Source of the DNA: Lentisphaerota bacterium
Lineage (GTDB): Bacteria > Verrucomicrobiota > Lentisphaeria > Victivallales > UBA1829
Length of the DNA stretch: 64,000 nucleotides
Assembly (NCBI GenBank): GCA_015061915.1
Contig: SUVR01000011.1
Span: 22,972-86,971, forward strand
Direction of reading: 5' to 3'
Positions 1-64,000 of the stretch are shown in pieces (position 1 is the stretch's first letter; every line of letters begins with the position of its first letter). The position numbers and the translations under genes were made by a program. The notes beneath the pieces were generated by a model. It saw nothing but the letters and a program-made list of their open reading frames with translations, did no database searches and was not told the origin of the DNA.

Positions 1-700
1 CTTTCTGACGGAAAATGGCGCCAATCCCGTGGAAATGGATACGGATGGTATCTACTTCCAGACAAACGGAGACCGGGCTGACTTGAGTCGGAAACTGGCA
101 GAACGTCTGCCGGAAGGAATCAGTGTGGACTTCGATGCCGAATACAAAGCCATGTTCGCATACAAAAGCAAAAACTACGCCCTTCTGCATCCGGACGGCA
201 GCGTGACCCTTGCCGGTGCCGCCCTGAAGTCCAGAGGTCTCGAACCGTTCCAGCGGGATTATATCCGCAATACGATCCATGCCCTGCTGGCAGATGATGC
301 GGAAGAATACCGTAAGATGGATCAGGCGTGCGAACAGGCCCTGCGGGAACATTCCTATCCCCTCGCCATGCTTGCAAAAAGTGAGACCCTTTCCGATTCT
401 CTGGATACATATACCCGGAAAATGGCATCCGGCAGCGGCAGACGCAGCGCCGCATACGAACTGGCTGTCAAGTCCGGGAAAGAGTACCGGGCAGGCGATC
501 AGGTCACTTTCTACATCACCGGCAGTAAGAAGAACGTTGCCGTGGTGGATGCCGCAAAACTCCTCAGCGATGGCGACAACAACGTGCGGGATGAAAATGT
601 GCCGTACTATCTCGCAAAACTGGACGAACTCCGCAAAAAGTTTGAGCCGTTCACCGCAAAGTGGACAAAAACAGATCCTGATCAGATGGAACTCTTCTGA
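1..700 (+). CDS. polB: Family-B DNA polymerase (Pol II type), C-terminal part; the 5' end lies outside the window
   Basis: The frame is open from nt 2; the listed ORF start at 29 is an internal GTG. It has a polB motif-C-like EMDTDGIYF, a KxY-like KSKNYALL, and a Pol II-like C-terminal tail ending QMELF. A hairpin plus T-run follows. Confidence 0.8.
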   Translation, partial: FLTENGANPVEMDTDGIYFQTNGDRADLSRKLAERLPEGISVDFDAEYKAMFAYKSKNYALLHPDGSVTLAGAALKSRGLEPFQRDYIRNTIHALLADDAEEYRKMDQACEQALREHSYPLAMLAKSETLSDSLDTYTRKMASGSGRRSAAYELAVKSGKEYRAGDQVTFYITGSKKNVAVVDAAKLLSDGDNNVRDENVPYYLAKLDELRKKFEPFTAKWTKTDPDQMELF

Positions 701-759
701 ACGCACAACAGGCGCGGCAGGGCAGCCGGAGGCTGCCGGCAGACACACACAGAAAAAAA

Positions 760-801
760 GCGGCGGTCGAAATTTTTTTCGACCGTCGCGCTCTTTTTTT
801 T
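760..801. terminator. Bidirectional intrinsic terminator between convergent polB and the glycosidase-like gene
   Basis: A 13-bp stem (GCGGCGGTCGAAA / TTTCGACCGTCGC) with loop TTTT is preceded by an A-run (751-759) and followed by a T-run (794-801). Confidence 0.6.
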
Positions 802-860
802 CTGCGTGCGTATGCGCCCGCCGGTGGCGGGCTGCTGCCGCGCCCTGCTGTGCAGAGTGT

Positions 861-2876
861 TTACGCCAGTTCGATCATACTGTGGCAGGTGAACTGCGGT
901 ACCGTGAAGGAGATGGAGCCATCCGCCTCTGTGGTGAAGTCGATCGCATCACCGGCGGGGACCAGTTTCACGCTGTTGACTGCCTTCGGCACGCGGACCT
1001 TGACGGACACGGGGCCGATGGGGTTCAGTTCATCGATCACTTCCATTTTTGCGTAGCCGTAGCTCTTGCCGTTTGCCCGGTTGAAGGTACCGCCGCGCAG
1101 GATGGTGTTGGCGTAGAGCAGGTGCAGCACGTAGCGGTTTTCGGCTTCCTGTTCCATCAGGGTCACGCGACCCTGGGAGGGCAGATCGGTTTCCACGGGG
1201 ATGATATCACCCAGGAACTTGCGGATGGCTTTGACCACAAATTCTTTCAGGATCACGGTACCGCAGCCGCGGTAGATGCTGAAGACCGGGTGTGCGAAAT
1301 AGAGCACATTTTCATTCATAGCGCCCGCATCGAAGCCGCTGCCTTCCGGTTTGTACGGCGTGTGCTGATGGCTGGAGAAGTGGTCGAAACGGCGCTGGAA
1401 ATAAGGTTCGTAGATCTCGCCCAGACTTTCTGCGCCGTCCTTTGCCTTGATCCGGCGGCTGATTTCATACATCACGAACGGTGTTTCGATCTTGCGCGGG
1501 ACAAAGTCGGCTGCCGCCTTGATGTAGTCCGGTTCAAACTTGCCATCGACTCCGCTGTCGGTGAAGGGCAGGAGGGCATCATCCAGCTGGAACGCTTTGT
1601 GGTCCACATCCATACCGCTTTTGCCGGAGAGGATGAGTTTGCCGCCTGCCTTGACGAAGGCTTCCAGTTTGGCTTTGACGGCATCATCCAGCAGCACATC
1701 GTCCGCCAGGATCAACGCCTTATACTTGCTCCAATCCATTTCGGTATCCACCACATCGAAGGGGATATGGGCTTCGAGGAGGATACGGGAAGCGCCGGTA
1801 TCGCCGGGCAGTTCCCGTTCGGTCGTATGACTGTACGGCGTGATTTCGCTGAGGATCGCCACGGTGGCGCAGGATTTTACGTTATCGCACCAGGCTTCCT
1901 TCTCCCGGACTTCCCGGTAAGCCTGCCCGATGATCTCGTAAGTACCTTCATCCAGTTTTGCGCCGGGGTGGAGCTGGTCGCCGATGCTGCACTTGGAGCC
2001 GTTGGCGATCATAGCGGCACATTCGTAACGCAGCGCTTCCGGTGCTTTGAAACCGCCGAATTCGCCCCACGTTGTATGGAACTTCCCGGTCATACCGAGA
2101 AATTCTTTGCCCAGATTCCGCACATACGCTGCGGAGAACGGATAATGGTCATATCCCCAACCGCCGGTGGGCAGGGATTCCAGTTCCAGATGGGAGAAGT
2201 AGGGCATGATTTCGCCGCTGCCCACGGATACGTGACCGGAGTTGTGGAAGATGGGCATATCCGGGCGGTTGATCCGGGCGGCTTCCGTGGTCTTCTTGTA
2301 GTAGTTCATCAGAACCTGTTTGGCGAATGCGATACGGTCTGCTTCATTTGCGGCATCCAGACCTGCTTTTTCCATGCCTTCCAGACAGTACCGGCAGCAG
2401 CACTGACCCTGACCGATGATGTCCAGGAAGATCCCGTCTGCATCCGGATATTTCGTAACGACTTCCCGGATCTGTGCGCAGAGAATGTCCAGCCACGGCG
2501 TATTGAAGCAGAGCTTCTTGTAATACGGGCGCAGGGGTAGATAAAATGCGCCGTCGGGCGGGCAGATGATCCAGTCCGGATGTTTCTGCACGATCCATTC
2601 GCTGAACCCGGCAGAAATGTAGACCGGAGCATTGACGCCGATCTCGTGGCAGGCATCCAGCTGGGCACGGAGCAGGTCGAACTTCAGACCGGGGTGCTTT
2701 TCGCCTACTTCTGTTTCGTAGTACGCTCTGCCGTGATGGCAGGTGCCGAAGATCGTAATGGAATCGACAGCTGCTTTTTTCAGCGTTTCCTGCCACTGTT
2801 TTTTGTCAAACGCTTCACCGATCCCGGTGAGTTTTTCCGATGTGTGAAAATCAAGGTGTACCTGACGGAATCTCAT
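861..2876 (-). CDS. Putative glycoside hydrolase (GHL6-like N-terminal TIM-barrel with a beta-galactosidase-trimerisation-like domain)
   Basis: It lies within the 697-aa ORF. The likely start is the ATG at 2876 (MRFRQVHLDFHTS...), preceded by GAGG. The HLDFHTS/CHHG N-terminus is typical of GHL6-type hypothetical glycosidases. The family call rests on motif memory only. Confidence 0.6.
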   Translation of the reverse strand: MRFRQVHLDFHTSEKLTGIGEAFDKKQWQETLKKAAVDSITIFGTCHHGRAYYETEVGEKHPGLKFDLLRAQLDACHEIGVNAPVYISAGFSEWIVQKHPDWIICPPDGAFYLPLRPYYKKLCFNTPWLDILCAQIREVVTKYPDADGIFLDIIGQGQCCCRYCLEGMEKAGLDAANEADRIAFAKQVLMNYYKKTTEAARINRPDMPIFHNSGHVSVGSGEIMPYFSHLELESLPTGGWGYDHYPFSAAYVRNLGKEFLGMTGKFHTTWGEFGGFKAPEALRYECAAMIANGSKCSIGDQLHPGAKLDEGTYEIIGQAYREVREKEAWCDNVKSCATVAILSEITPYSHTTERELPGDTGASRILLEAHIPFDVVDTEMDWSKYKALILADDVLLDDAVKAKLEAFVKAGGKLILSGKSGMDVDHKAFQLDDALLPFTDSGVDGKFEPDYIKAAADFVPRKIETPFVMYEISRRIKAKDGAESLGEIYEPYFQRRFDHFSSHQHTPYKPEGSGFDAGAMNENVLYFAHPVFSIYRGCGTVILKEFVVKAIRKFLGDIIPVETDLPSQGRVTLMEQEAENRYVLHLLYANTILRGGTFNRANGKSYGYAKMEVIDELNPIGPVSVKVRVPKAVNSVKLVPAGDAIDFTTEADGSISFTVPQFTCHSMIELA

Positions 2877-2996
2877 AGTCGCCTCTTCTCTGATTGTTAT
2901 GTGTTCTGTTTGTGGATTTTTCAATACTATATATGCCGCAACGGAGCTTTGCAAGTAAAAAACTTATGAACTTTTTACCACTCTTTATGTGGAAAA

Positions 2997-4427
2997 TCAC
3001 AGGGCCCCGTCCGGCACCACGCCTTCCTCCAGAGCAGGGTAGCAGCGCAATTTGTTTACCAGACGCAGCTGCCGCATAAAAATACATTCCTGCTGATGGT
3101 CAAAGGGACAGGTCCCATCCACCCGGATCTCTCCGCAGGGACCGTTCGCCCGGTGGATCGGGCAGGTTTCCGGACAGATATAAAATGTCTGTGGCAGCCG
3201 GCACCGGTTGCAGTTTTTACACCCGAAAAGCAGTTTTTTGGTGAGGCGTTTTTCCGAAGCCGGTAATTCATCCGCATGACCGCACAGCACTTTGCCCAGC
3301 CGGTAGAGGAACAGTTCCTTTCCGGAGCAGGAATCAAAATCCGCCTCCGCAAAGGGAAGCGTGTCCGGGGGCAGGGCAGAGGAAAGCAAATTTTCAAAGA
3401 GATAAAACCGGTGGGGATAAGGAGCCATGTCCAACCGCTCATAATACTGCCGGAACGCACTGCACCAGGCATTGAAATCCTTGAATTCCAAAAGGGCTTC
3501 GTCAATCTTGTCCAACAGCATTTCCAGTTTTTCGGGCGAGTCCGCACCGGCGAGCTGGATCCCGCTGTATCCGAGGAGCCGTACTCCTGCGGCATAGAGC
3601 TGCAGCTGACGGATTTGTGCCGCTTCAAACTGGGGACGGGTATATTGCAGTTCGCGCCGTAGAATGTGTGCAAGATCCGGCGAGATCTGAACCCCCGGAA
3701 CAGTCCCTTCGCACAACTCTCTGGCTTTGTCCTGCGAAAGAAAAAGCAGTCGTGCGATGGTCGGAATATGACAGGACCGCTGGTAAAGTTCCCAGCGCAG
3801 TTCCTGCAGTTTCAGAATGTCCCAACCGAACTGTGTCACGGCAAACGATGCTCCGGCATTGAGTTTGCGGATCAGTTTGAAATATTGCGTGCAGAGTGCT
3901 TCCGCAGTGTATTTGTACGGATTGACTGCCGCGCCTGTCAGAATGGTGTTGCCGAATTCTTCACGCAAGTTTGCCAGCGTGCAAAGACTTTCCGTAAACG
4001 GACGCTCCGAACTTTTCCGCGCATCCTCACCGGGCAGTGCCTTTCCGGAAACACAACAGAAATTTTTGAAGCCTTCCCCGGTGGCAAGCCGCGCCATTTC
4101 AAAAAGCTGTTTCGACGAATGATCCCTGCCGCTGAGGTAAAGCAGGTGTCTGTCCCGGTCCGTTTTACAGATCCGGGAGGCAAAAAGAACAGGGTCGATG
4201 CTTGTCAGATTTTCCGTTGTGATTGCCAGAGAAGTGGGCGTTTTTCTGCCGAGAACAAGATATTCATAGTCCGTATAACGCCCGCTGATCTCATCCGCAG
4301 AGATTTCACTTTCCGGCAGAGGGATTTCTGCCAGGATCTGGAATTCTCCGGTTTCCAGACGGGAACGGAAAAGATTTCCTTCCGTTCCGTTGAAATTCAT
4401 TTCAAGCTGTATACAATTCCTGCTCAT
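2997..4427 (-). CDS. Methylenetetrahydrofolate-reductase-like protein with a C-terminal Cys-rich (MTHFR_C-type zinc-ribbon) domain
   Basis: The listed ORF starts at a GTG (4433). An ATG at 4427 has AAGGTG 4 nt upstream. The protein has an MTHFR-family-like core and a C-terminal CKNCNRCRL...CPETCP...CPFD cysteine cluster. Confidence 0.65.
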   Translation of the reverse strand: MSRNCIQLEMNFNGTEGNLFRSRLETGEFQILAEIPLPESEISADEISGRYTDYEYLVLGRKTPTSLAITTENLTSIDPVLFASRICKTDRDRHLLYLSGRDHSSKQLFEMARLATGEGFKNFCCVSGKALPGEDARKSSERPFTESLCTLANLREEFGNTILTGAAVNPYKYTAEALCTQYFKLIRKLNAGASFAVTQFGWDILKLQELRWELYQRSCHIPTIARLLFLSQDKARELCEGTVPGVQISPDLAHILRRELQYTRPQFEAAQIRQLQLYAAGVRLLGYSGIQLAGADSPEKLEMLLDKIDEALLEFKDFNAWCSAFRQYYERLDMAPYPHRFYLFENLLSSALPPDTLPFAEADFDSCSGKELFLYRLGKVLCGHADELPASEKRLTKKLLFGCKNCNRCRLPQTFYICPETCPIHRANGPCGEIRVDGTCPFDHQQECIFMRQLRLVNKLRCYPALEEGVVPDGAL

Positions 4428-4556
4428 TATCACCTTGCGTTTCTGATGAGAGAAAGATACAGCACCACAATCGTTTTTTCAAGTCAAAAGCAGAAAAAAT
4501 AAATAAAAAAAGCACTGCCATTTCTGACAGTGCTCCGGTGTTGTTATCCGGCTGCG

Positions 4557-5033
4557 TTATTTCTTCCGCGGTTCGAAGGGAATGTCTGCATTGAGCAGGT
4601 TCAATTCCGTCAGCCCCAGACTGTTGCACAAGTCCAGGATCTTGATCAGCTTTTTGTGGTCAGCATAGGGACCGCAGTTCAGTACGATCGTTGTATCTTT
4701 GCTGTTATCTGCCACGATTTTCAGGTATCCCTGAAGCTGAGCGAATTCCATCGGCTGACCGGCACCTTCTTTTGCTGCGTTGACCGCATAGTATGTTTCG
4801 TTATCGTTGTCTTTTGCGTTTTCAAAGACATCGATACGGAGCATGGGAGGCGGTTCTTCGTTGTTGGACGCAGACTGTGGAGCAGGCAGGTTCAACTGAA
4901 GATGCACATCTTCCACCACTTCTTTCTGCGTGAAGATAAAGTAGATCAGCAGGAGGAACACAACGTCGATCATGGATGAGAGCGGAACCGATGCCGCAAC
5001 ACCATTCTCAAGTTTGATTTTTTTTCTTGCCAT
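4557..5033 (-). CDS. exbD: Biopolymer transport protein ExbD/TolR
   Basis: 158 aa. It has an N-terminal TM anchor with the SSMIDVVFLLLIYFI motif typical of ExbD/TolR, and it is the last gene of the exbB-exbD-exbD cluster. Confidence 0.85.
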   Translation of the reverse strand: MARKKIKLENGVAASVPLSSMIDVVFLLLIYFIFTQKEVVEDVHLQLNLPAPQSASNNEEPPPMLRIDVFENAKDNDNETYYAVNAAKEGAGQPMEFAQLQGYLKIVADNSKDTTIVLNCGPYADHKKLIKILDLCNSLGLTELNLLNADIPFEPRKK

Positions 5034-5041
5034 TTGTTACC

Positions 5042-5479
5042 TCACTTGCTTGTTACTTTTTCAGCGTCAAGCTTGACTTTATAGAGACCGGTGGAAGTGA
5101 TGGCATCCATTACTTCCTTGATGTATCCGTGCTGGGCACGGTGGTCACCGCGGATGACAATGGGGAAATCCTGCCCGAACTCGATTTTCATCCGTTCCAG
5201 TTCGCTCTGAATTGCTTTTTTGTCAACCAGGTGCATCCCCATCCAGATCTCCCCGTCATCACGAACGTTGATGGTGAGCGTGCGGGGGTCTTTCTTGGTG
5301 ATCGGCTTTTCCTTCCCCAGCGGGGCACGGGCAAGCACGACCTTTTCGTCTTCGATCTCTTTATCAATGGAAGCGGTAACAACGAAGAAGATGATCAGCA
5401 GAAAGACGACGTCGATCATAGAAGAAATCGGCACTTCTGCCAACTCGTCCATCTGTGGTTTTTTAGAGCCTTTAGCCAT
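5042..5479 (-). CDS. exbD: Biopolymer transport protein ExbD/TolR
   Basis: 145 aa with the ISSMIDVVFLLIIFFV motif. It lies 8 nt upstream of the second exbD. Confidence 0.85.
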   Translation of the reverse strand: MAKGSKKPQMDELAEVPISSMIDVVFLLIIFFVVTASIDKEIEDEKVVLARAPLGKEKPITKKDPRTLTINVRDDGEIWMGMHLVDKKAIQSELERMKIEFGQDFPIVIRGDHRAQHGYIKEVMDAITSTGLYKVKLDAEKVTSK

Positions 5480-5514
5480 TCTTCATTTTCCTTGTGTTAA
5501 GGGAGTTACCGTGA

Positions 5515-6303
5515 TCAGCCTTCGACTTCTTCCGTATATTCTTCTTCCGTATATTCTTCACCGCCATCGGCAGCAACTTCAGCACCGCGGAGAGGCTTGA
5601 TCATATCATAGGTAAGTGCTTCCATAGCAAGAATGATTTTGGAAGCCGTGTTCTTCACAAAGGTGTATCCGAGGATAGCGGGCACTGCAATGAACAGACC
5701 GACAGCCGTGGTGTAAAGAGCACCGGAAATGGACATAGCCAGCTGCTGAGCCTTGGCAGAACCGGAAGCGGTAGCCAAACCACCGAACGCAGCCACCATA
5801 CCGGTAACCGTACCCATAAGACCGAACATCGGGGCGAGCTGACCGCAAAGGTTCAGGTAGTTGACGCGCTGCATCAGTTTTTCAGATTCGATACCGGCTG
5901 CAGAGGAGACGGAGTCCAGAATGACGTCGTAACCTTCGGTGATGTTGTTGAACCCAGCCATAAGAATGTTGGAGAGGGGGCAGGGAGTGCTTTCACAAGC
6001 TTCGATGGCAGCACCCAGGTCGCCGGCATCAATGGCATCTTTTACCGCATTGACCAGTTCCGGGGGCATGATTTTTGAGCCGCGGATGGAGAGAATCGCG
6101 TCCACGATCAAGGCGATCGTTGCCAGAGAGGTGAGGAAGATCATCGACCACACCGTCAAGTCCATGGCGTTACCGCCGAAGACAATGTCAAAAAATCCCG
6201 GAGTTGCGGGAGCCGCGCCTTCTTCCTGACCGAAGACTGCCGCCTGCATGACAAAGCCGAAAACCGTTGTGAGGCCGATCGCAAGTTTGCTTGCAAGTTT
6301 CAT
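5515..6303 (-). CDS. exbB: MotA/TolQ/ExbB proton-channel protein
   Basis: 262 aa with a signal or TM N-terminus, three TM segments, and the conserved C-terminal LGLMGTVTGM...ALYTTAVGL region of ExbB/TolQ. Confidence 0.85.
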   Translation of the reverse strand: MKLASKLAIGLTTVFGFVMQAAVFGQEEGAAPATPGFFDIVFGGNAMDLTVWSMIFLTSLATIALIVDAILSIRGSKIMPPELVNAVKDAIDAGDLGAAIEACESTPCPLSNILMAGFNNITEGYDVILDSVSSAAGIESEKLMQRVNYLNLCGQLAPMFGLMGTVTGMVAAFGGLATASGSAKAQQLAMSISGALYTTAVGLFIAVPAILGYTFVKNTASKIILAMEALTYDMIKPLRGAEVAADGGEEYTEEEYTEEVEG

Positions 6304-6376
6304 TTACGTGTTCCTTTACGTTTGTTTTTTATATGATTTGTTGTCTTGTTTTACTGTAATGTAGCACACTTTTGCA

Positions 6377-7198
6377 TTATTGCAAACGCTTTGTGAAAGC
6401 ATTGTCCGGATATTCTGTCCGGAGGATTTTTGCAAACTCACCGGCACGGGCGTCTTTGAGTTCCTTCAGGATTTCCCAGGAGGTATAAAGCGCTTCCGGT
6501 CTGGTGACCGCATCCTTGAAGAGAAGGGCAGCGCCGAAATAGGCATAAGCCGCCTTCATAAGCAGTTCTTTCTGCTTGTCTTCGTCAGCCGCTTCTTTGG
6601 ACTGCATCCGGTAGATCTTGCCGCAAAGCAGATAAGCCGCACCGGCGAGGGTGTCATCTTTCAGTTTGCTCTGTTCTTTGGCATATTCCAAAGCGGCAGC
6701 GTACTTGCCGGCATCCATGTAGACATCGCCCAGCATAATGGCGGCTTCTTTGTTGTACTTCTGATCGTTGGGGTTTGCGAATTCTTCTTTCCGCATGGAA
6801 TTGAGGATCTTGATGCAGGAATCATACTGCTTCGCCTGTTTCAGCGCCTTTGCAGCTTCAAAACGGCAATAGGGATCCCAACCGAAAAGTTTGAATTCCG
6901 TGGCAGCAGCCAGATAGGTTTCTGCAGCTTTTTCAAAATCACCCGCCTGTGCGAGGGTGTCGGCAGCAGCAACGCTTTCCGGTTTGGGGATCCAGACATA
7001 GACCGCCTGGTTGATCTGCACATCCCCGGCACCGCCCTTGAGGTAGGTGACCTTGAAGGTCTTTTCGTTTTTCAGTTCGATCTTTTTGTATTCGGTGGGC
7101 TTTTTATCGCCCTTTTTCAGGATGTACGGGTTTTCCGCACTCAATCCCATCGGCAGAGCCAGCAGGGATGCGATTGTCAGAAACAGAAGTTTTTTCAT
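6377..7198 (-). CDS. Secreted TPR-repeat protein
   Basis: 273 aa. It has a signal peptide (MKKLLFLTIASLLALPMGLSA) and TPR-like helical repeats (A/Y/L-rich 34-residue periodicity). It lies directly upstream of exbB. Confidence 0.7.
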   Translation of the reverse strand: MKKLLFLTIASLLALPMGLSAENPYILKKGDKKPTEYKKIELKNEKTFKVTYLKGGAGDVQINQAVYVWIPKPESVAAADTLAQAGDFEKAAETYLAAATEFKLFGWDPYCRFEAAKALKQAKQYDSCIKILNSMRKEEFANPNDQKYNKEAAIMLGDVYMDAGKYAAALEYAKEQSKLKDDTLAGAAYLLCGKIYRMQSKEAADEDKQKELLMKAAYAYFGAALLFKDAVTRPEALYTSWEILKELKDARAGEFAKILRTEYPDNAFTKRLQ

Positions 7199-7253
7199 GA
7201 TTGACCTCGTCTGTTGCTTTCTATATTATATGTTATTATGTTCTTTTCCGTGA

Positions 7254-10200
7254 TCACTGAGCAAGTCTTTTGGCTTCGCCGATGAACTTGCCTTCGGGAT
7301 AATAGTCCATATATTTCTTTGCCATTCTCTGCGTGTTGGCTGTATCGCCGAGAAGACTTGCCGTTTTGGCACTCATGAAGACAGCTTCTTCCAGGGCTTC
7401 CGCACCTTCTTTGATCGCCTGAGCTTCCAGTTTTGCTTTTGCGGAGGCGGATTCATCCAGTTTCGGAGCTGCCGTTTCCTGAGAGGGCTTTGCATAGTTG
7501 AGCGCCGCAACGATCATATATGCCGCATGGGCTTTCCGGATCAGATCCTTGTCGGTTCCCAGAGACTGTTCAAAGTAGATATTACCCAGTTTGTCCTGCG
7601 CTTTGTAATAGAACCCGATCACCGTGGGTCCCTTGCTGCTGCCGCTGTTTGCACGGCGGCTGACGGCAATCAGGTCCTTGCTTGCGCTGTCATAATCTTT
7701 CAGACGACGGCGGAGCTCAGCACGGTTGAACAGGATTTCGTAGTAGTCCGGATTGTCACTCTTATGACGCATGGAGTCCGGGATCAGGTAGAGATAGGCT
7801 TCCAGCGCTTCCTTGAGATAGGTTTCCGCTTTTGCCGGATCGCTGGTCTGCAGGAAGTTCGCAATGATGATATTGGCATCTGCCTTGCTCTTGTTGAGCA
7901 TATTCCGCATATTATCCACAAACTTTTTCAGCTTTTCCGGATCTTCCCGGAACATCTTTGCCGTAGCGGGTGCGACCCAGTCTTCCGGCTTGATGTCTTT
8001 TTTCAGGAGAGCCAGCAGTTTTTCGGTGGCTCTCTGGGAAATATCAGCAGCATTGGGTCTCTGAGCCGGATCAGAACATTCCAGCATCAAAGAGGAGATT
8101 TCCCGGTATTTTCCGACGGTCAGGGTCTTTTCCAGTTCCGGTTTGCTCATGATCTCATAGAATTTTGCAATGGACTGAGCAAGTTTTCCGCTCTTGTAAA
8201 GACTCTTGGCGAGATAGTACTGCACGTCTTTGCCTTCGGGTCTGTCGGAATACTCTCTTGCGAGCTGGTCGAAGACTTCCTGCGCTTCTTTATCCTTACC
8301 GGCTTCGAGGTAGAGCATACCAGCTTTCATCAGGTAGCCCGGGACAAAAGATTTATACTTTTTCGTGGTGTCATTTGCTTCTTTTGCCAGTTCAGATGCA
8401 CTGTACTTTTCAGATGCGGCGAGGAATTCTTTGATGGCAATTTCTGCATCGCCGGCATCTTCACAGAGCCAGGGCATGATGGTGTCTGCACGATAAAGCT
8501 CAGTGGCAATTTTGTTATTGGCAACAGACTGGATCTGTCTGCTGATCTCCTGCTTCTGCGCATCGGTTTTTGCCGCTTGCGATTTTGCTGCGACATCTGC
8601 CACGATCTGTTCTTTTACGCTGTTCAGGAAGGGACTGCCGGGCTGAATCCAGCTGCGCAACTCGTTGATCGCTTTGATTGCCCGTCTGCTGAGTTCGGGG
8701 ATTTTTGCTTCATTGGCAGCGATCTGCGCTTTCAGCTTTTCCCGTTTTTCAAGCTGGGGTTTGAAGTCTTCCACAGCCTGTTCGTATGCTTTGAGATCGG
8801 CATCGTATCTGGCTTTTGCCTCCCGGGCTGCTGCCAGTTGACGGGCTTCCTCATTGGCTTTTGCCACTTTGGGATCATTGGGATTGGCAGGGGCGGCAGG
8901 TGCAGCGACGACCGGAGCCGGAGCTGCGGGCTGAAGTTCTGCTTTCTTGAGCAGTTCCAGCGTTTCTGCAGAAAGTTCTGCGGGCTTGACCGGATCAACG
9001 ATCTGATCAAGTTCCGCCTGCAGATCCTTATTTTGCGCACGGAGGTTTTCCTGAATGTGCCGGTAAAGGTTGGAGGCGGTATCCATTTTTGCCTTCAGGA
9101 TCTTGAACGCATCTTCCGAACCGGCTTCACAGAAGCGGTCACACATATCGGCAGCTTCCACCAGACGGTTGGTCAGGCGGTAGGATTCGATTGCCAGTTC
9201 GTAGGATTTATCAATAAATTCCTTACGGTTGGAGAAGTTGTTAAAGATGAATTCAAAGCGGGCAAGAGCGCGGTCGAAACCGGCGATCCACTCTTTTTTG
9301 AGTTTTTCGATTTCTTCCGGCTGGGCGCCGGCATTCTGTTTTTCATTGATCTTCAGACCGATCTCGTTGGCGCGGATGAATTCCACGCTGGCGAGGCGGA
9401 TCGCCACATTGGGCGCATAAGGATGAGAGGGAGCGAGGCGCAGGAAGGTATCATAGATTTTCATCGTTTCATCCTGCAGACGGCGTGCCACATCGTGAGC
9501 GCCGGCTGCTTCATACCGTTCTGCGTACATCCAGAGGGCGTTGGCGCCGACTGCGATCCCGTGGTGGACCAGATCGTTATCCCGGTGCATAAATTCGCTC
9601 AACTGGACCAGTGTGCGGAATTTGAAAATGTTTCCGAGATAACCGTTTGCGATCAGCAGATGGTTCAGCACCTTCGGCAGACCGTTGGAAAGACGCTTGC
9701 CCTGCATGATGGGAGTCAGTTCATTATCCACAACCATAAAGTGTTCACGGCATTTTGCCCAGTCGGCATCCGTGGACTTGTTGGGCGTACGGTCTTTTTT
9801 CATATTGTCGGAAGCGAGCGTGCTGCCGTCTTTGAACTGCTGTGCGGGCAGGGGCGGGACCAGATCTTCGATTTCAACTTCAGCACCGGCGCTTGCCTTC
9901 CGTTCCGGTTTGGGAACACGTGCGAGCTGGGTATCCAGTGCATTTGCCATACGGGGTTCGAGTGCTTTCAGTTTTTCCACCAGCTCGAGAAGAACGGGGA
10001 AGTTTTTGGCGCCGTCCCGGTGTCTCGGATAGTTCATCAGGAGCTGACCGAAAGCAACGAAGGCACGCTTGTAATATTTGAGAGCCTGTTTTTTATCTTT
10101 CTTTTCCAACTGCTTTGCCAGTGCGAGGCAGTTATAGCCTTCCCACATTCTGGCATCGGCGGTGGGGGAGTTTTCGATGGGTTCTTTGTTCTTTTTATAT

Positions 10201-11336
10201 TCGGCGTCACACTGTTTGAACAAATCTTTGTTCTTGTCGTAAGTTTTCAGCGCTTTTTCGTGTTCGCCGAGGTGATAGTATGCCTGCGTGATGTTGGCGA
10301 CAGCCATGAAGAAACAGGCATCCAGACCGCCCCACTGGACTTCTTCCATATCCGTGAGGGCTTTGTAGACAACGTCCTGCCAGTCATTGTTGTCCCGGAT
10401 CGCAAGGATATTGAGTTCCTGCGGGGAAAGGCGGGTACGCCCCTTGAGGATCAGTTTCATACGGGCGGGCTGCAGGGCCTTGACTTTTTCCAGCGATGCA
10501 AGTTCTTCAGCGGCATCTTCTTTCATGCCGATGGTTTTTGCAATGTTCTTGTACGCATTGACATAATTTGCGCCGTGAACTTTTGCTGCGGCAGCGTTAC
10601 CGCCCATAATGGCTTTGCTGTAATTGTTCCAGTGGTTTTTACGCTGATTTTCCAGACTGTCCAGCGCCTTCTTTTTTGCAGCGTCGGTTGCTGCGGTTTT
10701 CCACTTTGCATTGTATTCATCTTTCAATGCTTTCAACCGTTCGCCGAAGGTCTCTTTCATATTTTCGATACAGGAAAGACCGTAGCGGGCCTGCGCCAGT
10801 TTCATTTCCCGTTCGGAGCGTTCGGAATCGCCTTCTTCCAGACGGGCGAGGATGGCGAGCAGTTCCTGCGCTTCAGCCGCTCTGCCCTGATCCTGATAGG
10901 CGGTGAGCAGCCACGCCAGTGCCATTTTGTATTTGTGTTGCAGGCTGTTCTGCATTGCATATTCCTTGACGGCAACGAGCATGGGTAGACCTTCTGCGAA
11001 TTTGCGCTGGCGGACATAGAAGATACCGATCCCTGCCTGGGCATCAAAGTATGCCGGGGAGGTCTTGGGCAGGCTGTTGATGATCTCCATTGCTTCATCC
11101 ATTTTGCCCTGAACGACAAAGTTTTCGGCTTTCTGGGCGCGCAGTTCCAGATTGTCCTTGTTCTCTGCCAGCAACCCATCGATCAGATTCTGTGCATAGT
11201 CCTGCAGATTGATGTCATTCAGCTCTTTAGCAAGCTGGATGTCCCGATCGAACTGCTGGGCTGAAAGTCCGGCGCAGCACATACCGAAAGCGATTCCGGC
11301 AAGTACTTTTCCGGTCAGGTAACGTTTTTTCAACAT
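7254..11336 (-). CDS. Giant secreted TPR/helical-repeat protein (1360 aa) with a central Ala/Pro-rich and coiled-coil segment
   Basis: The ATG has AAGGAG upstream. It has an N-terminal signal-like segment, many TPR-like repeats, and a central ...AAPAPVVAAPAAPANPNDPK... linker followed by a Lys/Glu/Ala-rich coiled coil. It is the first gene of the exbBD operon. Confidence 0.75.
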   Translation of the reverse strand: MLKKRYLTGKVLAGIAFGMCCAGLSAQQFDRDIQLAKELNDINLQDYAQNLIDGLLAENKDNLELRAQKAENFVVQGKMDEAMEIINSLPKTSPAYFDAQAGIGIFYVRQRKFAEGLPMLVAVKEYAMQNSLQHKYKMALAWLLTAYQDQGRAAEAQELLAILARLEEGDSERSEREMKLAQARYGLSCIENMKETFGERLKALKDEYNAKWKTAATDAAKKKALDSLENQRKNHWNNYSKAIMGGNAAAAKVHGANYVNAYKNIAKTIGMKEDAAEELASLEKVKALQPARMKLILKGRTRLSPQELNILAIRDNNDWQDVVYKALTDMEEVQWGGLDACFFMAVANITQAYYHLGEHEKALKTYDKNKDLFKQCDAEYKKNKEPIENSPTADARMWEGYNCLALAKQLEKKDKKQALKYYKRAFVAFGQLLMNYPRHRDGAKNFPVLLELVEKLKALEPRMANALDTQLARVPKPERKASAGAEVEIEDLVPPLPAQQFKDGSTLASDNMKKDRTPNKSTDADWAKCREHFMVVDNELTPIMQGKRLSNGLPKVLNHLLIANGYLGNIFKFRTLVQLSEFMHRDNDLVHHGIAVGANALWMYAERYEAAGAHDVARRLQDETMKIYDTFLRLAPSHPYAPNVAIRLASVEFIRANEIGLKINEKQNAGAQPEEIEKLKKEWIAGFDRALARFEFIFNNFSNRKEFIDKSYELAIESYRLTNRLVEAADMCDRFCEAGSEDAFKILKAKMDTASNLYRHIQENLRAQNKDLQAELDQIVDPVKPAELSAETLELLKKAELQPAAPAPVVAAPAAPANPNDPKVAKANEEARQLAAAREAKARYDADLKAYEQAVEDFKPQLEKREKLKAQIAANEAKIPELSRRAIKAINELRSWIQPGSPFLNSVKEQIVADVAAKSQAAKTDAQKQEISRQIQSVANNKIATELYRADTIMPWLCEDAGDAEIAIKEFLAASEKYSASELAKEANDTTKKYKSFVPGYLMKAGMLYLEAGKDKEAQEVFDQLAREYSDRPEGKDVQYYLAKSLYKSGKLAQSIAKFYEIMSKPELEKTLTVGKYREISSLMLECSDPAQRPNAADISQRATEKLLALLKKDIKPEDWVAPATAKMFREDPEKLKKFVDNMRNMLNKSKADANIIIANFLQTSDPAKAETYLKEALEAYLYLIPDSMRHKSDNPDYYEILFNRAELRRRLKDYDSASKDLIAVSRRANSGSSKGPTVIGFYYKAQDKLGNIYFEQSLGTDKDLIRKAHAAYMIVAALNYAKPSQETAAPKLDESASAKAKLEAQAIKEGAEALEEAVFMSAKTASLLGDTANTQRMAKKYMDYYPEGKFIGEAKRLAQ

Positions 11337-11462
11337 ACCATTTTCTCCTTGCGATCTTGTTTTTTATCTCAATCTATGTTTCTTCATCTTTTCAGTCAGC
11401 TGTACTAAAAATACCGGCAGAAAATACCGGTGTAATCGCACTGTTTTACAGCTTCATTGGAA

Positions 11463-11491
11463 ATTATATATGCAAAAGAAGAAAAAGTCAA
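11463..11491 (-). promoter_or_regulatory. Sigma70-type promoter of the TPR-exbBD operon
   Basis: On the minus strand: TTGACT, 17 nt, TATAAT. It lies about 130 nt upstream of the 1360-aa gene. Confidence 0.45.
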
Positions 11492-11574
11492 GTTTTTTCT
11501 GTAATTTTTTTGTGGATATTGCGAAAAAACAATGCTTTTTATAATAATATATCGTCCGGATGACTTTCTTTTAC

Positions 11575-11608
11575 AAAAAAATACCCGGTCCGCAGGAGGG
11601 AGCCGGGT
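11575..11608 (-). terminator. Intrinsic terminator downstream of murC
   Basis: On the minus strand: ACCCGG...CCGGGT hairpin followed by a T-run. Confidence 0.55.
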
Positions 11609-11634
11609 AAAGCGGATCGAATCGGAACGGTCCG

Positions 11635-13047
11635 TTATTCTGTCAGGGATTTTGCCCAGACGGAGAGGGAATTATCCCGTGCCCCCATAACGACGACCGT
11701 TTCACAGCCGGTCAGGTTGGCTTTCAGGAAGTCCTCTGCTTCGGTACGATTGGAAAAACAGGGATATCGTTCCGGTTTTCCGGAGCGGGTCCGGTAGTCT
11801 TCCGCCACTTCGCAGGCACTGGGCTTGAAACTGCTGGTGCCGCCCGCATAGTAAACCGGCAGCAGTCCGAAGATGTCTCCATCCTCCAGCTTTTCTTCCA
11901 GCATCTCAAAAAGGACTTCTCTCATATCGCCGAAAGGTTTGAACCCGTGTGGCTGGAACAGCAGAACGACTCTGCCGCAGGAAATGCTTTTTGCCGCATC
12001 CAGACAGGAGATGATCTTTTCCGGATTGTGTGCATAATCGTCATAGACCGGGCAGCCGTTTTTCATCCTGCCTGCCAGATCAAACCGGCGCCAGACTCCA
12101 TTGAAATCGGTGGCTGCTTTGTATGCCGCATCTTTGGCAAAGCCCATCTGGATCAGAACGCCGTAGACCGCCAGCGTGTTCAACGCATTGTGATGCCCCG
12201 GCGCCCGCATGGCTGTTTCCGGGTGAGAATCGAACGCACAAAACGCACCGCCGCAGCCCGCATGGTAGGAGTCCAGTTCCAGACAGGGATAATCCGCCGG
12301 AACGGGGTCGGTGCTGTCCCGGAAGACAAGCACATTTTTCCCCGCGCAGACTTCTGTGCCGACTGCTGCAAGAACGGATGATGCAAGCACAATGTTGCGC
12401 CGGGTATTCCGGATGAACTGCCGGAACACTTCCGCCAGAACATCTTTCGGATAATGGTCGGTACCGATGTTCAGGATCACCGCTGTGTCCGCAGTGTAAT
12501 TCAGCAGACTTTTATCGCTTTCGTCTGCTTCGACAACAAAGATCTTTCCCGCACCCGCCCGGAAGTTCCCCGCAAGGGAATCAGAGACAAAGGCGTTGAC
12601 CAATCCGCCGCAGATCACCCCCGGTTCCGCTCCGAGATGATACAGCGCCTCTGCCAGCTGCGAGGTCACACTGGTCTTTCCGCAAGTCCCTGCAACGGCA
12701 ATCATATTTTCCGTCTGAACGGACTCCACCAGATACTTCAGTGCATCGGAACGGTGCAGCCGGGGCGTTCCTGCCGGGGCTTTGGCAAAGTCCGGATTGT
12801 CTTCTTCAATGGCGGTGGAATAGACCAAGGCATCCGGAGTCACTTCATCGTAGACCGAACCATCCTGGGGGAAGATCCGGACTCCCTGTGCCTTCAGGGC
12901 GTTGAAGATCCGGGCATTTTCCGGCGATGCCGCCGCCCGGTCGCTGCCGGTGGTAACGATCCCCTGTGCCGCACTCATCTGGGCAAGGGCGCTCATACCG
13001 ATGCCGCCTGCACCGACAAAATGCAGAGACGTGAATTTTTTGCTCAT
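11635..13047 (-). CDS. murC: UDP-N-acetylmuramate--L-alanine ligase (Mur ligase family)
   Basis: 470 aa. It has the N-terminal HFVGAGGIGMSALA Rossmann motif typical of MurC and the Mur-ligase P-loop AVAGTCGKTS. The MurC versus Mpl call rests on the N-terminal motif only. Confidence 0.8.
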   Translation of the reverse strand: MSKKFTSLHFVGAGGIGMSALAQMSAAQGIVTTGSDRAAASPENARIFNALKAQGVRIFPQDGSVYDEVTPDALVYSTAIEEDNPDFAKAPAGTPRLHRSDALKYLVESVQTENMIAVAGTCGKTSVTSQLAEALYHLGAEPGVICGGLVNAFVSDSLAGNFRAGAGKIFVVEADESDKSLLNYTADTAVILNIGTDHYPKDVLAEVFRQFIRNTRRNIVLASSVLAAVGTEVCAGKNVLVFRDSTDPVPADYPCLELDSYHAGCGGAFCAFDSHPETAMRAPGHHNALNTLAVYGVLIQMGFAKDAAYKAATDFNGVWRRFDLAGRMKNGCPVYDDYAHNPEKIISCLDAAKSISCGRVVLLFQPHGFKPFGDMREVLFEMLEEKLEDGDIFGLLPVYYAGGTSSFKPSACEVAEDYRTRSGKPERYPCFSNRTEAEDFLKANLTGCETVVVMGARDNSLSVWAKSLTE

Positions 13048-13904
13048 TTCTGCAGACCGGCTTCCTTCATGAGAACTTCGCGGATGAACTGGGGAAGCGT
13101 CATTTTCTTTGCCTTTGCCGCAGCATTGATCGCTTCAAATTCCTCTTCATTGAAGAGACGCATATTGATGAGCTGGGTATTGGGCATTTTGCGCCAGACT
13201 TCCCGGTCGATTTCGTCCACTTCCGCATCGGTCATACCGAAGCCTTTGAGGATGCCCCGTGCCATCATCTTATACCCGCGGGGAGTCATGTGGACACCGT
13301 CAGATGTTACAACCGTGCTGGTGATTTTGCCGTTGACCATATGCTGCTTGACGACTTCCCACATGGGGGTGTTCAGGTCCACAAAAATATAGCCGCGTTT
13401 TGCTGCAAATTCTTTCAGGAATGCGTTGTACGGGGCGAGTTTGGCATTCTTGGCGCCGTCCATCGGGTCCCGCTCAAAAATCGTCGCGGAAAGGATCATC
13501 AGCTTTACACCTGCTTTATCCGCTTTATCTGCGAGTTCAGCAACTTCTTTTTTGTACTGTTCCAGGGAAATACCTCTCGGACCGTGCCAGACGTCATTGA
13601 TCCCGCAGCTCAAGGTCATCCATGTAGCCTTTTTGTCAATCACGTCCCGCTGCATACGGGCGTTCATTTGGTTGGATTTATGACCGCTGATACCGGCACC
13701 GATGGTCTTGACATCCAGTTTTTTATACTTCAATGCTTCGCCCACCAGTTTGCAATAGCCCTGGGCGTGTCCCCAGCCGCCGGCAGTGATGGAATCACCC
13801 ATAAAGGCGAGAGTGTCGCCGCTTTTGATCTTGAGTTCACCGGCAGAGAGGGTCACGGCACAGAGGCTGACGGAGAGGATAGCAATCAGTTTTTTTACGT
13901 TCAT
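13044..13904 (-). CDS. Secreted SGNH/GDSL hydrolase with a C-terminal ribbon-helix-helix-like tail
   Basis: It has a signal peptide, the GDSITAGG block I motif, and a DGVHMT block V. The last ~45 aa (INMRLFNEEEFEAINAAAKAKKMTLPQFIREVLMKEA) look like a CopG/RHH module. Its stop overlaps the murC start (ATGA). Confidence 0.8.
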   Translation of the reverse strand: MNVKKLIAILSVSLCAVTLSAGELKIKSGDTLAFMGDSITAGGWGHAQGYCKLVGEALKYKKLDVKTIGAGISGHKSNQMNARMQRDVIDKKATWMTLSCGINDVWHGPRGISLEQYKKEVAELADKADKAGVKLMILSATIFERDPMDGAKNAKLAPYNAFLKEFAAKRGYIFVDLNTPMWEVVKQHMVNGKITSTVVTSDGVHMTPRGYKMMARGILKGFGMTDAEVDEIDREVWRKMPNTQLINMRLFNEEEFEAINAAAKAKKMTLPQFIREVLMKEAGLQK

Positions 13905-13980
13905 ACGGAATTTTCCTTTCGTTTTAGCAGTTGACTGGTGAATTATAACGCCACTTTTTCAAAAATGCAAATACATGAAT

Positions 13981-14008
13981 TTGAAAAATCTCTATTTTGT
14001 ACTATATT
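13981..14008 (+). promoter_or_regulatory. Sigma70-type promoter of trmO-ispH
   Basis: TTGAAA, 16 nt, TATATT. Confidence 0.45.
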
Positions 14009-14038
14009 TATTGCAGCAAGTAACAGGAAAGGATGATT

Positions 14039-14875
14039 ATGGCAGGCGGAATTCATTACGATTCTTTTTCATTTCAACCCTTGGCGTACATCCGGACAGC
14101 GGCGCGGTACCGGTACGAGGAGCCGCGTCAGTCAGTCTTTTCTCCCACTCCGGCACGGCTGGAGTTCGTTTCCGAGGCCCGATTCCGGGATGCTCTTGCT
14201 GACCTGGAAGGCTTTGAACGGATCTGGATCATTGCGGTGTTTCATCTGAATGTAAATCCGGACCGGACCGCCAACTGGAATCCGAAAGTCCGCCCCCCGG
14301 TCACCCCGGAGGACCGGAAGTATGGAGTTTTTTCCACCCGGTCGCCCCACCGTCCAAACCCCATTGCGCTTTCCTGTACCGAGATCGATCACATCGAAGG
14401 GACCGTGATTCATCTGAAATCCTGCGATCTTCTGGATGGTACCCCCGTTCTTGACATCAAGCCCTACATCCCCGAGGCGGATTCCTTTCCGGAATCGGCG
14501 GCGGGCTGGCGGGATCAGCTCCGGGAAGATGTGTGGACGATCGACTATGCACCGGCGTTTCTGGCGCAGGCGGAATTTCTGCGGGAGTTCGGGGCGCCGG
14601 ATATGCTGGCATTCTGCCGGATCCAGCTTTCCATCAATCCCCTTGACAGAACCCGGAAACGGCTGGAGCCGCTGGAGAACGGAATGTATGCCATCGGCTG
14701 CCGCACCTGGCGGATCCATTTCAAGGTGGAGCCCGAAAAGAAGCGGCTGGCTGTCTACGGGATCGTTTCCCACTATCTGCCGGAGGAACTTTTGCCCGGT
14801 ACTGAAGATAAGTACGGCGATAAAGACATCCACCGGGCGTTTCTCGCCGGACCCGGCAGAAAGTATGGCGTATGA
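14039..14875 (+). CDS. trmO: tRNA (m6t6A37) methyltransferase TrmO (TsaA/YaeB family)
   Basis: It has a TsaA-like domain (FSTRSPHRPNPIALS..., LLDGTPVLDIKPYIP). ATGs occur at 14033 and 14039; GGAAAGG abuts the first, so 14039 has the better spacing. Confidence 0.8.
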   Translation: MAGGIHYDSFSFQPLAYIRTAARYRYEEPRQSVFSPTPARLEFVSEARFRDALADLEGFERIWIIAVFHLNVNPDRTANWNPKVRPPVTPEDRKYGVFSTRSPHRPNPIALSCTEIDHIEGTVIHLKSCDLLDGTPVLDIKPYIPEADSFPESAAGWRDQLREDVWTIDYAPAFLAQAEFLREFGAPDMLAFCRIQLSINPLDRTRKRLEPLENGMYAIGCRTWRIHFKVEPEKKRLAVYGIVSHYLPEELLPGTEDKYGDKDIHRAFLAGPGRKYGV

Positions 14876-15729
14876 TGGAGATCCGTCTGGCGGAGGTGTA
14901 CGGTTTCTGCGCCGGCGTGCGCAGAGCGGTGGATATCGTGGAAAATGCACTGAAAGAACAGAAAAAACTGTTTCTGATCCATGAACTTGTACATAATGAA
15001 CAGGTGACAGAAGAACTTGCTGCCAAAGGAGTTGTGTCCGTATCCAGTCTGGATGATGTCCCGGAAGGTGCCACATTGATCGTCAGTGCCCACGGTGCCG
15101 TACCGCAGATCTTTGCAGCGGCAAAACAGAAAAAACTGAAAGTGATCGATGCAACCTGTCCTCTCGTCCGGAAAGTACAGCAGAGTGCCGGAGAACTGAC
15201 CGGGCAGGGGTATCATGTATTGCTTTTCGGCAAGAAACAGCACCGGGAAGTGGAGGGAATCGTCGGGTATGCGGTTCCGGAGATGTGTACCGTGCTGGAG
15301 AACCGGACTGCGGTTGATGATTTTTGCCCGGAAGCCGGAAAAAAATATGCCACGCTTTCGCAGACAACGCTGAATGAACAGGAAATCGCAGAGATGAATC
15401 TGTTGCTTCAGAAAAAGATCCCCGACCTTCTGATTTCCGGAAATGTCTGTCACGCCACCGGCGAACGCCAGAACGCTGTCCGTCAGTTGGCGGAAGAATG
15501 TGATGCCATATTGATCATCGGATCGTTGAACAGCTCCAATACGCTCCGGCTTCTGGAGGTGGCAAGAGAAAAATGCCCCCGTGCTTATCTGGTGTCAAGT
15601 CCGGATGATCTGCCGGATCTGACCGGAATCGAAGTGTTGGGCGTTTCCGCAGGCGCTTCTGCACCCGAATCGTTGATCCGGGATGTGCTGCAGAAAATCA
15701 GTTGTCAAGATTCCACAACTTGCGGTTGA
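14872..15729 (+). CDS. ispH: 4-hydroxy-3-methylbut-2-enyl diphosphate reductase
   Basis: 285 aa with the conserved YGFCAGVRRA, SAHG and ATCPLV motifs of IspH/LytB. It overlaps the trmO stop by 4 nt. Confidence 0.9.
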   Translation: MMEIRLAEVYGFCAGVRRAVDIVENALKEQKKLFLIHELVHNEQVTEELAAKGVVSVSSLDDVPEGATLIVSAHGAVPQIFAAAKQKKLKVIDATCPLVRKVQQSAGELTGQGYHVLLFGKKQHREVEGIVGYAVPEMCTVLENRTAVDDFCPEAGKKYATLSQTTLNEQEIAEMNLLLQKKIPDLLISGNVCHATGERQNAVRQLAEECDAILIIGSLNSSNTLRLLEVAREKCPRAYLVSSPDDLPDLTGIEVLGVSAGASAPESLIRDVLQKISCQDSTTCG

Positions 15730-16447
15730 TTCTGTCGTATAACCCGGGCAGCAGCGCCCGGACGAAGAACAACGCAAAAGAAAGACTGCGCGGGTAGGTG
15801 ATCCGCTGTTTTTTCCGTTTCCATGCCGAGTAGACCGTTTTTGCCAGATCCCGGGGAGAGTGGGAGGATGATCCGGGCGAGTTGGGCGGCTTGCGGGTGC
15901 CGCAGGAACGGGAGGAAAAACCCGTATTGACCTGTCCGGGAGCAACATCCAGCACGTGAATGTGATGTTTGCGGATCTCCTGCCGCAACGAGTTGGAGAA
16001 CATGGCAAGAGCCGCTTTCGCCGCACAATACGCCCCCATACACGGGACCCAGATCCGTCCCGCTGCACTGGAAATGTTGATGACGGATCCGTGAGCCGCC
16101 GCCAGTTGCGGCAGCAGGATCTTTGTCAGTGCGACCGGCGCAAAGAAATCCAGTTCAAAAACTTCCCGCAACTCGTTTTCGTCCATCTCCTCCCAGGTGG
16201 CGTAGATCCCTTTCCCCGCATTATTGATGAGGATGTCCAGCCCGCCGCCGGTGATGGCAGCAACTTGATTTGCGATCCGCTCCCGGTCCGCCGGAAGAGT
16301 GATGTCCGCCCCGATCCAATGGAGCGAATCGGGCAATCCTTCCGGTTGACTCCGGCTGACCCCGATCACCGTAATACCGCACTCCGTAAAATATTGCGCC
16401 ATGGCTTTCCCAAGCCCGCTGGAAACACCCGTGATCAATGCGTACAT
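15698..16447 (-). CDS. SDR-family oxidoreductase
   Basis: TGVSSGLG glycine motif, NNAG, and YCAAK catalytic motif. Confidence 0.8.
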   Translation of the reverse strand: MYALITGVSSGLGKAMAQYFTECGITVIGVSRSQPEGLPDSLHWIGADITLPADRERIANQVAAITGGGLDILINNAGKGIYATWEEMDENELREVFELDFFAPVALTKILLPQLAAAHGSVINISSAAGRIWVPCMGAYCAAKAALAMFSNSLRQEIRKHHIHVLDVAPGQVNTGFSSRSCGTRKPPNSPGSSSHSPRDLAKTVYSAWKRKKQRITYPRSLSFALFFVRALLPGLYDRINRKLWNLDN

Positions 16448-16563
16448 TCTGTAGTCCTTTCTTTTCTGTTATTTGTCTGCTCAAAAGAATATGGCACGGG
16501 TTTGAAAAATATCAAGCCCTTTTCAGAGGAAGATCCGGAAAATCAGGCGCACAGGCGGCAGCC

Positions 16564-16679
16564 GCGCCGCAGCCGGAGAGCTGCGGCGCAGCATCCCGGC
16601 ACAAAAAAAGCACCCGGGAAAGGGGGCTTTTTTGTGCCGGGATGCCAGCCCTTGTTGAAAACATCGTTTTCAACAAGGG
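16564..16679 (-). terminator. Three consecutive perfect hairpins downstream of serS (terminator cluster)
   Basis: The stems are 10 bp (16564-16589), 18 bp with A6/T6 ends (16591-16645) and 14 bp (16649-16679). Confidence 0.45.
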
Positions 16680-16718
16680 TGGGCTGCCGCCCGTGCGTGC
16701 GGAATCAAACCGGTTGAC

Positions 16719-18008
16719 TTACTTCTTATTCGGGACCAGTTTTTCCAGCTTGCAGTAGGGGCGCAGGACTTCCGGGATGGTCACGCTGCCATCGGCCTGG
16801 AGATGATTTTCCAGGAAGGCGATGAGCATCCGCGGGGGTGCCACCACGGTATTGTTCAGGGTATGAGCGTAATATTTGCTCTTGTCGGCGCCGTTTACGC
16901 GGATCTTGAGTCTGCGTGCCTGAGCATCGCCCAGAGTGGAGCAGGAACCGACTTCAAAATATTTCTGCTGACGGGGAGACCAGGCTTCCACGTCCACGGA
17001 CTTGACTTTCAGGTCTGCCAGGTCGCCGGAGCAGCATTCCAGCGTCCGGACGGGGATGTCCATGGAGCGGAACAGATCCACGGTATTCTGCCAGAGTTTA
17101 TCGAACCATGCCATACTTTCTTCCGGCTTGCAGATCACGATCATTTCCTGTTTTTCAAACTGATGGATCCGGTACACGCCCCGTTCTTCGATCCCGTGAG
17201 CGCCTTTTTCTTTACGGAAGCAGGGGGAATAGCTGGTCAGGGTGATGGGCAGCTGTTCTTCCGGGATGATCTGGTCGATGAACTTCCCGATCATGGAGTG
17301 TTCGCTGGTGCCGATGAGGAACAGGTCTTCTCCTTCGATCTTATACATCATGGATTCCATTTCGGCGAAACTCATCACACCGGAGACCACGCTGGAGCGG
17401 ATCATAAACGGGGGGATGCAGTAGGTGAAGCCCCGTTCGATCATGAAGTCGCGGGCGTAGCTGAGGATGGCGGAATGGAGTCTGGCAATATCGCCCATCA
17501 GGTAGTAGAACCCGTTACCGGCAACGCGGCGTGCGCTGTCCAGATCGATCCCGCAGAAAGATTCCATAATTTCAGTGTGATAAGGAATCTCAAAATCCGG
17601 CACCACGGGTTCGCCGTAGCGCTGGACTTCCACGTTTTCCGCATCGCTTTTGCCGATGGGAACGCTGGCGTCGATAATGTTCGGCAGCACCATCATGATC
17701 TTGGTGAGGGCTGCTTCCACATTGGCTTCTTCCTCGGAAAGTTTTTCGATCTGGGCGCCATCGTTGGCGACTTCCTGTTTGACGGCTTCGGCTTCATCTT
17801 TTTTGCCCTGTTTCATGAGCATACCGATCTGCTTGCTGGCGGCGTTGCGCTTGGCGAGCAGAGCCTGAACTTCCGTCTTGATCGTACGATTGCGCTTATC
17901 CAGTTCGATCGCTTCATCCACCATGGGCAGCTTGTGATCCTGGAATTTTTTACGGATGTTTTCGCGGATCAGATCCGGATTATCCCGGAGCAGTTTAATA
18001 TCGAGCAT
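16719..18008 (-). CDS. serS: Seryl-tRNA synthetase
   Basis: 429 aa with the MLDIKLLRDNP N-terminal coiled-coil arm and class II aaRS motifs. Confidence 0.95.
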   Translation of the reverse strand: MLDIKLLRDNPDLIRENIRKKFQDHKLPMVDEAIELDKRNRTIKTEVQALLAKRNAASKQIGMLMKQGKKDEAEAVKQEVANDGAQIEKLSEEEANVEAALTKIMMVLPNIIDASVPIGKSDAENVEVQRYGEPVVPDFEIPYHTEIMESFCGIDLDSARRVAGNGFYYLMGDIARLHSAILSYARDFMIERGFTYCIPPFMIRSSVVSGVMSFAEMESMMYKIEGEDLFLIGTSEHSMIGKFIDQIIPEEQLPITLTSYSPCFRKEKGAHGIEERGVYRIHQFEKQEMIVICKPEESMAWFDKLWQNTVDLFRSMDIPVRTLECCSGDLADLKVKSVDVEAWSPRQQKYFEVGSCSTLGDAQARRLKIRVNGADKSKYYAHTLNNTVVAPPRMLIAFLENHLQADGSVTIPEVLRPYCKLEKLVPNKK

Positions 18009-18025
18009 TGTTCTTTCTCCTTACA

Positions 18026-19747
18026 TCAGAACTGGGGCATGGGGAATGCCTTGGTGAATTCCCGGACTTCTTCCCGGATCGCAGCCAGCGCTTCTTCGTT
18101 GTCCTTGTTGGCAACGGCGCGGTCGATGAAGTCGGCGATCTTGAGCATTTCCGCTTCTTTCATACCGCGGGTTGTGACGGCGGGCGTACCGATACGGACA
18201 CCGCTGGTGACCATGGGCTTTTCCGGGTCGAAGGGGATCATATTCTTGTTCAGGGTGATACCAGCCTTGTCGCAAGCGATCTGGACTTCCTTGCCGGTCG
18301 CCTGTTTCGGACGGAGGTCCACCAGCATCAGGTGGTTGTCCGTGCCGCCGGAAACGATCCGGAAGCCTTTGTCTTTCAGTGCCTGAGCGAGAACGGAAGC
18401 GTTCTTCACCAGCTGCTGCTGATATGCCTTGAACTCATCACTCATGGCTTCCTTGAAGCAGATCGCCTTGGCTGCGATCACGTGCATCAGCGGACCGCCC
18501 TGCAGACCGGGGAACACTTTGGAGTTGATCGCTTTGATATATTTTTCTTTGCAGAGGATCAGACCGGAACGGGGACCGCGCAGGGTCTTGTGTGTGGTGG
18601 TCGTGACCACGTCGCAGTAGGGGACCGGGGAGGGATGCACACCTGCAGCCACGAGACCGGCAATGTGAGCCATGTCAACAAAGAGATAAGCGTTCGCCTT
18701 GTCTGCGATCTGACGCAGGCGGGCGAAGTCGATGATCCGCGGGTAAGCAGATGCGCCGGCGAGGATCATACGGGGCTTACATTCCATGGCAAGGCGTTCG
18801 ATCTCATCGTAGTCGATCGCTTCCGTTTCAGCGGAGACGCCGTAGGGAACGATGTTGAAGAGCTTGCCGGAGAAGTTCATGGGGTGACCGTGGGTCAGGT
18901 GTCCGCCGTGATCCAGACTCATGGCAAGGACGGTATCGCCGGGGTTCAGCAGGGCGAAGTAAACTGCCATATTTGCCTGGGAACCGGCGTGGGGCTGCAC
19001 GTTGGCGGCTTCCGCACCGAAGAGTTCGCAAGCACGCTGGATGGCGATTTTTTCCACTTCGTCCACAAATTCGCAACCGCCGTAGTAACGGCGTCCGGGA
19101 TAACCTTCTGCGTACTTGTTGGTGAGAACGCTGCCCTGTGCTGCGCGGATGGCGGTGCTGGTAAAGTTTTCAGAAGCGATCAGCTCAATGCCGTCGTTCT
19201 GACGATCTGCTTCGGTATCGATCCACTTGGCGATTTCCGGATCGGCATCCCGGATGGCGGCGATGTCATCGTAGGTGGCGCGTTCCAGTTTTTCCAGTCT
19301 GCGCACGTGGCGGGCGTCGCCGGAGAAGGGCGTTTCAAACCAGGCTTTGATGAAGGCTTTGGCTTCCTCCACGGAGATGTGGTCGGCAGGCAGGACCAGC
19401 ACATTGCTGCAGTTGTGTTCACGGCTGGAACGGACAACTTTTTCGTTGTACGCCACAGCAGCGCGGACCGCATGGAAACGGTTGGCATCAATGCCCATAC
19501 CGACGCCGGAACGGCAGATCAGGATCCCGATCTCCAGTTCACCCTTGGCGATGGCGAAGCCCATCTTGCTGCCGAAATCAGAGTAGTCATCTTCCGGATC
19601 CAGTTCAAAGGGACCGAAATCCTTTGCGCCGCAGCCCAGTTCCGCCAGATAAGCGATCAGCTGCTTCTTCAGTTCAAATCCGCCGTGGTCAGAAGCGATC
19701 CCTGCCACAAGACCCTGTTTGCCGTTCCAGTCCATGATCTTTCTCAT
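18026..19747 (-). CDS. glyA: Fusion protein: ribose-5-phosphate isomerase B (N-terminal) plus serine hydroxymethyltransferase (C-terminal)
   Basis: The start ATG at 19747 (MRKIMDW...) has AAGGAA upstream. Residues ~10-150 are RpiB/LacAB-like ([31 protein letters not shown]). The rest is GlyA ([35 protein letters not shown]). The 868-aa listed ORF is an upstream read-through artefact. Confidence 0.85.
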
Positions 19748-19864
19748 GATTTCTTGTTCCTTTATTGTTATTTCAGGTTTTTGATTTGATTTTTTCAGTT
19801 TCCGGTCTATCTTAAATAAGACAGAAACATAATATACACCATAAAAGCGAAAATAACAAATCAT

Positions 19865-20476
19865 ATGGCAAAAAAATTGAACAACGATCAGGAAATTTTC
19901 CTCCTGAATGACAAATATGTGCTTCTTTCCGACCTGATGAAGGTGGAAAAAGATACAAAGATCGAACTGGACCTGGGCTGCGGAACCGGAGATCTGGCGC
20001 TGGCTCTTGCAGAACGGAAGAAAGACAGCCTGATCTTCGCCGCCGATATTCAGATCAACCGGATCCGGAAAGTCGCCAGAAAAGGCAAACGGGCAGGCTT
20101 CGACAACCTGCACTGTTTCCGGGTGGAAGCGCGGCATCTGGTCTCCATCATTCTGCCGGACGGCTGTCTGGACCGGCTCCACATCCTCTGTCCCGACCCG
20201 TGGCCCAAAGCACGCCACAGTGGACACCGGCTTATGTCTGCCGATTTTATGATGCAGATCAGCCGCGTTCTGAAGAAGGACGGGATCCTGCACTTTGCCA
20301 CAGACGATGAACCGTATATGGCTGCGACTGTGAAAAATATTACGGAATCCGGTCTTTTTGAACGGCTTGGAAACGAAGCTCTTGCAGATATCGAAGATGT
20401 GAAGACCGAGTTTGAACGCCAGTGGCTCGCACAGGGCAAACCGGTCCCCCATACTGCATGGAGGAAGATCGGCTGA
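19865..20476 (+). CDS. trmB: tRNA (guanine46-N7)-methyltransferase
   Basis: It has a SAM-binding motif ([10 protein letters not shown]) and the [10 protein letters not shown] motif of TrmB. Confidence 0.85.
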
Positions 20477-21468
20477 TGTTGAAAAAGATCGTCTTCCTTC
20501 TGGCTGCCGCCGCATTCTTTTTTGTGCCGTGTTTCTGGGCAGAAGCCCGGAACTGGGCGCCCGGACTTGCCGTGCTGGCAGGGATCGTTTTTTCCGTGAC
20601 CTGGGGTAATCCCTACCGGGAAAAAACAGCAAAGATGACCTCCACCATGCTGGGTGCGACTATTGTGGGTATGGGCTTCGGCATGAACCTGATCGATGTG
20701 CTGCGTGCGGGCGGGAGCGGTTTCCTTTATACATTGATCGGCATTGTTCTCGGACTCGGTTTGGGCTGGATCGCCGGGCGTCTGCTGAAAGTTCCGGAAA
20801 ATACAGCTTGGCTTGTCAGTGTGGGGACCAGTATTTGCGGCGGAAGTGCCATTGCAGCGGCTGCACCGGCCCTGAAAGCCAAGTCATCTGATATTGCGAT
20901 GGCATCGGCAACGGTTTTTACCTTGAATGCGATCGCCCTGTGGGTTTTTCCGGTGGTCGGGCATACGCTCGGTTTTGATCAGGAGCAGTTCGGCTGCTGG
21001 GCAGCGTTGGGGATCCACGATACCAGCTCCGTTGTCGGGGCTTCTATGGCATACGGCGAACGGGCGCTGGAAGTCGGCACGACCGTAAAACTTGCCCGGG
21101 CGCTGTGGATCGTGCCGGTGACCCTCTTCCTGACCTGGTTCATTGCCGCACCGGAGGAGGGCGAAAAACGGAAATTCAAGCTCAAAGTGCCCTGGTTTAT
21201 CCCCGGATTTATTGCCGCAGCCGCGCTGGTGACCTGGCTGCCGGATCTGATCCCCGCAACGGAAAATGCCGTGAAAGAAGGCGGCGGGTTGATCAAAAAT
21301 ATCTCCAAATATCTGATGATCGTTACTCTGTTCCTGATCGGGGCGAATCTGAGCCGGGAGAAACTGAAAGAACTGGGATTCCGTCCGGTGCTGCTGGGGA
21401 TCATCCTCTGGATCGTTCTTGCCGGTATCTGGTGTGCTGCGATCCACGCCGGTTGGGTGAACGCATAA
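20476..21468 (+). CDS. YeiH/UPF0324-family membrane protein (putative sulfate exporter family)
   Basis: The ATG overlaps the trmB TGA by 1 nt. It is a polytopic membrane protein with a [12 protein letters not shown] motif. Confidence 0.7.
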
Positions 21469-21480
21469 CGCAGACCTTTG

Positions 21481-23505
21481 TTACAGCTCTGCCGGCTGAC
21501 CGGCGCTGTGTGCGTCTGCCAGATGACCGTGGAACAGATCCAGCGTGTCCTGTACCAGAGGATCGGCAGCTGCTTTTTCCTTCAGCTTTTCCACATCCTC
21601 TTTTTTGCTGATCTGCAATGGTGTCGCCAGCCCCTGCCGGTATTCGATGAACAGATTTGCACCGGGTTCACCGGAGATCGCACGCAGACGGCTGATCAGA
21701 AGCTGCAGCTCTTTCTCGGTGGTGGTTCCCTGAAATGCCTCATAATCGGGGTCGAATGCCACGGTCAGCGAATTGCGCCGGTAGGACAGGGGAGAACCAT
21801 CATTCATAGCGATGGCAAGAAAATCTTTCCGCAGGTTGTCCCGTACATCAATGATGAGTTCCTGCCAGATCTGCTCCGGCGTCTGAACGGCAGCAGGTTT
21901 TGTCAGACTGGCAAGGGATTCAGGATCTTCCGGGATCGGAGCAGCGTCATCGTTGAGTTCGATAACCTCTTCTTCCATAATGACTTCCAGAGGGACATCC
22001 TCCCGGACCGGTTCGGTCACGATCTCTTCTGCGGCTTCTGTCGGGATTGATTCCATGATCACCGGTGCATCTTCTGCGATCGGGTCCGGATCGAATGGCG
22101 GCTGATCGTCTTTATCCGGTTCCGATACCGGTTCCGGAGCAGACGGAACAACTTCCGGTTCCGCTTTGCTTTCAGCGACCGGTTCCGTTACAAGCGTTTT
22201 TTTTTCCGGGATCACAGGGATGGAGTCTGCGGAAACCACTTTCGTTTCGACCGCCGCATTGCTGCGGGGAGCAAAAGTGGAGTCTTTCGGAACCACGATC
22301 TGCCCGACCGGCATCTCGTAGATGGGAACAAGGGATTTTACCGCATCAAATTCGCCTGCGTTCCGGAGCTGGTTCAAACGGGCGATCAGATCTTCGATCT
22401 GTACTGCGTGGGCGATCCGCATGGCTTTGAGGAGCAGAGACTCCATAAAGACCTGTTTATTGATGGCCTCCCGCAGCAGATAACCGGAACCGGCAAGCTG
22501 TTCCATCAGCCGCTGAACGGCATCGGGTTTCACGGTTGCAGCAATGTTCTGGTAAAGATCGATCTTTTCCTGGGATTCCTCCAGCAGTTTTGCGGGGTCG
22601 GAAACGATCCGGCACATCAGGATCCCGCGAAGCCATGCAATGATTTCCTCATACAGGGTTTCCAGATTTTTTCCGGATTCGGCAAAACGGTGTATCGCTT
22701 CAATGGCGGCTGCCCGGTCGTTGGTCACAATGGATCGGACCAGACTTTCCATGTCGGCACTTGCCGCCAGACCGAACAGAGAAAGCGCCTGTTCTTCCGT
22801 GATCCCGCCGCTCTCCGAGCCGAAGAAAGAGATCATCTGGTCCAACAGAGACTGTGCATCACGCATACCGCCGTCGGCGGCACGGGCAATGATCTGCAAC
22901 GCACCATCGGTGATCTTCACATTTTCTGCATCACAGATGAGGCGGAGTCTTCCGGCGATGTCGGTTCCTTTGATCCGGCGCAGGTCAAACCGCTGACAAC
23001 GGCTGATCACAGTGGGCAGCACTTTATTCACTTCCGTGGTGGCGAAGATGAACTTTGCGTGTGCGGGCGGTTCTTCAATGGTCTTGAGCAATGCGTTCCA
23101 AGCGTTCTTGGAAAGCATATGCACTTCGTCAATGATGTAAATTTTGAATTTGGATGAGATAGGCAGATGCAGCACATCTTCGCAGAGTTCACGGGCTTTT
23201 TCAACCTGTGTGTGGGTCGCTGCGTCGATTTCGATCACATCCACATTGGATTCATCGGCAATGGACTTACAGGAGGAACATTGACAGCACGGTTCTCCAT
23301 CAATGGGATGCAGACAGTTCATCGCTTTGGCAAAGATACGTGCTGTGGTCGTCTTGCCGATCCCGCGGGGACCCACGAACAGATATGCGTGGGCGATTCT
23401 GCCGGACATGATGGCATTTTTCAAGGTGCGGGCAAGATGTTCCTGCCCCACCATATCGGAGAACTTCTGCGGTCTCCACTTTCTTGCAATGACCTGATAT
23501 GACAT
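21481..23505 (-). CDS. dnaX: DNA polymerase III subunit tau/gamma
   Basis: It has the KWRPQKFSDMVGQEH motif, the GPRGIGKTT P-loop, a Zn module (CLHPIDGEPCCQCSSC) and DEVHML. An internal A9 run lies at codons ~434-437. Confidence 0.95.
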   Translation of the reverse strand: MSYQVIARKWRPQKFSDMVGQEHLARTLKNAIMSGRIAHAYLFVGPRGIGKTTTARIFAKAMNCLHPIDGEPCCQCSSCKSIADESNVDVIEIDAATHTQVEKARELCEDVLHLPISSKFKIYIIDEVHMLSKNAWNALLKTIEEPPAHAKFIFATTEVNKVLPTVISRCQRFDLRRIKGTDIAGRLRLICDAENVKITDGALQIIARAADGGMRDAQSLLDQMISFFGSESGGITEEQALSLFGLAASADMESLVRSIVTNDRAAAIEAIHRFAESGKNLETLYEEIIAWLRGILMCRIVSDPAKLLEESQEKIDLYQNIAATVKPDAVQRLMEQLAGSGYLLREAINKQVFMESLLLKAMRIAHAVQIEDLIARLNQLRNAGEFDAVKSLVPIYEMPVGQIVVPKDSTFAPRSNAAVETKVVSADSIPVIPEKKTLVTEPVAESKAEPEVVPSAPEPVSEPDKDDQPPFDPDPIAEDAPVIMESIPTEAAEEIVTEPVREDVPLEVIMEEEVIELNDDAAPIPEDPESLASLTKPAAVQTPEQIWQELIIDVRDNLRKDFLAIAMNDGSPLSYRRNSLTVAFDPDYEAFQGTTTEKELQLLISRLRAISGEPGANLFIEYRQGLATPLQISKKEDVEKLKEKAAADPLVQDTLDLFHGHLADAHSAGQPAEL

Positions 23506-23543
23506 TGTCTTTTCAGCCTTTTCTGTTCAGGATCCGTTCGGGA

Positions 23544-25508
23544 TCAGAGAACAATATCTGCATCCTGGTCATCGATGAGAGATTCGCCGCCGCCGTCAGC
23601 ATTTTCTGCGGAAGAGGCTTCTTTCTTGTCGTTGGCAATATCCGCTTCTTTGTTGCGGGTACCGTCTTCCTTGAAGGTGGGCAGATAACGGTAGTAGACT
23701 TCCAGCGTCAGGGTGAAGTACACGGTAGCCCAGAGGCGGGAGTTGTGTTCTGTGAAACCGCCGAGCTTGGATTCGTTGTATTGTTTCTGACGCTTGATTT
23801 CTTTGATTCTGCCGTTTTTCTGGCGCTCTTTGACAACTTCCCACTGCTTGTATTTATCCGCAGGACATTCCCAGTAGCCGTCTTTACTCTGTTCTTTGAT
23901 GAGTGTTGTGGTCATCTGGCGGTTCCATTTTCTCCATTCCGCACCCTGACCGCCGCTTGCCTGGAAGAGAGCCTGTGTCATATAGTACCAGCCGAGGGCG
24001 GAAGTCTGGCTGGGCAGGTTGTTCCAATCCATTTTCAGTTCGGAGTTTTCCTTGCCGTTGGGACGGTGCCGCAGGAGCCATTCGTACCCCTTCTGAGCGG
24101 CGTTACCATTGTATCCCATCAGGAAGAGGTAGAGCGTACCGGCACCGGTGGCATCGAAACCCGCAGCGACCGTGTTCTTTTCGTTCTGTTTACCATAGGA
24201 GAAGCCGCCTTTTGCGTTGGCATGGTGCTTGGAAATAGCGCTGATCGCCCGGTCAATGGCATCTTCGATGGTGACCGTTTTTCCATTGTAGTCTGTGCCG
24301 GAGACTTCACAGCCGGCGTTGTATGCGGAGTAGAGCGCGTTGTACATACGGGAGCCGCCGTCAAGAGAGAACTGGTCGATGTTCTTTTCAAGACGTTTGT
24401 CCCAGTGCCAGCCGAACCCGCCGGAGGGGTTCATTTCGTTGATCAGACGGGTCACCACGCGGTTCATCCCTTCTTCAAGGGCGGGAATACGGGTGATGGC
24501 GTAACCTTCTGCCAGCACGATTGCGATACGGCTCATTGCATACCAGTCGTTGCCTTTGTACTGGACATCGTTGTTTTCGTTCACGCCTGCTTCGTGTCTG
24601 CCCCAGCCGGTGCCGCGTCTTTCGCCGACACCGTTTGCCCAGGAAAGGACGAGCATCAAGCCCTTATGGAGGGCATCACCGTAGCGCTCGGACTGGGTGG
24701 TTTCCCCGTGAGCAAGCATTGCAAGGAGCGCAAGACAGGTGAGCTGGACTTTCTGGTTGTAATCGTCCTGCCAATCGCCCCAGGAACCGTCATCGTTTTG
24801 GACTTTGACAAGCCAGTCGAGGGCGCGGATCACGGCACGTTCGGTGTTGTCACCGCCGCCCCCGGCTTTCAGAGCAGCTTTTCTGCCTTCACCGGAACGG
24901 GCTTTGTAGGCACCGGTCAGTTTCAGCGCGGAGTTGTTGGTCTGCACCACGGGGACCGAGTTATCCGGGAAGAGTTCGCTGATGTCCCCGGCAGTGGAGG
25001 TCTCCACGCTCTGGGAGGTACTCTGGGACGGAGGTGCATTATCGGTGGAGAGGCTGGGGGTCGGGGTGGGAGCATCTGCCGGAACGTCATGGAACACAGG
25101 GTCTTCCACATATTCCTGCAGCGGCTGTTCCTGCGGGTCGGGCGGTTCCGGCGGCGGAGGGGGTTCCACTTCCATTTCCTTCATTTCCACAACGACTTCT
25201 GCCGCTTCTTCGACAACTGCTTCTTCCGATACGACGAAAATCGCCAGCAGAACCAGGATCACGATATGTGCTGCGATCGAGATCAGCGGTCCGCTGATAT
25301 GCTGCCGGATGTCGGCAAACGTAATTGCTTCATCTTCATAGAAGTTCCGTTTACGGGGAACAACCGTTTCTTCCGAAAATTCTGTATCTTCCGTATATTC
25401 AGCAAATTCCGTATCGGAATCAGATATTTCCTCATAGGTTTCTTCAACCGTTTCCTCTACGGTTTCTTCCTGCAGATCGTCCAGATTTTCTTCCGGTTCC
25501 TGAGCCAT
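23544..25508 (-). CDS. Membrane-anchored protein: acidic N-terminus, one TM helix, Pro-rich linker, and a prenyltransferase/terpene-cyclase-like alpha/alpha-toroid repeat domain
   Basis: 654 aa. It has an Asp/Glu-rich first 60 aa, a TM segment (ISIAAHIVILVLLAIFVV), an EPPPPPEPPDPQEQP linker, and repeated AL.WL...Q..DGSWG-type motifs. Confidence 0.6.
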   Translation of the reverse strand: MAQEPEENLDDLQEETVEETVEETYEEISDSDTEFAEYTEDTEFSEETVVPRKRNFYEDEAITFADIRQHISGPLISIAAHIVILVLLAIFVVSEEAVVEEAAEVVVEMKEMEVEPPPPPEPPDPQEQPLQEYVEDPVFHDVPADAPTPTPSLSTDNAPPSQSTSQSVETSTAGDISELFPDNSVPVVQTNNSALKLTGAYKARSGEGRKAALKAGGGGDNTERAVIRALDWLVKVQNDDGSWGDWQDDYNQKVQLTCLALLAMLAHGETTQSERYGDALHKGLMLVLSWANGVGERRGTGWGRHEAGVNENNDVQYKGNDWYAMSRIAIVLAEGYAITRIPALEEGMNRVVTRLINEMNPSGGFGWHWDKRLEKNIDQFSLDGGSRMYNALYSAYNAGCEVSGTDYNGKTVTIEDAIDRAISAISKHHANAKGGFSYGKQNEKNTVAAGFDATGAGTLYLFLMGYNGNAAQKGYEWLLRHRPNGKENSELKMDWNNLPSQTSALGWYYMTQALFQASGGQGAEWRKWNRQMTTTLIKEQSKDGYWECPADKYKQWEVVKERQKNGRIKEIKRQKQYNESKLGGFTEHNSRLWATVYFTLTLEVYYRYLPTFKEDGTRNKEADIANDKKEASSAENADGGGESLIDDQDADIVL

Positions 25509-25631
25509 AAGAGTCTCCTGTATATGTGTTATTATAATATATGATTCAATCCATTCGCAGGTAACATAAGACCGGAACAGCGGTTTGTCAAGTAAATTTT
25601 TGACAAATTTGGCAGATTTTGCAGATTATTG

Positions 25632-26942
25632 TCAGATTTCTTCTTTTTTCAGGTCGGCGCTGATCCGCATGGAACAGAAGTCTTTTCCGCACATGGTGCA
25701 GAACCGGGAGCCGTGTTCCATCGCTTTTCCGGCGTTTTCGGTGGCGCGGTTGCGGAATTCTCTGGCACGGTCCGGATCGAGGGCAAGATCGAACTGTTTT
25801 TCCCAATCGAAGACCGCGCGGGCATCTGAGATGGCATCGTCCCGCTCTCTGGCACCGGGTTTGCCGAGGGCGATATCGGCGGCGTGAGCGGCGAGCTTGA
25901 AGGCGATCACACCGTTCCGGACATCTTCTCCCTGGGGCAGACCCAAGTGTTCCATTGGTGTCACATAGCAGAGCATGGCGGCTCCGTAAAATGCTCCGGC
26001 AGTTCCGCCGATGGCGGCAGTGATGTGGTCGTAACCGGGTGCGCAATCTGTTACGACCGGACCGAGGATGTAGAAAGGTGCATCGCCGCAGACTTCCTGT
26101 TCCCGTTTCATGTTCATTTCGATCTCGTTGTACGGGATATGGCCCGGTCCTTCCACCATTGCCTGCACCCCGGCGGAGCGACAGCGCCGGACCAGTTCGC
26201 CGAGGGTGTCCAGTTCGGCAAATTGTGCTTCATCGCTGGCATCGGCAAGGCATCCGGGGCGGAGACCATCGCCGAGGGAAAGGGTCACATCGTGTTCCTG
26301 ACAGATCTGAAGAATGTCATCGAAGCAGGTGTAGAAGGGGTTTTCGCAATCGTGTTCTTTCATATATCTTGCGATGAGGGAGCCGCCCCGGCTGACGATT
26401 CCCAATTTCCGTTTGAGGGCGGCGGGGATATGTTCTGCCAGCAGTCCGGCATGGATCGTCATATAGTCCACTCCCTGTTCCGCCTGATTGCGGATCGTTT
26501 TCAGGATCGTTTCCCGGTCGAAAGAATCTGCGCCGTACTTTGCCACGATCTCGTAAACCGGCACAGTTCCGAGGGGAATGGTGCTTGCTTCAATGATGAC
26601 GGAGCGGATAAAATCAATATCGCCTCCCGTACTCAAGTCCATGACCGTATCCGCACCGTACCGGATCGCCTGTGCCAGTTTCCGTTTTTCGGCTTCGGGG
26701 CAGCTGGACAGGGGAGAAGTGCCGATATTGGCGTTGATTTTTGTGGTGAGTTCCCGTCCGATCCCCGCAGGTTTCAGATTTTTGTGGTGAATGTTCGCCG
26801 GGATGACGATCCTGCCGTCTGCGACCCGTTCAAGGATAAAATCTTCGCTTCTGCGTTCTGCTTCCGCCACAGCAGTGATCTGGGGCGTGATGATCCCCTG
26901 TTGTGCGGCGAGACACTGGGTGAGTGGTGTGTTCTTTGACAT
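25632..26942 (-). CDS. thiC: Phosphomethylpyrimidine synthase
   Basis: 436 aa with conserved ThiC blocks and the C-terminal CTMCG...C Fe-S motif. A TPP riboswitch lies upstream. Confidence 0.95.
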   Translation of the reverse strand: MSKNTPLTQCLAAQQGIITPQITAVAEAERRSEDFILERVADGRIVIPANIHHKNLKPAGIGRELTTKINANIGTSPLSSCPEAEKRKLAQAIRYGADTVMDLSTGGDIDFIRSVIIEASTIPLGTVPVYEIVAKYGADSFDRETILKTIRNQAEQGVDYMTIHAGLLAEHIPAALKRKLGIVSRGGSLIARYMKEHDCENPFYTCFDDILQICQEHDVTLSLGDGLRPGCLADASDEAQFAELDTLGELVRRCRSAGVQAMVEGPGHIPYNEIEMNMKREQEVCGDAPFYILGPVVTDCAPGYDHITAAIGGTAGAFYGAAMLCYVTPMEHLGLPQGEDVRNGVIAFKLAAHAADIALGKPGARERDDAISDARAVFDWEKQFDLALDPDRAREFRNRATENAGKAMEHGSRFCTMCGKDFCSMRISADLKKEEI

Positions 26943-27008
26943 ATTCCGCTATCCTTTCCCGATGCAGAAACTGCACCGCGTTGAGAGGGGAAAGCGCCGG
27001 ACAATGTC

Positions 27009-27050
27009 AAAAATCTGCGCCTGCCCCCCTGATGCGGGAATTGCGCAGAT
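27009..27050 (-). terminator. Riboswitch expression-platform terminator
   Basis: On the minus strand: ATCTGCGC...GCGCAGAT hairpin followed by TTTTT. It lies between the TPP aptamer and the thiC start. Confidence 0.6.
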
Positions 27051-27074
27051 CAAAGGATCGAAGATCCGTAAACT

Positions 27075-27168
27075 GTGCGTAATTCCTCCGCCGGCATTAC
27101 CCGGTTCAGGTTCAATGGGTATGATCTCAGCCGCAGACCCTGTGTCTGCAGCACCCCGATGTTATTAA
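27075..27168 (-). promoter_or_regulatory. TPP (THI-box) riboswitch aptamer
   Basis: The minus strand reads GGGGUGC...GCUGAGA.CAUACCC.UUGAACCUGAACCGGGUAAUGCCGGCGGAGGAA. This matches the conserved CUGAGA / ACCUGA / GUAAUGCC.GCG cores of the TPP riboswitch. Confidence 0.85.
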
Positions 27169-27195
27169 GATACACCCGCCCCGGAAAAAAGTCAA
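27167..27195 (-). promoter_or_regulatory. Promoter of the thiC leader
   Basis: On the minus strand: TTGACT, 17 nt, TATCTT, immediately upstream of the aptamer. Confidence 0.45.
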
Positions 27196-27221
27196 GGGCG
27201 GGAGCGATTTTTTATGAAATG

Positions 27222-28628
27222 TCAGCCGATCACCTTGCCGGGATTGAGGATATTTTCCGGATCGAAAACCGCCTTGATCCCAGCCATAAGCTGTGTCTCT
27301 TCATCGCTCAGCGATTCCGCCAGATAGGGGCGTTTTGCGTAGCCGATCCCGTGTTCACCGCTGACTTTTCCGCCGAGAGCGCGGGCTTTTTCGTAAAGAT
27401 CATCAAACACTTCCTTGAGTTTGATCTTCCAGGCATCTTCGTCCAGATCATCCCGCAGTACATAGATGTGCAGATTGCCATCTCCGGCGTGCCCGAAGGA
27501 ACGGATCCGGACATGATGTTTCTCCTGCAGTGCGTGGGAGAACAGCACGAACTCCGCCACATTTCTGCGCGGCACGACCACGTCACACTCATCCATTTCC
27601 GTAGTGGACGCCTTGATCGCCTCCAGAAACGCACCACGTGCGCTCCAGATGGATTCGTTCCGTTCCTGCGTGTTGGAGAGAAACACATCCAGTGCGCCGC
27701 ACTTGAGGCAGATCTCCGCCGCATCTTCCCAGGCGAGTTCCACTTCCTCCCTGCTGGCGCCGTCGTAGGTCAGCAGCAGATAGGCGTCAGACGTATTGTC
27801 CGGGAACTTTCTTGCGAGAAATTCCTCGGCAGCCAGGATCACTTCCCGCTCCATAAATTCCACCGCTGTGGGGACCGCATTTGCACCCCGGATGATGGTG
27901 GGGACCGCTTTAATGGCAGAAGGTAAATCGGGAAAGGGAACCAGCAGACTGATCTTATACCGGGGCAGGGGCAGCAGGCGCAGGATCGCTTTCGTGACGA
28001 TCCCCAGCGTGCCTTCCGAGCCGATGATCAGGTCTTTCAGACTGTAACCGGAGCTGTTTTTGACAACTTTTCCGCCAAGATTCATGATCTTGCCATTGGG
28101 CAGGACCACTTCCAGCCCGCGTACATAGTCACGGGTAACGCCGTACTTGACCGCCCGCATCCCGCCGGCATTGGTGCTGATGTTGCCGCCGATCGTCGCC
28201 GTTTTTTCGCCCGGATCGGGAGGATAGAACAGACCGGCTTCCTCCACATACTTTCCCACATCCATAAGCAGAACGCCCGGTTCCAGCGTGAGGGTCATAT
28301 TTTCCTCATCCAGTTCCAGAAAATGGTTCATCAGTGTCAGATCCAGCATGATCCCGCCGGAAAGTGCCACGGACCCGCCCACCAAACCGGTGCCGGAACC
28401 ACGGGGCGTGACCGGAATATGGTTTTTGTATGCGTACTTCATAACCGCCGCCACTTCCTCCGTGGAGGTCGCCCGGACAAGGACATCCGGTTGGCTGCGG
28501 ACGCCGGAAAGTTCGTCGTGGTGGTAATCTTCCCCGATCTGATCGCGGGGAATGACCCGTTCCGTGCCGCAGATCGCCTGAAGTGCGGCAAGGTCGGAAG
28601 AATCGAATATTTTATAGCTGTTTTTCAT
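27222..28628 (-). CDS. FAD-linked oxidase (GlcD / D-lactate dehydrogenase family)
   Basis: 468 aa with an FAD_binding_4-type N-terminus ([11 protein letters not shown]) and a C-terminal GEHGIG motif. It is the last gene of the etfBA operon. Confidence 0.85.
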
Positions 28629-29827
28629 AAGTTAACCTCCGTTCCGGACTGCTTGATCCGGTCGATCAGGTCCGGCACGATCTTGTAAAGATCGCCCGTG
28701 ATCCCGATGTGCGCCACCTGAAAGATGGGCGCCGTGCTGTCCGTATTGATGGCGATGATCTTTTCCGCTCCGTTCATACCGGCAACGAACTGGATCGCAC
28801 CGGAAACGCCGCAGGTGATGATCAGTTTCGGTTTGACCGTTCTGCCGCTCAAGCCGATCTGACGCCGGGCATCGATCCAGCCCGCCTCCACCAGCGCACG
28901 GGTACTTGCCAGTTTTCCGCCCAGCAGATTCGCCAGTTCCTGAAGCAGGGTAAGATCTTCCGCTTTCCGGACACCGCGCCCTGCCACCACCAGCACTTCT
29001 GCATCTTCAATACCTTTTTCCTGTGCTTTCGGCTGGATTTTGGTGATGTCGATGGCAGAGACCAGTTTCTCCGGAGTCAGTTCACATTCATGGATCCTGC
29101 CGGAAGCGTTGGGGTTCCGGGGCGGGATGGAAAAGATCTTGTAGCGGACCGTGGCAAACTGGGGGCGGTGCCGGGGCGTGTTGATGTGCGCCATAATATT
29201 TCCGCCGTATGCAGGCCGGATCTGATCCAGATCGCTCTCGCCGGAGATGTCCAGTTTTGTGCAGTCTGCCGTCAGACCGGTGCGGAACCGTGCAGCTGCC
29301 CGGGGGGCGAGGGAGCGTCCTGCGGGAGTGCCGCCCACCAGAACGGCGGAGGGCTTGTTGTTCCGGATAAAGTCTTCCAGCACAGCGGTATAAGGTTCGA
29401 TCCGGAAGTGTTTCAGTTCCGGCTGGTCGTACACAAAAACTTCATCTGCACCATATTCCAGCAGCATTTTTGCTTTTTCTGTGATATCCGTCCCAGTCAG
29501 CAGGCAGAAGACCGGTTCGCTGACTTTTTCCGCCAGTTCCTTTGCTTTGCCGATGAGTTCCAGCGTCACCGGGTGGACATTGCCGTTTTCCACTTCCGCA
29601 ACAACTGCAATGCCCCGCCATTGGCTTTTCTCCACGGCAGGTTTGACTTCATCTTCCACGAACTCAAACACACCATCGCCTTTTCGGATGCAGAGACGGC
29701 ACATTTTGCAGGCGGCACTGATGGAAAGTTGTCCGTTTGCGACTTCAATGGCGCCGAAGGGGCAGAGTTTTGCCAGAGCCTCCTGCTTCCCGGCAGCCTT
29801 ATCCTGATGAATTCTGATCTGTGCCAT
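28625..29827 (-). CDS. etfA: Electron transfer flavoprotein alpha subunit with an N-terminal ferredoxin-like Cys domain
   Basis: 400 aa. It has N-terminal CPFGAI...CKMCRLC clusters, and the C-terminal ETF-alpha FAD-binding region matches ([10 protein letters not shown]). It overlaps the downstream gene by 4 nt. Confidence 0.9.
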
Positions 29828-29830
29828 ACC

Positions 29831-30631
29831 TTACCTCAACTGCTGTAAATATTTGTGCGAATCGAGGAACCGGAAGAGCCGTTCTCCCAGATCAGCGGCA
29901 TTGCCTTCCCACATTTCGCGGGTGTTGCTGTTTTCGGGCGGGAAGATCCGTTTGACCTGAGTGGGAGAACCGTTCAAGCCGTAGTGGACGGGATCTTTGT
30001 CCGGCAGGTCGTCCAGCGTCAGGATCCGGATCTGCCGGTCTGCCGTTTCCTTCTTCCGTTTGTAGGAGGGCAGACGGGGTTCAAAAATGCCTTTTTCGAC
30101 TGTGATGAGGCAGGGAAACGGGATCTTTGCCGTGGCGATGCTTAAAGGCTGGTCCAGATCGGCTTCCAGCGTTTCCGCTTCAATGCCGTGGACTTTGCAC
30201 ACATTTGTCACGTGGGGGATCTTGAGAAATTCAGCCAACTCCGCACCCACCTGCGCCGTGTCGCCATCGGTGGTCTGTTTGCCGCAGATGATGAGGTCGA
30301 ACGGTCCCGCAGCCTGCAAACCCTGGCTGAGCGTGTAGGAGGTCGCCAGCACGTCTGCACCGCCGAACCGCCGGTCGGAAAGAAGGACGCCGTGATCCAC
30401 GCCCATCATAAAGGCTTCCCGGATCACTGCCTGTGCCTGAGGCGGTCCCATGGTGATGACGGTGATCTCACCGCCGTATTGCTGTTTGAGACGAAGTGCT
30501 GTTTCCAGAGCGTACAGGTCGTAGGGATTCATCTTGGATTCCACCCCGTCCCGCTTCAAAACGCCGGTCACCGGGTCGATCTCCACCTGGGATGTCCCCG
30601 GCACTTGCTTGATGCAGACTGCTGTTTTCAT
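29831..30631 (-). CDS. etfB: Electron transfer flavoprotein beta subunit
   Basis: The start is at 30631 (MKTAVCIKQVPG...), a canonical ETF-beta N-terminus. Confidence 0.9.
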   Translation of the reverse strand: MKTAVCIKQVPGTSQVEIDPVTGVLKRDGVESKMNPYDLYALETALRLKQQYGGEITVITMGPPQAQAVIREAFMMGVDHGVLLSDRRFGGADVLATSYTLSQGLQAAGPFDLIICGKQTTDGDTAQVGAELAEFLKIPHVTNVCKVHGIEAETLEADLDQPLSIATAKIPFPCLITVEKGIFEPRLPSYKRKKETADRQIRILTLDDLPDKDPVHYGLNGSPTQVKRIFPPENSNTREMWEGNAADLGERLFRFLDSHKYLQQLR

Positions 30632-30664
30632 TCTGTTTTCCTTGCATTGCTGTGATTTTTCCGT

Positions 30665-30693
30665 ACTATAAACCACAGTTTCCTGAAATGCAA
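30665..30693 (-). promoter_or_regulatory. Promoter of the etfBA-oxidase operon
   Basis: On the minus strand: TTGCAT, 17 nt, TATAGT. Confidence 0.45.
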
Positions 30694-30844
30694 GGTGCAG
30701 ATCTGCAAACCTTCAGAAAACCTCCTGATCCCGCCGCCAAAATTCTGAAGGTCCGGCGCAGTGCCGGTATGTCCCGCATGGCAATTACTATAACCGGGGG
30801 AGGTGGACATTTTATGGGTGTGTAAATTATTTTTTTGAAAAAAA

Positions 30845-31849
30845 TCAGATTTTTTTATGTTTCCGGAGGATTTTTTCAGCGGATTCCGCAATTTTTTCGC
30901 GCAGTGACGCCGGAGAGACCACTTCCACTTCACCGGGCCAGGTCAGAACAAAGTTGATGAGCCGGTATTCTTCCGCCTCCGGGATGTGCAGCTCCAGCGT
31001 ATCTTCCGGCAGTTCTTTTGTTTTACCGCCGGTAAACATTTCCGGACCGTACATCTTTCCTTTTCCGGTCAGGCGCAGGGTGATATTCTGTATTGTCGGA
31101 AAATCGAAAAGATTTCCGGACTGAACGGTTTGCAGCAGTTTTGCATCGGTGGTGAAGGTATAGGGCGTCACGGTCACGTGGCTGATCCGGTGAACGGCAA
31201 GAGTGATGATGTCCGTTTCTTCATACGCCACTTTATCGGACCGGATCAACCGCACTTTCAGGTACCAGCTCCCTTCATGGAATGCGAGTACATGGGGTTC
31301 CACTTCCAGTTGGGCAGTCATCCCGTCTTTGGCGCGGGTGTAGCTCATAAGCAGGATCTGGCGCTGACGCCATCCTTTGAAGACTTCTGCAAAAATCTCC
31401 GGCTTGATGGGAACACGGGAACCGGTGGCGATGAGAGCCAGCAGGCAGATCCGGTCGTCCAACACTTGTGTGTCGCTGGCGGCGACCAGTTCATCAATGG
31501 ACTGGCGGATCTTGCTCCGGACCGGGTTCGGCAGGATCATTTCCGCCAGACGGGAACTCAAAACCGCCGCTTCCATCTCCTCCTGTCTGGAAACCGGAAC
31601 ATCCAGATTCCATTCCGGATCGGTGAGATAATAGCCCCGCTCCGTAAAGTCGTATGCAATGGGGGCATTGTACTCATATTTCAGAAAATTCACGTCCCGC
31701 TGGACCGTTTTCTGGGTGATATTGTATGCACCGGCAAGGTCCAGTTTCCGCATCTCCTCCACCAGACGGGGGTGGTTGGGGTAGCGGTTCTCCTTCAGCA
31801 TAGAGATGAAGTGCATCAGGCGCGGCAGCGCAAATTTGTTTTTGGACAT
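30845..31849 (-). CDS. HTH plus WYL-domain transcriptional regulator (YafY/PafBC-like architecture)
   Basis: 334 aa. It has an N-terminal wHTH (ITQKTVQRDVNFL), a central WYL-like segment (HEGSWYLKV), and a C-terminal extension. Confidence 0.7.
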   Translation of the reverse strand: MSKNKFALPRLMHFISMLKENRYPNHPRLVEEMRKLDLAGAYNITQKTVQRDVNFLKYEYNAPIAYDFTERGYYLTDPEWNLDVPVSRQEEMEAAVLSSRLAEMILPNPVRSKIRQSIDELVAASDTQVLDDRICLLALIATGSRVPIKPEIFAEVFKGWRQRQILLMSYTRAKDGMTAQLEVEPHVLAFHEGSWYLKVRLIRSDKVAYEETDIITLAVHRISHVTVTPYTFTTDAKLLQTVQSGNLFDFPTIQNITLRLTGKGKMYGPEMFTGGKTKELPEDTLELHIPEAEEYRLINFVLTWPGEVEVVSPASLREKIAESAEKILRKHKKI

Positions 31850-32014
31850 GGCAGATCCTTTTCTTTGTTACGGAAATAATCTACCATAAAAAAGTGAAAA
31901 TGCAATTTCCCCGCGGGAAAAACGGGTCAAAAAAGACTTTTTTCTTGAAAGACAGCAGAGAAACGGTATATTTCAGAATGAAATTTGCTTGAAAAACGGA
32001 ACAGAGGAGTTGTT

Positions 32015-33130
32015 ATGAAGATCGAATTGGAAAAAATCGAAACCGGTTTCAAAGGCGGTTGTTGTTTTACCCATGCCCGCGGTGTGGCATTGCCCGATGG
32101 CGGGGCGCTGATCACGACCCAGCCCCTGCTGCTTTCCGGAAGCGATGTCTTTTACGGGATCCATACCCTGCAGAAAATGCCGGGTGCGGACTGGAGCCCG
32201 ATCATTCCGAGTAAGACGCTGGTACGACGGAAGATCAATGATGCTGCAGAGCAGGCAGTTTGTGACTGTACCCCGTTTTATCACCGGAAGAGCGGAAAAC
32301 TGTTGCTGCTGGGGCATACCGTTTCTTATACGGATGATTCTTCTCCCGCCGTTATGCCCCGTTATACCGCCTGGAGTGTGTTCGATTTTTCCGCCGGAGA
32401 GTGGAGCCCGTACAAAACACTGGATATGGGCGATCCGGATCGCTGGTTTTCCGCAGGGAACGGTTCGGGGCAATCGTTGGAACTGCCGGATGGCGATCTG
32501 TTGATCCCGTTCTACTTCATGAACCGGGAGGAAGCGGGCAATATGTGGCACAACTGCTTCAAGTCCGCCGTGATGCGGTGCAGTTTTGACGGCAATGACT
32601 TGCAGTTGAAAGAAATCGGTTCTCCTTTGACTGTTGATGTACCGCGGGGACTTTGCGAACCTTCCATCATCTTTTTCAAAGGAAGGTACTTCCTGGCGCT
32701 GCGCAACGATCAGCACGGTTATATTGCCCGGGGCAGCGACGGACTGAATTACGAAAAACCGGTGTTGCTTACCTTTGATGACGGCGCCGATGCCGGGAAT
32801 TACTGTACCCAGCAGCACTGGATCGTCTGCGGCGGAAAACTGTACCTTGTCTATACCCGCAGGGGAGCGGATAACGACCATGTGTTCCGTCACCGTGCCC
32901 CTCTTTTTATTGCTGAATACGATTCGGAAAAGATGTGTCTGATCCGGGCAACGGAAACGATCGCTGTGCCGGAACGGGGCGCCCGGCTCGGTAATTTCGG
33001 CTGTCATCGCGTCAATGATAACGAATCCTGGATCGTTGCTGCCGAATGGATGCAGCCCGATTGGAAAGTCTGTATGCAATACGGCAGCCGCAACACGATC
33101 TTCGTCGCCAAAATCCGCTGCGACGGATGA
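32015..33130 (+). CDS. Beta-propeller glycosidase-like protein (sialidase/BNR-fold-like), no signal peptide
   Basis: The ATG at 32015 has AGAGGAG upstream; the listed start at 31985 is TTG. The repetitive beta-strand-rich sequence resembles exo-alpha-sialidase-fold proteins. The family assignment is weak. Confidence 0.45.
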   Translation: MKIELEKIETGFKGGCCFTHARGVALPDGGALITTQPLLLSGSDVFYGIHTLQKMPGADWSPIIPSKTLVRRKINDAAEQAVCDCTPFYHRKSGKLLLLGHTVSYTDDSSPAVMPRYTAWSVFDFSAGEWSPYKTLDMGDPDRWFSAGNGSGQSLELPDGDLLIPFYFMNREEAGNMWHNCFKSAVMRCSFDGNDLQLKEIGSPLTVDVPRGLCEPSIIFFKGRYFLALRNDQHGYIARGSDGLNYEKPVLLTFDDGADAGNYCTQQHWIVCGGKLYLVYTRRGADNDHVFRHRAPLFIAEYDSEKMCLIRATETIAVPERGARLGNFGCHRVNDNESWIVAAEWMQPDWKVCMQYGSRNTIFVAKIRCDG

Positions 33131-33287
33131 AAAGCGGCAGCTGTACCGGAAGTTGAAACAGGGCTTCTTTGATTAACAGAGGAAAAAACGGAAAAAAGTT
33201 ATCATGCCGTCTTGACATACTGTGTCAGAAGCGTTATTGTTGTGTCAGAACAGGTCCCCGCCTGAACCGATAAATAAGGAAAATGCC

Positions 33288-35759
33288 ATGAAAAGAAAAC
33301 TCCGGAATGTCTTTCTCGCTCTGCTTGCCTGCGGCACGCTGTTTTCCGCCGCAGCTTGTTCTACCATTCAGAATGAATCTCCTGCTGCCTTGTGTAAACT
33401 GGTTGAAAACCGGAATGTTGCCGCAGAAATCGTGCTTGATTTCAGCCGTCAGCACTGGCGGGCGGATGGACCCAACGGCTTTGAGCCGGAAGATTATGCT
33501 GCCCGGGAACTGCAGAGCTGGATCGGTTCCATTACGGGTTCTTTTGTGCCGATCGTAGCGAAACCGACTGCGAACCCTGCAGTCCGGACCCGGCTCTTTG
33601 TGGGGACAAATTTTGCGAAGGATCGTTTCAAGGATGATCTGAAAAAGATGCGGGGCAGCGACGGTTTTGCGGTCCGGACGACTGTGGGGGAAGATGGTGT
33701 CCGGAACATCTATCTTTTCGGTGCGATTTCCCGTGGGACGCTGCACAGCGTATATGAGTTTCTGGAACGGAACAGTGATATTATCTGGGCGCGACCCAAC
33801 GAAGAGCTTGGCACGATCTATTCGGAAACGCCGGACTTCACCGTGGTGGATGCCGATTTTCTGTGTCTGCCGAAAAGCGATTCCCGTGCGTTCCAGTGGA
33901 TCTACCACACGCCCGCCCGTCAGGATTACGAATGGCAGTCCCGCAACCGTATGAACCGTCTCGGCGGACACGCCCGTTACGGCGGCACATTTACGAATGC
34001 GGGGGTCGGTCACGGGATCCAGGTGTATGTGCCCCACAAGGTGTACTTCAAGGATCATCCGGAATATTATACCATGATGGAAAGCGGCAAGCGGGATTAC
34101 CGCAACGGTCAGATCTGCCTTCTGGCGTACGAAATGATCCCGGAATATGTAAAAAATATGCGTGCTGATCTGGCAAAAAAATTCAATCATCTGCCCCGTC
34201 CGGAGCAGGGCAGGGTGGATTACTTCAATCTTTCGATTGCGGACAACTGGGGCGTCTGCAAATGTCCCAAGTGTCTGGCACCCTTCAAGACGGAAAACGG
34301 CAGGATCATCCAGCCGGAAGATCCGGTGTTCCGTTCGGCGCAATACTACACTTTTATCAACAAGGTTGCCCGTGAGATCCGCAAAACCAATCCCAATGTG
34401 ACGGTGGGCGTTTATGCCTATGTCTTTACCAGTGAACCGCCTCCGTTCCCGCTGGAACAGAACGTGCGGATCGAATACTGTCCGTTCGTGCTGAACGAAA
34501 AGACGCCCATCTATGACATTGAGACCAACGGCAAGTGGAACGATTACCTGATCGGCTGGGGAAGAGCCAGCAAGCACACACAGGTGCGGGAATATCTTGG
34601 TTGGGCGAACAAATTTCCCCGTTCCCAGGCGTACCGGGTGCGGGATAACGGCTTGTTCTATATCAAGCACAATGTGAAAGAATTTTCTGCAGAACACCCG
34701 CTGGACAGCGGCAGCAAGGCGTATCCGCCCGCCATTCAGACGTGGGACGTCTCCGGCATGGATGCGTGGCTCATCGCCCGGATGTGGTGGGATGCAACGC
34801 AGGATCTGGAAAAATTGCGGGAGCAGTATCTTACCCGGACCTACCGGGAAGCCGCGCCGCAGATGAAACTTTATTATGACACCCTGCGTGACAGCTTCTA
34901 CTCCAACAAACTCGCCTCCGTTTACAGCGATGATATGCTGCCCCTGATCTCTGCGTACATCATGAAGCCGGGACTGGCTGGAAAACTGCGGAGTTGTCTG
35001 GAGGATGCCCTGAAAGCTGCGAAGCACCCGAAGAGCCGGGAACTGATCGCGCGTCAGCTCAAGCATCTGAATGACTGGATCGAGATGGCGAAAAACGATA
35101 AGACTGTCCGGGCGACCGTCCCCGTGGTCAAGGGCATGAAGGAAAGTGAGATCCTGCAGTCTTTCGGCTCCAAGATCTGGGACAACGCCGGGGCTACCGG
35201 TGATTTTGTGGTGGCGGATCAGGGACCGGATCACGGCAAACAAGCCAAGTTCCGCAGCACCGCCCGTCTGCTCCACGACCGGGAAAATCTTTATATCTAC
35301 TTCCAGTGCTTTACGCCCGATATGAAGAACCTTGCTGTCAGCAAGACGAAGGATCGTTCCGTGGAGAGTATCCCCAGAGGCGACATCATGGAATTTTTCC
35401 TCGGTCACGCAAGCAACGGCGTGTACTATCAGTTCATGTTCGATGCCGGCAACCCCGGTCACCCCGAACTGGATGTGGTCTATGACGGCAAGGGATACAC
35501 CAACTCCTGGACCTGCGACTGGAAACGGTCCATCCGGCGTTATGACGACCGGTGGGAAGCGATCGTGAAGATCCCGCTGGCGGCGATCGAGTTGAATGTG
35601 ACCCAGAACAACAAACTGCTTTTCCAGCCCATCCGCGGCAAGTATTACGATACCGTGAAAAACGGCAAGCCCGCACGGGAACGGGAAATGGCAAGCTGGA
35701 ACGGCGGCTGGGTACACCAGATGCCCGCCTTCGGGGAACTGACCCTCAATCAGGATTGA
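33288..35759 (+). CDS. Lipoprotein, DUF4838-like glycan-active protein with a C-terminal CBM9-like domain
   Basis: The start is at MKRKLRNVFLALLACGTLFSAAAC (lipobox). It is a large DUF4838-like body. The C-terminal ~190 aa resemble carbohydrate-binding family 9. The calls rest on memory of these families only. Confidence 0.55.
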   Translation: MKRKLRNVFLALLACGTLFSAAACSTIQNESPAALCKLVENRNVAAEIVLDFSRQHWRADGPNGFEPEDYAARELQSWIGSITGSFVPIVAKPTANPAVRTRLFVGTNFAKDRFKDDLKKMRGSDGFAVRTTVGEDGVRNIYLFGAISRGTLHSVYEFLERNSDIIWARPNEELGTIYSETPDFTVVDADFLCLPKSDSRAFQWIYHTPARQDYEWQSRNRMNRLGGHARYGGTFTNAGVGHGIQVYVPHKVYFKDHPEYYTMMESGKRDYRNGQICLLAYEMIPEYVKNMRADLAKKFNHLPRPEQGRVDYFNLSIADNWGVCKCPKCLAPFKTENGRIIQPEDPVFRSAQYYTFINKVAREIRKTNPNVTVGVYAYVFTSEPPPFPLEQNVRIEYCPFVLNEKTPIYDIETNGKWNDYLIGWGRASKHTQVREYLGWANKFPRSQAYRVRDNGLFYIKHNVKEFSAEHPLDSGSKAYPPAIQTWDVSGMDAWLIARMWWDATQDLEKLREQYLTRTYREAAPQMKLYYDTLRDSFYSNKLASVYSDDMLPLISAYIMKPGLAGKLRSCLEDALKAAKHPKSRELIARQLKHLNDWIEMAKNDKTVRATVPVVKGMKESEILQSFGSKIWDNAGATGDFVVADQGPDHGKQAKFRSTARLLHDRENLYIYFQCFTPDMKNLAVSKTKDRSVESIPRGDIMEFFLGHASNGVYYQFMFDAGNPGHPELDVVYDGKGYTNSWTCDWKRSIRRYDDRWEAIVKIPLAAIELNVTQNNKLLFQPIRGKYYDTVKNGKPAREREMASWNGGWVHQMPAFGELTLNQD

Positions 35760-35801
35760 TGCGCAGAACAGCACACGCCCCACGGACACCGGGCGGTCCC
35801 G

Positions 35802-35837
35802 CCCCCGCAGGAGAGACCTGCGGGGGCTGCTTTTTTT
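35802..35837 (+). terminator. Intrinsic terminator of the DUF4838-like gene
   Basis: CCCCCGCAGG / CCTGCGGGGG stem followed by T7. Confidence 0.6.
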
Positions 35838-35870
35838 GCCGCAGCGCGCCACGCCGTGGTACGCTGCGGC

Positions 35871-35919
35871 AAAAAAAGTGCCGGAGCTGTCGGCGCGGAT
35901 GTGCGCGCCTTGCTCCGGC
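35871..35919 (-). terminator. Intrinsic terminator of metH
   Basis: On the minus strand: GCCGGAGC...GCTCCGGC hairpin followed by ACTTTTTTT. Confidence 0.55.
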
Positions 35920-35962
35920 GGACCGCCCCGGTGTCCGTGGGGCGTGTGCTGTCTGACCGTCC

Positions 35963-38900
35963 TTACAGTGCCAGAAACTTGTGCAGTTCTTCCGGCTTCC
36001 GGTTCCGGCGTGCGGCGTAGTCTGCCAGCTGATCTTCCGTCACAGCGCCCAGTTGGAAATATTGTGCCTGTTCTGCGGTGAGCATCATGCCGCAGACTGC
36101 TGCCGGAGGATCCATCATCATATTTTCCGTCAACTTCAGACCAATGGCATTTTCGGCATCCAGCAGCTCAAAAATATCCTTCTTGAGCGTGTGATCCGGG
36201 CAGATGGGATAACCGATGGCGGGACGGATGCTGTCCTTTCCGGTTCCTTCGGGATCGTAGCCCCACAACCGGGTCTTTACCTCGTGATGCAGGAATGCGG
36301 CGCAGGCTTCGGCGAGGGCATTGGCGAGGGTCTGGAGCAGGAGCGCATTGTAGTCATCGTTCTGCGCCTTGAATTCTGCCGCCCGTTCTGCGATCCCGTC
36401 ACCGGCGGAGATGGCGAAGAGTCCGATATGGTCCCCCTTGTCCGCTACAAAGTCAGCCAGACTGAGCGTAGTTCCGGTTCTGGCGTCGATCTTCTGTGTC
36501 CGCAGCATCGGAAGGACTGTTTTACGGATCTTTCCCTGTCGGTATTGGCTGATCCGGATCCCGTTTTTCTCTTCCGTCCGTTCTGCATCCAGCAGCGCGA
36601 AGACCGCCCGGATGGAGAAGGTGCCCCGTTCCGTTTCGCTTGTGAGCAGCGCTTTTGCATCTTTGAGCAGATCCACGCCGGACCGGAGATTGGTCTCCCA
36701 CGAGGCGAGAAATGCGTTCCAGTTGAGATAGGGCAGCAGTTCCTCCACCCGTACCGGTTCCATACGGAAGACGCCGGTGGCTTTTGCGGGGGTGGGAGTC
36801 TTCTTACACCCGGCGGCGGCAGTGGCATCGGTCAGACTCAGCAGATCATCCGCTTTCTGTTCCGGCTGCTGTAAAGCGGCGTATTCTTTTTTCAGTTGTT
36901 CGATAAACGGTCCGCACTTGACCGGATCGGCAAGGGTCATCGCCACCGGTGCGCACTGGGAGGCATCGGTGGTATAGACCACGATCCCGTTCGTGTACCG
37001 GGGCTGCAGTTTCAATGCGGTGTGAGTACGGGAAGCGGCGGCACCGCCCACCATGAGAGGAATGGAAAGTTTGCGTTTTTCCAGTTCATCAGCAACGATC
37101 CCCATTTCCTCCAGCGAAGGCGTGATCAAGCCGCTGAGCGCGATGATATCCGCCTGTTTTTCCAGTGCGGTTTGAACGATCGTTTCCGGCGGAACCATCA
37201 CGCCCAGATCAATGACTTCAAAATTGTTGCATTGCAGGACCACACCCACAATATTTTTGCCGATGTCATGCACGTCCCCCTTGACGGTTGCCAGCACCAC
37301 CACGGGTTTGCGGACGGCATCCGACCGTTTCGACTGGATCGCAGGCATCAGGTGGGAGACGGCATTTTTCATCACACGGGCAGTCTTGACCACCTGTGGC
37401 AGGAACATCTTTCCTGCACCGAACCGGACGCCCACTTCATTCATACCGTCCATAAGAGGACCTTCGATGATCTGGACCGGATCGGGGTAGGCGTTCAGGG
37501 CTTCCGCCATATCCTCCGCCAGAAACGCATCGTCGCCGTGGATGAGAGCGTAAGCGATCCGTTCTTCCAGACGCTTTGAGCGCCATTCGGGGGTGCCGGA
37601 AGCATCTTTCTTCTCCTGTCCGGCAAACCCGGAGGCGATCTCCAGCAGTTTTGTTCCGGCGTCCGGCGATGTGTTGAGGATCACGGCTTCCGCCGCATCA
37701 CGGAGAACAGGATCCAGTTCTTCGTACTGTTCCAGCTGGGCGGGGTTCACGATCCCCATATCCAGACCTGCCCGGATGGCATGGCAGAGAAACACGGAGT
37801 GCAGTGCGGCACGGACCGGTTCGTTGCCCCGGAAGGAGAAGGAAACGTTGCTGATGCCGCCGGAAAAATGGACGTCCGGCATCTCATTTTTCAGGATCCG
37901 GACCGCTTCGATAAAATCTTTTCCATAGGAATCATGTTCCGGCAGACCGGTGGCGACGGCAAACACGTTCACATCGAAAATAATATCGCTTGCCGGAACG
38001 TTTGCCTGTTCCGTGAGCAGACGGTACATCCGGCGGCAGACTTCGACTCTGCGTTCGAGGGTGTCTGCCTGTCCGTGTTCATCGAATGCCATACACAGCA
38101 GTGCGGCACCGAAACGGCGTGCTTCCTTCGCATGTTCGAGAAAGATCTCTTCCCCCTCTTTGAGGCTGATGGAGTTGACAATGCTTTTGCCCTGCGCGCA
38201 GGCAAGTCCGGCACGGATCGCCTCAAAGTTGGAGGAGTCGATCATGACCGGGACCCGGGCGATGTCCGGCTCGCCCGCCAGACGGAGCAGAAAACGGGAA
38301 AGTTCCGCCGCCGCATCCAGCATGGCATCGTCCATATTGATGTCGATGACCGTGGCGCCGTTTTCGACTTGATTCCGGGCGATGCGCAGGGCTTCTTCCA
38401 TGCTGCCTTCTTTGATGAGACGCAGGAATTTGCGGGAGCCTGCCACATTGGTCCGTTCCCCCACATTGAGGAAAGGCAGTTCCGGATTGGAAACCAGGGG
38501 ATCCAGTCCGGCGAGACGCAGTGCGGGCGGGAGGGCTTTCAGCGGACGGGGTGCTGCCCCTTCCAATGCCTGAGCAATGGCACGGATATGATCCGGGTTT
38601 GTGCCGCAGCAGCCCCCGGCAATGTTGAGCAGTCCTTCATCTGCGAAGGACCGGAGGATCGCGCCCATCTCCTGCGGGGTCTGTCTGTAACGGCCCAGCT
38701 CATCCGGCAGACCGGCGTTGGGGTGCGCGGAGATCCGGCAGGGGGCTTTGCGGGCGAGTTCGGCAATGTACGGCTTCATTTCTGTTGCGCCCAGTGCGCA
38801 GTTGAACCCGATGGAAAGGAGATCCGGTGTGTGCATCACCGAGATGAGAAACGCCTCCACATTCTGCCCCGCGAGCAGTCTGCCGGATGCATCGGAAAGC

Positions 38901-39541
38901 GTGCCGGAGATCATGACCGGGATCGGTTCGCCGCCCCGTTCCTCTTTGAGTTTGGAGATGGCGTAGATGGCGGCTTTGGCATTGAGTGTGTCAAAGACCG
39001 TTTCGATGAGCAGAATGTCAGCACCCCCGTCCAGCAGTCCGGCGGCAGCTTCGCGGTAGGCGTCTGCCAGTTCAAAAAAAGTCAGTTCCCGGAAGGCGGG
39101 ATCCGCCACGGAAGGAGACATGGAAAGGGTCTTGCCCGTGGGACCGATGGATCCGGCAACGAACCGGGGCTTTCCGGGGGTGAGTTCCGTGAAGGAATCG
39201 GCTGCACTGCGGGCAATGGCGGCACCGGCACGGTTCAGCTCGTAAACTTTGTCTGCCAGACCGTACTCCGCCTGTGAAAAACGGTTGGCGTTGAATGTGT
39301 TGGTTTCGATGATGTCCGCTCCCGCCTCCAGATATTTTGTGTGAACGGAAAGGACCGCTCCGGGCTGAGTCAGGTTGAGTACATCGTTATCGCCTGTCAG
39401 GTTGCAGGGATGATCTGCGAAGACCGTCCCCCGGAAATCCTGTTCGGAAAAGTGAAAAGATTGAAGCATTGTCCCCATAGCACCATCCAGAATGAGGATG
39501 CGTTTTGCCAGGGCATCGGTAAGCGCGGCTGTCTGTTTCAT
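35963..39541 (-). CDS. metH: Cobalamin-dependent methionine synthase
   Basis: The start is at 39541 ([24 protein letters not shown]). All modules are present: Hcy-binding, pterin-binding, B12-binding (DVHDIGKN) and AdoMet activation domain. Confidence 0.95.
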
Positions 39542-39590
39542 AGGCGGAAAAGCCCCTGTATTTTGATTGATTTCTGATTCATTCCGGCTT

Positions 39591-39619
39591 AATATATCCT
39601 GAAAAAGAGTTTTTTGCAA
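39591..39619 (-). promoter_or_regulatory. metH promoter
   Basis: On the minus strand: TTGCAA, 17 nt, TATATT. The leader is only ~45 nt, so there is no room for a riboswitch. Confidence 0.45.
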
Positions 39620-39640
39620 CCGAAAAAAACAAAAAGGTGC

Positions 39641-39669
39641 TTGCTTTTCCTTTCAGGAAAGAGTATATT
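39641..39669 (+). promoter_or_regulatory. ppk promoter
   Basis: TTGCTT, 17 nt, TATATT. Confidence 0.4.
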
Positions 39670-39707
39670 GTGCAGAAACAGACGAAGAACACAGAACAGG
39701 AAACGGC

Positions 39708-41858
39708 ATGGAAAACAAATATTTTATCAACCGTGACATCAGCTGGCTGGAATTCAACCGCCGCGTATTGGATGAAGCGACCGACTGCGGAAACCCGCTG
39801 CTGGAGCGATTGAAGTTCCTTGCTATTTTCAGCAGCAATCTGGATGAATTTTTTATGGTTCGCATGGCGGCGATCATGCGCAAAGAGGCCGATCAGGAAA
39901 ATCTGGTGGGCAACGACGGCACTTACACCCCCGGCGAACTGCTGGAAAATCTGGATGAACGGATCCGGGAACTGGTGGAAAAACAGTATCGCTACTACCG
40001 TGATGACATCCTGCCGGAACTGGCGGAGAACGGGATCCGGATCGCTTCTTACGATGAATTGAGCGGACCCCAGCAGACCGCGGCGCATCTGCTCTTTGAG
40101 CGGGAGATCCTGCCGGTGCTGACGCCCGTTGGTGTGGACCCGTCCCATCCGTTCCCGCTGGTGCCGAATTTGGGGCTGGAGCTGCTGGTCCGTCTGAACC
40201 GGAAAAACCGCAAGACCGGAAAACGCAGTGAATCTTTTGCCATCGTGGAAGTACCTTCGGTGGTGCCCCGTTTTATCCCGGTCGAATCGGATCAGGAGGA
40301 TGGCACGCTGACTTTTGTGCCGGCGGAAGAACTGATCGCCAACAACCTCGCTTCGCTGTTCCTCGGCTGCGAGATTTTGGAATGTTCCGCGTTCCGTATC
40401 TCACGGGATATGGACTTTTCTATCGACGAAGAATCCATTGACGACCTGCTTTCGGAAATGCAGATCACGCTTCAGCGCAAGGCAAAGCGGATCGTGGTCC
40501 GTCTGGAAGTGGCGGAGTCCGCCACCGCAAAGACCCGTACGTTCCTGCAGAAAAAACTGGGCGCTACGGAAGAACAGACTTATTCCATCGATGGTCCCCT
40601 GAACCTGAAAAATCTCTGGGAACTGGCAAGTCTGCAGGTGCCGGAACTGACCGACGACCCCATGCCGCCTCTGCCGCCGCTGCGGATCGACCCCAATTTG
40701 AGTATGATCGAAAATATCCGGCGCCGCGGCTCCTTGATGATCCACCATCCCTACGAGTCTTTCGACCCGGTAGTGCGTCTGCTGGAAGAAGCGGCGGAAG
40801 ACCCGGATGTGCTGGCGATCAAACAGACTTTGTACCGTGTCAGCGGCAACTCGCCCATCGTAAATGCGCTGGTGAAAGCCGCCCGGAACGGCAAACAGGT
40901 TTCGGTCCTCTTTGAGATCAAGGCGCGATTTGATGAAGAAAACAACATCCGCCGCGCCCGTGAACTGGCGGAAGCCGGAGCTCACGTGGTGTATGGTATC
41001 GCCGGGTTGAAGGTCCACTGCAAGGCGCTGCTGATCGTGCGCCGGGAAGAGACCGGGATCCGCCGTTATGTGCATCTCAGTACCGGAAACTACAACGATA
41101 AGACCGCACGGCAGTACACGGACCTGGGCTATTTCAGCGATGATCCCCTGCTGGCGTCCGACGTTGCCGGACTGTTCAACGTCATTACCGGTTTCTCCGA
41201 TCCGCCTCACTGGCACAAACTCATCGTTGCCCCCTTTGAACTGAAAAACCGGATCATCTACCTGATCGACCGGGAAGCCATGCTTTCCAGCCGTCAGAAT
41301 CCGGGGCATATCACGATCAAGGTGAATGCGATCATTGACTACGAGGTGATCGAGCATCTTTATGCGGCGGCGGAACGGCACGTGAAGATCGATTTGATCG
41401 TGCGCGGCATCTGCGGGCTGAACCCCTACGCTCTGCCGGAAAAAGTCGGAAAAAATATCCGGGTGGTCGGGATCCTGGACCGGTTCCTGGAACATTCCCG
41501 GATCTACATCTTCAAGAACAACGGCTCGCCGGAATATTTTATGGGCAGCTCGGACCTGATGCCCCGGAACCTGAAGCGCCGGATTGAACTGCTGTTCCCT
41601 GTGGAGCAGAAAGAGCTTCGGGCGGAACTGGATATGATCGTCCAGACCGCATTGAACGATAAACGCAAAGGCAGGGTGCTGAATGGAGCGAATTCGTACA
41701 GCTGTACCAGTGACGGCAGCACGGAAAAGTACGAAAAGACCCGCAGTCAGTACGCCCTGTATGAATACTACAAAACCCGGTTGAAGCGGGAACGGAAACG
41801 GATCCGGGCGGAACGGAAGAAACTTCAGGTGTATTCTTCTGTCAATGACGGTAAGTAA
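39708..41858 (+). CDS. ppk: Polyphosphate kinase 1
   Basis: 716 aa with the RDISWLEFNRRVL N-terminus and two PLD-like HKD-type catalytic domains (VHCKALLIV). Confidence 0.95.
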   Translation: MENKYFINRDISWLEFNRRVLDEATDCGNPLLERLKFLAIFSSNLDEFFMVRMAAIMRKEADQENLVGNDGTYTPGELLENLDERIRELVEKQYRYYRDDILPELAENGIRIASYDELSGPQQTAAHLLFEREILPVLTPVGVDPSHPFPLVPNLGLELLVRLNRKNRKTGKRSESFAIVEVPSVVPRFIPVESDQEDGTLTFVPAEELIANNLASLFLGCEILECSAFRISRDMDFSIDEESIDDLLSEMQITLQRKAKRIVVRLEVAESATAKTRTFLQKKLGATEEQTYSIDGPLNLKNLWELASLQVPELTDDPMPPLPPLRIDPNLSMIENIRRRGSLMIHHPYESFDPVVRLLEEAAEDPDVLAIKQTLYRVSGNSPIVNALVKAARNGKQVSVLFEIKARFDEENNIRRARELAEAGAHVVYGIAGLKVHCKALLIVRREETGIRRYVHLSTGNYNDKTARQYTDLGYFSDDPLLASDVAGLFNVITGFSDPPHWHKLIVAPFELKNRIIYLIDREAMLSSRQNPGHITIKVNAIIDYEVIEHLYAAAERHVKIDLIVRGICGLNPYALPEKVGKNIRVVGILDRFLEHSRIYIFKNNGSPEYFMGSSDLMPRNLKRRIELLFPVEQKELRAELDMIVQTALNDKRKGRVLNGANSYSCTSDGSTEKYEKTRSQYALYEYYKTRLKRERKRIRAERKKLQVYSSVNDGK

Positions 41859-41869
41859 CTGGAAAGAAA

Positions 41870-42838
41870 ATGAATATGAAAAAAATCAGAGATTATATAA
41901 TTTATCTGCTGGTGCAGTTTTACGGCACGGTGATCGCTTTTGTCCCCCGTACCTGGTATATGGGGATCGGGCGTTTCTGGGCGCCGTTGATCAGTCTGTT
42001 TCCCGTTGGGAAAGTTGCTGCGCAGAACGTGCAGGCGGCGTTTCCGGAGAAGTCAAAGAAGGAAGTCCGGAGGATCGTACGGGAAAGTCTTGCCCACATG
42101 ATCGCAGTTTCCTGCGAATTTTTCTGGATCCGGAAACGGAATGCTGACCTGCCGTCGCTGGTTGACATTGAGGAGCAGACGCTGAAAAACTTTGAACGCT
42201 GCCGGAAAGCGGGGAAGCCGGTGATCTTTATCTCTCCCCACCACGGGAACTGGGAGTTCGGCGGGCAGATGCTTGCCATCGGACTTGGTTTTACCATCTC
42301 CACCATCATGCGGTCGCCCCAGAACCCTTATCTGGGCAAATTGCTGGTTTCCGGACGCAGCGTCAAGGGCGTGGAGATCATCTTTTCCAAAGGCGCAGCC
42401 CGTGCCGTGATGAAAGCGGTGAAGGACGGCAGAAGCATCGGGATCCTTATGGACCAGAACACCCGGGTGCGGGATGGCGGGATCTTTGTGGACTTCTTCG
42501 GCTTGAAAGTGCCGGTCACTTCTCTGCCTGCCCGGATCGCTTTGAAGGACAAATTGCCCATTGTTCTCGGTACGGAGTACCGGACCGGCAAACGGTTCGG
42601 CATGACAACTGTCTATATTGAACCGCAGGACGATGACACGGAGGAAAGTCTGACCCAGCGGATGATCTCGGCCGTGGAAGAGATCGTGCGGAAGTGGCCG
42701 GAACAATATCTCTGGGCATACCGCCGGTTCCAGCACATCCCGCCGGGAGAGGATCGTTCCCGTTACCCGGCATATTCGGAATTTGCCAAACCCTCGTTCT
42801 TCGATCAGCGGGAACGGGGTAAGAAGAAACAAGCATAA
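41870..42838 (+). CDS. Lipid A biosynthesis (Kdo2-lipid IVA) acyltransferase family protein (LpxL/HtrB-like)
   Basis: It has an N-terminal TM segment and the PHHGNWE acyltransferase motif. Confidence 0.7.
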   Translation: MNMKKIRDYIIYLLVQFYGTVIAFVPRTWYMGIGRFWAPLISLFPVGKVAAQNVQAAFPEKSKKEVRRIVRESLAHMIAVSCEFFWIRKRNADLPSLVDIEEQTLKNFERCRKAGKPVIFISPHHGNWEFGGQMLAIGLGFTISTIMRSPQNPYLGKLLVSGRSVKGVEIIFSKGAARAVMKAVKDGRSIGILMDQNTRVRDGGIFVDFFGLKVPVTSLPARIALKDKLPIVLGTEYRTGKRFGMTTVYIEPQDDDTEESLTQRMISAVEEIVRKWPEQYLWAYRRFQHIPPGEDRSRYPAYSEFAKPSFFDQRERGKKKQA

Positions 42839-42865
42839 CGATATACAGCACAAGGAGCTTATCTG

Positions 42866-43681
42866 ATGAAAGCAAATATCGAAAAAATCAATATCGAAGG
42901 GATCCCCGCCTTCCGGATCGAAACAGAAGATGCAACTGCTGTGGTGTCCCCGTACGGTGCCCACGTCCTGTCCTATACGGTGGGGGAAGACGACCTTCTC
43001 TGGGTTTCCGGCAAGTCCAACTTTGTGGAAGGGAAAGCCATCCGCGGCGGGATTCCGGTCTGCTGGCCCTGGTTCGGGTCGGCGGCAGCTCCGGCACACG
43101 GCCTTGCCCGGATCAATATGTGGAATATGGAAGTACCACGGGATGAAGCCGATGGCAGCGTGACCCTGACGATGACGCTGGAAAAGAACGGTCTGGCGGC
43201 AAAAATGGTCATCAATATCGGGCGCGCTCTGACGCTGAACCTGACCACAGTCAATGAAAGCGGCGAACCGGTGAAGCTGACGGAAGCGCTCCACACCTAC
43301 TTCAATATTTCCGACATCAGCAAGATCCGGATCCTCGGCTTTGAAGATTGCGACTATTTCTGCTCGCTGGCGAAAGTCACGGAAAAACAGTCCGGCGCGA
43401 TTACCTTCGACAAGGAAACGGACCGGATCTACTATGCGGGCAGCCGTATTGCCGTGATCGATGATCCCGGTCTGGAACGGCAGATCCGGGTGGAACGGTT
43501 CGGCTCGGACTCCGCCGTGGTTTGGAACCCGTGGATCGCAAAAGCCGCCGCCATGCCGGACTTCGGTGATGATGAATACCCCGGTATGCTCTGTATCGAA
43601 GCCGCCAATGCCGGTGACGATGCCCGCACGCTGGCACCCGGCGCCAGCCACACCCTCGGAACAAGAATTTCACTCATTTGA
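42866..43681 (+). CDS. D-hexose-6-phosphate mutarotase (aldose 1-epimerase family, YeaD-like)
   Basis: IRGGIPVCWPWFG and HGLAR motifs. Confidence 0.8.
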   Translation: MKANIEKINIEGIPAFRIETEDATAVVSPYGAHVLSYTVGEDDLLWVSGKSNFVEGKAIRGGIPVCWPWFGSAAAPAHGLARINMWNMEVPRDEADGSVTLTMTLEKNGLAAKMVINIGRALTLNLTTVNESGEPVKLTEALHTYFNISDISKIRILGFEDCDYFCSLAKVTEKQSGAITFDKETDRIYYAGSRIAVIDDPGLERQIRVERFGSDSAVVWNPWIAKAAAMPDFGDDEYPGMLCIEAANAGDDARTLAPGASHTLGTRISLI

Positions 43682-43704
43682 TCAAAAAATAAGGAGGATG
43701 CAAA

Positions 43705-44487
43705 ATGAGAAACAGAGAATTTGACTATCGTGCAAGCGCCCGTGAGGCGGAACTGGAAGCCGAAGCAAGAGCCATGCGGGATGGCGATGTGATCGCTGCC
43801 CGCAGCTTTATGAACCGCATTTATAACTGGATGGCGGTCGGTCTCGCCCTGACCGGCGGGATCGCATACGGCGTTTACGAATATATGATAGCGAATCGTC
43901 CTCATGTAAATTTTGCCGGAGAGCTTACCGGCGGATCGATCCTGTGGAGTCCGACCGCTATGCTGGTGCTGATCCTGCTGGAATTCGGTCTGGTGATCTG
44001 GATCTCCGCCGGGATCAATAAGATGTCCGCAGGGCTGGCGTCCAGTCTGTTCCTGCTTTATGCCGCACTCAACGGCGTGACGCTGGCTCCGATCTTTCTG
44101 GCATATACCGCCGGAAGTATCGCAACTGCATTTTTCGCCTGTGCCGGAACGTTTCTCGTGACCAGCATTTTCGGCTATATCACCCGTATGGACTTGAGTG
44201 GTCTCGGCGGACTTTGTATGATGGGGCTTTGGGGGATCATCATTGCCTCCCTCATCAACTTCTTTACGGAGAGCAAGGGGCTGGAAATGATCATCACATA
44301 CGTGGGTGTGTTTGTATTCATCGGTCTGACCGCGTGGGATACCCAGAAGCTCCGTCAGATCGGCGGGATCACCGGACCGGACAGCGTTACTTTGAGCAAG
44401 TTTGTGATCCTCGGAGCGTTGACGCTCTATCTGGATTTTATCAATCTGTTCCTGATGCTCCTGCGGATCTTCGGCGACCGGAAATAA
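43705..44487 (+). CDS. Bax inhibitor-1/YccA-family membrane protein
   Basis: AGGAGG RBS, seven TM segments, and an FMNRIYNWM N-terminal motif. Confidence 0.8.
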   Translation: MRNREFDYRASAREAELEAEARAMRDGDVIAARSFMNRIYNWMAVGLALTGGIAYGVYEYMIANRPHVNFAGELTGGSILWSPTAMLVLILLEFGLVIWISAGINKMSAGLASSLFLLYAALNGVTLAPIFLAYTAGSIATAFFACAGTFLVTSIFGYITRMDLSGLGGLCMMGLWGIIIASLINFFTESKGLEMIITYVGVFVFIGLTAWDTQKLRQIGGITGPDSVTLSKFVILGALTLYLDFINLFLMLLRIFGDRK

Positions 44488-44489
44488 GT

Positions 44490-44517
44490 TTGAAAACAGC
44501 AGAATTCATGCTATATT
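44490..44517 (+). promoter_or_regulatory. tsaD promoter
   Basis: TTGAAA, 16 nt, TATATT. Confidence 0.45.
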
Positions 44518-44552
44518 AAAAGGATGAATAACTGCAACAATGAGGCTCATTT

Positions 44553-45632
44553 ATGGCATTGATATTAGGTATTGAATCCAGCTGCGATGAAACTGCGGCA
44601 GCTGTGGTGGAGGATGGACGCAGAGTCGTCTCAAATGTGGTGGCATCCCAGATCGCAAAACATTCACCCTATGGTGGCGTGATCCCGGAACTGGCTGCCC
44701 GCGAACATCTGACTGCGATCGGACCGGTGGTGGATCAGGCGTTGAAGGATGCGGGGATCACACCCGCCGATCTTTCCGCCGTTGCCGTGACACACGCCCC
44801 CGGACTTGTGCCCGCTCTCCTGATCGGGATGACCTATGCCAAAGGTTTCGCTATCGCCAACAACCTGCCGCTGATCGGGATCAATCATTTCCTCGGTCAC
44901 ATTTATGGCGCGTTCGTTGGGGAAGATGCCCCGTACAGGTTCGATGATCCCGCCCTGTATCCCATGCTGGCGGCGGTCGTCTCCGGCGGACATACCAGTC
45001 TGGTCGTCCTGACGCCGGACGGAAAATCCCATCTCGTGGGAACCACCCTTGACGATGCCGCCGGGGAAGCCTTTGACAAAGCCGCAAAACTGCTGGATCT
45101 CGGCTATCCGGGCGGACCGATCATTGAACGCCTCGCCAAAAACGGAAAAACGGACGCTCACCATTTTCCCCGTTCCCTCACCGGGGCGGCGGGCAAGCCG
45201 GTGGCGCCGGAAAACCGTTTCAACTTCAGCTTCAGCGGCTTGAAAACTTCCCTTCTGTACCTCGTGCGGGATATGGGGGGTGCGGACAAACTTTCCGAAG
45301 AACAGCTGTACGATTGTCTTGCATCCTATCAGGAAGCGATCGTGGATGTTCTCTGCACCAAGATTTTTGATGCTGCGAAACAGTACCGGGTCAAGTCTGT
45401 GGTCCTTTGCGGCGGTGTCGCCTGCAACGGCGCGCTCCGGGAACGGTTTGAACAGCGTGTACCGAAAAATCTCATTGCCCTGACTGCTCCGAAAAAATAT
45501 TGCACGGACAACGCCGCCATGATCGGCGGTCTTGCCTCCTTCTATCACCGGAGCGGCGCTTACAACGGGCTGGATCTGGATGCACAGGCACGGCTGCCCC
45601 TCAGTACTGAGCTGCCCTTTTCCCTGCGATGA
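44553..45632 (+). CDS. tsaD: tRNA N6-adenosine threonylcarbamoyltransferase
   Basis: ILGIESSCDETAAAV N-terminus and GINHFLGH metal site. Confidence 0.95.
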   Translation: MALILGIESSCDETAAAVVEDGRRVVSNVVASQIAKHSPYGGVIPELAAREHLTAIGPVVDQALKDAGITPADLSAVAVTHAPGLVPALLIGMTYAKGFAIANNLPLIGINHFLGHIYGAFVGEDAPYRFDDPALYPMLAAVVSGGHTSLVVLTPDGKSHLVGTTLDDAAGEAFDKAAKLLDLGYPGGPIIERLAKNGKTDAHHFPRSLTGAAGKPVAPENRFNFSFSGLKTSLLYLVRDMGGADKLSEEQLYDCLASYQEAIVDVLCTKIFDAAKQYRVKSVVLCGGVACNGALRERFEQRVPKNLIALTAPKKYCTDNAAMIGGLASFYHRSGAYNGLDLDAQARLPLSTELPFSLR

Positions 45633-45640
45633 GGTGAGTT

Positions 45641-46303
45641 ATGAACCGGGTGATCGTTTTTGACTTGGATGGAACACTGGTCGATACCCGGCTGGAGTTG
45701 ACCAACGCCACCAACCTCATGCTACGCAATTACGGGCGCAATGCCCTGCCTATGGAGCAGGTCGTTTCTTTTGTCGGAAACGGGATGCGGGCACAGGTGG
45801 AAAAAGCCCTTGCCGCCACCAATTCCGATGGAAAGATCATTGATCCGGACGAAGCACTGGAGGTTCAGAAGCGTGCTTATCGTGCCTGCGTCAATCTGAC
45901 TTCCAGCCTGTACCCCGGTGTTTACAAGACCATTGCCGAACTGAAGAAAGCCGGCTGGAAGCTCGCCGTTTTGAGCAATAAACCGGAAGAACTCTGCAAA
46001 GTCATCCTGCGGGAATTCGGGCTGACTCCTCATCTCAGCGCCATCCTTGGCGGCGTGGAGGATTTTCCTCTGAAGCCGGAGCCGGATGGACTCCTCTTTA
46101 TTAAGGATCTGCTGGAAATCGACGGATCCGCTTGGATGGTGGGCGATGGCGCTCAAGACCTGATCGCCGGTCAGCGCGCCGGATTCAAAACCTGTTACGC
46201 CGCATACGGTTTCGGCAGCGACATCGGTAACATTCCCTTTGATGCAAAAATCGATACCTTTGAACAACTGAAAGAGATCCTGAAAAATGAACCTGCCGGA
46301 TGA
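45641..46303 (+). CDS. HAD-family phosphatase (phosphoglycolate-phosphatase-like)
   Basis: FDLDGTLVDT motif I, SNKP motif II and GDGAQD motif IV. Confidence 0.75.
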   Translation: MNRVIVFDLDGTLVDTRLELTNATNLMLRNYGRNALPMEQVVSFVGNGMRAQVEKALAATNSDGKIIDPDEALEVQKRAYRACVNLTSSLYPGVYKTIAELKKAGWKLAVLSNKPEELCKVILREFGLTPHLSAILGGVEDFPLKPEPDGLLFIKDLLEIDGSAWMVGDGAQDLIAGQRAGFKTCYAAYGFGSDIGNIPFDAKIDTFEQLKEILKNEPAG

Positions 46304-47447
46304 TTTGAGAACGGAACTGCGCAGCCTCTGCCGTACCATTTATGAAAATCCCGAACTCGGCTTCAAGGAATTCAACGCCGCAAAACTGCAGTGTGATCTG
46401 CTGAAAAAACTGGGCTTTACCGTCACGGAAGGTCTGGCGGATCTGCCTACTTCCTACAAGGCGGAAAAGATCATCAACGGCGGAAACGGTCCTCACTTCG
46501 GATTTTTTTCGGAGTACGACGCACTGGCGGGGATCGGTCATGCCTGCGGACATCACCTCATCTGTGTTTCCGGTATCGCAGCCACCGTGCTTGCCGTGGC
46601 AGAACTGGAAAAACGGGGCATCAGCGGGAAGATCACTCTTTTCGGGACTCCCGGCGAGGAACAGCTGGGCGGCAAGGTCAAAATGAAGGCTGCCGGCGTG
46701 TTCGATGGCGTGGAGGCGGGGCTCATCGGACACCCCTACGACTTGAGCAGCTGTGACGACGGCGCCTACTCGGTACGCCGTTTTTCCGTCAAGTTTCACG
46801 GAAAAGCATCCCACGCAGGCATGGCACCCCATCTGGGGATCAATGCACTGGATGCCCTGATCCTCTTTTTCAACGGGATCGGTCTCTGGCGTCAGCAGAT
46901 GCCCGAAGCCAGCCGGGTCCACGGGATCATCCTCAAGGGCGGCGATGCTCCCAATGTGATCCCTGCCGAAACTGAAGCGTTCTTCTACTTGCGCGCGAAA
47001 GACTTGCAGACCACTCTGGCGATGGAAAAACGGTTCCGTGCCATCGCTGCCGGTGCCGCCGAACAGACCGGATGCACCTGCGATTGCGATCTGGTCTCCG
47101 CATACGACCCCTGTCTGGTCAATGCCCCCCTCAACACTGCTTATGCCGACATCCTGGAAAGCATGGGCGAACCGGTCATCCGCGCCAACGGGACCGAGGG
47201 CAGGGCAAGTACGGACTTCGGTGATGTTTCCCAGATGATGCCCGGTGCGAACCTGCATTTCGGGATCTGCGATCACGGCGGCGTGCCCCTTCACACCGTG
47301 GAGTTCCGGGAGGCGGCAGGCACGGAACACGCCTTCGATCAGGCGGTCAGGACGGCTCAGGTGATGGCGCAGCTCTGCGTGAAATATTACACCGAACCCG
47401 ACTTCCGCAACGCCGTTCAGGCAGACTTCAACGCAAAAAAAGCGTAA
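46287..47447 (+). CDS. M20-family amidohydrolase/peptidase (AbgB/PM20D2-like)
   Basis: HACGHH metal-binding motif and an M20 dimerisation-domain layout. It overlaps the upstream gene by 17 nt. Confidence 0.8.
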   Translation: MNLPDDLRTELRSLCRTIYENPELGFKEFNAAKLQCDLLKKLGFTVTEGLADLPTSYKAEKIINGGNGPHFGFFSEYDALAGIGHACGHHLICVSGIAATVLAVAELEKRGISGKITLFGTPGEEQLGGKVKMKAAGVFDGVEAGLIGHPYDLSSCDDGAYSVRRFSVKFHGKASHAGMAPHLGINALDALILFFNGIGLWRQQMPEASRVHGIILKGGDAPNVIPAETEAFFYLRAKDLQTTLAMEKRFRAIAAGAAEQTGCTCDCDLVSAYDPCLVNAPLNTAYADILESMGEPVIRANGTEGRASTDFGDVSQMMPGANLHFGICDHGGVPLHTVEFREAAGTEHAFDQAVRTAQVMAQLCVKYYTEPDFRNAVQADFNAKKA

Positions 47448-47493
47448 GCACGGTCCTGAAAAAAATTCAATCTCTTGTTAAAAAATTCCCGGA

Positions 47494-49017
47494 TTACTTC
47501 ACCAGCAGGGGGACGGCGAAGACCTGACGGAAAAATTCCACATCCTGTTCGGGGATGGCGAAGCCGGTCATCCGCAGTTCGGGTGCCGGAGTCAGCACCA
47601 CCCGGTCCGGTTCCGGATCGATCCGGAACTGGGTGACAGAGCGGCAGGTTTCGGCAAGACCGCAGGCGATCCGCAGAAGCGCAGCAAGTTTCCGGACCGT
47701 GGACTGGTCCTCCTTCGTGATCGCCATAAATTCCGCATTGTACTTGTCCGGCGGCGACTTCCGGTGGAACCGTGCCGTCAGCGCGGCGATCGTCCGTTCC
47801 TCCTGGGAAATGCCGGGGATCTCCGTGGAATTGATGATATAATACGAGTGTTTGTGATAACTCTGATTGTTGATGAAAAGTCCGGTTTTATGCAGCCACG
47901 CCGCGATCCGCAGCAACAGCGCCGCCCGCTTCGGACATCCATGAAGATTTTGCAGCTGGATGAAAAGTTTATCCGCAAAAAGTGCTGTCCGGCGGGTGTA
48001 ATCCTTATCCGAACGGTATTTTTCGGCAGTCCGCTGGACCATAGCTTCGGTCTGACGGGCAAAAATATCTTCCGAGTGGAACAGAACCTGCATAAAGTCA
48101 CGCAGCAGCGCCTCTTTCATGGTGACTTTCGGCACGATGAGCGTGGTGGCGCCGGAGATCCGGAACAGGTTGTCGATGATGATGGAGCAGGGGATCACCG
48201 CCTCTGCCAGCGCCTGCGGGATCCCGTAGCGGTCCGTAATATTTTCCAGACTGAGGGAAAGCAGTTCCGCCATACCGGCTTCGTAGTCTTTCCGGCTCAG
48301 CTTGCAGATCTGTCCCTTATTGCCGGGGCGGTCCGCAAAAATTTGCATCAGCGCCCGGACGCTTGATCCCATGGCAAAGAGCAGGGGGGAGCGGACTTCC
48401 GGGGAGATCTGGCGCATCTCGGTAAAGGTTTTGTCGATAACCGGCGTGAGGAAACGGCGGATTCCTTCGGCGGACATGACGCCCGGCATCTGGTCCAGCA
48501 CCCGCAAGGTGCCAAGCTTGACCGTCTCCGTAAAGCAGAAAGAGCCGCCTTTGTAGGACGAGATCTGGCAGGCGCCGGTGCCGATGTCTGCGATCAGCGC
48601 AGTCTTCTTGTAAAGATTGAAGGATGAGGGCATCACATCCACCAGTGTCAGATAGTCCAGCCGGGCTTCGTCCGCCCCTTCAAAAATGGTGAGGGTGAGC
48701 CCGGTGGCGTGGCGGATCCGTTCAATGAGAATATCCGCATTGCCCGCCTCGCGGACCGCACTGGTGGCGATGGCGCGGCAGTTTTTGACGCCGTATTCAT
48801 CCAGTTTTTTCTTGTAGTTGGAAAAGATCCCGCAGAGCATCCGGATAGAGGATTCAGAAATCTTACCGTGGCGGAAAACGTCCGAGCCAAGCGGCACGGA
48901 AACGCTCAAATCCTCCAGAATTTCCGTTTCTTTCGTTTTCTGATTACATTCCGCCAGCAGGAGACGGCAGAAATGGGCTCCCAGGTCAATGGTTCCGAGC
49001 AGCAGTTTCTGAGCCAT
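47494..49017 (-). CDS. ppx: Exopolyphosphatase / Ppx-GppA family phosphatase with a C-terminal HD-like domain
   Basis: The start is at 49017 (MAQKLLLGTIDLGAHFCRLL), preceded by GAGGGAGGG. The N-terminus has the ASKHA fold. The upstream 58 codons of the listed ORF overlap the ROK gene and were rejected. Confidence 0.85.
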   Translation of the reverse strand: MAQKLLLGTIDLGAHFCRLLLAECNQKTKETEILEDLSVSVPLGSDVFRHGKISESSIRMLCGIFSNYKKKLDEYGVKNCRAIATSAVREAGNADILIERIRHATGLTLTIFEGADEARLDYLTLVDVMPSSFNLYKKTALIADIGTGACQISSYKGGSFCFTETVKLGTLRVLDQMPGVMSAEGIRRFLTPVIDKTFTEMRQISPEVRSPLLFAMGSSVRALMQIFADRPGNKGQICKLSRKDYEAGMAELLSLSLENITDRYGIPQALAEAVIPCSIIIDNLFRISGATTLIVPKVTMKEALLRDFMQVLFHSEDIFARQTEAMVQRTAEKYRSDKDYTRRTALFADKLFIQLQNLHGCPKRAALLLRIAAWLHKTGLFINNQSYHKHSYYIINSTEIPGISQEERTIAALTARFHRKSPPDKYNAEFMAITKEDQSTVRKLAALLRIACGLAETCRSVTQFRIDPEPDRVVLTPAPELRMTGFAIPEQDVEFFRQVFAVPLLVK

Positions 49018-49030
49018 GGCGATCCCTCCC

Positions 49031-50005
49031 TCAAACCTTGCCGCGCAGACGGGCAAGCACGGTGGCACCCAGCGCCACGGCGGGATCGCCGAGCGCCGTG
49101 ATCCGCAGTTCGATCTTTTCCGGATCCAGTCCGAAAAGATGATCTGCAAAACTCTGTTTGAACACGGTGAAGATCTCTTCGCCCAGCGCATCGATCATGC
49201 CGCCGCCGAGAATGATGCAGTCCGGCGCCACGATGGCAGACGCGGAGGCTGCGGCAACGCCCAGCATAACAGAACCTTTATCGATCACCGCGCGGACTGT
49301 TTCATCGCCCGCCCGGTAGGCTTTTGCCAGATGACGGCTCTTGATATTTTTGCTTTTTGCATCGAATTTATCCGGCGGCAGCAGCGTGGGCAGCCCCTTC
49401 TTGAAAACTTTTTTCCGCAATGCCTTTACGAATGCAGTCTTGCTGCAATAGGCTTCCGCACAGCCCTTGTGCCCGCATCCGCAGCGGCGGCCGTTGTACT
49501 TGATAATGGCATGACCGAACTCCCCGGCAAGTCCGGCGTTTCCGGTGTGCAGATGTCCATCCGTAATGATCCCGCCGCCGAGACCGGTGCCGATGTAGTA
49601 GCCGATGACCGTATTGTAGCCACGGGCGGCACCGCAGTGATATTCCGCCAGAATCCCGAGGCTGCCGTCATTGCCCAGATAGACATCCCGTCCGGTCAGT
49701 TCCCGGAGTTTCGCTTTCATGGAAAAATTGCGGATTCCCAGATTGGTCGCGTGAAGGCAATCCCCCGTTACCGGATCCACCGGCGCAGGAATGGCAACGC
49801 CGATCCCGTCCAGCTGATCGAAGGTCAGATTCAGAGGCTCCAGTGCCTTTTTCCCGACGGAAACGATAGCCTCCGCCAGTTCATCCGGCGTGGCACCGGA
49901 GGGGGTGTTCATTTTTGCATCGGAAATGATCTTATACGAGCTGTCCGCCACAACAGCATAGATTTTTGTGCCGCCGAGGTCGATTCCGAGAGCATATTCA
50001 TTCAT
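49031..50005 (-). CDS. ROK-family glucokinase
   Basis: The start is at 50005 (MNEYALGIDLGGTKIY) with AAGGAG upstream. It has the ROK Zn motif CGCGHKGCAE. Confidence 0.8.
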   Translation of the reverse strand: MNEYALGIDLGGTKIYAVVADSSYKIISDAKMNTPSGATPDELAEAIVSVGKKALEPLNLTFDQLDGIGVAIPAPVDPVTGDCLHATNLGIRNFSMKAKLRELTGRDVYLGNDGSLGILAEYHCGAARGYNTVIGYYIGTGLGGGIITDGHLHTGNAGLAGEFGHAIIKYNGRRCGCGHKGCAEAYCSKTAFVKALRKKVFKKGLPTLLPPDKFDAKSKNIKSRHLAKAYRAGDETVRAVIDKGSVMLGVAAASASAIVAPDCIILGGGMIDALGEEIFTVFKQSFADHLFGLDPEKIELRITALGDPAVALGATVLARLRGKV

Positions 50006-50086
50006 TGGTGCGGGTTCTCCTTGCTGTTGTGTGGTTGAAACATCAGCATAAGTTAGCACAGATCCCTTGAAAATCAAGAGAAAAAA

Positions 50087-51634
50087 TCAATTTTCTTCCG
50101 GCGCAAGGATCAGCAGTGTTGGCAGCCCGGTCACCTGATAAGTCTCCAGCAGTTTTTTTGTGGCGGGATCGCCCGCGTCTTCCGCCTGGACCCGCACAAG
50201 GATATAACCCGCCTTCAGGATCTTCTGTACTTCCGGATCGGGGAATGTGTTGTGTTCAAGGGCAGTACAGTTCTTGCACCAGGTCGCCCAGAAATCCAGC
50301 AGCACGAGCTTGTTCTCCCGCTTTGCCAGTTTCAGCGCAGATCCGATTTCCTGAAACGCAGGAGAATCCCCGGCAAGCTGTTCTGTCTCCGGTCCGGAAC
50401 GGAAACGCTCCACCGCCAGACCGTACGCCAGCACGCCGTAATAGACCGCCAGCAGCAGGATCAAAATACCGAGGAGCTGTTTCACCCGGATCATCCATGC
50501 GCCCGGTTTCGGGAAAAGCGCCATACCCGCCGCCGCAAAGGGCCACGGCAGCGCCATACCCAACCCAAGCAGGAACGGCAGAAGCAGTCCGGCGTGATTC
50601 CCTTCCGCATAGAGGGTCGCAGACCGGATCAGTACCGCTGCAAGGACCGGCGCCACACACGCCCCTGCCAGCGTCGCAGAGACCGCACCCAGCAGGAAGA
50701 TCCCGGCATACTTTGCGCCGGAAAGTTGGATCGAAGCGCCGAAACGGGAAAGATCGAAATTGAAAAATCCGAACATAGCAAGGGCGAGAAACGCAAAAAT
50801 CAGCGCGGCGATCCCGTTGAAGATCCAACTGCCCGCAAGACCGCCGAATGTGGACCCGGTCAGTACGGCGATCACCCCGAGCAGACCGTATGCCACGGTG
50901 ATGCCCAGACCGTACACAAGCCCCCGCAAAATACGGTCGAATCTGGAGCGATCCGAGTTCATTCCGGCACCGATGATCGCCAGATTTACCGGAATCAGCG
51001 GCAGAACGCAGGGTGTCAGGTTCAGCGCAAGTCCCCCCAGCAGAACCAACAGCAGCGTCAGAACGATCCCTTTTCCGTCCAGATCAAACAGACTTTTTTC
51101 CGGTTCGCCCCGGAGAAATGCAACCATCTCTTCCGGGTTCATGTAGCCCACCGCCCGCCCGGTGATCCGGTAGGCGGAGACAGCCGTTTCTGCCGTGCTT
51201 TCCGGTTCCGGCAGCGGGGAGAAACTTACGCCGTCTGCGGGTGTGAAAACGCCGTTCCGCCAGTCATTTTCTGTTTGAAACGAGCCGAGAGACTTTGTCC
51301 CCTCCGGCAGAAAACAGGTGCCGTTGCTGTCGCAGTATTGGGCATTTGCCGTGATGGTCAACGGGAAGGATGAGGGCTGACCCGTGAAGCCCCATTGATG
51401 CTGTCCCGGCAGAAGATAACCATCTTTCGCAACCGGGCTTACGGTCGCTTGCAGTTCCGGTTCCGTCCGGACGCTGATCCCGTCCGCCATACCCTGATAG
51501 GGTGCGTGGACTTTCAGCGTGACTGTAACGGCATCTTTTCCGCCGGTTACGCTCCAGGTTCCTTTCTGTTCTTCCGCGGACCGCAGGGGGATCAGCAGGA
51601 ACAGCAGGAGAAAAAATACAGAAAAATGTTTCAT
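50087..51634 (-). CDS. dsbD: Thiol:disulfide interchange protein DsbD-like (CcdA-type TM core plus C-terminal thioredoxin)
   Basis: The start is at 51634 (MKHFSVFFLLLFLL signal). It has a TM core with LTPCVLP and a C-terminal FWATWCKNC thioredoxin motif. Confidence 0.8.
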   Translation of the reverse strand: MKHFSVFFLLLFLLIPLRSAEEQKGTWSVTGGKDAVTVTLKVHAPYQGMADGISVRTEPELQATVSPVAKDGYLLPGQHQWGFTGQPSSFPLTITANAQYCDSNGTCFLPEGTKSLGSFQTENDWRNGVFTPADGVSFSPLPEPESTAETAVSAYRITGRAVGYMNPEEMVAFLRGEPEKSLFDLDGKGIVLTLLLVLLGGLALNLTPCVLPLIPVNLAIIGAGMNSDRSRFDRILRGLVYGLGITVAYGLLGVIAVLTGSTFGGLAGSWIFNGIAALIFAFLALAMFGFFNFDLSRFGASIQLSGAKYAGIFLLGAVSATLAGACVAPVLAAVLIRSATLYAEGNHAGLLLPFLLGLGMALPWPFAAAGMALFPKPGAWMIRVKQLLGILILLLAVYYGVLAYGLAVERFRSGPETEQLAGDSPAFQEIGSALKLAKRENKLVLLDFWATWCKNCTALEHNTFPDPEVQKILKAGYILVRVQAEDAGDPATKKLLETYQVTGLPTLLILAPEEN

Positions 51635-51762
51635 CGGTCTCTCCATATCAAATCGTTGTTTTACGGGAACAGACACCGCGCACCGGATACTTGTTCCCTG
51701 CAGCAAAATACACCGGAAACTCCGGTTCGTCAAGCAGGAAAGAAAAAAAAGCGGAAACGTGA

Positions 51763-51790
51763 TTGAAAAATGATCTTTCCAGTGTATAGT
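51763..51790 (+). promoter_or_regulatory. tyrA promoter
   Basis: TTGAAA, 16 nt, TATAGT. Confidence 0.45.
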
Positions 51791-51821
51791 AAATGCAAAT
51801 TTCAGAAAGGAAAGATCCCTT

Positions 51822-52697
51822 ATGGCTGTTCAGAATGTGGCAATTATCGGTATGGGTTTGCTGGGTACTTCCCTCGGCATGGCGTTGCGGGGCGGGAACT
51901 GCCACCGTCTGTGCTGGACCCGTCGTGCAGAGATCCGGTCCTGGTGTCTGGAACACGATGCCGCTGATGAAACGGCTGACGATATCGAAACGATCCTTGC
52001 CAAAGCCGATCTTACGGTCTTTGCCCTGCCGATCCCCCAGATCATTGCTTTTATGGAAAAATACGCTCACGCATGGCGGAAAGGTGCTGTTGTGACGGAT
52101 ATGGGCAGTATCAAGGGGCGGATCATGGATGCCGCTGAACGGAGTTTGATCCCCGCAGGCGTGCAGTTTGTGGGCAGTCACCCTATGGCAGGTACGGAGA
52201 AATCCGGCTGCGAAAATGCCTTCCCCACCCTGTACAGCAATGCAGATGTGTTTATCTGTCCCGGCAGTAACGCCACGCCGGAAGCGGTGGAGGATGTCAA
52301 AGCCTTCTGGCGGAGCATCAACACCAAGCCGGTGATGATCCCTGCCGATGCTCACGACTCTCTGGTTGCACATACCAGCCACGTCCTCCACGTGGTCGCT
52401 TCCGGACTTGCTATGGCGATTTTGAATTCGGATGACGAAAAAGAAAAAGCCCTGCGGTTTGCCGGTTGTGCCACCGGTTTCCGGGACACTTCCCGTATCG
52501 CCTCCAGCAATCCTGCCATGTGGCGGGAGATCATTGAGTATAATACGCCCGCTGTCCTCGGCGCACTGAAAAACTTTGAGGATGCTCTGGCAGAGTACCG
52601 GAAAATGATCGCGGAAGGCAGATACGATGACTTTGAACAGGCGTTCGCCGATGGCAAAGTCCTGCGGGATTCCTGGCTGAAGTACAAAGGTTATTGA
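51822..52697 (+). CDS. tyrA: Prephenate dehydrogenase
   Basis: VAIIGMGLLGTSLG Rossmann motif and the GSHPMAG catalytic motif. Confidence 0.85.
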   Translation: MAVQNVAIIGMGLLGTSLGMALRGGNCHRLCWTRRAEIRSWCLEHDAADETADDIETILAKADLTVFALPIPQIIAFMEKYAHAWRKGAVVTDMGSIKGRIMDAAERSLIPAGVQFVGSHPMAGTEKSGCENAFPTLYSNADVFICPGSNATPEAVEDVKAFWRSINTKPVMIPADAHDSLVAHTSHVLHVVASGLAMAILNSDDEKEKALRFAGCATGFRDTSRIASSNPAMWREIIEYNTPAVLGALKNFEDALAEYRKMIAEGRYDDFEQAFADGKVLRDSWLKYKGY

Positions 52698-52760
52698 CCG
52701 TAAAAAAAGTTTTGCGGCTGCACTTGATATTTTGAGGGAAAGGGGATATATTACGCTATT

Positions 52761-53036
52761 ATGAAAAATTTGCCGAATACAACAAAACGATACGATTTCA
52801 AGACGCTCAACAATGCCCAGCGCACACGGAATGAGCGCCTCTTGCTCTGTCCGCGCTGTAAAGAACAGCTCGCCCAGCCGGATATTGAGGTCTTTTCACG
52901 CTGTCCGTTCTGCAACTACCGGTTCGATCTGAACGTGGAACTGGAAGATTTCATCCTGGAACCCGTGGTCGAAAACTGGATGCGTCAGCAGAGCTACGCC
53001 GGACCCCGGATGCGGGATGATGAAATGATGCGCTGA
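52761..53036 (+). CDS. Small zinc-ribbon protein, function unknown
   Basis: 91 aa with CPRC...CPFC motifs. It has its own TTGATA-N17-TATATT promoter about 35 nt upstream. Confidence 0.5.
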   Translation: MKNLPNTTKRYDFKTLNNAQRTRNERLLLCPRCKEQLAQPDIEVFSRCPFCNYRFDLNVELEDFILEPVVENWMRQQSYAGPRMRDDEMMR

Positions 53037-53079
53037 ATAGAATCTTGCGGCTTTTTTTGAAAAAAATGAAAAGCTGCCC

Positions 53080-53107
53080 TTGACAAAATAGATTTTAGCT
53101 GTATATT
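53080..53107 (+). promoter_or_regulatory. tRNA-Gln promoter
   Basis: TTGACA, 16 nt, TATATT, about 22 nt upstream of the mature tRNA 5' end. Confidence 0.5.
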
Positions 53108-53129
53108 AAAGGCATACTGCAAGATTTGC

Positions 53130-53203
53130 AGCCTGATGGTGTAACGGTAGCACAAGTGATTCTGGTTCACTTTGTCTTGGTTCGAATCCAGGTCAGGCTG
53201 CCA
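53130..53203 (+). tRNA. tRNA-Gln (anticodon CUG), CCA encoded
   Basis: I folded a manual cloverleaf. The acceptor is AGCCUGA/UCAGGCU, with U8 and D-arm GUGU-AACGGUA-GCAC. The anticodon arm is AGUGA-UUCUGGU-UCACU and the T-arm is CUUGG-UUCGAAU-CCAGG. The discriminator is G73, followed by CCA. Confidence 0.85.
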
Positions 53204-53461
53204 TTTTTTTTGCTCTGAAATCGCCTCCCTTGAAAACCCCTTTGGTTCGCCATGTCATCCGACATGGTGCAAATCCAGGTCAGGCTGCCATTTTTTTTGC
53301 CGTGAAATCGCCATCCTTGAAAGCCCCTTTGGTTCGCCATGCCATCCGACATGGTGCAAATCCAGTCCGGCAGCCATTTTTTTGCTCTGAAATCGCCATC
53401 CTTGAAAGCTCCTTTGGTTCGCCATGCCATCCGACATGGTGCAAATCCAGTCAGGCTGCCA
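53204..53461 (+). repeat. Three tandem 85-87-bp units, each ending in a copy of the tRNA-Gln 3' end
   Basis: The units span 53204-53290, 53291-53376 and 53377-53461. Each unit is T7-8 + GCTCTGAAATCGCCATCCTTGAAAGCCCC + TTTGGTTCG + hairpin insert CCATGCCATCCGACATGGTGCA + AATCCAGGTCAGGCTGCCA. The last 19 nt equal tRNA positions 53185-53203 and are slightly degenerate in units 2 and 3. Confidence 0.9.
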
Positions 53462-53510
53462 TTTTTTTTGACTTGAGTTGTGGGGGCGGTCCCATCCCCA
53501 TCAGAAACGC

Positions 53511-53543
53511 TTTATCGGACTTATCGGACTTATCCGACTTATG
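53511..53543 (+). repeat. 3.5 tandem copies of the 9-mer CGGACTTAT
   Basis: TTTAT CGGACTTAT CGGACTTAT CCGACTTAT G. Confidence 0.85.
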
Positions 53544-53706
53544 AATTTTAAGAAACACTCACGGATCTTTTTTTAAAAATCGTGCTCGTCTGTTGCTTGT
53601 CTTTCCCTTTGCTGTCCCCGTTTCCTGCTTCCTGCTCTTGAAATTGCAGAAAAGAGCGCTATATTGAAAATCAGGTGAAAAAGAATATCATGAAACAGGA
53701 GGTCCC

Positions 53707-54039
53707 ATGATCACGATTCAGGAAGCAATAAAAATAGCGGAAGAAGACTTTAAGCACAGCGTAGAAGGACTTGAAGAGTCTGAAGACTTCTTTTATGCAT
53801 ACCCGAAAAAATCCGGAGGCTCCGGCTTTTATGTTCCCACCCTGCGGATCAACAAACATACCGGTAAAGTGGATCACAGCCCGTGGCATGATCATAAAGA
53901 CCAGGAAGAACCTTTTGCATATATCATGATCAGCCCATCCACAGGGGAATATTTTACTCATGATGAAAAAATCAGGGAAATTATGAAACGCAAAGGTACT
54001 CCCTGGCTCAGAAAAAAATATGAAGAACTGGGATTCTGA
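53707..54039 (+). CDS. Small orphan cytoplasmic protein (110 aa) in an AT-rich spacer
   Basis: It has a CAGGAGG RBS and a TTGAAA-N16-TATATT promoter at 53638-53665. GC is clearly lower than the flanks. The sequence MITIQEAIKIAEEDF... loosely resembles small immunity-type proteins, but I am not confident in that. Confidence 0.55.
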   Translation: MITIQEAIKIAEEDFKHSVEGLEESEDFFYAYPKKSGGSGFYVPTLRINKHTGKVDHSPWHDHKDQEEPFAYIMISPSTGEYFTHDEKIREIMKRKGTPWLRKKYEELGF

Positions 54040-54083
54040 CAGTTAAGGTAAAAGCCTCGGTTTCGGGGCATTTTATAAAAAAC

Positions 54084-54110
54084 GAAGCACGGAATATTGC
54101 TCCGTGCTTC
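54084..54110. terminator. Bidirectional hairpin between the small ORF and the FabK/NMO-like gene
   Basis: Perfect 10-bp stem (GAAGCACGGA / TCCGTGCTTC) with A/T-rich flanks. Confidence 0.55.
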
Positions 54111-54138
54111 GCTTGAAAATTTTTTGGAAAAGGTCGGG

Positions 54139-55164
54139 TTATGCCAGCAGACCGCGGACCCGTGCCAGTTCGGTTTCGGCATCGGTGACCAGTTCTTCCA
54201 CCAGATCTTTGATCGGTACGATCTTATCCACCAGACCCACACTCTGACCCGCCATCAGGGAGCCGTTGTCCACATCGCCTTCAATAGCGGCACGGCGGAG
54301 AGCGCCGACCCAGAACCGTTCTACTTCTTCCTGCGCGAATTGTCTGGAAACGGTTCCGGCTTCCAGTTCTTTCAGCAGTTTCAGCTGCAGTTTGCCGAAT
54401 TCATCCATCCCCTTATTGCGGAGGGCACGCACGGAAACCACCGGCAGTTTGGAGTCGAACTGGGGCGTGGCGACGGCATCGCGGGCGTTGGCGCGGCGGA
54501 ATGCCAGTTTGAAGTTATCGTGAACGCGACATTCTTCCGTCATCACAAACCGTGTCCCCAGCTGGGCACCGCTTGCACCCATCAGCAGGGCGTGGGCGAT
54601 CATCTTGCCCGTGGCGATACCGCCCGCCACAAAAACCGGCAGCTGATCCGCAAAACGGAAAAGAACCTGCTGCATCAGCACCACGCTGGAGACGTGTCCG
54701 ATGTGTCCACCGGCTTCGCTGCCTTCCAGAATAATGGCATCCGCGCCGAACTTGATCATGCGTTCTGCAATGGAGATGGTGGAGGCAAAGCACAGCACTT
54801 TCGCACCCGTGGCTTTCGCCGCTTCCACTTCTTTTTCTTTGGGGAAACTGCCGGCAAACACGATATACGGCACTTTCATTTCCGCCATCAGAGCAAGATG
54901 ATCCAGGTATGCGGGCGCAATGGTGATCAGGTTCACGGCAAAGGGCTTATCCGTGAGGGAACGCAGTTCCTGGATCTGGCTGCGCAGCACTTCCACCGGC
55001 GCATTGCCCCCGGCAAGACAGCCGAAGCAGCCGGAATTGCACACCGCCGCCACCAGTTTCGGTTCGGAAACCCAGGTCATAGCACCGCAGAGGATGGGAT
55101 ATTTCACATTGAGGAATTCGCTGCCGCGCTTCATGAGCGGCGCCAGATGTTTCAGTTCTGTCAT
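54139..55164 (-). CDS. NAD(P)H-dependent flavin oxidoreductase (nitronate monooxygenase / FabK-like enoyl-ACP reductase II family)
   Basis: The start is at 55164 (MTELKHL...) with GAAAGGAA upstream. It has an NMO-family TIM barrel with motifs GAMTWVS and EGSEAGGH. Confidence 0.8.
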   Translation of the reverse strand: MTELKHLAPLMKRGSEFLNVKYPILCGAMTWVSEPKLVAAVCNSGCFGCLAGGNAPVEVLRSQIQELRSLTDKPFAVNLITIAPAYLDHLALMAEMKVPYIVFAGSFPKEKEVEAAKATGAKVLCFASTISIAERMIKFGADAIILEGSEAGGHIGHVSSVVLMQQVLFRFADQLPVFVAGGIATGKMIAHALLMGASGAQLGTRFVMTEECRVHDNFKLAFRRANARDAVATPQFDSKLPVVSVRALRNKGMDEFGKLQLKLLKELEAGTVSRQFAQEEVERFWVGALRRAAIEGDVDNGSLMAGQSVGLVDKIVPIKDLVEELVTDAETELARVRGLLA

Positions 55165-55236
55165 AACAGTTTCCTTTCGATTTAATAACAGTTGTGTTTT
55201 CTGTGACAGAGTTTTATTTCTTCTTGCAACTTGCAT

Positions 55237-55265
55237 AATATAACCCCTGAAACATGATTTGTCAA
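55237..55265 (-). promoter_or_regulatory. Promoter of the FabK/NMO-like gene
   Basis: On the minus strand: TTGACA, 17 nt, TATATT. It is bracketed by a 10-bp inverted repeat (55195-55204 / 55304-55313). Confidence 0.5.
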
Positions 55266-55352
55266 GTGGTTGGAAATAAAGTATAAATATATCTTGCAAT
55301 AAAACAGAAAACAATAGAAAGTATGACAGAAAAATTTAGTCTTTTGAGGCTT

Positions 55353-55395
55353 ACGAGTCCCATAAGTCTTATGAGTCTTATGAAACCTATGAGAA
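55353..55395 (+). repeat. 4-5 tandem copies of a 9-mer (ATGAGTCTT-like), inverse orientation relative to the 53511 array
   Basis: ACGAGTCCC ATAAGTCTT ATGAGTCTT ATGAAACCT ATGAGAAC. The reverse complement (AAGACTYAT) shares the GACTTAT core with the array at 53511-53543. Confidence 0.75.
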
Positions 55396-55445
55396 CAAAA
55401 ACACACTGCTTCCGGACTATTACGGAAATTTTTATAATTCTTCAT

Positions 55446-55570
55446 TCCGCCTTTCGCCTTCCGCATTTACTTCCTGCATTCCGCATTTACTTCCCGCCTT
55501 CCGCCTTCCGCCTTCCGCATTTACTTCCTGCATTTCGCATTTCGCCTTCCGCATTTACTTCCTGCATTCC
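55446..55570. repeat. Tandem repeat array that reiterates the 3' end of the Fur/PerR gene, plus a (GGAAGGC)3 microsatellite
   Basis: CCGCATTTACTTCC occurs at 55461, 55481, 55515 and 55549. The last copy contains the perR stop codon and its final codons (ECRK*). CCTTCCG x3 lies at ~55495-55516. Confidence 0.85.
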
Positions 55571-55962
55571 GGGCAGGTACCGTAGAAGTCGAGAACGGTG
55601 TGTTCCACCTGAAAATCGGGGGAGGGGGCGAGATCGGGCACCGGCAGCATGAGGTCGGTGACTTTTCCACACTTCCGGCATTTGAAATGAGCGTGGAAGT
55701 CGGTACGGATGTCGTAGCGCAGTTCGCCGGATTCAATGGTCAGGACCTGCACAATGCCGTGTTCGGCAAAAAGTTTGAGGGTGTTATAGACGGTTGTCAG
55801 GGAAAGAGTGGGGTGGAGCGGGGAGAGTTGTTTGTAAATTCCTTCAGCGCCGGGGTGGACCCGGTTCTCCCACAGATATTCATAAATGCATATCCGCGGC
55901 TCTGAGGGACGGATGCCCGCTGCCTGCAATTTTTCAATTGCAATCTGCCTTGTGTTCTGCAT
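55555..55962 (-). CDS. Fur-family transcriptional regulator (PerR-like by context)
   Basis: The start is at 55962 (MQNTRQ...) with AAGGAG upstream. It has the Fur motifs HAHFKCRKCG and a C-terminal CPEC. It lies directly downstream of rubrerythrin. Confidence 0.85.
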   Translation of the reverse strand: MQNTRQIAIEKLQAAGIRPSEPRICIYEYLWENRVHPGAEGIYKQLSPLHPTLSLTTVYNTLKLFAEHGIVQVLTIESGELRYDIRTDFHAHFKCRKCGKVTDLMLPVPDLAPSPDFQVEHTVLDFYGTCPECRK

Positions 55963-56042
55963 GGGTTGCTCCTTGAGGTTGGCTGAAAAAGCCGGTCCGG
56001 CAAAATGGCACACCGGACCGGCAGATCGGAGATCAGTTAAAA

Positions 56043-56591
56043 TTATTCACCGAAGTAACGCTTGAGGAGGCCGGTGAACGCCTGACCGTGACGGGCTTCA
56101 TCGCGAGCCATTTCGTGGACGGTGTCGTGGATGGCATCGTAGCCCAGTTCCTTGGCGCGCTTTGCGATGTCGAACTTGCCGGCGCAGGCGCCGTTTTCCG
56201 CTTCGCAGCGCATCTTCAGGTTGGTCTTCGTGCAGGGAACCACCACTTCACCGAGGAGTTCGGCAAACTTGGCAGCGTGTTCCGCTTCTTCCCATGCGAT
56301 CCGCTTGTAGGCTTCCGCAACTTCCGGATAGCCTTCACGATCCGCCTGACGGCTCATGGCGAGGTACATCCCGACTTCCGTGCATTCGCCCATGAAGTGG
56401 GCTTTGAGGCCTTCCAGCACTTCCGGATCAACGTTCTTGCCGACGCCGATCACGTGTTCCGCTGCCCAGGTGACGCTCACGTCAGCCATTTCTTTGAACT
56501 TGCTGCCCGGGACTTTGCACTGGGGGCAGAATTCCGGAGCTTCGTTACCTTCGTGGACATAACCGCACGCGGGGCATACAAACTTTTTCAT
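56043..56591 (-). CDS. rbr: Rubrerythrin with an N-terminal rubredoxin-like domain (reverse rubrerythrin)
   Basis: The start is at 56591 ([11 protein letters not shown]...CPQC). It has diiron four-helix-bundle motifs ([18 protein letters not shown]). Confidence 0.9.
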
Positions 56592-56650
56592 AGCTTTGTT
56601 CCTTTCATGTTTTCTGTTGTTTTGTTGGTAAGCTATAAATTTGTAGTTGT

Positions 56651-56678
56651 TACAAAACTGAATATACTGCAATTTTGT
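56651..56678 (-). promoter_or_regulatory. rbr-perR promoter with an overlapping 7-6-7 inverted repeat (candidate PerR/Fur operator)
   Basis: On the minus strand: TTGCAA, 17 nt, TATATT. TGCAATT (56658-56664) and AATTGCA (56671-56677) are perfect inverted repeats. The pair spans the -35 element and the -35/-10 spacer. Confidence 0.45.
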
Positions 56679-56712
56679 AGAATTGCAAGCGACTTTTTAA
56701 AAATTTTTCAAC

Positions 56713-56753
56713 TTTTTTTGATTTTTTTGATTTTTTTGATTTTTTTGATTTTT
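56713..56753. repeat. 4.5 tandem copies of TTTTTTTGA (phased T-tracts)
   Basis: There are T7-GA x4, then T5. The array lies in the divergent rbr / serine-hydrolase intergenic region, 35-80 bp upstream of the rbr -35 element. Confidence 0.9.
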
Positions 56754-56915
56754 GCCTCATTTCTCTGTTATTTTACCGATGAAAACGGCAGTATTTTCCA
56801 TCCGTTTCCGTACCCATCCGTATTTATCCTTAATATTTCAGTGTGCGGCGCTTGAAATCGGGCGGTATTGCACTACATTATTTTATCATTGACTTAATAT
56901 GAAAGGATCAAACTC

Positions 56916-58061
56916 ATGTTTACGAAACTGACAGAACTGATGGACCACATGCTGGAGATGGGCATCCCCGGCACCGGAATCGTGGTGAAGCAGCACGGAA
57001 AAGAGATCTACCGCTATGTGAACGGTTATTCCGACCGGGAAAACAGGATCCCCATGCGGGGCGATGAGCGTTTCTACATCTATTCCTGCTCGAAAGTCGC
57101 AACTTGTACTGCAGCGCTGATGCTCTGGGAACAGGGAAAGTACGATCTCGATGATGATCTGGGCAAGTATATGCCGGAATATTACGATATTACTGTCGGG
57201 ACGGAAGATGGACCCCGTCCGGCGAACACAAAAATCAAGATCCGCGACCTGTTCCGCATGACCAGCGGGCTGGACTACTGGCTGACCTGTCCTCCCCTCG
57301 TGGAAGCGGTGGAAAAGACCGGCGGACGCTGTCCCACCCGGGAAACGATTGCTTATCTGGCGAAACACCCGCTGATCTGCGACCCCGGCACAGAGTGGCA
57401 TTACAGTTTGTCCCACGACGTCCTTGCGGCGCTGGTGGAAGTCATTTCCGGCGAAAAGTTTGAAGATTTTGTGCAGAAAAATATCTTTGCGCCTCTGGGA
57501 ATCACCCATTCCACCTTCATCGCCCGGGAAGCCGATCTTCCCACCATTGCGCCCCTCTATCGGAACAATCAGAAGCCGGGCGAAGACAAGCCCCGGATCG
57601 AGATTTTTGAAAGAGGCAATGAGTATCAGCTCGGTCCGGAATACGCCAGCGGCGGTGCGGGCTGCGTTTCCACGCTGGATGATTACAGCACCTTCCTCGA
57701 AGGGCTGAAGGACGGCAAACTCCTGAAGCCGGAAACGCTCAAGATCATGACCACGGACCAGATCTGCAACGAAGGTCAGCGCAAGACCCACGACCAGTGG
57801 TGCGGCAGCGGGACCTACGGATACGGCCTGGGCGTGCGGTGTCCGCCTTCCGAGGGCGAAGTGCTGGTGACGGACTTCGGCTGGGGCGGTGCCGCCGGAG
57901 CTTATCTGGCGATCGATCCCGCGTACGATCTGACGGTCTTCTATGTTCAGCACGTTCTCATGTCTCCCAACGCGCCGCTGCGCAGTAAGATCCTGCCTAC
58001 CATCAAGGAGTGTCTGACCGGCGCAGAAGCTGCCACCGGCGCCCATCGGGACGGCATTTGA
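56916..58061 (+). CDS. Serine hydrolase, beta-lactamase (class C / PBP-like) family
   Basis: 381 aa with the SxxK motif (YSCSKVAT), a YSLSHD (YxN-like) motif, and a TTGAAA-N16-TACATT promoter upstream. Confidence 0.8.
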   Translation: MFTKLTELMDHMLEMGIPGTGIVVKQHGKEIYRYVNGYSDRENRIPMRGDERFYIYSCSKVATCTAALMLWEQGKYDLDDDLGKYMPEYYDITVGTEDGPRPANTKIKIRDLFRMTSGLDYWLTCPPLVEAVEKTGGRCPTRETIAYLAKHPLICDPGTEWHYSLSHDVLAALVEVISGEKFEDFVQKNIFAPLGITHSTFIAREADLPTIAPLYRNNQKPGEDKPRIEIFERGNEYQLGPEYASGGAGCVSTLDDYSTFLEGLKDGKLLKPETLKIMTTDQICNEGQRKTHDQWCGSGTYGYGLGVRCPPSEGEVLVTDFGWGGAAGAYLAIDPAYDLTVFYVQHVLMSPNAPLRSKILPTIKECLTGAEAATGAHRDGI

Positions 58062-58078
58062 TCTGACTTTGTGAGGGA

Positions 58079-58098
58079 AGAAAAAAGGGAAAATTTTT
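58079..58098 (+). repeat. Left copy of the 20-bp direct repeat AGAAAAAAGGGAAAATTTTT
   Basis: It is identical to 60363-60382. Confidence 0.95.
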
Positions 58099-58206
58099 GT
58101 AGCTTCATGCAAGATTATAGTTGCTTTTGACGCAAGGTTTATCGGCTGGAGATGGTGCTACTATGGCTCTTTTTTTAATTGAAGCGTTTTATATGAAAGG
58201 ATGACA

Positions 58207-58767
58207 ATGAGATTTAAGGAAATTCATGGTGTAGAGGAATTTGATTTAATGGATGATAGTAAATATCTGAAGCATGGAGGTATCTTTCTAAAAGAATTTA
58301 TTGATAGTGTTTCAGATAACTTGGAAATTTATAAGAAGTCTAAAAGCAGGTTTAAAGTAGAAATAGAATTTCATACATGGGACTTTACGAAAAAATCTAC
58401 TTTTGAAAATGATGTTCTTGCTGTAGAAGATGTTTTTAAGGCGGACAAGCGTGTCTCAATAGACGATATACTCTCGTTTATTCTTACTTCGATGAAAACG
58501 TGTTTTGACATACATAAGCGTGAATCCTTTGCAAATGATGCATCGATTTCCATTAAAATTACTAATGAGCGTAACGGAAGAACTTATATACATAAAGAGT
58601 GCAACCCCGTTTTAACTTATGTCCATTATAAGTTAACCGAGGAAAAAGACTCTAATTTCAGAGACTATATAAAAGTCGTACAATTCTTCATTGGAGATTG
58701 GGGGAAGCGTATGCACTTTTTTAATAGCACTCACATTAGATTAGAGCACGAAGGAACTGATATATGA
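58207..58767 (+). CDS. Orphan protein (~186 aa), no recognisable motif
   Basis: ATGs occur at 58201 and 58207. GAAAGG abuts the first, so 58207 has the better spacing. The protein is soluble with no TM or signal peptide. Its stop overlaps the helicase start (ATGA). Confidence 0.7.
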   Translation: MRFKEIHGVEEFDLMDDSKYLKHGGIFLKEFIDSVSDNLEIYKKSKSRFKVEIEFHTWDFTKKSTFENDVLAVEDVFKADKRVSIDDILSFILTSMKTCFDIHKRESFANDASISIKITNERNGRTYIHKECNPVLTYVHYKLTEEKDSNFRDYIKVVQFFIGDWGKRMHFFNSTHIRLEHEGTDI

Positions 58768-60248
58768 TTATGTTAAGACCTTATCAGACAGAATCAATCA
58801 ATAAAATCGCAGAGAAGAACGGAAGACTTCTTGTAAACGCTCCTTGCGGTTCAGGTAAGACTTTCATCGCTCTTTATCTTCGTAAGCAGTACCCCGGTCT
58901 CAAGAAAGTCCTCATCATCTGCCCTGCGTCAGTTAAACTCCAGTGGGCAGAAGTAATTAAGGAGACTTTCCCCTCCGATACAGTTCACATTGCGAAAGGT
59001 GCTTATAAGAATGAATACGCTCACAATATTATCAATTCAGACTTCGTAATCATCAATTACGATATTCTGTTCAGTAGAAATGCTGAACGATCTTGGACTG
59101 ATATGCTTAAGCGAGCGGGATTTACTCTTATGGTAGTTGATGAATCACACAACTTAGCGAATAAGGAATCAAACAGGTCTCAGTGTGTACACGAACTTGC
59201 GAAGGAGATTAAATACAGAATCCTTCTTACAGCAACTCCTATCACAAGTAATATCTCGGGACTTTGGGGACAGCTTCATATCCTTGATCCACTTGAGTTT
59301 ACATCTCTCAATAAGTTTTTGAACTACTTCGCCCCCCCAGATTCTCAGACAATTATTGCCAAAAGCGGTAAGCATGTGAGAGATGCATTGAAGACATTTC
59401 AACCGCAGCTCAACAAGTTTTTGGACTACTGCACTCCCCCTGTTCCTCAGACGACTATTGCAAAAGGCGGTAAGTGTGTGAGAGACAGAAAACCGGGGGC
59501 TGTAAAACATCTCGACGAGTTGCAGGGACTTATCCGTGAATACTGTTACGTAATTAGCCCTGATGAAGTCTATAAGCACCTCGCAGGTGTTCAGAGAATC
59601 AATGTTCCCTGTGTAGTTGAGAGCAAGCGAGTTTCTGATATGCTTTCTAAACTCAAAAGACATTCTCTCAGTAACAGTTCTGATGAGAAGAAAGCGAAGG
59701 AACTGCTCGCCTCCACTCGTATGGAACTTGGTAAGGCTAAGGTTGATGCAGGTGTTGCTTGGATTAAGGACTGGCTAAATGGAACTGATGAAAAGATTGT
59801 AGTGTTCGCATACCATCGTTCCGTAGTTGAACTTACAGCGGAAAGACTTGGAAATGTTGCTGTCAAGTTCTACGGTGGTATGTCAACAACAGAGAAGAAC
59901 AACGCTGTGAACGCTTTCGTTAACAATCCTGATGTAAGAGTCATCGTGATGAATATGGCGGCTTGTACAGGCGTTGACGGATTGCAGTTGGCTCGCGCTT
60001 GTTTCTATATGGAGAACACATCTCTTGCGTCTCTGTATCAGCAGTCTGAAGGGCGTATCAGAAGAACGAACAGTACTTATGATGCGTACTTTGCTTACAG
60101 ATTGGTAGCGGATGTGCTTGACCCTCAGATTCTCAGCGTGATGAATAGCAGATGGGAGATGACTGACGCTATCATGACTGGAGGAGAGATCACTACTAAT
60201 GGAAATGATGAACTTGAAGTTATTAAGAGATTGCAGAAAGGAGAATGA
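58764..60248 (+). CDS. Compact SNF2-family (SF2) helicase/ATPase, 494 aa
   Basis: LRPYQ (Q-like motif), motif I NAPCGSGKT, motif II VVDESHNL, motif III LLTATPI, motif V MAACTGVDG, motif VI QQSEGRIRR. It has an in-frame internal tandem duplication between motifs III and IV. Confidence 0.85.
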   Translation: MIMLRPYQTESINKIAEKNGRLLVNAPCGSGKTFIALYLRKQYPGLKKVLIICPASVKLQWAEVIKETFPSDTVHIAKGAYKNEYAHNIINSDFVIINYDILFSRNAERSWTDMLKRAGFTLMVVDESHNLANKESNRSQCVHELAKEIKYRILLTATPITSNISGLWGQLHILDPLEFTSLNKFLNYFAPPDSQTIIAKSGKHVRDALKTFQPQLNKFLDYCTPPVPQTTIAKGGKCVRDRKPGAVKHLDELQGLIREYCYVISPDEVYKHLAGVQRINVPCVVESKRVSDMLSKLKRHSLSNSSDEKKAKELLASTRMELGKAKVDAGVAWIKDWLNGTDEKIVVFAYHRSVVELTAERLGNVAVKFYGGMSTTEKNNAVNAFVNNPDVRVIVMNMAACTGVDGLQLARACFYMENTSLASLYQQSEGRIRRTNSTYDAYFAYRLVADVLDPQILSVMNSRWEMTDAIMTGGEITTNGNDELEVIKRLQKGE

Positions 60249-60362
60249 ATCCCTGAAATGATATGAATTTATCGCCAGCACGGAATATAAATAATTTTTT
60301 AGTAGTAGATGCCAAGTTTCCCTTTGAGAACCGGATTTTTTTCTTTTATCAAGAATATAATG

Positions 60363-60382
60363 AGAAAAAAGGGAAAATTTTT
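60363..60382 (+). repeat. Right copy of the 20-bp direct repeat AGAAAAAAGGGAAAATTTTT
   Basis: It is identical to 58079-58098. Confidence 0.95.
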
Positions 60383-60393
60383 ATGGGTCACTC

Positions 60394-60422
60394 TTGAAAA
60401 TAATTTTCATTAGTGATATATT
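60394..60422 (+). promoter_or_regulatory. Promoter of the IclR-family gene
   Basis: TTGAAA, 17 nt, TATATT, immediately right of the island border. Confidence 0.45.
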
Positions 60423-60455
60423 GAACGGGAAATAAACTCAGTTCAGGAGATTTTT

Positions 60456-61229
60456 ATGGCAAAAAAACAGACAGCAAAAAGCCCGTCGTATCTGGTCCCC
60501 GCATTGGAACGGGGCTTGAAAATATTGGAACTGCTGGCAGAAAATCCCGGCGGACTGCTCATGGGTGAGATGGGGGCGCTGGATCTGCCGTCCGCCAGCC
60601 TCTACCGGATGCTGGTCACCCTGACGGAAATGGGGTATGTTGTGCGGGACAACGGGGACCGCTATCATCTCGGCAGAAAACTGCTGACTCTCGGGTACAA
60701 GGGGCTGGATCACGCAGGGCTGCCGGAGAAATCCGCCGCACCCATGCGTGCGCTGCGGAATGCGGTCAATGAAACGGTCGTGCTTGGGGTGCTGTCCGGC
60801 GGGGAAGGGGTCGTGCTGGATACGGTCCGGTCGGAGCAGGCGGTTTGCGTTTCGGTGCGGATCGGACATCATTTTCCTCTGCATACGGCGGCTCCGGCGA
60901 AAGCGATCCTGGCGTTTCTGCCGGAAGATGAACTGGAAAGTCAGTTGAAAAAGATTGTTTACACCAAGTTTACGGACCGGACCCTCACCAGCCGGAAAGC
61001 CCTGCTTGCGGAGCTGAAAAAAGTCCGGAGCGAGGGCGTGGCGTACGATCTCGGGGAGGAAATCAGCGATCTGCGCTGTGTTGCCGCTCCCGTGTTTGAC
61101 AGCCGGTCTTATCCGGTGGGTGCGATCTGGATCACGGGACCGGAATCCCGTTTGAACGAAGAAAAATTGCGGTCGATGGCGGCACAGGTGAAAGCGACGG
61201 CGGATCAGATCGGCTTAAATATTATCTGA
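60456..61229 (+). CDS. IclR-family transcriptional regulator
   Basis: 257 aa with an N-terminal wHTH (ALERGLKILELL) and a C-terminal IclR effector-binding domain. Confidence 0.9.
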   Translation: MAKKQTAKSPSYLVPALERGLKILELLAENPGGLLMGEMGALDLPSASLYRMLVTLTEMGYVVRDNGDRYHLGRKLLTLGYKGLDHAGLPEKSAAPMRALRNAVNETVVLGVLSGGEGVVLDTVRSEQAVCVSVRIGHHFPLHTAAPAKAILAFLPEDELESQLKKIVYTKFTDRTLTSRKALLAELKKVRSEGVAYDLGEEISDLRCVAAPVFDSRSYPVGAIWITGPESRLNEEKLRSMAAQVKATADQIGLNII

Positions 61230-61256
61230 AAACAATCTTTCGGAAAGGAATAAAAA

Positions 61257-61976
61257 ATGGAAATTTCAGGCGCAAAGATCATTGTGACAGGCGGTTCGGA
61301 TGGATACGGCAAGGGCATTGCCAAGATGTTGAAAGCTGCCGGGGCGCAGGTGTGGATCACCGGACGGAACGGGGCGAAACTGCAGGCGGCAGCATCCGAA
61401 CTGGGCGTGGATTATCTGGTGGCGGATGTGACCAATCCGGATGATTGGGACCGGGTCTTTGCTGCAACGGGCTGTCCGGACGTGCTGGTGAACAATGCCG
61501 GGGCGGGCGGGAAGATCGCACCTGTGGCGGAACAGAGCGATGAGGACATCATCCGGACCATCAATATCAACCTGACCGGAACGATTCTGGGCTGTCGCCG
61601 TGCGGCTGCGATGATGTGCAAGCGGGGCAGCGGCATGATCATCAATATTTCCAGCGTCTGCGCTCTTTATGCGTGGCCTGCATGGAGTGTTTATACCGCA
61701 GCCAAAGCCGGACTTGCCAAGTTCAGCCATGGTCTTTACACCGAACTGCGCCCCTATGGGGTCCGGGTGAGCTGTGTCACGCCCAGCTGGGGACAGACCA
61801 ATTTCAACAACGCTGCGCAGATCTGCGGAGCTTCGGAAGACCCGGAAATGGCGAAAAAATGTACCGCACCGGAAGAATTGGGCGCCATCATCTGCCAGTT
61901 GATCGGTCAGCCGGATCATCTGGCGGTGCCGGACATTACGATCCAGCCTATGATCCAGGATATTTCCCCCATGTAA
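61257..61976 (+). CDS. SDR-family oxidoreductase
   Basis: TGGSDGYGKG, NNAG and YTAAK motifs. Confidence 0.85.
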   Translation: MEISGAKIIVTGGSDGYGKGIAKMLKAAGAQVWITGRNGAKLQAAASELGVDYLVADVTNPDDWDRVFAATGCPDVLVNNAGAGGKIAPVAEQSDEDIIRTININLTGTILGCRRAAAMMCKRGSGMIINISSVCALYAWPAWSVYTAAKAGLAKFSHGLYTELRPYGVRVSCVTPSWGQTNFNNAAQICGASEDPEMAKKCTAPEELGAIICQLIGQPDHLAVPDITIQPMIQDISPM

Positions 61977-61991
61977 GAAGGGAGGCGGATC

Positions 61992-63917
61992 ATGGCGAAT
62001 CTTTTTCTGGAAGCGGAATCTTTTGCAGAGCGCGGCGGCTGGGTGATCGACTGCGCCTCCATGCACAAAATGGGGTCGGCATACCTGATGGCGCATGGGG
62101 CGGGCGTTCCCGTGGCGGATGCGGTAACGGAGATCAATATTGAGCGTGACGGCGTGTACTCTCTCTATGTCCGGACACGGGATTGGTCGGCAGTTTGGGG
62201 GCGCGGCACTTCCGCCGGACGCTTTCAGGTGCTTCTGGATGGCGCAGACACCGGAACTGTTTTCGGGACAAACGGTGCGGACTGGGCGTGGCAGTATGGC
62301 GGAAAAGTGACGCTCTCCGCCGGAAAACATAGTATCTCCCTCCACGACCTGACCGGATTCAACGGAAGATGTGATGCCCTCTATCTGATCGATGATCCGC
62401 AGGATGTTCCCCCCGATGACGGCGAGGCGCTGGAACAGTTCCGCCGGGAGCGCTGCGGGATCGTGGTGGAAGATGTGGAAACGGAATATGATCTTGTGGT
62501 GGCGGGTGGCGGCATTGCCGGAATCGTGACGGCGCTGGCTGCGGCTCGGCTGGGATTGCGGTCCGTCTGTCTGCAGGATCGACCTGTCCCCGGCGGCTGC
62601 AACAGCTCCGAGATCCGTGTTCCGCTGGGCGGTCTGACTCATGTGGGACCATACCCGAATCTGGGCAATACGGTGCGGGAGATTGCCCCCATCTTCCTTC
62701 TGCCGGGAGCGATGGCACCGGAATGTTACGAGGATAACCGGAAGATCCGGGCGTTTCAGGTCCATTGCGCCGGAAAGACGGAACTGCGTCTGAACGAACG
62801 GGTTGTCCGGATCGAGACCGATCCTGCCGATCCGGCGATCATCCGGTCCGTCATCACCCGCAGTACGGTGGACGGCTCGGAACGCCGCTGCAAAGGCAGA
62901 CTTTTCTCCGACTGTACCGGTGACGGCACCGTGGCGTATGCTGCCGGCGCTTCGTTCATGTACGGCACGGAGGGCAGGGCGGTTTTCGGGGAATCACTGA
63001 CCCCGCCGGAAACGAACAGGGAAGTTATGGGGCTTTCCGTTCTCTGGACCAGCGTGGAGGAAGCCGCGGAACAGCCGTTCCCCGATATCGACTGGGGCGT
63101 GGAATTCACGGAGGATAACTGTTACTACCGGACCAGCGGCGACTGGGAAACGGAGACCGGGCAGTACCGGGATCAGGCGGAGGAGATCGAGTATATCCGG
63201 GACTATTCCCTGATGACCACGTTCGGGAACTGGTCCTACCTGAAAAATCATTCCGCGAAAAAAGCGGACTTCGCCCGGCGCCGGATCGACTGGATCTCCA
63301 GCTGCGGCGGGAAACGGGAAAGCCGCCGGTTCATCGGCGATACCATCATGACCCAGCAGGATATTGAAGAACAGCGCAAGCCGGTCGACGGCACCGGGTG
63401 CATCACCTGGTCCATTGACCTGCACTATCCCGAACCGGAGAATCTGCGCCGTTTTGCCGAACCTTTCCGCAGCTGCGCCTACCACCGGTGTCTGCCGGAC
63501 TACGCGCCGGTGCCGTACCGCTGTCTTTACAGCAAAGATGTGAAGAATCTCTTTCTCGGCGGCAGACTGATCTCCCTCTCCCACGTGGCGTTTTCTGCGG
63601 TGCGTGTCATGCGGACTCTGGGCGTGCTGGGGGAAGTGGTTGCCATGGCGGCGAAAGTCTGCTGCGAAAAGGATATTCTGCCCCGGGAAGTTGGCACGGA
63701 ACATCTGGACCGACTGAAAGAACTGATGTCTGCGGGCGTACCCGTTCCGGAAGAGTTCCATTGCAGCGCCATCGGCGGCTGGGAATCCTATCATTTCAAA
63801 GAGATCGGACACCTTTCCTACAACGGATCAGGCAGGACCTATGATCTGCCGGAGCAGCTTCAGAAAGATATTCTGCAGTTGAAACGGGACCACCTTCACC
63901 CCGAAACGGGCAAGTGA
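61992..63917 (+). CDS. FAD-dependent oxidoreductase (PF12831-like) with an N-terminal beta-sandwich/CBM-like domain
   Basis: It has the dinucleotide-binding motif DLVVAGGGIAGIVTALAAA after a ~150-aa N-terminal domain. The architecture is common in glycan-utilisation loci. Confidence 0.7.
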   Translation: MANLFLEAESFAERGGWVIDCASMHKMGSAYLMAHGAGVPVADAVTEINIERDGVYSLYVRTRDWSAVWGRGTSAGRFQVLLDGADTGTVFGTNGADWAWQYGGKVTLSAGKHSISLHDLTGFNGRCDALYLIDDPQDVPPDDGEALEQFRRERCGIVVEDVETEYDLVVAGGGIAGIVTALAAARLGLRSVCLQDRPVPGGCNSSEIRVPLGGLTHVGPYPNLGNTVREIAPIFLLPGAMAPECYEDNRKIRAFQVHCAGKTELRLNERVVRIETDPADPAIIRSVITRSTVDGSERRCKGRLFSDCTGDGTVAYAAGASFMYGTEGRAVFGESLTPPETNREVMGLSVLWTSVEEAAEQPFPDIDWGVEFTEDNCYYRTSGDWETETGQYRDQAEEIEYIRDYSLMTTFGNWSYLKNHSAKKADFARRRIDWISSCGGKRESRRFIGDTIMTQQDIEEQRKPVDGTGCITWSIDLHYPEPENLRRFAEPFRSCAYHRCLPDYAPVPYRCLYSKDVKNLFLGGRLISLSHVAFSAVRVMRTLGVLGEVVAMAAKVCCEKDILPREVGTEHLDRLKELMSAGVPVPEEFHCSAIGGWESYHFKEIGHLSYNGSGRTYDLPEQLQKDILQLKRDHLHPETGK

Positions 63918-64000
63918 TCACCGGAATTGTTTGCGGTAACTGCCGGGCGTGATGCCGGAAAGTTTGTGAAATTCCCTGCTGAAATGGAACGCATCGGAAA
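63918..64000 (-). CDS. AraC-family regulator, C-terminal fragment (the rest lies outside the window)
   Basis: The minus-strand translation SDAFHFSREFHKLSGITPGSYRKQFR* is the canonical end of the AraC HTH domain. Confidence 0.6.
   Translation of the reverse strand, partial: SDAFHFSREFHKLSGITPGSYRKQFR

What the first reader, a model, noticed from the sequence alone, without database searches (positions are those of the whole stretch)
58079..60382. AT-rich 2.3-kb insertion bounded by a perfect 20-bp direct repeat, carrying only an orphan protein plus a compact SNF2 helicase
The sequence shows five things directly.
- Base composition collapses at 58.08 kb and recovers at 60.38 kb, roughly 35-40% GC inside against ~57% in both flanks.
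- AGAAAAAAGGGAAAATTTTT is present at 58079-58098 and again at 60363-60382. Deleting the insert plus one repeat would leave a simple intergenic region between the serine-hydrolase gene and the IclR promoter.
- The insert holds exactly two ORFs whose stop and start overlap (ATGA at 58764-58767), so they are probably translationally coupled.
- There is no integrase, transposase, tRNA or terminal inverted repeat inside.
- I see no host-type TTGAMA-N17-TATATT promoter and no terminator between the upstream gene and the cassette, so it may be read through from the serine-hydrolase gene.

A minimal horizontally acquired 'unknown small protein + SF2 helicase' cassette is the kind of architecture seen in many anti-phage defence systems. 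I cannot match it to a named system from motifs alone. It is not Hachiman-like, because the helicase is SNF2-type and not Ski2-like. It also carries none of the methylase, nuclease or PLD partners found in DISARM or Zorya.

The alternative is a stranded fragment of a phage replication module.
Basis: partly seen in the sequence, partly recalled or inferred. Interest (0 to 1): 0.8.

Follow-up and report, generated by a model that had tools for sequence, protein, structure and literature searches.

The report
Captured phage helicase gene fragment
A 2.3-kb AT-rich insert in a gut Lentisphaeria chromosome is a piece of the replication-gene block of an uncultured ~85-99 kb phage (an orphan gene plus an SNF2 helicase), not a recognisable defence system; a sister lineage still has the empty site.

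Summary
The AT-rich island, the perfect 20-bp direct repeat, the two overlapping ORFs and the lack of mobility genes are all present. A related Lentisphaeria MAG carries the empty site with a single copy of the 20-mer.

The defence-cassette reading is not supported.
- The central 2.1 kb is 83-93% identical in DNA to AT-rich, co-directional, phage-like contigs of 38-99 kb. There the same pair always follows a thioredoxin-reductase-like gene, with PolA, a methylase, RtcB and homing endonucleases nearby.
- The insert still carries the last ~56 bp of that upstream phage gene.
- Known defence models give only generic SNF2 hits, far below curated cut-offs.

After capture, the locus recombined with related phages. 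A second host allele has identical junctions, but its orphan protein is only 25% identical and it lacks the window's 102-bp in-frame helicase duplication.

Two findings leave domestication open. The vertically shared half of the helicase shows purifying selection (pN/pS about 0.09). A second isolated pair sits in another, probably bacterial, context.

This is a new member of a known kind, of moderate interest.

The parts
56916..58061 (+). Host upstream flank: beta-lactamase-family serine hydrolase gene. It points the same way as the insert, with no terminator detected after it.
   Evidence: PF00144, 1.4e-61. It is 95% identical in the empty-site MAG. No terminator-like site follows it.
58079..58098 (.). 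Left copy of the 20-bp direct repeat AGAAAAAAGGGAAAATTTTT. This is host target sequence, present once in the empty site.
   Evidence: In host alleles B and A' this copy has T4 instead of T5.
58099..58144 (.). Left filler of 46 bp and unknown origin. It has only weak, gapped resemblance to the phage trxB-like 3' region.
   Evidence: No match in the phage loci or elsewhere in the window. The in-register similarity in alignment A7 is inconclusive. It differs at 1 position between host alleles A and B.
58145..58204 (+). 3' remnant (last ~19 codons plus stop) of the phage thioredoxin-reductase-like (Pyr_redox_2) gene. This shows the fragment was cut inside a phage gene.
   Evidence: The window translation ...AGDGATMALFLIEAFYMKG* matches phage L007 ...AAGDGATQALSLIEEFNTRG*. 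blastn homology to L007, L110 and L111 starts at window 58143-58145.
58207..58767 (+). ORF1, 186 aa. It belongs to a very small, fast-evolving phage protein family whose fetched members lie immediately upstream of the SNF2 helicase gene. Function is unknown.
   Evidence: No Pfam, PADLOC or NCBIfam hit. Only 7 proteins were found among 5.8 billion and 11 representatives among 1.84 billion. AlphaFold2 gave pLDDT 80.8, and Foldseek found nothing at E<=0.001. It is 72% identical to the ORF in phage contig L007.
58764..60248 (+). SNF2-family helicase, 494 aa, of the phage replication type (phrog_62). Its start overlaps the ORF1 stop (ATGA).
   Evidence: PF00176 1.5e-20, ResIII and Helicase_C. phrog_62 'DNA helicase' 3.4e-71 over residues 2-489. 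The GSGKT, DESH, TATP and QQSEGRIRR motifs are aligned and conserved. It is 89-90% identical in protein to the 460-aa phage and allele-B versions.
59307..59510 (+). In-frame 102-bp partial tandem duplication (59307-59408 and 59409-59510). It is unique to this host allele and adds 34 aa in a variable loop after motif III. It sits at the boundary between the heavily and lightly diverged parts of the gene.
   Evidence: The copies are 82% identical over 77 nt at a spacing of 102. It is absent from all 460-aa relatives. blastn matches L007 10544-10619 twice. A-versus-B differences number 49 in nt 1-650 and 8 in nt 651-1383.
60249..60362 (.). Right filler of 114 bp, AT-rich (31% GC) and of unknown origin. 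Phage homology ends at the helicase stop codon.
   Evidence: No match in the phage loci, the window or IMG/VR. No significant fold. No credible Rfam hit (one match at E 0.56, below gathering). About 6 differences between host alleles A and B, counted by eye on the alignment.
60363..60382 (.). Right copy of the 20-bp direct repeat.
60394..60422 (+). Host promoter-like site (TTGAAA-17-TATATT) for the IclR gene. It lies just outside the insert and is intact in the empty site.
   Evidence: 10 of 12 matches, with TG extension. The sequence is conserved in L016.
60456..61229 (+). Host downstream flank: IclR-family regulator gene.
   Evidence: PF09339 and PF01614. It directly follows the single 20-mer in the empty-site MAG.

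Best explanation
**What it is.** The insert is a 2,264-bp piece of foreign DNA plus a 20-bp duplication of the host target. It was captured once by a Lentisphaeria lineage. The donor was the early/replication gene block of an uncultured, AT-rich phage lineage of roughly 85-99 kb.

**Shown.**
- The phage-derived core is 58145-60248. It comprises the last ~56 bp of the phage thioredoxin-reductase-like gene, the fast-evolving orphan ORF1, and the SNF2 replication-type helicase.
- The target 20-mer existed once in the host before the insertion.
- All occupied host alleles share the same junctions.

**Inferred: how it got in.** Entry was by illegitimate joining, not by site-specific recombination or transposition. 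The likely route is template switching or fill-in at a staggered break in an A/T-rich intergenic tract. That would explain the 20-bp duplication, the 46-bp and 114-bp filler segments, a left end that falls inside a gene, and the absence of any recombinase or terminal repeats.

**Inferred: what happened afterwards.** The resident copy then served as a homology patch for related phages infecting the same host.
- One exchange replaced ORF1 and the 5' ~650 nt of the helicase with another phage allele. The ORF1 types A and B are only 25% identical.
- In the window's allele, the right-hand crossover of that exchange left the 102-bp in-frame duplication.

**Inferred: expression and function.**
- Any expression would come from read-through from the upstream serine-hydrolase gene, with ORF1 and the helicase translationally coupled.
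- In the phage, the helicase most likely acts as a dsDNA translocase or fork-remodelling motor in replication and recombination.
- ORF1 occupies a hypervariable slot typical of host-interaction genes.
- Whether the host uses either protein is unresolved.
For: **Phage origin**
- blastn aligns window 58145-59382 with L007 9381-10619 at 83.5% and window 59409-60248 with L007 10544-11383 at 92.6%.
- Host allele B is colinear with phage contigs L110 and L111 at 89% across the trxB remnant, ORF1 and the helicase.
- The related contigs share these features:
  - They are 38-99 kb long. L007 and L008 are 38-39% GC.
  - Their genes are co-directional.
  - They carry PolA, a C5 methylase, RtcB, YopX, GP88, DUF932, SprT and T4-endoV-like genes.
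  - They also carry HNH and SegE-like GIY-YIG homing endonucleases.
  - In the more distant L014 there are also a primase, a DnaC-like loader and a minor head protein.
- Three contigs of 85-89 kb from different samples carry the same helicase at different offsets, which points to a permuted or circular genome.
- The helicase matches phrog_62 over its full length at 3.4e-71.
- The trxB remnant is in the insert.

**A single, polymorphic insertion**
- The empty site has one 20-mer.
- The junctions are identical in alleles A, A' and B.

**Recombination after capture**
- ORF1 of A and B is 25% identical, while the flanks are 92-97% identical.
- Both ORF1 types occur in phages whose helicases are 86-96% identical to each other.
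- A-versus-B differences number 49 in nt 1-650 and 8 in nt 651-1383, and the switch falls at the duplication.

**No mobility machinery**
-.

**Shared habitat**
- Host allele B and the phage contigs come from the same sample series, SAMN188176xx to SAMN188177xx.
Against: - No capsid, portal or terminase gene was seen on the closest contigs (L007, L110). Only +/-10 kb around the helicase could be fetched, so 'phage' rests on gene content, architecture and contig sizes.
- The exact donor is unknown. The 46-bp and 114-bp ends match nothing, so microhomology at the junctions, and therefore the joining mechanism, could not be tested.
- A 20-bp duplication is unusual for simple illegitimate recombination.
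- The ORFs are intact, and the vertically shared helicase half has pN/pS about 0.09 (binomial P = 0.002). This suggests function in the host rather than an inert relic.
- A second isolated ORF1-helicase pair with its own trxB remnant lies in a ~50% GC, probably bacterial, context. Two captures trimmed to the same two genes are not what random fragment capture predicts.
Confidence: 0.7

Rival explanations
1. The insert is a domesticated, phage-derived anti-phage or exclusion module. The host keeps and expresses the helicase, together with a hypervariable partner (ORF1) that sets specificity against related phages. The ORF1 allele swaps reflect an arms race.
For: - Both ORFs are intact in every host allele fetched.
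- Helicase codons 218-460 of A versus B give pS 0.038 and pN 0.0035 (P = 0.002). pS equals the divergence of the adjacent non-coding sequence, 8 in 207.
- About 4.5% of point substitutions in these genes would create stop codons, yet none is seen.
- ORF1 is hypervariable beside a conserved helicase. ORF1 of A versus A' shows about 10 non-synonymous and 1 synonymous change.
- A second isolated pair lies in another context.
Against: - No defence model matches above threshold.
- The surroundings are not a defence island.
- No effector domain such as a nuclease, a PLD or a methylase is present.
- There is no promoter of its own.
- Nearly all homologues sit in phage replication regions.
- The mosaic identity to phages means that intactness and low dN/dS could come from repeated overwriting by phage alleles, with the selection acting in the phage.
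- Only 8 substitutions underlie the key test.
Confidence: 0.15
2. The insert is the remnant of an integrated prophage. The 20-mer would be the att core (attL and attR), and nearly all of the prophage was later deleted on both sides of the helicase pair.
For: - A perfect 20-bp direct repeat bounding AT-rich phage DNA looks like attL and attR.
- The unexplained 46-bp and 114-bp end segments could be the arms of the prophage.
Against: - This needs two large internal deletions that both spared the att sites and left one contiguous phage block.
- No integrase was seen within +/-10 kb of the helicase on the donor-type contigs. The only reverse-strand 423-aa gene is a GIY-YIG homing endonuclease.
- The gene content (PolA, homing endonucleases, RtcB) looks like that of a virulent phage.
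- The 20-mer is absent from the fetched parts of the phage contigs and from IMG/VR.
- No host contig with a larger prophage at this site was found.
Confidence: 0.07
3. The insert is a non-autonomous mobile cassette with defined ends. The unit (trxB 3' end, ORF1, helicase) is moved in trans by a phage or host enzyme, generating a 20-bp target-site duplication. That would explain two chromosomal copies with similar content.
For: - Two isolated pairs lie at unrelated loci. Each starts within the last ~60-110 bp of the trxB-like gene and carries no other phage gene.
- The insert sizes are similar, about 2.2-2.3 kb.
- The duplication is a clean 20 bp.
Against: - There are no terminal inverted repeats, no conserved end sequences shared by the two inserts and no structured end.
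- The flanking repeat at the second locus is not significant.
- In the phages the pair is embedded in tightly packed genes with no repeat around it.
- All 30-plus host contigs of the window's species complex have it at one site only.
Confidence: 0.08
4. The insert is an assembly artefact: phage reads mis-joined into a host contig.
For: The composition changes abruptly at a low-complexity A/T-rich 20-mer.
Against: - The fetched contigs that reach a junction show identical junctions. They come from JGI, ENA (MEGAHIT) and Logan assemblies of different samples.
- Three diverged host alleles share the same junctions.
- The insert's flanks have diverged in step with the host sequence.
Confidence: 0.01

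Closest known systems
Phage replication-module SNF2-type DNA helicases (PHROG family phrog_62, annotated 'DNA helicase' in Arthrobacter, Gordonia, Flavobacterium and Bacteroides phages)
   Same: - The match to phrog_62 is full-length (3.4e-71).
- tblastn finds 496 phage records, of which 103 cover at least 80% of the protein.
- 511 IMG/VR stretches encode relatives.
- In the related contigs it lies among PolA, primase and loader genes.
- It is a compact SNF2 core of about 460 aa with no extra domains.
   Different: - It is only 22-28% identical to any helicase in deposited phage genomes or IMG/VR.
- Here it sits in a bacterial chromosome, without the rest of the module.
- It carries a 34-aa in-frame duplication.
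Cryptic prophage remnants and laterally acquired phage gene islands in bacterial chromosomes
   Same: - It is an AT-rich island of phage genes bounded by direct repeats.
- It is polymorphic between close lineages, with an intact empty site.
   Different: - There is no integrase, no tRNA or att-type target, and no other prophage genes.
- The left end cuts inside a phage gene.
- The donor looks like a large virulent-type phage.
- So this looks more like the capture of a fragment from a non-integrating virus than like the decay of a lysogen. That comparison rests on my own knowledge of endogenous viral elements.
Defence systems that use an SNF2 helicase: DISARM (DrmD), Zorya type I (ZorD), Dpd (DpdE), PbeABCD (PbeA), Hma (HmaA)
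   Same: The N-terminal RecA lobe aligns with these models at E 1e-14 to 1e-17 in PADLOC. The layout is a small unknown protein next to a helicase.
   Different: - Scores are far below the curated cut-offs: 78.7 against 610, 69.9 against 500, 17 against 1500.
- The matches cover only the shared ATPase core of proteins 650-1300 aa long.
- None of the partner genes (DrmABC plus methylase, ZorABC, the dpd cluster) is in the insert or beside it.
Archaeal and eukaryotic SNF2 motors with solved structures (Sulfolobus SNF2/Rad54-like 1z63; RapA; ISWI; SMARCAL1-like names given by JGI to relatives)
   Same: The N-lobe matches 1z63 at 4.7e-18 and RapA at about 3e-11. The conserved helicase motifs are present.
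   Different: - It has no HARP, chromo, SANT or RapA N-terminal domains.
- Only the N-terminal ~200 residues align to any solved chain by sequence.
- No activity was tested. The annealing-helicase or fork-remodelling role is an inference from the family.

Membership tests
SNF2 family (SF2 helicase-like ATPases) | SNF2-related N-terminal domain and Helicase_C domain above the Pfam gathering scores | tested here: met
   PF00176 scores 73.9 bits against a cut-off of 24.9. PF00271 scores 25.9 bits against 23.5.
SNF2 family (SF2 helicase-like ATPases) | Intact Walker A (GSGKT), motif II (DESH), motif III (TATP) and motif VI (QxxGRxxR) | tested here: met
   G29, G31, K32, T33, D126, E127, H129, T158, P159, Q427, R431 and R434 are invariant in the 12-sequence alignment and present in the window protein.
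Phage DNA helicase family phrog_62 | Full-length match to the PHROG profile, and relatives located in phage genomes | tested here: met
   3.4e-71 over residues 2-489. Relatives at 40-90% identity lie in phage-like contigs. There are 496 phage records by tblastn.
DISARM | DrmD equivalog score at or above the curated cut-off | tested here: not met
   NF038317 scores 78.7 bits against a cut-off of 610, and only residues 46-180 match.
DISARM | Neighbouring drmA, drmB, drmC (PLD) and methylase genes | tested here: not met
   The insert holds only two ORFs. The neighbours are a serine hydrolase, IclR, an SDR, an FAD oxidoreductase, rubrerythrin and Fur.
Zorya type I | ZorD (SNF2 plus Mrr-like nuclease) score above the cut-off, with the zorABC motor genes present | tested here: not met
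   NF041790 scores 17.2 bits against a cut-off of 1500. There is no nuclease domain and there are no ZorABC genes.
Dpd (7-deazaguanine DNA modification/restriction) | DpdE score above the cut-off within a dpd gene cluster | tested here: not met
   NF041062 scores 69.9 bits against a cut-off of 500. There is no dpd cluster.
Integrated prophage or phage satellite | An integrase or recombinase gene, and att sites that match a site in the phage | tested here: not met
   There is no recombinase domain in the insert. The 20-mer is absent from the fetched phage loci and from IMG/VR. The complete donor genome was not available.
Insertion sequence, transposon or MITE | Terminal inverted repeats and/or a transposase, with a short fixed-length target-site duplication | tested here: not met
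   No terminal inverted repeat was found; the best inverted pairs are internal and weak. There is no transposase. A 20-bp duplication is present, but from my own knowledge it is longer than is usual for transposases.
Integron gene cassette | A structured attC site at the 3' end of the cassette | tested here: not met
   The 134-nt right end folds no better than shuffled sequence on either strand (z = -0.75 and -0.58). The only Rfam match is at E 0.56, below the gathering score.
Phage-to-host captured gene fragment (illegitimate insertion) | Contiguous high DNA identity to a phage genome segment, breakpoints unrelated to gene boundaries, an empty site in relatives, and no mobility genes | tested here: met
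   DNA identity is 83-93% over 2.1 kb. The left breakpoint is inside the trxB-like gene. An empty site exists. There are no mobility genes. The virion genes of the donor were not seen.

The most novel reading that the evidence does not exclude
The ORF1-SNF2 pair is a phage module that bacteria have recruited at least twice, independently, and keep under selection. The conserved helicase would be the motor, and the hypervariable ORF1, periodically re-sampled from infecting phages by recombination, would set specificity. It would act as a decoy or exclusion system against the very phages it came from. That would be the bacterial counterpart of immunity derived from endogenous viral elements, taken from a non-integrating phage.
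Probability: 0.15. Interest if true: 0.75.

Novelty: new member of a known kind. Interest (0 to 1): 0.4.

Why it matters
**A well-resolved capture event.** This is an unusually clean example of a bacterium capturing a fragment of a large, probably virulent, phage. Four things are all visible together:
- the occupied and empty sites;
- the donor lineage, at 83-93% DNA identity;
- the exact junctions, with a 20-bp duplication and filler DNA;
- later allele replacement by recombination with related phages.

**A host-phage link.** It ties an uncultured ruminant-gut Lentisphaeria lineage to an uncharacterised group of ~85-99 kb phages. Recombination requires both DNAs to be in the same cell.

**A hypervariable phage locus.** ORF1 is one of about 11 representatives among 1.8 billion proteins, and it sits in a variable slot next to a conserved replication helicase.

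**If domestication were confirmed.** It would be an example of phage-derived genes re-used by the host. As it stands, this is an informative but ordinary kind of event, and it removes a false lead for a new defence system.

Tried and rejected
**Searches that found nothing**
- DNA and ORF1-protein searches of GenBank phages found nothing.
- The IMG/VR scan with the single helicase found nothing. With the alignment it found only relatives at 22-28% identity.
- The 20-mer and the right-flank scan of IMG/VR were negative.

**An uninformative negative**
- The exact empty-junction scan of metagenome contigs gave nothing.
- The real empty site differs from my pattern by one base.
- That collection also gave no hit for a 20-mer taken from inside the occupied insert, although JGI metagenome contigs do carry the insert. 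So the collection appears not to hold these contigs, and the negative result says nothing either way.

**ORF1 function**
- Two AlphaFold2 models were made (pLDDT 70 and 81).
- Three Foldseek searches (PDB twice, BFVD once) gave no hit at E<=0.001.
- Weak resemblances to PmbA/TldD, MHC-like platforms and DUF600 were rejected as noise.

**Mechanism ideas rejected**
- Integron attC or a structured end: rejected.
- Terminal inverted repeats: rejected.
- A serine integrase on the phage: rejected. The gene with the HTH_7 hit is a SegE-like GIY-YIG endonuclease.
- A flanking direct repeat at the second locus (L114): not significant against shuffles.
- Decay of a longer trxB remnant as the source of the left 46 bp: inconclusive.

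**Other**
- Two literature searches returned nothing specific.


Full report
**1. The observation**

- The 20-mer AGAAAAAAGGGAAAATTTTT lies at 58079-58098 and 60363-60382. It occurs nowhere else in the 64-kb window, even with three mismatches allowed (0.01 expected).
- GC falls to 0.31-0.46 between the repeats, against 0.54-0.64 outside. No other low-GC stretch longer than 1 kb exists in the window.
- Two ORFs fill the insert. ORF1 runs 58207-58767. Homologues start at MRFKE, so the in-frame ATG at 58201 is not the start. The SNF2 helicase runs 58764-60248. Their ATGA overlap is at 58764-58767.
- There is no recombinase domain, no tRNA and no terminal inverted repeat.
- There is no sigma-70-like promoter upstream of ORF1 and no terminator after the upstream gene.

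**2. The empty site exists**

A scan of one genome per GTDB species with the upstream serine-hydrolase protein returned a 2.4-kb contig of Lentisphaeria MAG RGIG8655 from water deer cecum (JAGAPM010000066.1).
- It is about 95% identical to the window's flanks.
- It goes straight from the hydrolase gene, through a single copy of the 20-mer, into the IclR promoter and gene.
- L016 1-1990 matches window 56090-58098 and L016 1971-2388 matches 60363-60781. The overlap is exactly the 20-mer.

So the 20-mer is host sequence that was duplicated, or recombined at, when 2,264 bp of foreign DNA arrived.

The occupied state is not an assembly artefact. One search read 23 contigs carrying the identical helicase, from JGI and ENA assemblies. 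The fetched ones are 99.9-100% identical to the window, and those that reach a junction include it.

**3. Where the DNA came from**

*The helicase family.* The helicase is a compact SNF2 protein (PF00176, ResIII, Helicase_C). Its best profile match by far is the phage family phrog_62, 'DNA helicase', at 3.4e-71 over residues 2-489.

*The close relatives.* In the 5.8-billion-protein collection its close relatives are 460-466 aa long. Apart from the host-site alleles described in section 4 and one other locus described in section 7, every relative I could place lies in an AT-rich, phage-like contig of up to 99 kb. L007 and L008 are 38-39% GC.
- Genes run in one direction.
- The order is thioredoxin-reductase-like gene, small ORF, SNF2 helicase.
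- Downstream come a C5 methylase, PolA and RtcB.
- YopX, GP88, DUF932, SprT-like, T4-endoV-like and amidoligase genes and homing endonucleases are also present.
- In a more distant member, a primase, a DnaC-like loader and a minor head protein sit nearby.
- Contigs of 85, 87 and 89 kb from three samples carry the identical helicase at different offsets, as expected for a permuted or circular phage genome.

*Identity at the DNA level.*
- Window 58145-59382 matches contig L007 at 83.5%, and 59409-60248 matches it at 92.6%.
- Homology starts about 56 bp before the stop codon of the phage thioredoxin-reductase-like gene. The window still encodes ...AGDGATMALFLIEAFYMKG*, against the phage's ...AAGDGATQALSLIEEFNTRG*.
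- Homology ends at the helicase stop codon.

The insert is therefore a fragment cut out of a phage genome, with its left end inside a gene.

*The unexplained ends.* The outer 46 bp (58099-58144) and 114 bp (60249-60362) match nothing I could search. They are unstructured.

*A caveat.* Only +/-10 kb of each contig could be fetched, so no capsid or terminase gene was seen on the closest contigs. The PolA is only about 23% identical to those of deposited phages. This is an uncharacterised phage group.

**4. What happened after capture**

*A second host allele.* Allele B (contigs L019-L025, L108 and L109) has the same insertion with identical left and right junctions. That means one insertion event. 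The allele differs inside:
- Its helicase is 460 aa and lacks the window's 102-bp in-frame duplication.
- Its ORF1 (185 aa) is only 25% identical to the window's.

*Both ORF1 types occur in phages.* They accompany helicases that are 86-96% identical to each other. Allele B is colinear with phage contigs L110 and L111 at 89%. Allele A is colinear with L007.

*Where A and B differ.* Within the helicase, there are 49 differences in nt 1-650 and only 8 in nt 651-1383. The switch falls at the duplication, 59307-59510.

*The simplest reading.* A related phage recombined with the resident copy and replaced ORF1 and the 5' part of the helicase. The left crossover was in the conserved trxB remnant. In the window's lineage the right crossover was unequal, which left a partial duplication: 77 nt at 82% identity plus about 25 nt of new sequence.

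*Further points.*
- A third host variant, L026, carries the A-type ORF1 at 96% identity.
- Allele A and phage L110 are 100% identical across seven of the overlapping 60-nt windows in the helicase's 3' part. This also points to exchange between host copy and phage.
- Such exchange requires these phages to enter this host. Allele B and the phage contigs come from the same sample series.

**5. Is it a defence system?**

I found no positive evidence that it is.
- PADLOC gives nothing for ORF1. For the helicase it gives only partial SNF2-core hits: PbeA, DrmD, ZorD, HmaA and DpdE at 1e-13 to 1e-17.
- NCBIfam equivalog scores are far below cut-off: DrmD 78.7 against 610, DpdE 69.9 against 500, ZorD 17 against 1500.
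- No partner genes are present, and the neighbourhood is metabolic and regulatory.

*ORF1.* Its family is tiny: 7 proteins among 5.8 billion and 11 representatives among 1.84 billion. Every member I could place lies directly upstream of such a helicase. A reasonably confident model (pLDDT 80.8, repeated beta-beta-alpha units) has no structural neighbour at E<=0.001. Its function remains unknown. Its extreme divergence next to a conserved helicase is the pattern of a phage host-interaction or accessory gene. That last point is my inference.

**6. Evidence that keeps domestication open: selection**

- In the helicase half that A and B appear to share by descent (codons 218-460), pS is 0.038. That equals the divergence of the adjacent non-coding DNA, 8 in 207.
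- pN in the same half is 0.0035 (6 synonymous and 2 non-synonymous changes; binomial P = 0.002).
- About 4.5% of random substitutions in these genes would create stop codons. None is seen in any allele.
- This is what purifying selection in the host would give. It rests on only eight substitutions, though, and repeated overwriting by phage alleles could mimic it.

**7. Evidence that keeps domestication open: a second isolated pair**

- Contigs L114 and L115 carry a distant ORF1 homologue (156 aa) and a helicase 58% identical to the window's.
- The pair forms a 30-43% GC island in a ~50% GC context.
- The neighbours are a HIT-family gene, a lipoprotein, and BNR, pectate-lyase-like and GDSL-lipase genes on mixed strands. 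This is probably a bacterial chromosome.
- It too keeps a trxB 3' remnant (...KQAIIAAGSGATCAMNIITEG*) and no other phage gene.
- Two captures trimmed to the same two genes suggest either selection for the pair or a module with preferred ends.

**8. Mechanism of insertion**

*Shown:*
- one event;
- a 20-bp duplication of an A/T-rich host target;
- a left end inside a gene;
- unexplained filler at both ends;
- no recombinase, att-like match, terminal repeat or structured end.

*Inferred:* the joining was illegitimate. The likely routes are template switching during replication or repair, or fill-in at a staggered break with capture of phage DNA. Microhomology could not be examined without the exact donor.

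*Rivals:* the prophage-remnant and trans-mobilised-cassette explanations remain possible at low probability.

**9. Verdict**

- The structural inference of an insertion with a duplicated target is proven by the empty site.
- The defence reading is not supported.
Two things add to it: later recombination with phages remodelled the locus, and there is a modest, unproven hint that the host retains the helicase under selection.
- This is a new member of a known kind, of moderate interest.

Noticed in passing
L114:320-2700 and L115:1060-3440: A second isolated ORF1-homologue plus SNF2-helicase pair (156 aa and 464 aa). It forms a 30-43% GC island in a ~50% GC context, with HIT-family, lipoprotein, BNR, pectate-lyase-like and GDSL-lipase neighbours. 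It has its own trxB 3' remnant upstream. It may be an independent capture in another bacterium.
   Followed up: partly
window:59307-59510: A 102-bp in-frame partial tandem duplication inside the helicase (copies 82% identical over 77 nt, plus ~25 nt of new sequence). It is absent from all 460-aa relatives. It sits where divergence between the two host alleles switches from high to low.
   Followed up: yes
L007:9444-10004, L110:10001-10558, L107:9459-10004, L010:9505-9999: In the phages, ORF1 is a hypervariable slot. Helicases 86-96% identical to each other are preceded by ORF1 proteins only 24-35% identical, between conserved flanks (the trxB 3' end and the helicase 5' end).
   Followed up: partly
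L007:12468-13136 (TAG at 12831): The gene caller's 222-aa product, which I read as HNH-endonuclease-like from its Cys/His pattern (no profile search was run), contains an in-frame TAG. This could mean stop-codon recoding in this phage group, a pseudogene or a sequencing error.
   Followed up: no
window:53178-53470: An 87-bp unit repeated 3.4 times in tandem (91% matches), in a region where only short ORFs were called. Function is unknown.
   Followed up: no
window:55338-55571: The AT-rich intergenic region between the nitronate-monooxygenase-like and Fur-family genes holds nested tandem repeats with periods of 9, 20, 34 and 54 bp (motif TTCCGCATTTACTTCCTGCA).
   Followed up: no
window:56703-56753: TTTTTTTGA repeated 4.6 times in the divergent intergenic region between the rubrerythrin gene and the serine-hydrolase gene.
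   Followed up: no
L014:7051-8214 and L110:18111-19382: The related phage contigs carry selfish elements: a TnpB-like gene (Cas12f1-like_TNB, phrog_506 'transposase') and a SegE-like GIY-YIG homing endonuclease on the opposite strand.
   Followed up: partly
L019:2826-2845 and L026:111-130 (equivalent to window 58079-58098): In host alleles B and A', the left copy of the 20-mer has four T's at its end instead of five. The repeat is therefore perfect only in the window's allele.
   Followed up: yes
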